A stretch of 20,000 nucleotides of DNA, taken from NCBI GenBank assembly GCA_016218805.1, contig JACRCW010000161.1, positions 53,170-73,169 on the forward strand, written 5' to 3'. Below the pieces are notes generated by a model. That model saw only the letters and a program-made list of their open reading frames with translations, did no database searches and was not told where the DNA came from. Shown one piece after another: positions 1 through 20,000 of the stretch. Position numbers and translations under genes: made by a program. Positions within the stretch are counted from its first letter, which is position 1. The number at the start of each line of letters is the position of its first letter. The DNA comes from Deltaproteobacteria bacterium (GTDB lineage: Bacteria; Myxococcota; JACRCW01).

Positions 1-351
1 GCGGGGTGCCTGTCGGACCAGCGCTGGGAGGGGCGCGCGGACCGCTGTTCGGGTGGCGTGGAGTGGAACCTCATCATGCTGTTGGACTGGCCGGTAGGTC
101 CGGTGGTCACGGGCTGGTGGGGCATTGCACTCAATGGGCGGCAGGACGTGTTTCAGATGGCGCCCATCGAGTCGTCGACCAACATGTTCGGGACGCTGAA
201 GTTTGACTCAGTGTTCCAGAGCGGGAACTCCACCACGCGGTGGAAGGTGGAACTCAAGCACGGTCCCATGGGCGGTGATTACGAAGGCGACGTGGAGATC
301 CTGGGGTCCAGCAGCACCATCCGCTGCGACGCCAAGCTGTCCGCCGAGTAG
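1..351 (+). CDS. Hypothetical protein, probable lipoprotein (5'-truncated by window edge)
   Basis: Frame is open from base 1 (AGCLSDQRWEGRADRCSGGVEWNL...) to TAG at 349-351. The leading AGC resembles the end of a lipobox. GC3-biased codons; ends 6 bp before mutM. Confidence 0.6.
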   Translation, partial: AGCLSDQRWEGRADRCSGGVEWNLIMLLDWPVGPVVTGWWGIALNGRQDVFQMAPIESSTNMFGTLKFDSVFQSGNSTTRWKVELKHGPMGGDYEGDVEILGSSSTIRCDAKLSAE

Positions 352-357
352 CCCGCC

Positions 358-1230
358 GTGCCGGAACTCCCCGAGGTGGAACTGCACCGGCGGCACCTGC
401 GCGGCTGGCTGTGCGGGCGCGTGGTGGTGCGCGCGGTGGTCCGTCCGGCGGGGTTGCTCAAGGGGAGCACGGCCGGCTCCATGACGCGCGCCCTGCGGCG
501 GGTCCGCTTCCTGGAGCCCACGCGCCTGGGCAAGCACCTGCTGCTTCCCACGGACGGAGGCGCGGCGCTGTACGTGCACCTGGGCATGACGGGGCACCTG
601 TCACGCCGGCGCGCCGCGGAGCCCGCGCCGCGGTACGCGGTGATGTCCCTGGAACTGGATGACGGGCACGTGGTGGATCTCACGGACCCGCGGCGGTTCT
701 CCGTGGTGGGGATGTTTGCGGCGGGCTGCCTGCCGCCGCCCATGGCCAAACTGGGGCCGGACCTGCTGGACGCGCCTCCCACGGCGGCGGAGCTGGTACA
801 GATCCTGTCGCGTACGGGTAAGGCGATCAAAGTGGCGCTGATGGAGCAGGAGCGCGTGGCGGGGCTGGGGAACATCCACGCCGCCGAAGCGCTGTGGCGT
901 GCGCGCATCCACCCGGACCTGCCGGCGCGCGCGTTGACCCTGCCGCAGGCGCGCGCGCTGTTGCGCGGCATCCGCGGCACGCTGGACCTGGTGCTGCAGG
1001 ACGACGACGGCGAGGCGGTCTACTACGTGGAGGTGGCCGGGAACCCCAACCCGTTCCGGCTGTATGACCGCGAAGGTGAACCCTGTCCGCGGTGCCGCGG
1101 TCCCATTGCGCGGGACGTGCACGGCGGGCGCAGCACCTACTGGTGCCCGCGCTGCCAGCCGCTCAGTTCTCCTCCACCAGCTCCCCGGTCACGTCGTAGT
1201 CGTGCGCCTGGGTCACGCGCACGCGGATGA
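358..1230 (+). CDS. mutM: Formamidopyrimidine-DNA glycosylase / AP lyase (Fpg/Nei family)
   Basis: N-terminal catalytic PELPEVE, GKHLL, HLGMTG, DPRRF, LGPD, H2TH motif GLGNI..E, C-terminal zinc finger CPRC...GRSTYWCPRCQ. Confidence 0.93.
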   Translation: MPELPEVELHRRHLRGWLCGRVVVRAVVRPAGLLKGSTAGSMTRALRRVRFLEPTRLGKHLLLPTDGGAALYVHLGMTGHLSRRRAAEPAPRYAVMSLELDDGHVVDLTDPRRFSVVGMFAAGCLPPPMAKLGPDLLDAPPTAAELVQILSRTGKAIKVALMEQERVAGLGNIHAAEALWRARIHPDLPARALTLPQARALLRGIRGTLDLVLQDDDGEAVYYVEVAGNPNPFRLYDREGEPCPRCRGPIARDVHGGRSTYWCPRCQPLSSPPPAPRSRRSRAPGSRARG

Positions 1231-2599
1231 GGTCCCCCGGCGTGAGCGGCTGGTCTGACGAGATGTAACAGACCCCGTCCACTTCCGGCGCCTGGCTCCA
1301 CAGCCGGCCCTGCAGCAGCAGCGGGTGCTCCGGGCTGGGGCCCTCCACCAGGCACTCATGTTCCGTGCCCAGCAGCGCCTCCTGCTGCGCGCGCGAAATG
1401 CGGCGCTGCCGGCGCATCAGTTTCTCCCAGCGGGCGCGCTTCACCTTGGCCGGCACGCGGTCCGGGAAGTCGTACGCCGGGGTGTTCTCCTCGTCGGAAT
1501 AGCGGAACGCGCCCAGGCGCTCAAACCGGATTTCCTCGACGAAGTCCAGCAGTTCCTCAAAGTCCCGCTCCGTCTCACCGGGGAAGCCAACGATCACCGT
1601 GCTGCGCAGCACCAGGCGCGGAATGCGGTCACGCAGCCCCAGCAGGATCTTCCGCAGCTTCCCGGTGTCCCGCCCGCGGCGCATCAGCTTGAGCACGCGG
1701 TCACTGCCGTGCTGCACCGGGATGTCCAGGTACGGCAGCACGGCGGGCACGTCGGTGAAGGCGGTGATGACGTGCTCGTTGAAGGTGCGCGGGTAGGCGT
1801 ACATGCAGCGGATCCAGCGGATGCCCTTGACGCCGCCCAGCGCGCGCAGCAGGTGGCCCAGGTTGGGGCGGCCTGGGAGGTCGTGGCCCCACGCCGTGAG
1901 ATCCTCGGCAATGAGCGTGAGTTCCTTGACGCCTGAGGCGGCCAGCTGCTCCGCCTCGCGCACCAGGTCCTCCGCGGTGCGGCTGCGCTGTGTGCCGCGC
2001 AACTTGGGGATGATGCAGAACGCGCAGTCGTTGTCGCAGCCCTCGCTGATCTTCAGGTACGCGGCGGCCTGGTGCAGCGTGTTGACGCGCGGCAGGTCGT
2101 AGCGGGCCAGGAACTCCAGCTCGTGGGTGACCAGGTCTTTCGCCTCGTGGTGCTCCCCGCGGCCGAGGTCATCCTGCAGCACCTCCGCAATGCGCGTGTA
2201 GTCACCGGTCCCCAGGAAGTGATCCACCTCCGGAATCTCCGTGCCCAGGTCCGTGGAATACCGCTGCGCCAGGCACCCGGTGACGACGAGGCTCCTGAGC
2301 GCGCCTTTCTGCCGCAGGTCACAGAACTGCAGGATGGCATCCACGGATTCCTGCTTGGCCTCGCCAATGAACGAGCACGTGTTCACGACGACGGCGTCGG
2401 CGCCCTCGGCCCGCTCCGTGAGATCAAACCCCGCTTCCTGGGCAAGCCCCAGCATGTGCTCCGCGTCCACGCGGTTGCGCGCGCAGCCCAGTGACACAAA
2501 GTGCACGCGGGGCCGGCGGCCGCGGCGGCCCGGTCCCTTCCCAGCGGCGGGACGGGCGGTGGGGGCGTCGGACAGGACGGGGAGCCTCAAGCTGGACAC
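1163..2599 (-). CDS. rimO: Ribosomal protein S12 methylthiotransferase (radical SAM)
   Basis: UPF0004 domain (SLGCARN, VNTCSFI, VTGCLAQRY), radical SAM triad CDNDCAFC, YLDIPVQH, IVGFPGET, C-terminal TRAM domain with APEVDG. Start placed at GTG 2599 behind GAGG. The longer track ORF from 3364 is antisense to the kinase. Confidence 0.93.
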   Translation of the reverse strand: MSSLRLPVLSDAPTARPAAGKGPGRRGRRPRVHFVSLGCARNRVDAEHMLGLAQEAGFDLTERAEGADAVVVNTCSFIGEAKQESVDAILQFCDLRQKGALRSLVVTGCLAQRYSTDLGTEIPEVDHFLGTGDYTRIAEVLQDDLGRGEHHEAKDLVTHELEFLARYDLPRVNTLHQAAAYLKISEGCDNDCAFCIIPKLRGTQRSRTAEDLVREAEQLAASGVKELTLIAEDLTAWGHDLPGRPNLGHLLRALGGVKGIRWIRCMYAYPRTFNEHVITAFTDVPAVLPYLDIPVQHGSDRVLKLMRRGRDTGKLRKILLGLRDRIPRLVLRSTVIVGFPGETERDFEELLDFVEEIRFERLGAFRYSDEENTPAYDFPDRVPAKVKRARWEKLMRRQRRISRAQQEALLGTEHECLVEGPSPEHPLLLQGRLWSQAPEVDGVCYISSDQPLTPGDLIRVRVTQAHDYDVTGELVEEN

Positions 2600-2692
2600 G
2601 GTGGACCTCGGTGTGACGGGACGGGGTCTATGGCGTTCGTGATCATCGCCGTCAAGCGCGGGGGGCCGCGGGCGTGCTAGCCCTTCACCGCC

Positions 2693-3748
2693 ATGGACGA
2701 GGAACAACAGAACGCTGCGTACACCGCAGCGGCGTGGGACCTGGGGGCGCCCCCGAGCGTGGAGCCCATCCCCGGCGGACTCATCAACCGCACCTACCTG
2801 GTGACGGCGGGCCCGCGCCGCGCGGTGCTGCAGCGCGTGAACGCCATCTTCAAGCCCGCCGTGCACCGCGACATTGACGCCATCACCGCGCACCTGGAGG
2901 CGGGCGGGATGCGCACACCGCGGCTGCTGCCCACGCGCGCGGGCGCGCTGTGGCATGAGTCCGCCGACGGCACCGTGTGGCGGATGCTCACCTGGCTGGA
3001 GGGCCGCGTCGTTGACAAGGTGGGTTCGCCCGCGCTGGCCACGGCCGCCGGCGCGCTGGTGGCGCGGTTCCACCGCGTGGTGTCCACCCTGCAGCACGCC
3101 TTCCACTTCAGCCGTCCCGGTGCGCATGACACGCCGGCGCACATGGCGCGGCTGGAGCGTGCGCTGGCGGAGCACACCGGGCATGCGCAGTACGCGCGCG
3201 TGGCCCCGCTGGCCGAAGCAATCCTGGACGAGTGGCGCCACCTGGAGCGCCTCCCCGTCCTGCCCACGCGCATCATCCACGGCGACCTGAAGATCTCCAA
3301 CCTGCTGTTCAACGCCGCGCTCGACGAGGGAATTGCGCTGCTGGACCTGGACACCATGGCGCACGGGGTGATCCCCGTGGAACTGGGGGACGCGTTCCGG
3401 TCATGGTGCAACCCCGCGGGTGAAGACGCGGAAGCGGCGCGCGTGCAGCCGGAGCTGTTTGCCGCGGCGGTGGCGGGCTACGCGCGCGCGGCCCAGGGGT
3501 TGCTCACGCCCGACGAGGCGGCCGGACTGGTGCTGGGTACGCAGACCATTGCGCTGGAGTTGTCCGCGCGCTTCTGCGCGGATGCGCTGCTGGAGACGTA
3601 CTTTGGGTGGAACAGCCGCAAGTACGCCACGCGCAGCGAACACAACCGGGTCCGCGCCACCAGCCAGCTGGCGGTCAGCCGGAGCGCCGGGGCGCAGCGC
3701 GCCGCGCTGGAGTCCGCAACCCGGGTTGCTCTTTCCGCGGTCCGGTGA
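2693..3748 (+). CDS. Aminoglycoside phosphotransferase-family kinase (N-acetylhexosamine 1-kinase-like)
   Basis: GGLINRTYLV N-lobe, LQRVN, Brenner motif HGDLKISN, metal-binding DLDT, ELGDAFRSW. Divergent from rimO. Confidence 0.8.
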   Translation: MDEEQQNAAYTAAAWDLGAPPSVEPIPGGLINRTYLVTAGPRRAVLQRVNAIFKPAVHRDIDAITAHLEAGGMRTPRLLPTRAGALWHESADGTVWRMLTWLEGRVVDKVGSPALATAAGALVARFHRVVSTLQHAFHFSRPGAHDTPAHMARLERALAEHTGHAQYARVAPLAEAILDEWRHLERLPVLPTRIIHGDLKISNLLFNAALDEGIALLDLDTMAHGVIPVELGDAFRSWCNPAGEDAEAARVQPELFAAAVAGYARAAQGLLTPDEAAGLVLGTQTIALELSARFCADALLETYFGWNSRKYATRSEHNRVRATSQLAVSRSAGAQRAALESATRVALSAVR

Positions 3749-3847
3749 CGACGTCACCCCTGCGCTCCTCCGCCACCTGCCGGATGGACGGGTGGACGAT
3801 GCCCAGCGCGCCGCTCCGGGGGTACGACATGTGTGGCGGAGGTGTTT

Positions 3848-5983
3848 ATGCGTCCCACATGGTTCAGTGCGTGGTTGTTGGCGGCGGTGGTGGTTCCCAG
3901 CGCGGCGCGGGCGGCGGTGGGTGACAACACGGTGGGCGTGAACATCCACGTGGGTTACCCGTCATTCATTGCGGCGGCGGCGGACCTGGGCGTGGCGTGG
4001 GTGCGCGTGGATGGGAACTGGGACGCGCTCAACCCGGCCAACGGTTCCTACAACTGGGGCTGGATGGATGAGACGGTGAACCGCGCCCACGCGGCCGGTC
4101 TCAAGGTGTTCATGTCGTTGGGGTATGGGCCCGCGTGGGTGCCGCGGCACGGGGACACCGACGGGCGCGCGGGCAATGACGTGCCGGACAGCAGCGCGGA
4201 GTGGGCGGCGTTTGTGACCGCGGCGGTGCAGCACTACCGGGCGCTGGGCGTGACGCACTTTGGGCTGTGGAATGAGGCCAACCTGGAGAGTTTCTTTGAG
4301 GGCACACCGCAGGAGTACGTGGACCTCATTGCGGTGCCGGGGGCGGCGGCCCTCCGCGCGGCGTGCGCGGACTGCAAGGTGCTGGGCCCGGAGGCCGCCA
4401 ACGTGGGCGAGTGCGACGACTGGCTGGAAGCGGTGCTCACGCGCGCGCCGATCACGACGTGGGACATCATCACCCACCACAGCTACAACGGGTTTGCGGA
4501 CATGGGGACCAACATCTGGGACGGGGACACGTTTATCAACGCGTTGGAGGAGCAGCGGTTCTTCTTCACGCGGCGCTCGCTGCGGCAGATCCTGGACCTG
4601 GCCGGATGGAACGGCGAAGTGTGGATCACGGAGACCGGCTACCGCGCCAACCCGATTGGCGACGCGGGCGAGGAGGGGCGGCAGGCGACGTACGTGCGGC
4701 GCGTGCTGGAGGAGCAGTTGGCGCGGGCCTGGTACACCAACACGTTCTTCTACGAGATTGAGGACTGCGGACCCGCCCAGCCCGCGTGCGACATTGACGG
4801 GTTTGGGCTCATGCACGCGACCTCCAGCGGTGACGAGGGCACCAAGACGTTCCCGGGCGACTACCGGCGCAAGCCCGCGTTCCAGGCCATCAAGGATTTC
4901 ATTGCCGCGCACCCGGCCATCACCGGGCAGACGCCGCCGCCGCAGTGTGGCGACGGCGACGACAACGACGGGGACGGCCGCACCGACGGGGCGGACCGCG
5001 GGTGCTCCGGCGCGCTGGATGACAATGAGGCGGATGACCCGCCGCGCCGCACGCTGTCCGCGTACGTGACGCCGGGGCTCAACGTGGACGGCGAGTTCAC
5101 CGACTGGGGCGCGGAGGGTTGGGTGACGCTGGGGGCGGCGGACTGGCATGGCACGGAGCCGCTGGGCGCGGGGGACCAGGAGGTGCGTGTGGCGGCGCGG
5201 TGGTCCTCCGCAGGGTTGGCGCTGGCGTTGGAGGTCACGGATGACACGCAGGAGAACGGCCACGCGGACGCGGACCTGTGGCAGGGTGACAGCGTGCAGC
5301 TGGCGTTTGACACGGGGCGCAACGGTGGCACGGGATACGACGCCACCGACGACCACGAGATCAATTTCGCGCGGGTGGCGGGGCAGCCGCGCAGCTACCG
5401 CTTCAAGGGCCCGGCGGGCGCCACGTCGGACTGGCAGTTCGCGGTGCAGCGCGCGGGCACCGTCACCCGGTACGAAATACAACTACCGCCGCCCGCCGTG
5501 CCGGGCCTCCCCACCAGCGCGGGGAACGAGACGGGGTTCTCGTTCCTGGTCAATGACGCCGATGGATCGGGGCGCGCGGGCTGGACGGAATGGACGGCGG
5601 GCATTGGTGTGGGGAAGGTGCCGGAGTTGTTCGGGCGCATCCACTACGAGTCGCAGTCCGCCGGCGGCGGCGTCGCCTCGTCCAGCGGACCGGCGCCGCA
5701 GTCGTCGTCCTCGGTGGCGGGCGCGTCCTCGTCCGCGGGCGGTGGCGGGAGCAGCGCGGCGGTGGGCACGTCCTCCACCGCCGGCGGAGGGAGCTCGGGA
5801 ACCGCGCCAGGCTCGTCCGCGGCGGGGGTGAGCGGCGGTGGCGCGGGCAGGGCGTCGTCGGGTGACGCGTCAGATGACGTGCCGCCGGATGCGTGCGCGT
5901 GCAGCGACGTTCCACGCCGCACGCCGCTGGCGGGGCTGGTCCTGCTGGGCGCGCTCGCGACGTTCCGGCGGCGGCGGCACTGA
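3848..5983 (+). CDS. Secreted clan GH-A glycoside hydrolase (GH5/GH39-like) with CBM9-like sugar-binding domain, Ser/Gly linker and MYXO-CTERM-like anchor
   Basis: GGAGGT SD then ATG 3848. Signal peptide ending ARA. WNE acid/base (~4268) and ITETG nucleophile (~4631). CGDGDDNDGDG.DGAD..C Ca-binding-like motif. VDG..DW / WQGDSVQ / YEIQLP / GFSFLVND are CBM9-like. C-terminus CAC + hydrophobic stretch + RRRR. Confidence 0.8.
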   Translation: MRPTWFSAWLLAAVVVPSAARAAVGDNTVGVNIHVGYPSFIAAAADLGVAWVRVDGNWDALNPANGSYNWGWMDETVNRAHAAGLKVFMSLGYGPAWVPRHGDTDGRAGNDVPDSSAEWAAFVTAAVQHYRALGVTHFGLWNEANLESFFEGTPQEYVDLIAVPGAAALRAACADCKVLGPEAANVGECDDWLEAVLTRAPITTWDIITHHSYNGFADMGTNIWDGDTFINALEEQRFFFTRRSLRQILDLAGWNGEVWITETGYRANPIGDAGEEGRQATYVRRVLEEQLARAWYTNTFFYEIEDCGPAQPACDIDGFGLMHATSSGDEGTKTFPGDYRRKPAFQAIKDFIAAHPAITGQTPPPQCGDGDDNDGDGRTDGADRGCSGALDDNEADDPPRRTLSAYVTPGLNVDGEFTDWGAEGWVTLGAADWHGTEPLGAGDQEVRVAARWSSAGLALALEVTDDTQENGHADADLWQGDSVQLAFDTGRNGGTGYDATDDHEINFARVAGQPRSYRFKGPAGATSDWQFAVQRAGTVTRYEIQLPPPAVPGLPTSAGNETGFSFLVNDADGSGRAGWTEWTAGIGVGKVPELFGRIHYESQSAGGGVASSSGPAPQSSSSVAGASSSAGGGGSSAAVGTSSTAGGGSSGTAPGSSAAGVSGGGAGRASSGDASDDVPPDACACSDVPRRTPLAGLVLLGALATFRRRRH

Positions 5984-6016
5984 CTTGTGGGGGATGTCGG
6001 GCGGCGGCTAGCGTCG

Positions 6017-6038
6017 GCCCACCTCAACGGAGGTGGGC
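6017..6038 (+). promoter_or_regulatory. Perfect hairpin occluding the Shine-Dalgarno of the metalloprotease gene
   Basis: GCCCACCTC-AACG-GAGGTGGGC, a 9-bp stem. The SD GGAGG (6029-6033) lies mostly in the 3' arm, and ATG follows at 6039. Confidence 0.55.
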
Positions 6039-7946
6039 ATGAGTCCACGTCGGGTAGCGTTGTTCATCGCGTCGGCATGGCTGAGCGCCTGTCCCCTCCC
6101 CGCCAGCGAATGCGCCGACGGCGGCACCGACTGCGCAGACGGCGGTGCCGCGCACGGGAGCACCGGTGACGTGGGGCAGGCGTGTTCGCCCGGTGGCAGC
6201 GGTTGCACCAACGTCTGCCTGGAGCTGCAGAGCGGCGCGGGGGTGTGCATTGACACGTGTGGTCCGCAGGGCCGCGTGGACTGCCCGTCCGGTTACGTGT
6301 GCAATACGCGCCCGCTGGACAGCGGGGACACCGTGGACATCTGCCTGCCCAATGGCAGCTGCGGCAGCCTCACCTACCAGGGCTATTGTGACGGGGCCAC
6401 GCTGCATTACTGCGGCAATGAGGGCCCGCTCGTCGTGGATTGCGCGCAGGTCACCGGACAGAACGGGCAGGCCATGCAGTGCGCGGTGGTGAACCCGTCC
6501 ATTGGCAGCAACTGCGTGTCCAGCGAGTTCAGCAGCGGCTGTGGTGCGGAGACGGAGAACGGGCGGTGTGACGGCAACGCCGTGGTGTTCTGCCAGTCGC
6601 TGGCCAGCGGCAATGTGGTGCGGCAGGACTGCACCGGCGGGCAGCAGTGCGTGGTGTCCCCGGACGGGCATGCCGGGTGCGTGACGTCGGGTGCCACCGG
6701 CTGCGGGAGCGTCACCTACCAGGGCTACTGCGAAGGCGCGACGCTGGTCTACTGCCTCAACGACAACGTGACCCGCCTGGATTGCACCAACGGCCGGGAG
6801 TGCGCGTTTGTGAGCAATGAGATCGGGTACGACTGCGTGCAGCCCATCACGGCGGGTACGGGGAGCAAGCGCGCGCGGGGGAGTTTCTCGTTTGAGAAGC
6901 GGCCTCTGACGCTCAGCGGGTTGGGCTCGGTCCAGCAGCACCCGGTGCGCCAGGCCATCGTGCGGGTGCTGCGGTCGTCGGACAACCAGATTCTGTCGTC
7001 GGGATACACCGGGACGGATGGCCGGTTTGACCTGCTGTTTGAGGAAACCGGTGAGGTGTACGTGGCGGTGTTTGCCGCGGCGGACAATGACCAGTTTGCC
7101 GTGGCGGTGCGGGATTGCCCGCTGGATGACTGCGGCGGCGCTGGCAACGTGTACGCCATCCGCTCCGCGGGTTTCACGCCGTCCGCGGACACGGACGTGG
7201 GCGGCCTGCTGGTGGGCGAGGCCAACGGGGCGGGCGCCTTCAACGTGTTTGACGTCTTTGTGACGGGGCAGGCGTACGCCACGCAGAACTACGGCCAGCG
7301 GCCCCCGGCGCTGACCGCGCAATGGAGCCGCGGGTCCAACACGCGCTGCAACACGTCCTGTTTCTCCGGCCGCAGCAACACCATCTACGTGCTCTCCACG
7401 TCGGAAGACACGGACGAGTACGACGACCCGGTGCTGCTGCACGAGTTCGGGCACTACATGGAGTCCGCGTTCTCGCATTCGGACAGCCCTGGCGGCGCGC
7501 ATGACGGCAGCCCCACGGACCCGCGCCTGGCGTGGGGCGAGGGCTACGGCACCTGGGTGGGCTGCTCCATTGCGGGTTCACCGCTGTACGTGGACTCGCG
7601 GCCGGGTGGCGCTTCCGTCACCGACGTCAGCGACACGGGAATCCACGCCAGCGGCGGCGGTGGCATGCTGCAGTTGATGAGCGAGTACACCGTCTCCGAG
7701 GCGCTGTGGCACCTGTCCGTCTCCCACAACGGCACGCAGGGCACGGGCACGCAGCCCGTGTTTGACGTCCTGGGCCACTACTTCACCGGCGGGTCGTTCC
7801 AGGACCGCGGCGTGGGCGGGGTGGATTTCGTGGACTTCCTGGACGGCTGGTATTGCCGCGCCCACGGCAATGATGCGTACGTACGCTCCGTCGTCAGCTA
7901 CGTCTCCTTCCCGTACGACTACAACGGCCCCACCTCCTGCCCGTGA
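6039..7946 (+). CDS. Lipoprotein with Cys-rich repeats and C-terminal HExxH zinc metalloprotease domain
   Basis: SD GGAGG; lipobox LSAC; three CGx.TxxGxCxGx..xxC repeats; YTGTDGRF beta-sandwich-like segment; VLLHEFGHY (HEFGH at 7440-7454) with downstream AWGEG as candidate third ligand (gluzincin-like). Confidence 0.78.
   Translation: MSPRRVALFIASAWLSACPLPASECADGGTDCADGGAAHGSTGDVGQACSPGGSGCTNVCLELQSGAGVCIDTCGPQGRVDCPSGYVCNTRPLDSGDTVDICLPNGSCGSLTYQGYCDGATLHYCGNEGPLVVDCAQVTGQNGQAMQCAVVNPSIGSNCVSSEFSSGCGAETENGRCDGNAVVFCQSLASGNVVRQDCTGGQQCVVSPDGHAGCVTSGATGCGSVTYQGYCEGATLVYCLNDNVTRLDCTNGRECAFVSNEIGYDCVQPITAGTGSKRARGSFSFEKRPLTLSGLGSVQQHPVRQAIVRVLRSSDNQILSSGYTGTDGRFDLLFEETGEVYVAVFAAADNDQFAVAVRDCPLDDCGGAGNVYAIRSAGFTPSADTDVGGLLVGEANGAGAFNVFDVFVTGQAYATQNYGQRPPALTAQWSRGSNTRCNTSCFSGRSNTIYVLSTSEDTDEYDDPVLLHEFGHYMESAFSHSDSPGGAHDGSPTDPRLAWGEGYGTWVGCSIAGSPLYVDSRPGGASVTDVSDTGIHASGGGGMLQLMSEYTVSEALWHLSVSHNGTQGTGTQPVFDVLGHYFTGGSFQDRGVGGVDFVDFLDGWYCRAHGNDAYVRSVVSYVSFPYDYNGPTSCP
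6360..6845 (+). repeat. Three tandem ~55-60 aa Cys-rich repeats within the protease gene
   Basis: Units start at 6360 (CGSLTYQGYCDGATLHYC), 6540 (CGAETENGRCDGNAVVFC) and 6702 (CGSVTYQGYCEGATLVYC). Units 1 and 3 share the DNA stretch TCACCTACCAGGGCTA. Confidence 0.85.
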
Positions 7947-8449
7947 GCACACCCACCATGCGCCACCTCACTGCCGCCCTGCTCCTCCCCGCGCTGTTGG
8001 CCTGCTCGTCCGGCAGCAGCAGCACGCGCTCCTCCCCGCCTTCCGCGGTCCAGAACAAGGCGGAGGCGCCCCTGGACCTGGTGTTGTCCACCGCATCCGT
8101 GGGTGACGGTGAAGTGCAGGTCGCCCTGGTCATCCGCGCGCGCGCCGATGTCCCGCGCGCGGTGGCGCGCTTTGTCCCGCCGGAGGGGTGCACGCTCAAG
8201 GACGGCGCGGTGGAGACGGACCTGGGCGCGCTGCACGCCGGTGAGGAACGCACCCTGGTGGCCACGCTGCGGGTCCCGGCCCGCGAGGGGCTGGTGCTGG
8301 CCGCCGGCGTGGATGTGCACCTGGCCACGGGCGTGAAGCTCAACGCATCCCGCACGGCGGCGCTGGGCGCGGCCGCACCCGCCGCACCGGCAGGCAAGGT
8401 CATCCAACTGCCCAACGGCGAATCCGTCCGCATGCAGAACGCGCAATGA
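7943..8449 (+). CDS. Small lipoprotein, predicted beta-sandwich; coupled to the protease gene (alternative start ATG 7958)
   Basis: GTGA overlap with the upstream stop; signal MRHLTAALLLPALLAC (lipobox LLAC); Ser-rich tether; alternating hydrophobic beta pattern. Confidence 0.72.
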   Translation: MSTPTMRHLTAALLLPALLACSSGSSSTRSSPPSAVQNKAEAPLDLVLSTASVGDGEVQVALVIRARADVPRAVARFVPPEGCTLKDGAVETDLGALHAGEERTLVATLRVPAREGLVLAAGVDVHLATGVKLNASRTAALGAAAPAAPAGKVIQLPNGESVRMQNAQ

Positions 8450-8462
8450 CCGCCCGGTCAGT

Positions 8463-9155
8463 GTGACCCACCAGTCAGATTCCTCGTCGAGGTCTGGGCC
8501 GGAAGCGATGCCGCGCCGCGGCACGGCAGGCCTTGTGGATCACGTGCCGGCGGTGGATGGTCAACGCCGCTTGACGTGGCGCGGGGGACGCGCCGGACGG
8601 GGTGCACGGATGCACGGTGTGGATGTGGCGGGCCTCCTGGCGGAGCTCCGGGGGCATTTTGGGCGCGCCAACGCGTCCAAGTTTGACGGGGGCGTTCCGC
8701 AGGCCACGGTGGTGGTGAACCCGCGGTTGCGCGCGCTGGTGGGGCGCGTGGTGTTTGCTGAGCGGCGCATTGAGCTCAGCGGATATCACCTGGCGCAGGA
8801 GTACGCGCGGCACGTGGCGTTCAAGACGCTGGAGCATGAGATGCTCCACCTGTGGCTGGACGCGCGCGGCCTGCCGTCCGGACACACGTCGCTGTTCAAG
8901 GAGATGGCGCGTGACCGGGCCATCCCGGTATGGCACGCGCTGCCCTACCCCAAGAACCAGTTCCGCCCGCGCACGCACGTCTATGAATGTCCCGCGTGCG
9001 AACGCCGCGTGGAGCGCGCGCGCCGCCTCAGCCTCACGCAGCGCAGCGCATGCGGCGCGTGCTGCCGGTTGCACAACGGTGGCCGGTTTGATGAGCGGTT
9101 CGTGATGCGGTGGGTGGAGACGGTGGAGCCGCTGCCGCTGCGGCGGGTGGCCTGA
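8463..9155 (+). CDS. SprT-like zinc metalloprotease with zinc ribbon (start uncertain; ATG 8508 or later possible)
   Basis: NPRLRALVGR, IELS, TLEHEMLH, GH...FK, then YECPAC...CGAC zinc ribbon: SprT architecture. Confidence 0.82.
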   Translation: MTHQSDSSSRSGPEAMPRRGTAGLVDHVPAVDGQRRLTWRGGRAGRGARMHGVDVAGLLAELRGHFGRANASKFDGGVPQATVVVNPRLRALVGRVVFAERRIELSGYHLAQEYARHVAFKTLEHEMLHLWLDARGLPSGHTSLFKEMARDRAIPVWHALPYPKNQFRPRTHVYECPACERRVERARRLSLTQRSACGACCRLHNGGRFDERFVMRWVETVEPLPLRRVA

Positions 9156-9162
9156 GGGACGG

Positions 9163-9987
9163 TCAGTCCTCGTCGGCGGCGGGGGGATCTCCCAGCACCA
9201 CCGCCTGGATGGACAGGTTCACGTAGCCCAGCGTCATCAGCGCCCACACCAGGAACGCGCCGGGGATTGCCACGTCCATGGCGTCCAGGAACGCGTTGGC
9301 CAGCAGGGCGGGGGTCATGGCCACGGCGGTCAGGCGCATGGCCACGTCATACGTGAGCCCCATGTCCAGGCGCGCGGCCAGCATGCGCGTGATGAAGCCC
9401 ATGATGGCCGCCTGCAGCACGTGCAGCAGCCAGCCCAGCACCACGGCCAGCAGGAAGAACATGACCGCGCCCCAGTTGCGCAGCAGGAGCATGGCGGCGG
9501 TGACCAGCGGCCCGTCCACGGACATGCCTTCCAGCGGGGCCAGCGGGGTGGACTCCACGGTGCCGTCCGGCTGCCGTGTGAGCACGTGGTCCTTGAGCAG
9601 GAGCATCCGCACGGAGGACCCATCCAGCGTCGTGAGCGTCCCGGTGGTGTCCACCACGATCACCGGCGTGGCATCGTCTCCTGCGCCCTCCTGCAGCAGC
9701 GTGAGCGGTTGGGTGGCCTCCAGGCGCAGCTGGCCGCCCTCCACCCGCAGCGGCGGTATGCGGGAGACCTGGGCCAGCACGTCATCCGTGATGCCGGCCC
9801 GCGCAGCCACGTGGACGCGCAGCGCCTGGGGCAGCGTCACCAGCGCCGCCACCAGCAACAGGTAGGCGGCGCCGTAGCCCCGCCAGTGGTGCGCCACGTC
9901 CCGGTAAAGCGGCCGCGAGTAGAACGCCAGGATGGGCGCGTGCAGGAACGCGTACTCGCGCTGCGGCGTGGGGGCGGGGGCGGTCAT
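9163..9987 (-). CDS. Integral membrane protein, DUF1189-like
   Basis: FYSRPLYRDV..W.GYG..YLLL N-terminal TM, soluble loop with IVVDTTG, several C-terminal TM helices, Y..AMRL..VAMTP. ATGA overlap with trmB. Confidence 0.7.
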   Translation of the reverse strand: MTAPAPTPQREYAFLHAPILAFYSRPLYRDVAHHWRGYGAAYLLLVAALVTLPQALRVHVAARAGITDDVLAQVSRIPPLRVEGGQLRLEATQPLTLLQEGAGDDATPVIVVDTTGTLTTLDGSSVRMLLLKDHVLTRQPDGTVESTPLAPLEGMSVDGPLVTAAMLLLRNWGAVMFFLLAVVLGWLLHVLQAAIMGFITRMLAARLDMGLTYDVAMRLTAVAMTPALLANAFLDAMDVAIPGAFLVWALMTLGYVNLSIQAVVLGDPPAADED

Positions 9988-10661
9988 GCCGGGCTCCCGG
10001 TGCGCCGGAACAGCAGGCGCCAGATGCGGTGGCCGCGTGCGGCGTGGTCCGCTTCGCGGCCGCTGCGCGCGCCCAGGACCGCGTGCGGCGCGTACCGTCC
10101 CGGGCCCATTTCATTGCGCAACCCGTCGGTAGCGGTGAGCAGCTCCATGATCTCGGCCGCCAGCATCTGCTGGTCGGTGGCGACGTGCAGCAAGCCGCCC
10201 GGGCGCAGCACCCGCACCAGCAGGCCGCGCGTGGTGGCGTTGATGATGCGCCGCTTGTGGTGGCGCTTCTTGAACCACGGATCCGGGAAGTAGACCACAA
10301 CGTGGCGCAGGCTGGCGGGGGCCAGCCATTCGCGCAGGCACAGGGTGCCCTCCGCGTGCAGGAAGTGCAGGTGCGGCAGCGGGCGGTCCAGGCGGGCCAG
10401 CGCTTCCCGGCAGCGCTCCACGTAGGCCCAGCGCACGTCAATCCCCAGGATGCGCGCGGAGGGACGCATGGCTGCGCGGGCCAGCAGCAGCTCCCCCAGC
10501 CCAAAGCCAATCTCCAGCTCCTCCGGCGGCCCGCCCATCACGGCGTGCCAGTCCGGCGGCTCCCGCGCCCCCTGGAAGGCCAGCGGGTTGGTGTGTTGCC
10601 GCAAGCGGCGGGGCCGCGGACGGCTTTCGCGCGGGTCCGGGCGGGCAACGGGAAGGCTCAT
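9984..10661 (-). CDS. trmB: tRNA (guanine-N7)-methyltransferase
   Basis: RLRQHTNPL, SAM motif ELEIGFGLG, GIDVR, YFPDPWFKKRHHKRRI, HVATD. Start placed at ATG 10661. Confidence 0.93.
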   Translation of the reverse strand: MSLPVARPDPRESRPRPRRLRQHTNPLAFQGAREPPDWHAVMGGPPEELEIGFGLGELLLARAAMRPSARILGIDVRWAYVERCREALARLDRPLPHLHFLHAEGTLCLREWLAPASLRHVVVYFPDPWFKKRHHKRRIINATTRGLLVRVLRPGGLLHVATDQQMLAAEIMELLTATDGLRNEMGPGRYAPHAVLGARSGREADHAARGHRIWRLLFRRTGSPA

Positions 10662-10763
10662 GGGCGCGGGCAACCTAGGCGCTTGTGCCTGTCCGCGCCA
10701 CACGCGCGCTGCCCATCCTGCGCTATGGTCCCGGCCATGGCGACGGATCCGAGGGCGATGCGC

Positions 10764-11345
10764 ATGCGTGGCACAATGGGACTGCTGGTGGCGGCGGTGA
10801 TGACGGCGGGATGCCCGCAGAAGGCCGAATGTGATTCCGCGGCGGACTGCGGGCCCCTGGAGCCGGGCGCCACCAGCAACGCCCCCGCGCGCGCGCCCAA
10901 GTACTGCACGGGCGGCACGTGTACGGACCCGCCCGGCGGCACCACCACGCTGGTGGTGGACCTGACCACGCCGCGCAACGTGGCGGTGGACTCCATCCGC
11001 TACGCGGTGGTGGATTACAAAGCCGCCAACGTGGAGAGCGCGTGTGAAGGCCGCCCCAACTGCCCCGCCGCCACCGCCACCTGTGATGACATCAAGGCCG
11101 AAGGCCTGGAGGCGCCGCGCTTCAACGTGGCGCTGGGCGGCGTGAAGAACACGCCGTCACAGGGGGGCACGCAGACGGTGTTCCAGGGCATCACGCTGGG
11201 GAGCGCGCCGCAGGCCAGCCAGTACCTGGTCATTGACGGACGCAGCGGCCAGCTGGGGGCAGGTGACCGGCTGGCGTGGGCGTGCGTGACGGTGACCCCG
11301 TCCGGGGCCACCCACACCCAGGCCGTCACGCTGCTGGTCCCGTAG
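10764..11345 (+). CDS. Cys-rich hypothetical lipoprotein
   Basis: GAGGG 8 nt before ATG 10764; signal MRGTMGLLVAAVMTAGC; CDSAADC...CTGGTC motif. The upstream part of track ORF 10029..11345 is antisense to trmB. Confidence 0.68.
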   Translation: MRGTMGLLVAAVMTAGCPQKAECDSAADCGPLEPGATSNAPARAPKYCTGGTCTDPPGGTTTLVVDLTTPRNVAVDSIRYAVVDYKAANVESACEGRPNCPAATATCDDIKAEGLEAPRFNVALGGVKNTPSQGGTQTVFQGITLGSAPQASQYLVIDGRSGQLGAGDRLAWACVTVTPSGATHTQAVTLLVP

Positions 11346-11352
11346 CGCCGCC

Positions 11353-12318
11353 ATGGGCTGGCGTGACGAGCTGTCCCGGGAGCTGAAGGAGGGGGTGGCG
11401 CTGGTGCGCTCGGGGGACCTCACGCGGCCGCCGCCCACCGCGCGGCTGCGCCGGGTGTTCCACGGGGCGGCGCTGGTTGTCGGCGTGTTGCGGACCATGT
11501 GGCACCACCCCGCCACGCGCCAGCGGTACCTGCAGGTGGTGCTGCCGCAGGCGGTGGCGGTGATGGCCGCCGCGGTGGTGTTTGGTCCGTCCCTGGACCG
11601 GCTGCCGGACACCTACAGCAGCGGGACCGGCGCCAGCCGCTGGGAGTTCACGCGCGGGGCCGCGGAGTTCTGGGCCACGCTGTACACCACGCTGTGCGTG
11701 GTGGAGTGGATTGTCATTGCGCTGTCCCGTGACTTCCACGACGAGCTGTCCGCCCGCGCCAGCCTCCTGGTGGGCGTCCCGCCGGAGGACTCGCCCGAGC
11801 AGCCGCGCGTGCGGCTCAACCTGGGCTGGTGCTTCCGCAAGCTCAAGCGCCGCGTGCAGGGGATGTTCATCTTTGCGGCGGGCTTGCCGCTGCTGGCGGT
11901 GCTGCTGCTGGTGCCGGAGCTGGGGGACGGGCTGTACTCCGTGGCGGCGGCGGGCTGGGGCTTCTACTGGCTGGCCACCTTCACGGTGGGCAAGACGGCA
12001 TACGCCTGGGCTGAACCCAGCCCGCGTGACCCGTGGTTCTTCCGCGCGTGGGAGCGGACGCAGGCGGGCACCGCGCTGTTGCGGTGGTGGCTTCCCAACC
12101 TGTTTGAGCGCATCTGGCGCCGGGTCACGGGGATGGCGGCGCGGCCGGCGTCGCTGGTGGAGCGCATGCCGTGGGAGAGCGGGGGGCTGGCGCTGATCCG
12201 GCTGCTGTGCGGGCTGCCGGTGGTCTACCTGTTCATCCGCCCGGTCATCCCGGTGGCGGCCGGGTACGTGCTCAAGGAGCACGGCATGCTCAAGGCGCCA
12301 CAGCCCGCGCCGCCCTGA
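11353..12318 (+). CDS. Polytopic membrane protein, possibly EI24/CysZ-like
   Basis: Several hydrophobic helices; ALSRDFHDELS segment; C-terminal LPVVYLFIRPVIPVAA resembles the EI24 end. Starts 7 bp after the lipoprotein. Family call is tentative. Confidence 0.65.
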   Translation: MGWRDELSRELKEGVALVRSGDLTRPPPTARLRRVFHGAALVVGVLRTMWHHPATRQRYLQVVLPQAVAVMAAAVVFGPSLDRLPDTYSSGTGASRWEFTRGAAEFWATLYTTLCVVEWIVIALSRDFHDELSARASLLVGVPPEDSPEQPRVRLNLGWCFRKLKRRVQGMFIFAAGLPLLAVLLLVPELGDGLYSVAAAGWGFYWLATFTVGKTAYAWAEPSPRDPWFFRAWERTQAGTALLRWWLPNLFERIWRRVTGMAARPASLVERMPWESGGLALIRLLCGLPVVYLFIRPVIPVAAGYVLKEHGMLKAPQPAPP

Positions 12319-12333
12319 GCGGGCCCGCGCGGG

Positions 12334-15300
12334 TCAATCATCATCAAACAGTTTGTCAATTTCATTACGCAGCGCCTGTTTGCCGGCCTGGGGTGGCTGC
12401 GGGGCCGCGGGCGGCGCCGGCCATCCCTGCGGCGGGGCGCCATACGGTCCGGGCACGCCGGTGGGCGGTGCGGACGGGGGCGGGGCACCGGGTTCGCCAA
12501 ACAGGTCATCCACGTTGGTGCTCCCCGCCGCCGGCGGCGAGGGATACCCGGGGTAGGCCGCTGCCGGCGCGCCAGCGGGCGGCGGCGGTGCGTACTGCTG
12601 GGGATAGGCCTGGGGAGCGCCGTACGGCTGTTGCTGCGGGTAGGCCGCCGGGGGGTAGCCGGGTGGCTGCGGATAGGCCGGCTGCGGGTAGGCCGGTGCC
12701 GGGTAGCCCGGTTGCGGTGGGTAGCCCTGTGGCTGCGGATAGGCCTGCGGCGGATAGCCGGGCTGGGGCGGATACCCGGCCGGTTGCGGGTAGGCCGGTT
12801 GCGCGGGGGGGTATCCCTGCTGCTGCGGCGGCGGATAGCCGGCCTGCGGCGGGTAGGGCGTTTGCGCGGCCGGGTATCCCGCGGGGGCGTAGGCGCCGTA
12901 CGCCGGTTGCTGCGGCGGGTAGCCCGGCTGCGGGCCTGCGGCGGGGGCGCCCTCCAACAGCACGCCGCCCACCACGGCCGGGATGTCATCTTCCGCCGCG
13001 GCGGGAGCCGTGTGCGGCACGGCGTTCCACGCGTTCCCGGAGTAGCGGTTCTCCGGGTGGTCCATGAGCATCTCCGAGCCGGACGCCAGCGGCATCGGGT
13101 CGTCGGGATTCCCGTCCAACGCCAGGTCGCTGATGCCCATGGACGGATCCCGGACCATGGGGTCAATGCGCCCCAATGGCGGTTCTTTGGACGAGGAGCC
13201 CAGCGGGCCGGACATGGACACGCTGCCTGAGCCCACCAGGTCCGCCGTGGGGGCGGAGGATGGGTCCACCAGGAAGCCCTGGGCGCCGGACCCCAGCAGG
13301 GCCGCGCGGCCATTGGGGTCCGCCTCAATGTTGCGCTCATACGCAAACATGTCAGGCGGCGCCGGCGGGGCTGGGGGCGGCGCGTAGGCAGGTGGCGGCG
13401 GCGGCGGCGGCGCGTAGGGAGGCGCGTAGGCCGGCGGCGCGTACGCCGGCGGCGGAGGATACCCGGCCGCCAGGACGGGGGGCGCGGCCGGTGAGCCCAC
13501 GGGTGTCCCCGCGACGACAAACGTCGGCTCGGGGGGGGCCACCGGCGCGGCCTGCACCACCGGCCCCTCCAGTTCCCGGTCGAAATCGGGGTCATAGGTG
13601 GAGGGCTCGGCCTCCTCGGCGGCCTCGGCGGCAAAGTTGGGGAGCGCGGCGCCCAGGGCCGGCGGCGCGGGTGCCGCCGGGCTGATGGGTGGCACCGCCG
13701 GGGCGACGGGCGGCGCGTACGGCGCCTCCGCGGGCGCATCAAGGCCGGACAGGTCCACGTTGGCGGCCCCCTCCGTCACGCCCAGGGGAGCAGCGGGGTA
13801 GTCCGCCAGGGAGGCCACCACGCCCACGGGCTGCTCGGCGAAGGTGGCGGGTTGCTCCTCAGGCGGCACCTCCGGGGCCACGGGTGCGGGCGGTGGCGCC
13901 GGGGGAAGCATGTCCTCCAACTCCGGTGCCAGCAGCCGCGGCGCCGGGGCCGCGTGCGCGTCCGCGGCCGGCTGCAGGGAGGCCGGGACGTGCATCTCGG
14001 TGGTCGCCAGGCCGCCTTCCGGTTCCCCCTCCGCCGCTGCTGCCGCGCTGGCGCGGGCCTGCCCGGGTGGCGGCAGCTGGTGCTCCGGAAGGTCAAACAC
14101 CGGGTCAAACTCGGGGTGGTCCGGGCCGTACCCCTTGTCCGCCGCCGCGGTCACCGGGGGCGGCGCCGGCTCCGCAGCGGGCGCCTGCTGACCCATGGCC
14201 CAATCAAACGCCTTCAAACCCTGCGGGACCTGCACCTGCACGGTGGCGTCCGTGAACATCTCCGCAGCCGCCGCAGGCCTGGGGACCAGGGAGTCCTCGG
14301 CGAGCGCCGGGGCCGGGTTGGGCTGGCCCCACGCCTGGAACAGGGGGTCCAACGCCGGGGCGGGCGCTGCCGGCGGGGCCGCGGAGAGGTCGCCGATGTC
14401 GTCGGCCACGGCCACCTCGTCCCCCGGCGTGGGGGCGGCGACGGCCGGGGCATCGGTGCCCGTCCAGTTGGTCTCAAACAGGGTGTCGTCGGCCGTACCG
14501 GGTTCCGCCGCCGGGACCGGCTCCATGTCCGCCGGGAGCGCAAGCTCCACGGGCCCGGCGAGCACGGGCGGTGGGGCGGGTGCTTCCGCCGCGGGCGCCG
14601 GGGCCGGGCGGGCCAGCGGCAGCGGGATGTCCAGGAAATCCAGCCCGGCCGGCGTGGCCTTGGGCGCAGGGGCCGGGGCCGGCGGGCTGACCAGGACGGC
14701 GGGGGGCGCAGGGGGGGCGGCGGCCGGTACCTCGTCAAACAGCCCCTCCAGCGGTGAGGGCGCTGCGGCAGGGGCGGGCGGCGGGGGAACGTCCGCAGCC
14801 AGCGGCTGGCCACCGGGGATGGGCGTCATCAGCGACTCGAACCCGGCTGCTGCCTCGGTCACGTCGGGGACCATGGGCGGCTCGGACAGGGGCGCACCCA
14901 CCTGCTCCGGAGCTGTCGGTAGTTCGAAGGGCGGCTGGGGCAGGGCCGGGGGCGGATTGACGTCGTCAGGCACCGCGGCGGGGGGCGGTGCGGACGCCTC
15001 TTCAGCGGAGGCGGCGTCCGCGCCGGGGGCCGGCGTGGCGGGCAGCGAATCCCAGCCGGGCTCCATGACGGGCGCGGCCATGGCCGGGATGGTGGGCTCG
15101 CCCTCCAACGGTGGCAGCGACGACGCTGGAGCCGCATCCAACGGCGCCAGCGAATCCGCCGGTGGCGCCGGCAGCGGCGCGCCGAATTCCGCGATGGCGG
15201 GCGGTGTGTCCCAGGCGGCGTCAGCTGGGCCCGCGAGGTCCGGGATGACCAGCGGGGCCTCCTCCGCCACGGGCGGGGCCGCGGGCAGCTCGGGGGGCGG

Positions 15301-15903
15301 AGTCGCCGGCACCTCGCTCAAGACGCCAAACAGCGCCTCCTCCGTCGGGGGCGCGGGCGGCGCCGGCGGCTCGGCGAAGAAATCCGTGACGGGTGCAGAG
15401 GCCGCCGTTCCGGCGGGCGGCTCCAGGGAAAAGTCCGCAACTGCCGCGGGCGGCGGAGTCGGCTCGGCGAAGAAGTCCGCCACCGGCGCGGCCACGGGCT
15501 CGGCGGGCGGGGCGGCTTCCTCGGGGGGTGATTCGGGGGGTTCCACGGATTCAGGCGGGAGGGCGGGGGACTCGGGGGACGGCTCCACGCGGTCAGCCAG
15601 CGCCGGCGCCGTGGCCAGCAGCTGCCGGACGCGCGCCAGCACCGCCGCGTCCGGCGCGGTGAAGGTGACCTCCATGACCCCGCCACCTGACGACAGCACC
15701 TCCCCGTCCACGCCGGTGCGCGGCGTGCCGTCCACGCTGGGCAGCTCCAGGAACACGCGCGTCCCCGCGGGCAGCGGGCGCTGTGTGAGCACCTGCAGAC
15801 CCGCGGGGCCCAGGCCGGCCAGGGAGTCCTCGCGCGCCGAGAGGAGCGATTCGTGCCACACGGAGTGGGCGCTTGACGGGGAGGCGGCGGAGCCGTTGGC
15901 CAT
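12334..15903 (-). CDS. ~1189-aa Pro/Ala-rich disordered protein with N-terminal PilZ-like domain and Tyr-Pro-Gln repeat tail
   Basis: ATG 15903 behind GGGA. LGPAGLQVLTQRPLPAGTRVFLEL...VDGEV...GVMEVTF is PilZ-like. Long acidic P/A region; YP(P)Q repeats; terminal ALRNEIDKLFDDD. Confidence 0.8.
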   Translation of the reverse strand: MANGSAASPSSAHSVWHESLLSAREDSLAGLGPAGLQVLTQRPLPAGTRVFLELPSVDGTPRTGVDGEVLSSGGGVMEVTFTAPDAAVLARVRQLLATAPALADRVEPSPESPALPPESVEPPESPPEEAAPPAEPVAAPVADFFAEPTPPPAAVADFSLEPPAGTAASAPVTDFFAEPPAPPAPPTEEALFGVLSEVPATPPPELPAAPPVAEEAPLVIPDLAGPADAAWDTPPAIAEFGAPLPAPPADSLAPLDAAPASSLPPLEGEPTIPAMAAPVMEPGWDSLPATPAPGADAASAEEASAPPPAAVPDDVNPPPALPQPPFELPTAPEQVGAPLSEPPMVPDVTEAAAGFESLMTPIPGGQPLAADVPPPPAPAAAPSPLEGLFDEVPAAAPPAPPAVLVSPPAPAPAPKATPAGLDFLDIPLPLARPAPAPAAEAPAPPPVLAGPVELALPADMEPVPAAEPGTADDTLFETNWTGTDAPAVAAPTPGDEVAVADDIGDLSAAPPAAPAPALDPLFQAWGQPNPAPALAEDSLVPRPAAAAEMFTDATVQVQVPQGLKAFDWAMGQQAPAAEPAPPPVTAAADKGYGPDHPEFDPVFDLPEHQLPPPGQARASAAAAAEGEPEGGLATTEMHVPASLQPAADAHAAPAPRLLAPELEDMLPPAPPPAPVAPEVPPEEQPATFAEQPVGVVASLADYPAAPLGVTEGAANVDLSGLDAPAEAPYAPPVAPAVPPISPAAPAPPALGAALPNFAAEAAEEAEPSTYDPDFDRELEGPVVQAAPVAPPEPTFVVAGTPVGSPAAPPVLAAGYPPPPAYAPPAYAPPYAPPPPPPPAYAPPPAPPAPPDMFAYERNIEADPNGRAALLGSGAQGFLVDPSSAPTADLVGSGSVSMSGPLGSSSKEPPLGRIDPMVRDPSMGISDLALDGNPDDPMPLASGSEMLMDHPENRYSGNAWNAVPHTAPAAAEDDIPAVVGGVLLEGAPAAGPQPGYPPQQPAYGAYAPAGYPAAQTPYPPQAGYPPPQQQGYPPAQPAYPQPAGYPPQPGYPPQAYPQPQGYPPQPGYPAPAYPQPAYPQPPGYPPAAYPQQQPYGAPQAYPQQYAPPPPAGAPAAAYPGYPSPPAAGSTNVDDLFGEPGAPPPSAPPTGVPGPYGAPPQGWPAPPAAPQPPQAGKQALRNEIDKLFDDD
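12541..12925 (-). repeat. Low-complexity (G/A)YP(P/Q)x coding repeats
   Basis: About 22 Tyr-centred units such as GYPPQP and AYPQP in ~128 aa. Confidence 0.85.
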
Positions 15904-16006
15904 GGTGTCCCGAACGGCGATGCGGGTCAGCCGGTGGTCCACCGGGAGCGCGTCGCCGGCAGGCACGCTAGCAGCGGAAACAAAACGGCGGCAAACTGCC
16001 GGCCCC

Positions 16007-16213
16007 GTGAAGCGCGCCCGCTGCCCCCGGTGCAAGGTGACCGTCCCACCGGAGAGCCGGGATGCGCCGTTCTGCTCGCCGCGCTGCCGCATGGCGGACC
16101 TGGGGGCCTGGTTGACGGAGAGCTACCGCATCCCCGCTGAACCGGATGACGACGACGACGGTGAGAGCCGCCCGGCGCACGGGACCATGCCGCCGCCGGA
16201 CGGCGACCAATGA
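16007..16213 (+). CDS. yacG: DNA gyrase inhibitor YacG
   Basis: CPRC...PFCSPRCRMADLGAWLTESYRIP followed by an acidic tail. GTG at 16007. Hidden at the end of track ORF 14195..16213. Confidence 0.9.
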   Translation: MKRARCPRCKVTVPPESRDAPFCSPRCRMADLGAWLTESYRIPAEPDDDDDGESRPAHGTMPPPDGDQ

Positions 16214-17103
16214 CCCCCGCCCGCGCGTTGCTCTGGGTGGCCCTGGGTGCGTGCTTCATCTCCTTCGCGGGACCGCTGACCCGGTTGTCCACGCTTCCCC
16301 CCACCACCAGCGCGGCCTGGCGCATGAGCATTGCCGCGGCCACGCTCTGGCTGCTGGCCGTGGCCCGCCGCCAACTGCCCAGCCGGGAGGTGGATCGCCG
16401 ACGCGCCGGCGCGTTCGCCATCCTGGCCGGGCTGGCGTTCGCCGGGGACCTGTTCGTGTGGCACCGGAGCATCCCTGCCGTCGGCGCGGGGGTGGCCACG
16501 CTGCTGCTGTCCACGCAGGTGTTTGCCGTGGCGGTGCTGTCCCGCGTGCTGCTGCGTGAGCACGTCCGGGCCGCCCTGTGGCTGCTGGCAGTGACCGCGG
16601 TGGGCGGCGTGGCGCTGCTCTCCGGCGCGGCGGGTGGCCGCGCGCTGGACCCCGTGGGACTGGCGCTGGGACTGCTCACCGGCGTGTTCTACGCGGCGTA
16701 CTATCTGTGCCTCCGCCACAGCCAATCCGTGCCCGGCGCGCTGCCGCCCATCCCCAACCTGGCCCTGTCAGCCAGCGTGGCAGCGGCGGGACTGGTGGCG
16801 CTGGCCGGCCTCACCGGCGAGGACCTCCAGACGCTGCCGGGCCGCGACCTGGTCATTGTGCTGGTGCTGGGCGTGGTGATCCACGTGGGCGGCTGGTTGT
16901 CCGCGCAGCACGGGATGACGCACGTGCCGGCCGCGCGCGGGAGCCTGGTGTTGCTGCTGCAACCGGCGCTGGCCGTGGTCTGGGGTTGGTGGTTGCTGGG
17001 CGAGGCGCTTTCCGCGCTGCAACTGATGGGCGTGCTGGTGACCCTGTGCTCCGTGGTGGGGGCCACGCTGCTGCGGTCCAACCAGGGAGGACGCCGTGTG
17101 TGA
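16210..17103 (+). CDS. DMT/EamA family transporter
   Basis: About 10 TM helices in two halves; AAWR, G.ATLL, LLLQPALAVVWGWWLLGEALS..Q..G. ATGA overlap with yacG. Confidence 0.9.
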   Translation: MTPARALLWVALGACFISFAGPLTRLSTLPPTTSAAWRMSIAAATLWLLAVARRQLPSREVDRRRAGAFAILAGLAFAGDLFVWHRSIPAVGAGVATLLLSTQVFAVAVLSRVLLREHVRAALWLLAVTAVGGVALLSGAAGGRALDPVGLALGLLTGVFYAAYYLCLRHSQSVPGALPPIPNLALSASVAAAGLVALAGLTGEDLQTLPGRDLVIVLVLGVVIHVGGWLSAQHGMTHVPAARGSLVLLLQPALAVVWGWWLLGEALSALQLMGVLVTLCSVVGATLLRSNQGGRRV

Positions 17104-18319
17104 CACCGTGGTGCGGGTGCTGCCGGGGAAGGTGCTGTTTGCCAAGAACTCTGACCGCGACGCCAACGAGGCGCAGGCGCTGTGCTGGGAACCGGCGCGC
17201 GAGCACGCCGCGGGCGAGGAGGTGGGGTGCACGTGGATGGCCATCCCGCAGGCGCGCCGCACCCACGCGGTCCTGCTGAGCCGGCCGTTCTGGATGTGGG
17301 GCGCGGAGATTGCCGCCAATGAGCATGGCGTCGTGGTGGGGAATGAAGCCGTGTTCACCCGCGCACCGTACGCGCGTACGGGACTCACGGGGATGGACCT
17401 GTTGCGGCTGGCCGTGGAGCGCGGGGCCAGCGCGGACGAAGCGGTGGAGGTGATCACCTCGCTGCTCACGCGCCATGGCCAGGGCGGCGGCTGCGGCCAC
17501 GAGGACCGGTCGTTCACCTACCACAACAGCTTCATCGTCGCGGACCGGCGCGGCGCCTTCGTCGTGGAGACTGCCGCGCGCGAGTTTGTGGTGGAGCGCG
17601 TGGAAGGCGCGCGCTCCATCTCCAATGGGCTGACGGTGGACGGCTTTGCCACCCACCACTCGGACTGGCTGTACACCGCCGTGAGCGCTTGCCGCGTACG
17701 GCGCCAGCGCACGGAAGAACTGGCCGCGCGCGCCGGTGGCCCCGCTGACATGGCTGCCATCCTGCGGGACCACGGCGGACGGCCCGCGCCGCGCTATTCG
17801 CCACTCAACGGATGCATGGACGCGCCGTGCGCACACGGCGGCGGGCTGGCCACCTCCACGCAGACCACCGCCTCCTGGGTGGCTGAGCTGACCCCGGTGG
17901 GGGACCGCCACTTCGTCACGGCGACGGCCGCGCCGTGTACCGGGCTGTTCAAGCCGGTGGACGTGGACGCCCCGCTGGACCTGGGGCCGTGGCCCGGGGA
18001 CGTCTTTGACGCACGCACGCCCTGGTGGCGCCACGAGCGGCTGCACCGCTCCGTCATGCGGGACCCCGTGCGGCTGCTCCCACTGTTCGCAGGCGAACGC
18101 GACGTCCTGGAGGCGCGCTTCCTGCGCGAGCACACGCCACCGGGGGAGGCGTTCCGCCTGGCTGACGAGGCCACCGCGCGCTGGACCGCGCGCGTGACGG
18201 AGGAGGCGCAAGCTGACACGCGGCCGGTGTGGACCCGCGCGTACTGGTCCCGCCGCAACGCGCGCGCGCGGCTGCCGGCGTTGTCACCTGGCCGGAAGCT
18301 GGGTGGGATTCGCCGTTGA
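17096..18319 (+). CDS. Secernin-like peptidase C69 (Ntn hydrolase)
   Basis: MCDT N-terminal Cys nucleophile, FAKNSDR, LSRPFWMWGAE..NEHGV..GNEAVFT, GMDLLRLAVER, YHNSFIVAD, SISN, FKP. 8-bp overlap with the EamA gene. Confidence 0.9.
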   Translation: MCDTVVRVLPGKVLFAKNSDRDANEAQALCWEPAREHAAGEEVGCTWMAIPQARRTHAVLLSRPFWMWGAEIAANEHGVVVGNEAVFTRAPYARTGLTGMDLLRLAVERGASADEAVEVITSLLTRHGQGGGCGHEDRSFTYHNSFIVADRRGAFVVETAAREFVVERVEGARSISNGLTVDGFATHHSDWLYTAVSACRVRRQRTEELAARAGGPADMAAILRDHGGRPAPRYSPLNGCMDAPCAHGGGLATSTQTTASWVAELTPVGDRHFVTATAAPCTGLFKPVDVDAPLDLGPWPGDVFDARTPWWRHERLHRSVMRDPVRLLPLFAGERDVLEARFLREHTPPGEAFRLADEATARWTARVTEEAQADTRPVWTRAYWSRRNARARLPALSPGRKLGGIRR

Positions 18320-18393
18320 GCCACCGTGAGGGCAGGCCATGCAGCGCAAGCCGCGGCGGGCGGGACGGGCTGACGTGGACGGCGGCCCGCCAG

Positions 18394-18643
18394 GAAGACG
18401 CGCTTGTCAGCGGGCCAAGGCGTGCTTCTCCCAATCGAAGAGCCGCTCATCCCCGGGAGCACCGGTTCTTCCCCTGACAGAAGAGGCGCTTCTCCCCGGG
18501 TGAAGACCGGCTGCTCCCCAGGCGAAGCGGGTCTTCTCCCTGGAGAAGGCGGTCTACTCGCGCGAGAAGAGGCAAATGTGCTTGGAATCCTTCGCTCTTC
18601 GTTGCAGGGGAAGACGGTCTTCCCACCGGCGAAGCAGGTCTTC
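18394..18643. repeat. Non-coding array of 12 imperfect GAAG-N5-CTTC palindromes with 21-22 bp period
   Basis: 13-mers start at 18394, 18416, 18437, 18459, 18480, 18502, 18524, 18545, 18566, 18588, 18610 and 18631. Units at 18480, 18524, 18610 and 18631 match perfectly; those at 18459, 18566 and 18588 keep only one intact half-site. Confidence 0.8.
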
Positions 18644-18709
18644 TCTCACGTGACAATCCGCAACCCGCAGGACAACGGCGGCACTCGTCACGGGACGGGC
18701 CCAACGGAA

Positions 18710-19177
18710 TCAGCCCTCCGGCGCCCCGCCGGCCTTGCCACCGCCGCCGCGCTTCTTCTTGAAATACGCCACCAAGACGGAAAACCGCTCCAGCAGTTCC
18801 GGGTTGCGTTTGGATTGGGCGTTCACCTGGTCGTTGATTTGGCGGAGCAGGTCGTAAGCGCGTGCATCAAAGAGAAGGTTTGCCTGCTTGAAGCGGTTGA
18901 GCATGGACTCAATGTCAATGATGGCAAGGTCCACGTCTTCGGAAGCCGCGCCGCCCTTCCGCACCTCTGCCGGCGTCACGCCCGGCACGGAGAAGGAGTT
19001 CCCTTCCTCGGCCAACTTCTCCATGGTGTCCGCGCAGGCGGCGGCCACCAGCCCCAGCCCGCGAGGTGCCTTGGCAATCCGGGACACCTCCACCTCCGTC
19101 ATGTTTCCGGCCTTTTCCGGCGGGGCAATGTGGTCCGGCACGGTCAGCGAAACCGTACCCATCTTGATTTGTGCCAT
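18710..19177 (-). CDS. Hypothetical 155-aa, mostly helical protein with basic C-terminal tail
   Basis: Strong SD AGGAGG before ATG 19177; amphipathic helices; ends YFKKKRGGGGKAGGAPEG; more AT-rich codons than the neighbouring genes. Confidence 0.82.
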   Translation of the reverse strand: MAQIKMGTVSLTVPDHIAPPEKAGNMTEVEVSRIAKAPRGLGLVAAACADTMEKLAEEGNSFSVPGVTPAEVRKGGAASEDVDLAIIDIESMLNRFKQANLLFDARAYDLLRQINDQVNAQSKRNPELLERFSVLVAYFKKKRGGGGKAGGAPEG

Positions 19178-19206
19178 GGGGTTCCCTCCTGTTTGGGTTT
19201 GGAGCG

Positions 19207-19236
19207 CTGATAATCCAACGGCGTTTTTCATGGCAA
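19207..19236 (-). promoter_or_regulatory. Possible sigma70-type promoter for the 155-aa gene
   Basis: TTGCCA (-35-like) followed by TGGATTATCAG in an AT-rich patch. Spacing is non-ideal (15 or 18 bp). Confidence 0.25.
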
Positions 19237-19278
19237 GTTCCCCGTCCCGGCGTGGTGCCCGAGAGCCAGGCTGCCGAA

Positions 19279-20000
19279 TCAGCGCGAGCCCGCCCCGGTC
19301 TTCGCAATGAGTTGGCGGATCGCTGTGGCCTCGGGGAGCCTGAGGTGGTCGGCGGCCTGGAGGGCTTGCTCTAGGAGCTTCGCGGCTTCTTCCCGGTCTC
19401 CTGCGTTCCCGCGGAGGTACAGGCAGGTCGCCAGCTTCGCGCGCGTAACGAGCAGGGAGCGCACATCCCCCAGCTTCTCGTAAACGGGAAGCTGTTCCTC
19501 GCGGCGGATGCGCAGGGCCTCGTCAAGGTCTCCGCGGTTCTGGAGCACGTCGGCGATCTTGCCCATGGTGAGGGCCCGCGAGCGCACATCCCCCAGCTTC
19601 TCGTAGACGGGGAGCTGTTCTTCGCGGCGGATGCGCAGGGCCTGGTCAAGGTCTCCGCGGGCCTGGAGCACGTCGGCGATCTTGCCCATGGTGATGGCCC
19701 GCGAGCGCACATCCCCCAGCTTCTCGAAGACGGGAAGGAGTTCCTCGCGGAAGATGCGCAGCGCCTCGTCAAGGTCTCCGCGGGCCTGGAGCACGTCGGC
19801 GATCTTGCCCATGGTGACGGCCCGCTCGCGCACATCCCCCAGTTTCTCGTAGACGGGGAGCTGTTCGTCGCGGAAGATGCGCAGCGCCTCGTCAAGGTCT
19901 CCGCGGGCCTGTAGCACGTCGGCAATGTTGCCCATGGTGATGGCCCGCGAGCGCACATCCCCCAGCTTCTCGTAGACGGGGAGCTCTTCCTCGCGGCGGA
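19279..20000 (-). CDS. Tetratricopeptide repeat protein, C-terminal part (5' end outside window)
   Basis: Frame is open to the window edge; 41-aa TPR-like units EEQLPVYEKLGDVRSRAITMGKIADVLQARGDLDEALRIRR, then a divergent capping helix pair. Confidence 0.9.
   Translation of the reverse strand, partial: RREEELPVYEKLGDVRSRAITMGNIADVLQARGDLDEALRIFRDEQLPVYEKLGDVRERAVTMGKIADVLQARGDLDEALRIFREELLPVFEKLGDVRSRAITMGKIADVLQARGDLDQALRIRREEQLPVYEKLGDVRSRALTMGKIADVLQNRGDLDEALRIRREEQLPVYEKLGDVRSLLVTRAKLATCLYLRGNAGDREEAAKLLEQALQAADHLRLPEATAIRQLIAKTGAGSR
19459..20000 (-). repeat. Near-identical 123-bp tandem repeats (at least 4.4 copies)
   Basis: Anchor GCACATCCCCCAG recurs at 19461, 19584, 19707, 19830 and 19953, exactly 123 bp apart. 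Confidence 0.97.

Follow-up and report, generated by a model that had tools for sequence, protein, structure and literature searches.

A helically phased, non-coding repeat array linked to the gene of a predicted homodimeric protein family in a myxobacterial chromosome: a candidate row of docking sites

In the partition loci of R1 (parC/ParR), pSK41 (parC, type II) and TP228 (parH/ParG, type Ib), a small dimeric protein binds short, helically phased repeats beside its own gene, resulting in a superhelical complex. These centromeres are located either upstream or downstream of the gene, and their binders are ribbon-helix-helix proteins that are encoded together with ParM or ParA. Plasmid iterons (bound by the Rep proteins of F, P1, R6K and pPS10) and the iterons of the lambda origin (bound by the O protein) are direct repeats of 17–22 bp, spaced by about 22 bp and likewise found beside the gene of the binder; those of lambda are, in addition, dyad-symmetric. 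For plasmid F, the sopC centromere next to sopB is described as comprising a 43-bp direct repeat in 12 copies, within each of which lies an inverted repeat of 16 bp (PMC3177203).

Here, we describe a locus of related architecture from the genome of a member of the Myxococcota (G000). The window, i.e., the whole stretch of DNA that was analysed, comprises 20,000 nucleotides with chromosomal housekeeping genes; its end is the end of the contig, so that about 800 bp of sequence are available upstream of the gene of interest. The locus is composed of the following features:

18394..18652, no strand: the array, non-coding and made up of 12 degenerate units that recur on average every 21.5 bp (register and motif positions, Fourier analysis, column consensus)

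18710..19177, minus strand: gene encoding 155 aa, from an unnamed protein family; putative partner of the array (open reading frame; GC3 of 0.8–0.9 in frame)

19185..19190, minus strand: AGGAGG as ribosome-binding site, 7 nt upstream of the start codon (ATG at 19177; read from the sequence)

17096..18319, plus strand: convergent C45/C69-like Ntn-hydrolase gene (NCBIfam C45_proenzyme, E 2.9e-8, below the cut-off; weak Pfam matches to AAT and Peptidase_C69)

18300..18366, plus strand: incomplete copy of a dispersed element without coding function, overlapping the hydrolase gene at its end and adjoining the array (matches at C70:6215, C102:27605, C164:24503, C13:15266 and C140:25584)

19279..20000, minus strand: upstream TPR-repeat gene, truncated by the contig end (Pfam TPR_12, E 1.9e-27; 123-bp repeats, 91% match)

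The likeness to sopC/SopB, as outlined in PMC3177203, lies in the row of some 12 direct repeats in phase, in the inverted repeat inside each, and in the adjacent gene of a putative dimeric binder, with one 43-bp sopC unit corresponding to two array units (period 21.5–22 bp). While SopB is a plasmid-borne ParB-family HTH protein acting with the SopA ATPase, the 155-aa protein was assigned to no known family, is encoded on a chromosome and has no linked ATPase gene. The locus shows phased tandem repeats with an internal dyad beside the gene of a (here putative) binder, as a partition centromere does, while a linked ParA, ParM or TubZ gene was not found among the window's open reading frames or the 17 + 30 neighbouring ones of relatives. 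As regards the parC and parH systems, a ParM or ParA partner was not found beside the array, and the structure searches, which returned no specific fold, did not show a ribbon-helix-helix one.

The array itself is real and non-coding. Its units start at 18394, 18416, 18437, 18459, 18480, 18502, 18524, 18545, 18566, 18588, 18610 and 18631, with spacings of 22, 21, 22, 21, 22, 22, 21, 21, 22, 22 and 21 bp, so that the number, register and mean period of about 21.5 bp put forward in an earlier note on this DNA are borne out; of the extent given there (18394..18643), the start stands, while the last unit reaches to 18652. In the base-indicator Fourier spectrum of 18394–18652, the top signal is at 21.5 bp with a power of 10.1, a value attained by none of 1000 dinucleotide-preserving shuffles of the same region (mean maximum 2.42, largest 5.26); hence, the periodicity, which the earlier note had named as a point on which its reading might fail, is significant. 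GAAG occurs nine and CTTC eight times within the array region, and the GAAG phases at a period of 21.5 bp give a Rayleigh R of 0.99. All four exact copies of GAAGN5CTTC in the window are within the array (expected 0.09; at least four in 0 of 200 shuffles). Genome-wide, the density of matches to this motif at no fewer than seven of its eight specified positions is 0.47 per kb; the array holds eight in 260 bp versus four at the next-best separate loci, and the exact double-unit pattern occurs in G000 at this locus only. A DNA homologue of the gap carrying the array was found in none of 40 relatives. The array is flanked on both sides by a 10-bp direct repeat (CGGGACGGGC), which was considered as a target-site duplication and rejected, a rough estimate giving about 0.3 such chance matches per 400 bp at the local GC.

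One conceivable origin of such a row is the remnant of a decayed heptad-repeat (coiled-coil) gene, and xxGLLPG-like heptads are indeed readable in some frames over a few units. As had been noted before, the mixed 21/22-bp spacing disrupts every frame; a codon-position GC signal is absent across the array, and GAAG/CTTC codons should be rare at 70% GC. In homologous loci, a search for an intact in-frame 21-bp reading frame, the second point on which the non-coding reading might have failed, yielded instead non-coding arrays with a strict period of 22 bp that run to as many as 20.7 copies and, at this period, are necessarily out of frame. We therefore consider a coding remnant scarcely credible.

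The core of each unit is the dyad GAAGAC-n-GTCTTC; the majority-rule consensus over the first 21 columns reads GAAGACGCTCTTCTCCCCGGG, and GAAGACGGGCTTCTCCCCGGG if two aberrant units are left out. The units are more degenerate than the earlier formula of 12 GAAG-N5-CTTC units implied: the 12 phased units hold, while both half-sites are exact in only four of them, the units at 18459, 18566 and 18588 are aberrant, and Tandem Repeats Finder (TRF) recovers only 2.8 copies with a 71% match. Two of the aberrant units form a feature of their own:

18566..18609, no strand: two aberrant in-register units that interrupt the array; most A+T-rich part of the gap (GC 0.58–0.60 versus 0.70 in the genome)

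The earlier description of conserved half-sites and variable remainders is weakly borne out: column matches amount to 80–90% at GAAG/CTTC and to 40–80% at the other unit positions, a difference that is not significant against uniformly scattered mismatches (4237 of 20,000 simulations for 12 units, 1006 of 20,000 for 10 units), and, thus, selection on specific positions is not claimed and the array could be decaying. The three linker palindromes reported previously are present, CTTCTCC-CT-GGAGAAG being perfect and the other two having one mismatch each; the two alternating dyad axes follow automatically from a word that alternates with its own reverse complement. The earlier note had loosely compared the array to CRISPR and TIGR arrays while stating that it matched neither. 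From CRISPR it differs in that its units abut without spacers and no cas gene is present in the window (a Cas_GSU0054-like open reading frame at one relative's locus is not conserved). TIGR-Tas arrays are defined by an adjacent Tas gene with a Nop domain, and no Nop-domain match was obtained among the Pfam-scanned neighbours.

The stop codon of the 155-aa gene is 57 bp from the array. Its family has 155 representative clusters, and 14 proteins, the window's own included, match at E ≤ 1e-3; it is undescribed in the published literature searched, in which a 21–22-bp period rule for myxobacteria was not found either, only a catalogue of Geobacter repeats (see below) and papers on sopC being retrieved. 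No Pfam, NCBIfam, PHROG or PADLOC family was assigned to the protein, and Pfam was also blank for 60 family members. Neither PDB sequences nor Foldseek against PDB and BFVD gave a match at E ≤ 0.001 (two PDB sequences are listed up to E 10, at 0.15 and 1.4), the ESM Atlas returned unnamed clusters only, and the best VIA structure comparison (Z 6.2) concerned generic helical hairpins; a fold may escape structure searches of this kind. The AF2 model of the protein has a pLDDT of 86.5. A symmetric homodimer is predicted with an ipSAE of 0.77 (best of three controls 0.00), with contacts agreeing to at least 96% between runs and a partner pLDDT of 86; of the proteins solved as one-chain pairs, 20 of 30 attain the mark applied, as does 1 of 23 solved as single chains, counts that are rough as the own alignment was used.

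The linkage of arrays to this gene family is conserved. We compared 32 distinct family loci, 18 of them metagenomic and 14 from named Polyangiaceae and related genomes. As sliding autocorrelation at lags 21–22 misses degenerate arrays, including that of the window, and fundamental-frequency Fourier power misses homogeneous ones (e.g., that of locus L093), arrays were assessed by TRF and by phased-motif counts. Within 600 bp of the family gene, TRF detected 16 arrays with periods of 22, 43, 44, 65, 66 or 86–88 bp at 14 loci (31.4 kb of flank), and none of the 22-bp class in the remaining 96.7 kb. This corresponds to 51 arrays per 100 kb near family genes versus 1.4 per 100 kb in G000 (89 per 6.43 Mb); the other control counts are 2 per 400 kb (G001) and 1 per 278 kb (G002). 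A TRF array of this class is lacking at 18 of the 32 loci, several of which are short contigs, and six more loci pass the phased-core test described below. All three family members encoded in G000 adjoin 21–22-bp repeats, the two paralogues being:

C108:2749-3345: family member with an array of 22 bp × 9.3 directly upstream

C140:25682-26245: family member with a repeat of 21 bp × 2.3 upstream

While the unit sequences differ between family loci, a CGGTC core recurs in phase. CGGTC/GACCG pairs at distances of 21, 22, 43, 44, 65 and 66 bp number 147 (24.5 per distance), compared to 36 at 65 other distances (0.55 per distance), and two or more phased pairs are present at 20 of 33 family loci versus 3 of 438 control pieces. 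The motif had been chosen before loci L090–L105 were retrieved, 11 of 14 of which pass. The window's array is a poor CGGTC array with a single phased pair; its tie to the family core consists of GGTC in four units and of CGGTCTTC, which it has in common with L102. The arrays are located upstream of the gene at some loci and downstream at others, and the core is oriented either way (numbers of loci: downstream CGGTC 10, downstream GACCG 7, upstream GACCG 7, upstream CGGTC 1), with both orientations combined inside a single locus in five cases. Such variable position and mixed orientation fit a position-independent DNA site, and a core that occurs in both orientations fits double-stranded DNA better than a transcript. 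Otherwise, gene and array are the only constant pair: the neighbours (among them MmeI-like, type ISP methylase, Uma2, PIN, Ser/Thr kinases, the Cas_GSU0054-like open reading frame, HNH and TPR) are not conserved.

On this basis, we give an even chance to the array being a cis-acting row of about 12 docking sites on double-stranded DNA for the adjacent 155-aa protein. The protein would pair as a symmetric dimer, and each dimer would read the short dyad of one unit—GAAGAC-n-GTCTTC in the window, and ACCGATCGGT, GATCGGTC, TCGCGCGA and other dyads in relatives. With a spacing of 21–22 bp, i.e., two helical turns, successive dimers would point in almost the same direction from the helix axis and may be packed into one higher-order nucleoprotein complex, for which anchoring or segregation, titration, local silencing and autoregulation are candidate roles. 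The array, its phasing, its lack of coding function and its conserved tie to the gene family are what the sequences show; we infer the binding of the array by the protein, its doing so as a dimer, and all downstream steps. The earlier suggestion that a dimeric protein loads onto the array from one face of the DNA receives indirect support from the gene linkage, the predicted homodimer and the mixed core orientation, while its centromere- or iteron-like part is not matched by an iteron-type initiator or a partition motor. Against docking speaks that sequence and structure searches revealed no recognisable DNA-binding fold in the 155-aa protein; from its sequence, it has about 20 acidic and about 20 basic residues and is not basic.

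The strongest competing explanation is provided by the genome itself, in which about 89 arrays of the period class of about 21.5 bp (periods 22, 43, 44, 65, 66 and 86–88) are set against only three genes of the 155-aa family, as found by iterated HMM searches. TRF rows are in excess at periods of 22 (69) and 43 (25), compared with 20 (31), 23 (18), 41 (2) and 46 (2). Phased CGGTC is present in only 2 of 60 examined arrays; together with the excess of arrays over family genes, this indicates that the period is not specific to the 155-aa protein. The array of the window may, therefore, belong to interspersed extragenic tandem repeats of a REP/BIME-, BOX- or minisatellite-like kind, which arise by slippage or whole-array copying, collect in 3' gaps that tolerate them and lack any specific partner, their link to the gene being hitch-hiking in variable genome islands. 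Among the 60 non-coding arrays examined, 42 have a gene called on both sides (13 convergent, 22 tandem, 7 divergent), and gene ends face arrays more often (39 times) than gene starts do (23). Likewise in keeping with such repeats, some unit families occur at two or three G000 loci with homology confined to the array plus about 10–170 bp of flank, depending on the pair, and the window's own array is degenerate and borders a dispersed element. The array reads identically in the contigs that three DNA runs of a single study provide, with no sign of ongoing change; one of these runs is possibly the source of this DNA, and the identity is uninformative on variability. A shared gene family beside the other arrays was not found, 62 flanking open reading frames yielding only small clusters of large proteins. 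A hairpin repeat is dispersed in G000 as well, and of the two Y1_Tnp genes of this genome, one adjoins an array.

Intergenic direct-repeat families of Geobacter genomes are catalogued in the Geobacter bemidjiensis genome paper (PMC2996986), and this catalogue matches the array class of G000; in its account of these families, it names no period rule, partner gene or function. REP/BIME elements with RAYT transposases are similar in their short palindromic units and their extragenic 3' gaps; yet, they occur in tens to hundreds of dispersed copies, whereas the array unit is confined to one locus of G000, with no other copy matched, and repeats there head-to-tail with a constant period, in an array linked to a single gene family. 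Weighing against partnerless interspersed repeats are, furthermore, the array density next to family genes as opposed to the rest of their loci and to G000, and the persistence of the CGGTC core among loci whose proteins are only 43–55% identical, which is not expected from the hitch-hiking of unrelated arrays. The lack of conserved neighbours also argues against a common island being carried along. On balance, we regard this explanation as unlikely.

Considering that the array begins 57 bp past the stop codon on the gene strand, with no intrinsic terminator between, it could also act as RNA, transcribed either on its own as a small RNA or together with the 155-aa gene, whose mRNA it would extend at the 3' end; in this form, it would be a terminator or stabiliser made of several hairpins, or an RNA offering multiple sites to the protein. 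Between 18200 and 19400, scans revealed no promoter-like site and one terminator-like site, which is inside the 155-aa gene and not above shuffles. Both strands of the array fold better than shuffles (z −2.78, 1 of 200 as good; z −3.54, 0 of 200); these modest scores are due to the dyads alone, and the unit hairpins are weak, with 5-bp stems and 3-nt loops. Rfam 15, searched with permissive thresholds over 17500–20000, gave MIR1846, a family of plant microRNA precursors, as its best match for either strand (E 0.0042 and 0.019); with 29.7 and 27.1 bits versus a gathering score of 77.5, this is the level that any long inverted repeat reaches. The multi-hairpin RNA that the earlier note had offered as an alternative gained no positive support. 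Purine motifs of the form GGGAGAAG recur on the minus strand, and a CsrB-like sponge RNA was considered on their account and dropped because of the mixed core orientation in relatives. A single-stranded reading would tolerate neither this mixture nor arrays lying now upstream and now downstream of the gene, which makes a function as RNA distinctly improbable.

A replication origin of plasmid or phage type, built of iterons, or the true partition centromere of an integrated element would account for the phased direct repeats of about 22 bp, which is the classic iteron spacing, and for the slightly A+T-richer break within the array. The sopC-like layout of 12 repeats beside a binding-protein gene (PMC3177203) points in the same direction. 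The array shares the direct-repeat size and the spacing of iterons, but differs from them in having 9–21 units (relatives included) rather than 3–7, in its chromosomal location, and in that Pfam and NCBIfam gave no match to a Rep_3-, RepA- or TrfA-like winged-helix initiator in the 155-aa protein or its relatives. Just as motor genes are missing from the window and from the 17 + 30 neighbours of relatives, so are initiator genes. No DnaA-box-like site was found near the array, the 9-mer (consensus as generally known, at most one mismatch) occurring in the window only at 4620 and 8534, and the lowest GC of the gap, 0.58, does not amount to a clear A+T-rich unwinding element. The context is one of chromosomal housekeeping genes, homologues reside on contigs of 2.1 and 3.2 Mb in up to three copies per genome, and the family was not found by tblastn with single queries in plasmid and phage collections or with two peptide patterns in IMG/VR. 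Taken together, an origin or true partition centromere appears very unlikely.

Returning to docking sites, the observations allow for a wider, tentative reading, which we hold to be possible though doubtful: the pair would be an undescribed, self-contained two-part module of myxobacterial chromosomes, in which a homodimer of about 155 aa with a new fold assembles on its own row of 9–21 docking sites, two helical turns apart, into a large nucleoprotein body that has no linked motor or initiator and may serve as a motor-less centromere, an anchor or an insulator. On this view, the approximately 89 other arrays of G000 might likewise serve as docking rows for systems of this type; the GTCTTC core is common to the window's array and only three other arrays of G000, which could be served by the same protein.

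The putative module of gene and array would offer a handle on why non-coding tandem arrays in these genomes so often have periods of 21–22 or 42–44 bp; it is small, present in cultured carriers (Polyangium, Byssovorax) and, thus, directly testable. If the pairing is real, a new family would join ParB, ParR, ParG, TubR and Rep as proteins that assemble on phased repeat arrays, yet here the assembly would take place on chromosomes, with the customary motor or initiator missing. One would then have to ask what purpose such a complex serves in bacteria whose genomes are very large and whose cell cycles are complex.

The array of 12 degenerate non-coding units (18394-18652, mean period 21.5 bp) lies within the 390 bp that separate two convergent genes. 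The window forms the 20-kb end of contig C129 (73 kb) in a 6.4-Mb metagenome-assembled genome of 70% GC, and its remaining content is ordinary chromosomal, comprising Fpg, a MiaB-like radical-SAM enzyme, a glycosyl hydrolase, a SprT-like protein, and an EamA transporter. The genes bordering the gap are:

17096-18319, plus strand: C45/C69-like Ntn hydrolase gene, convergent neighbour of the array gap
18710-19177, minus strand: 155-aa ORF, preceded by AGGAGG at 7 nt from its ATG

The array itself is confirmed. All twelve units fit the register proposed in the earlier note, and the periodicity stands out from shuffled sequence, with a Fourier peak at exactly 21.5 bp and a power of 10.1, the highest of 1000 dinucleotide-preserving shuffles reaching 5.26. 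GAAG words (n = 9) are in nearly perfect phase (R 0.99); the window contains four exact GAAGN5CTTC sites, all within the array (expectation 0.09), and a genome-wide search for rival loci gave eight near-matches in 260 bp for the array and four for the next best locus. The designation (GAAG-N5-CTTC)x12 holds as to the 12 units in register, but both half-sites are exact in just 4 of the 12 and three units are aberrant. The tandem-repeat finder (TRF) reports 2.8 copies at 71% match, and the claimed contrast of conserved half-sites with variable intervals is weak, the unevenness along the unit being statistically indistinguishable from scattered mismatches. Codon-position GC marks both flanking genes, but not the array, as coding. 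The reading as a decayed heptad-coding gene is rejected.

Further repeats are present in the surroundings. A perfect 10-bp direct repeat, CGGGACGGGC (18361-18370 and 18691-18700), brackets the array at a distance of 330 bp and resembles a target-site duplication, a chance match being plausible at the local GC content. Upstream of the 155-aa gene, a TPR gene is built of 123-bp (41-aa) repeats (19457-20000) at 91% match, with 4.4 copies up to the contig end; the repeat probably caused the assembly break there. A 1252-aa ORF (12334-16092, minus strand) with good codon-position GC and no Pfam family contains several Gly/Pro/Tyr-rich tandem repeats (TRF rows 12633-12931, 13355-13455).

The 155-aa protein is a member of an unnamed family, of which a word-indexed search retrieved 14 proteins at E ≤ 1e-3, including the window's own, and an exhaustive profile search 155 representative clusters at 50% identity, nearly all of them stand-alone proteins of 140-165 aa. 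A Pfam scan of 60 members gave no match. The AlphaFold2 model (pLDDT 86.5) is composed of an N-terminal beta-hairpin, short helices, a 53-residue helix, and a disordered Gly/Lys tail, and structure searches with it returned no specific match among solved or viral folds. Two-copy prediction yielded a large symmetric interface (score 0.77; best of three controls 0.00), with at least 96% of contacts shared between runs and a partner pLDDT of 86. Of proteins solved as one-chain pairs, 20 of 30 attained the mark, as did 1 of 23 solved single-chain; these counts hold only roughly, because a custom alignment was used. The prediction supports a homodimer without proving it.

DNA was fetched around relatives of the gene at 23 metagenomic loci and 16 loci from named genomes (Polyangium, Byssovorax cruenta, Polyangiaceae and Myxococcales MAGs). 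Removal of partial or weak matches (L022, L023, L026, L028, L029) and duplicates (L100 = L099, L103 = L102) left 32 distinct loci. Tandem arrays of 21-22-bp period or its multiples repeatedly adjoin the gene, their unit sequences being unrelated to those of the window. Within 600 bp of the gene, 16 TRF arrays of period 22, 43, 44, 65, 66 or 86-88 bp are found in 14 of the 32 loci (31.4 kb), versus none in the other 96.7 kb of the same loci. In control DNA, this period class occurs at 2 per 400 kb (G001) and 1 per 278 kb (G002), and in the window's own genome (G000) at 1.4 per 100 kb. A profile of 60 family members against all six-frame ORFs of G000 retrieved three members, the window's own among them, and repeats adjoin all three. 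Examples of the arrays, including those at the G000 paralogues, are:

L093: 22-mer, 20.7 copies
L099 and L102: 8-9 copies each
Byssovorax gene: three sub-arrays upstream of it, together about 17 units
Paralogue C108:2749-3345: 22-bp x 9.3 array, beginning at the gene's 5' end
Paralogue C140:25682-26245: 21-bp x 2.3 repeat, 60-100 bp before the gene start

In 401 genomes of the phylum, 19 remote matches were obtained, of which five (L110, L111, L114, L116, L117) are flanked by clear non-coding 21/22/65-bp arrays; the 21/42/63-bp repeats at L124, L126 and L127 may be coding. Apart from the array, the scan of neighbour ORFs of the window and relatives revealed no conserved neighbour; adjacent genes encode MmeI-like and type ISP restriction-modification proteins, Uma2, PIN, Ser/Thr kinases, a Cas_GSU0054-like ORF, HNH-DUF222, an AAA protein with subtilase, ORF6N and, at the window locus, the TPR protein. 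Two loci of the Chloroflexota-labelled bin AMX-MBFR-23 and two of the Myxococcales bin AMX-MBFR-64 of the same series (the pairs L099/L100 and L102/L103) match in percent identity and E-value to the query and have identical TRF units, copy numbers, and scores; they are probably one organism's contigs binned twice.

Despite their unrelated units, the arrays share a core. CGGTC (or its complement) was spotted at fixed phase in the first loci and then counted over the flanks of 33 loci, giving 147 pairs at 21, 22, 43, 44, 65 or 66 bp (24.5 per distance) versus 36 at 65 other distances (0.55 per distance). At least two phased pairs occur in 20 of 33 loci versus 3 of 438 control pieces, and 11 of the 14 named-genome loci that were fetched only after motif choice pass this test, which also detects degenerate arrays missed by TRF (L094, L095, L097, L104, L024/L025). 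The window array itself scores poorly, with one phased pair, its core having drifted to GGTCTTC/GCGCTTC. CGGTCTTC is common to the window array and the L102 units.

The main rival explanation is that the array is one of a wider class in G000 and lies beside the 155-aa gene by chance. TRF periods of 22 (69 rows), 43 (25) and 44 bp (7) are indeed far above 20, 23, 41 and 46 bp in G000, where merging gives 89 arrays of the period class, among them:

C163:42444-42737, non-coding
C114:52216-52488, non-coding
C133:98016-98367, non-coding
C96:45786-46062, non-coding

These arrays are built from many unrelated units, most of which include a short palindrome, and their usual place is the 3' end of a gene. 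Where genes were called on both sides (42 arrays), 13 occupy convergent and 7 divergent gaps. Some arrays are shared by two or three loci, with homology confined to the array. Because G000 is full of such unrelated arrays, the 21.5-bp period is a property of the wider class, far fewer members of which occur in the G001 and G002 samples. In the Geobacter bemidjiensis genome paper, the repeat catalogue lists intergenic direct repeats of 6-42 nt without function (PMC2996986). Phased CGGTC occurs in only 2 of 60 examined G000 arrays, where CCCCC, CACCC and ACCCC are the commonest phased words and 22 of 60 have phased C or G runs. Against chance placement argue the local enrichment beside family genes, which is 37-fold, and, for the 155-aa family, the core shared across distant relatives; we consider the rival unlikely.

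GTCTTC (as GTCTTCACCCC) is in 21-22-bp phase in three other G000 arrays (C70:6036-6185, C77:4387-4515, C125:23194-23257), with the same core as the window array (GTCTTCTCCCC); hexamer permutations average 0.31 phased runs, and 2 of 59 reached three. These arrays may offer additional sites to the same protein or just be related in sequence. A dispersed non-coding element of ~100 bp is present at window 18300-18366 and at C70:6215, C102:27605, C164:24503, C13:15266 and C140:25584, most copies being followed by a G+C-rich hairpin, GGGAGGGCTCGGC-TCCT-GCCGAGCCCTC, with ~25 occurrences in the genome; 21/42-bp arrays adjoin three copies of the element. An ORF beside the C70 copy reads like a Y1 transposase motif, but the Pfam Y1_Tnp search gave no match to it. 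The two Y1_Tnp (IS200/RAYT-type) matches in G000 are C54:78377-78601 and C163:59716-60024, the former gene lying ~500 bp from a tandem array (C54:79087-79313).

Concerning whether the arrays act as DNA or RNA, most loci have them downstream of the family gene, others upstream. Read along the sense strand of the gene, downstream arrays show CGGTC in 10 loci and GACCG in 7, upstream arrays GACCG in 7 and CGGTC in 1, and five loci contain both orientations. Units generally hold a short perfect or near-perfect palindrome, i.e., GAAGAC-n-GTCTTC in the window and ACCGATCGGT, ACCGAT-gg-ATCGGT, GTCGCGAC and TCGCGCGA in relatives. Mixed orientation together with palindromes would suit the needs of a symmetric dimer that reads duplex DNA, and is awkward for single-stranded reading. 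RNA folding z-scores of the array are modest (-2.8 and -3.5), and an Rfam search gave no credible match.

The best-supported reading, to which we give about an even chance, is a protein with its docking-site array: a small dimeric protein would pair with a row of ~12 phased sites on DNA in a self-contained system. The proposal of a binding array for a dimeric protein is strengthened, DNA binding by the 155-aa protein being putative, with the genomic linkage as its evidence. The layout is akin to the sopC/SopB, parC/ParR and iteron/Rep pairs, sopC being described as 12 repeats of 43 bp that contain one 16-bp inverted repeat apiece (PMC3177203). The protein and array of the window match none of these in full, because they lack a linked motor or initiator gene and because family and structure searches gave none of the known protein folds. 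No ParA, ParM, TubZ or Rep gene is linked to family genes among the scanned neighbour ORFs of the window and relatives, and no DnaA box lies near the array. Homologues are located on 2.1- and 3.2-Mb contigs, and the queries used did not find the family in plasmid, phage or IMG/VR collections. Such a cognate protein with a phased repeat array would be of a known kind, here with a new protein family and no motor or initiator.
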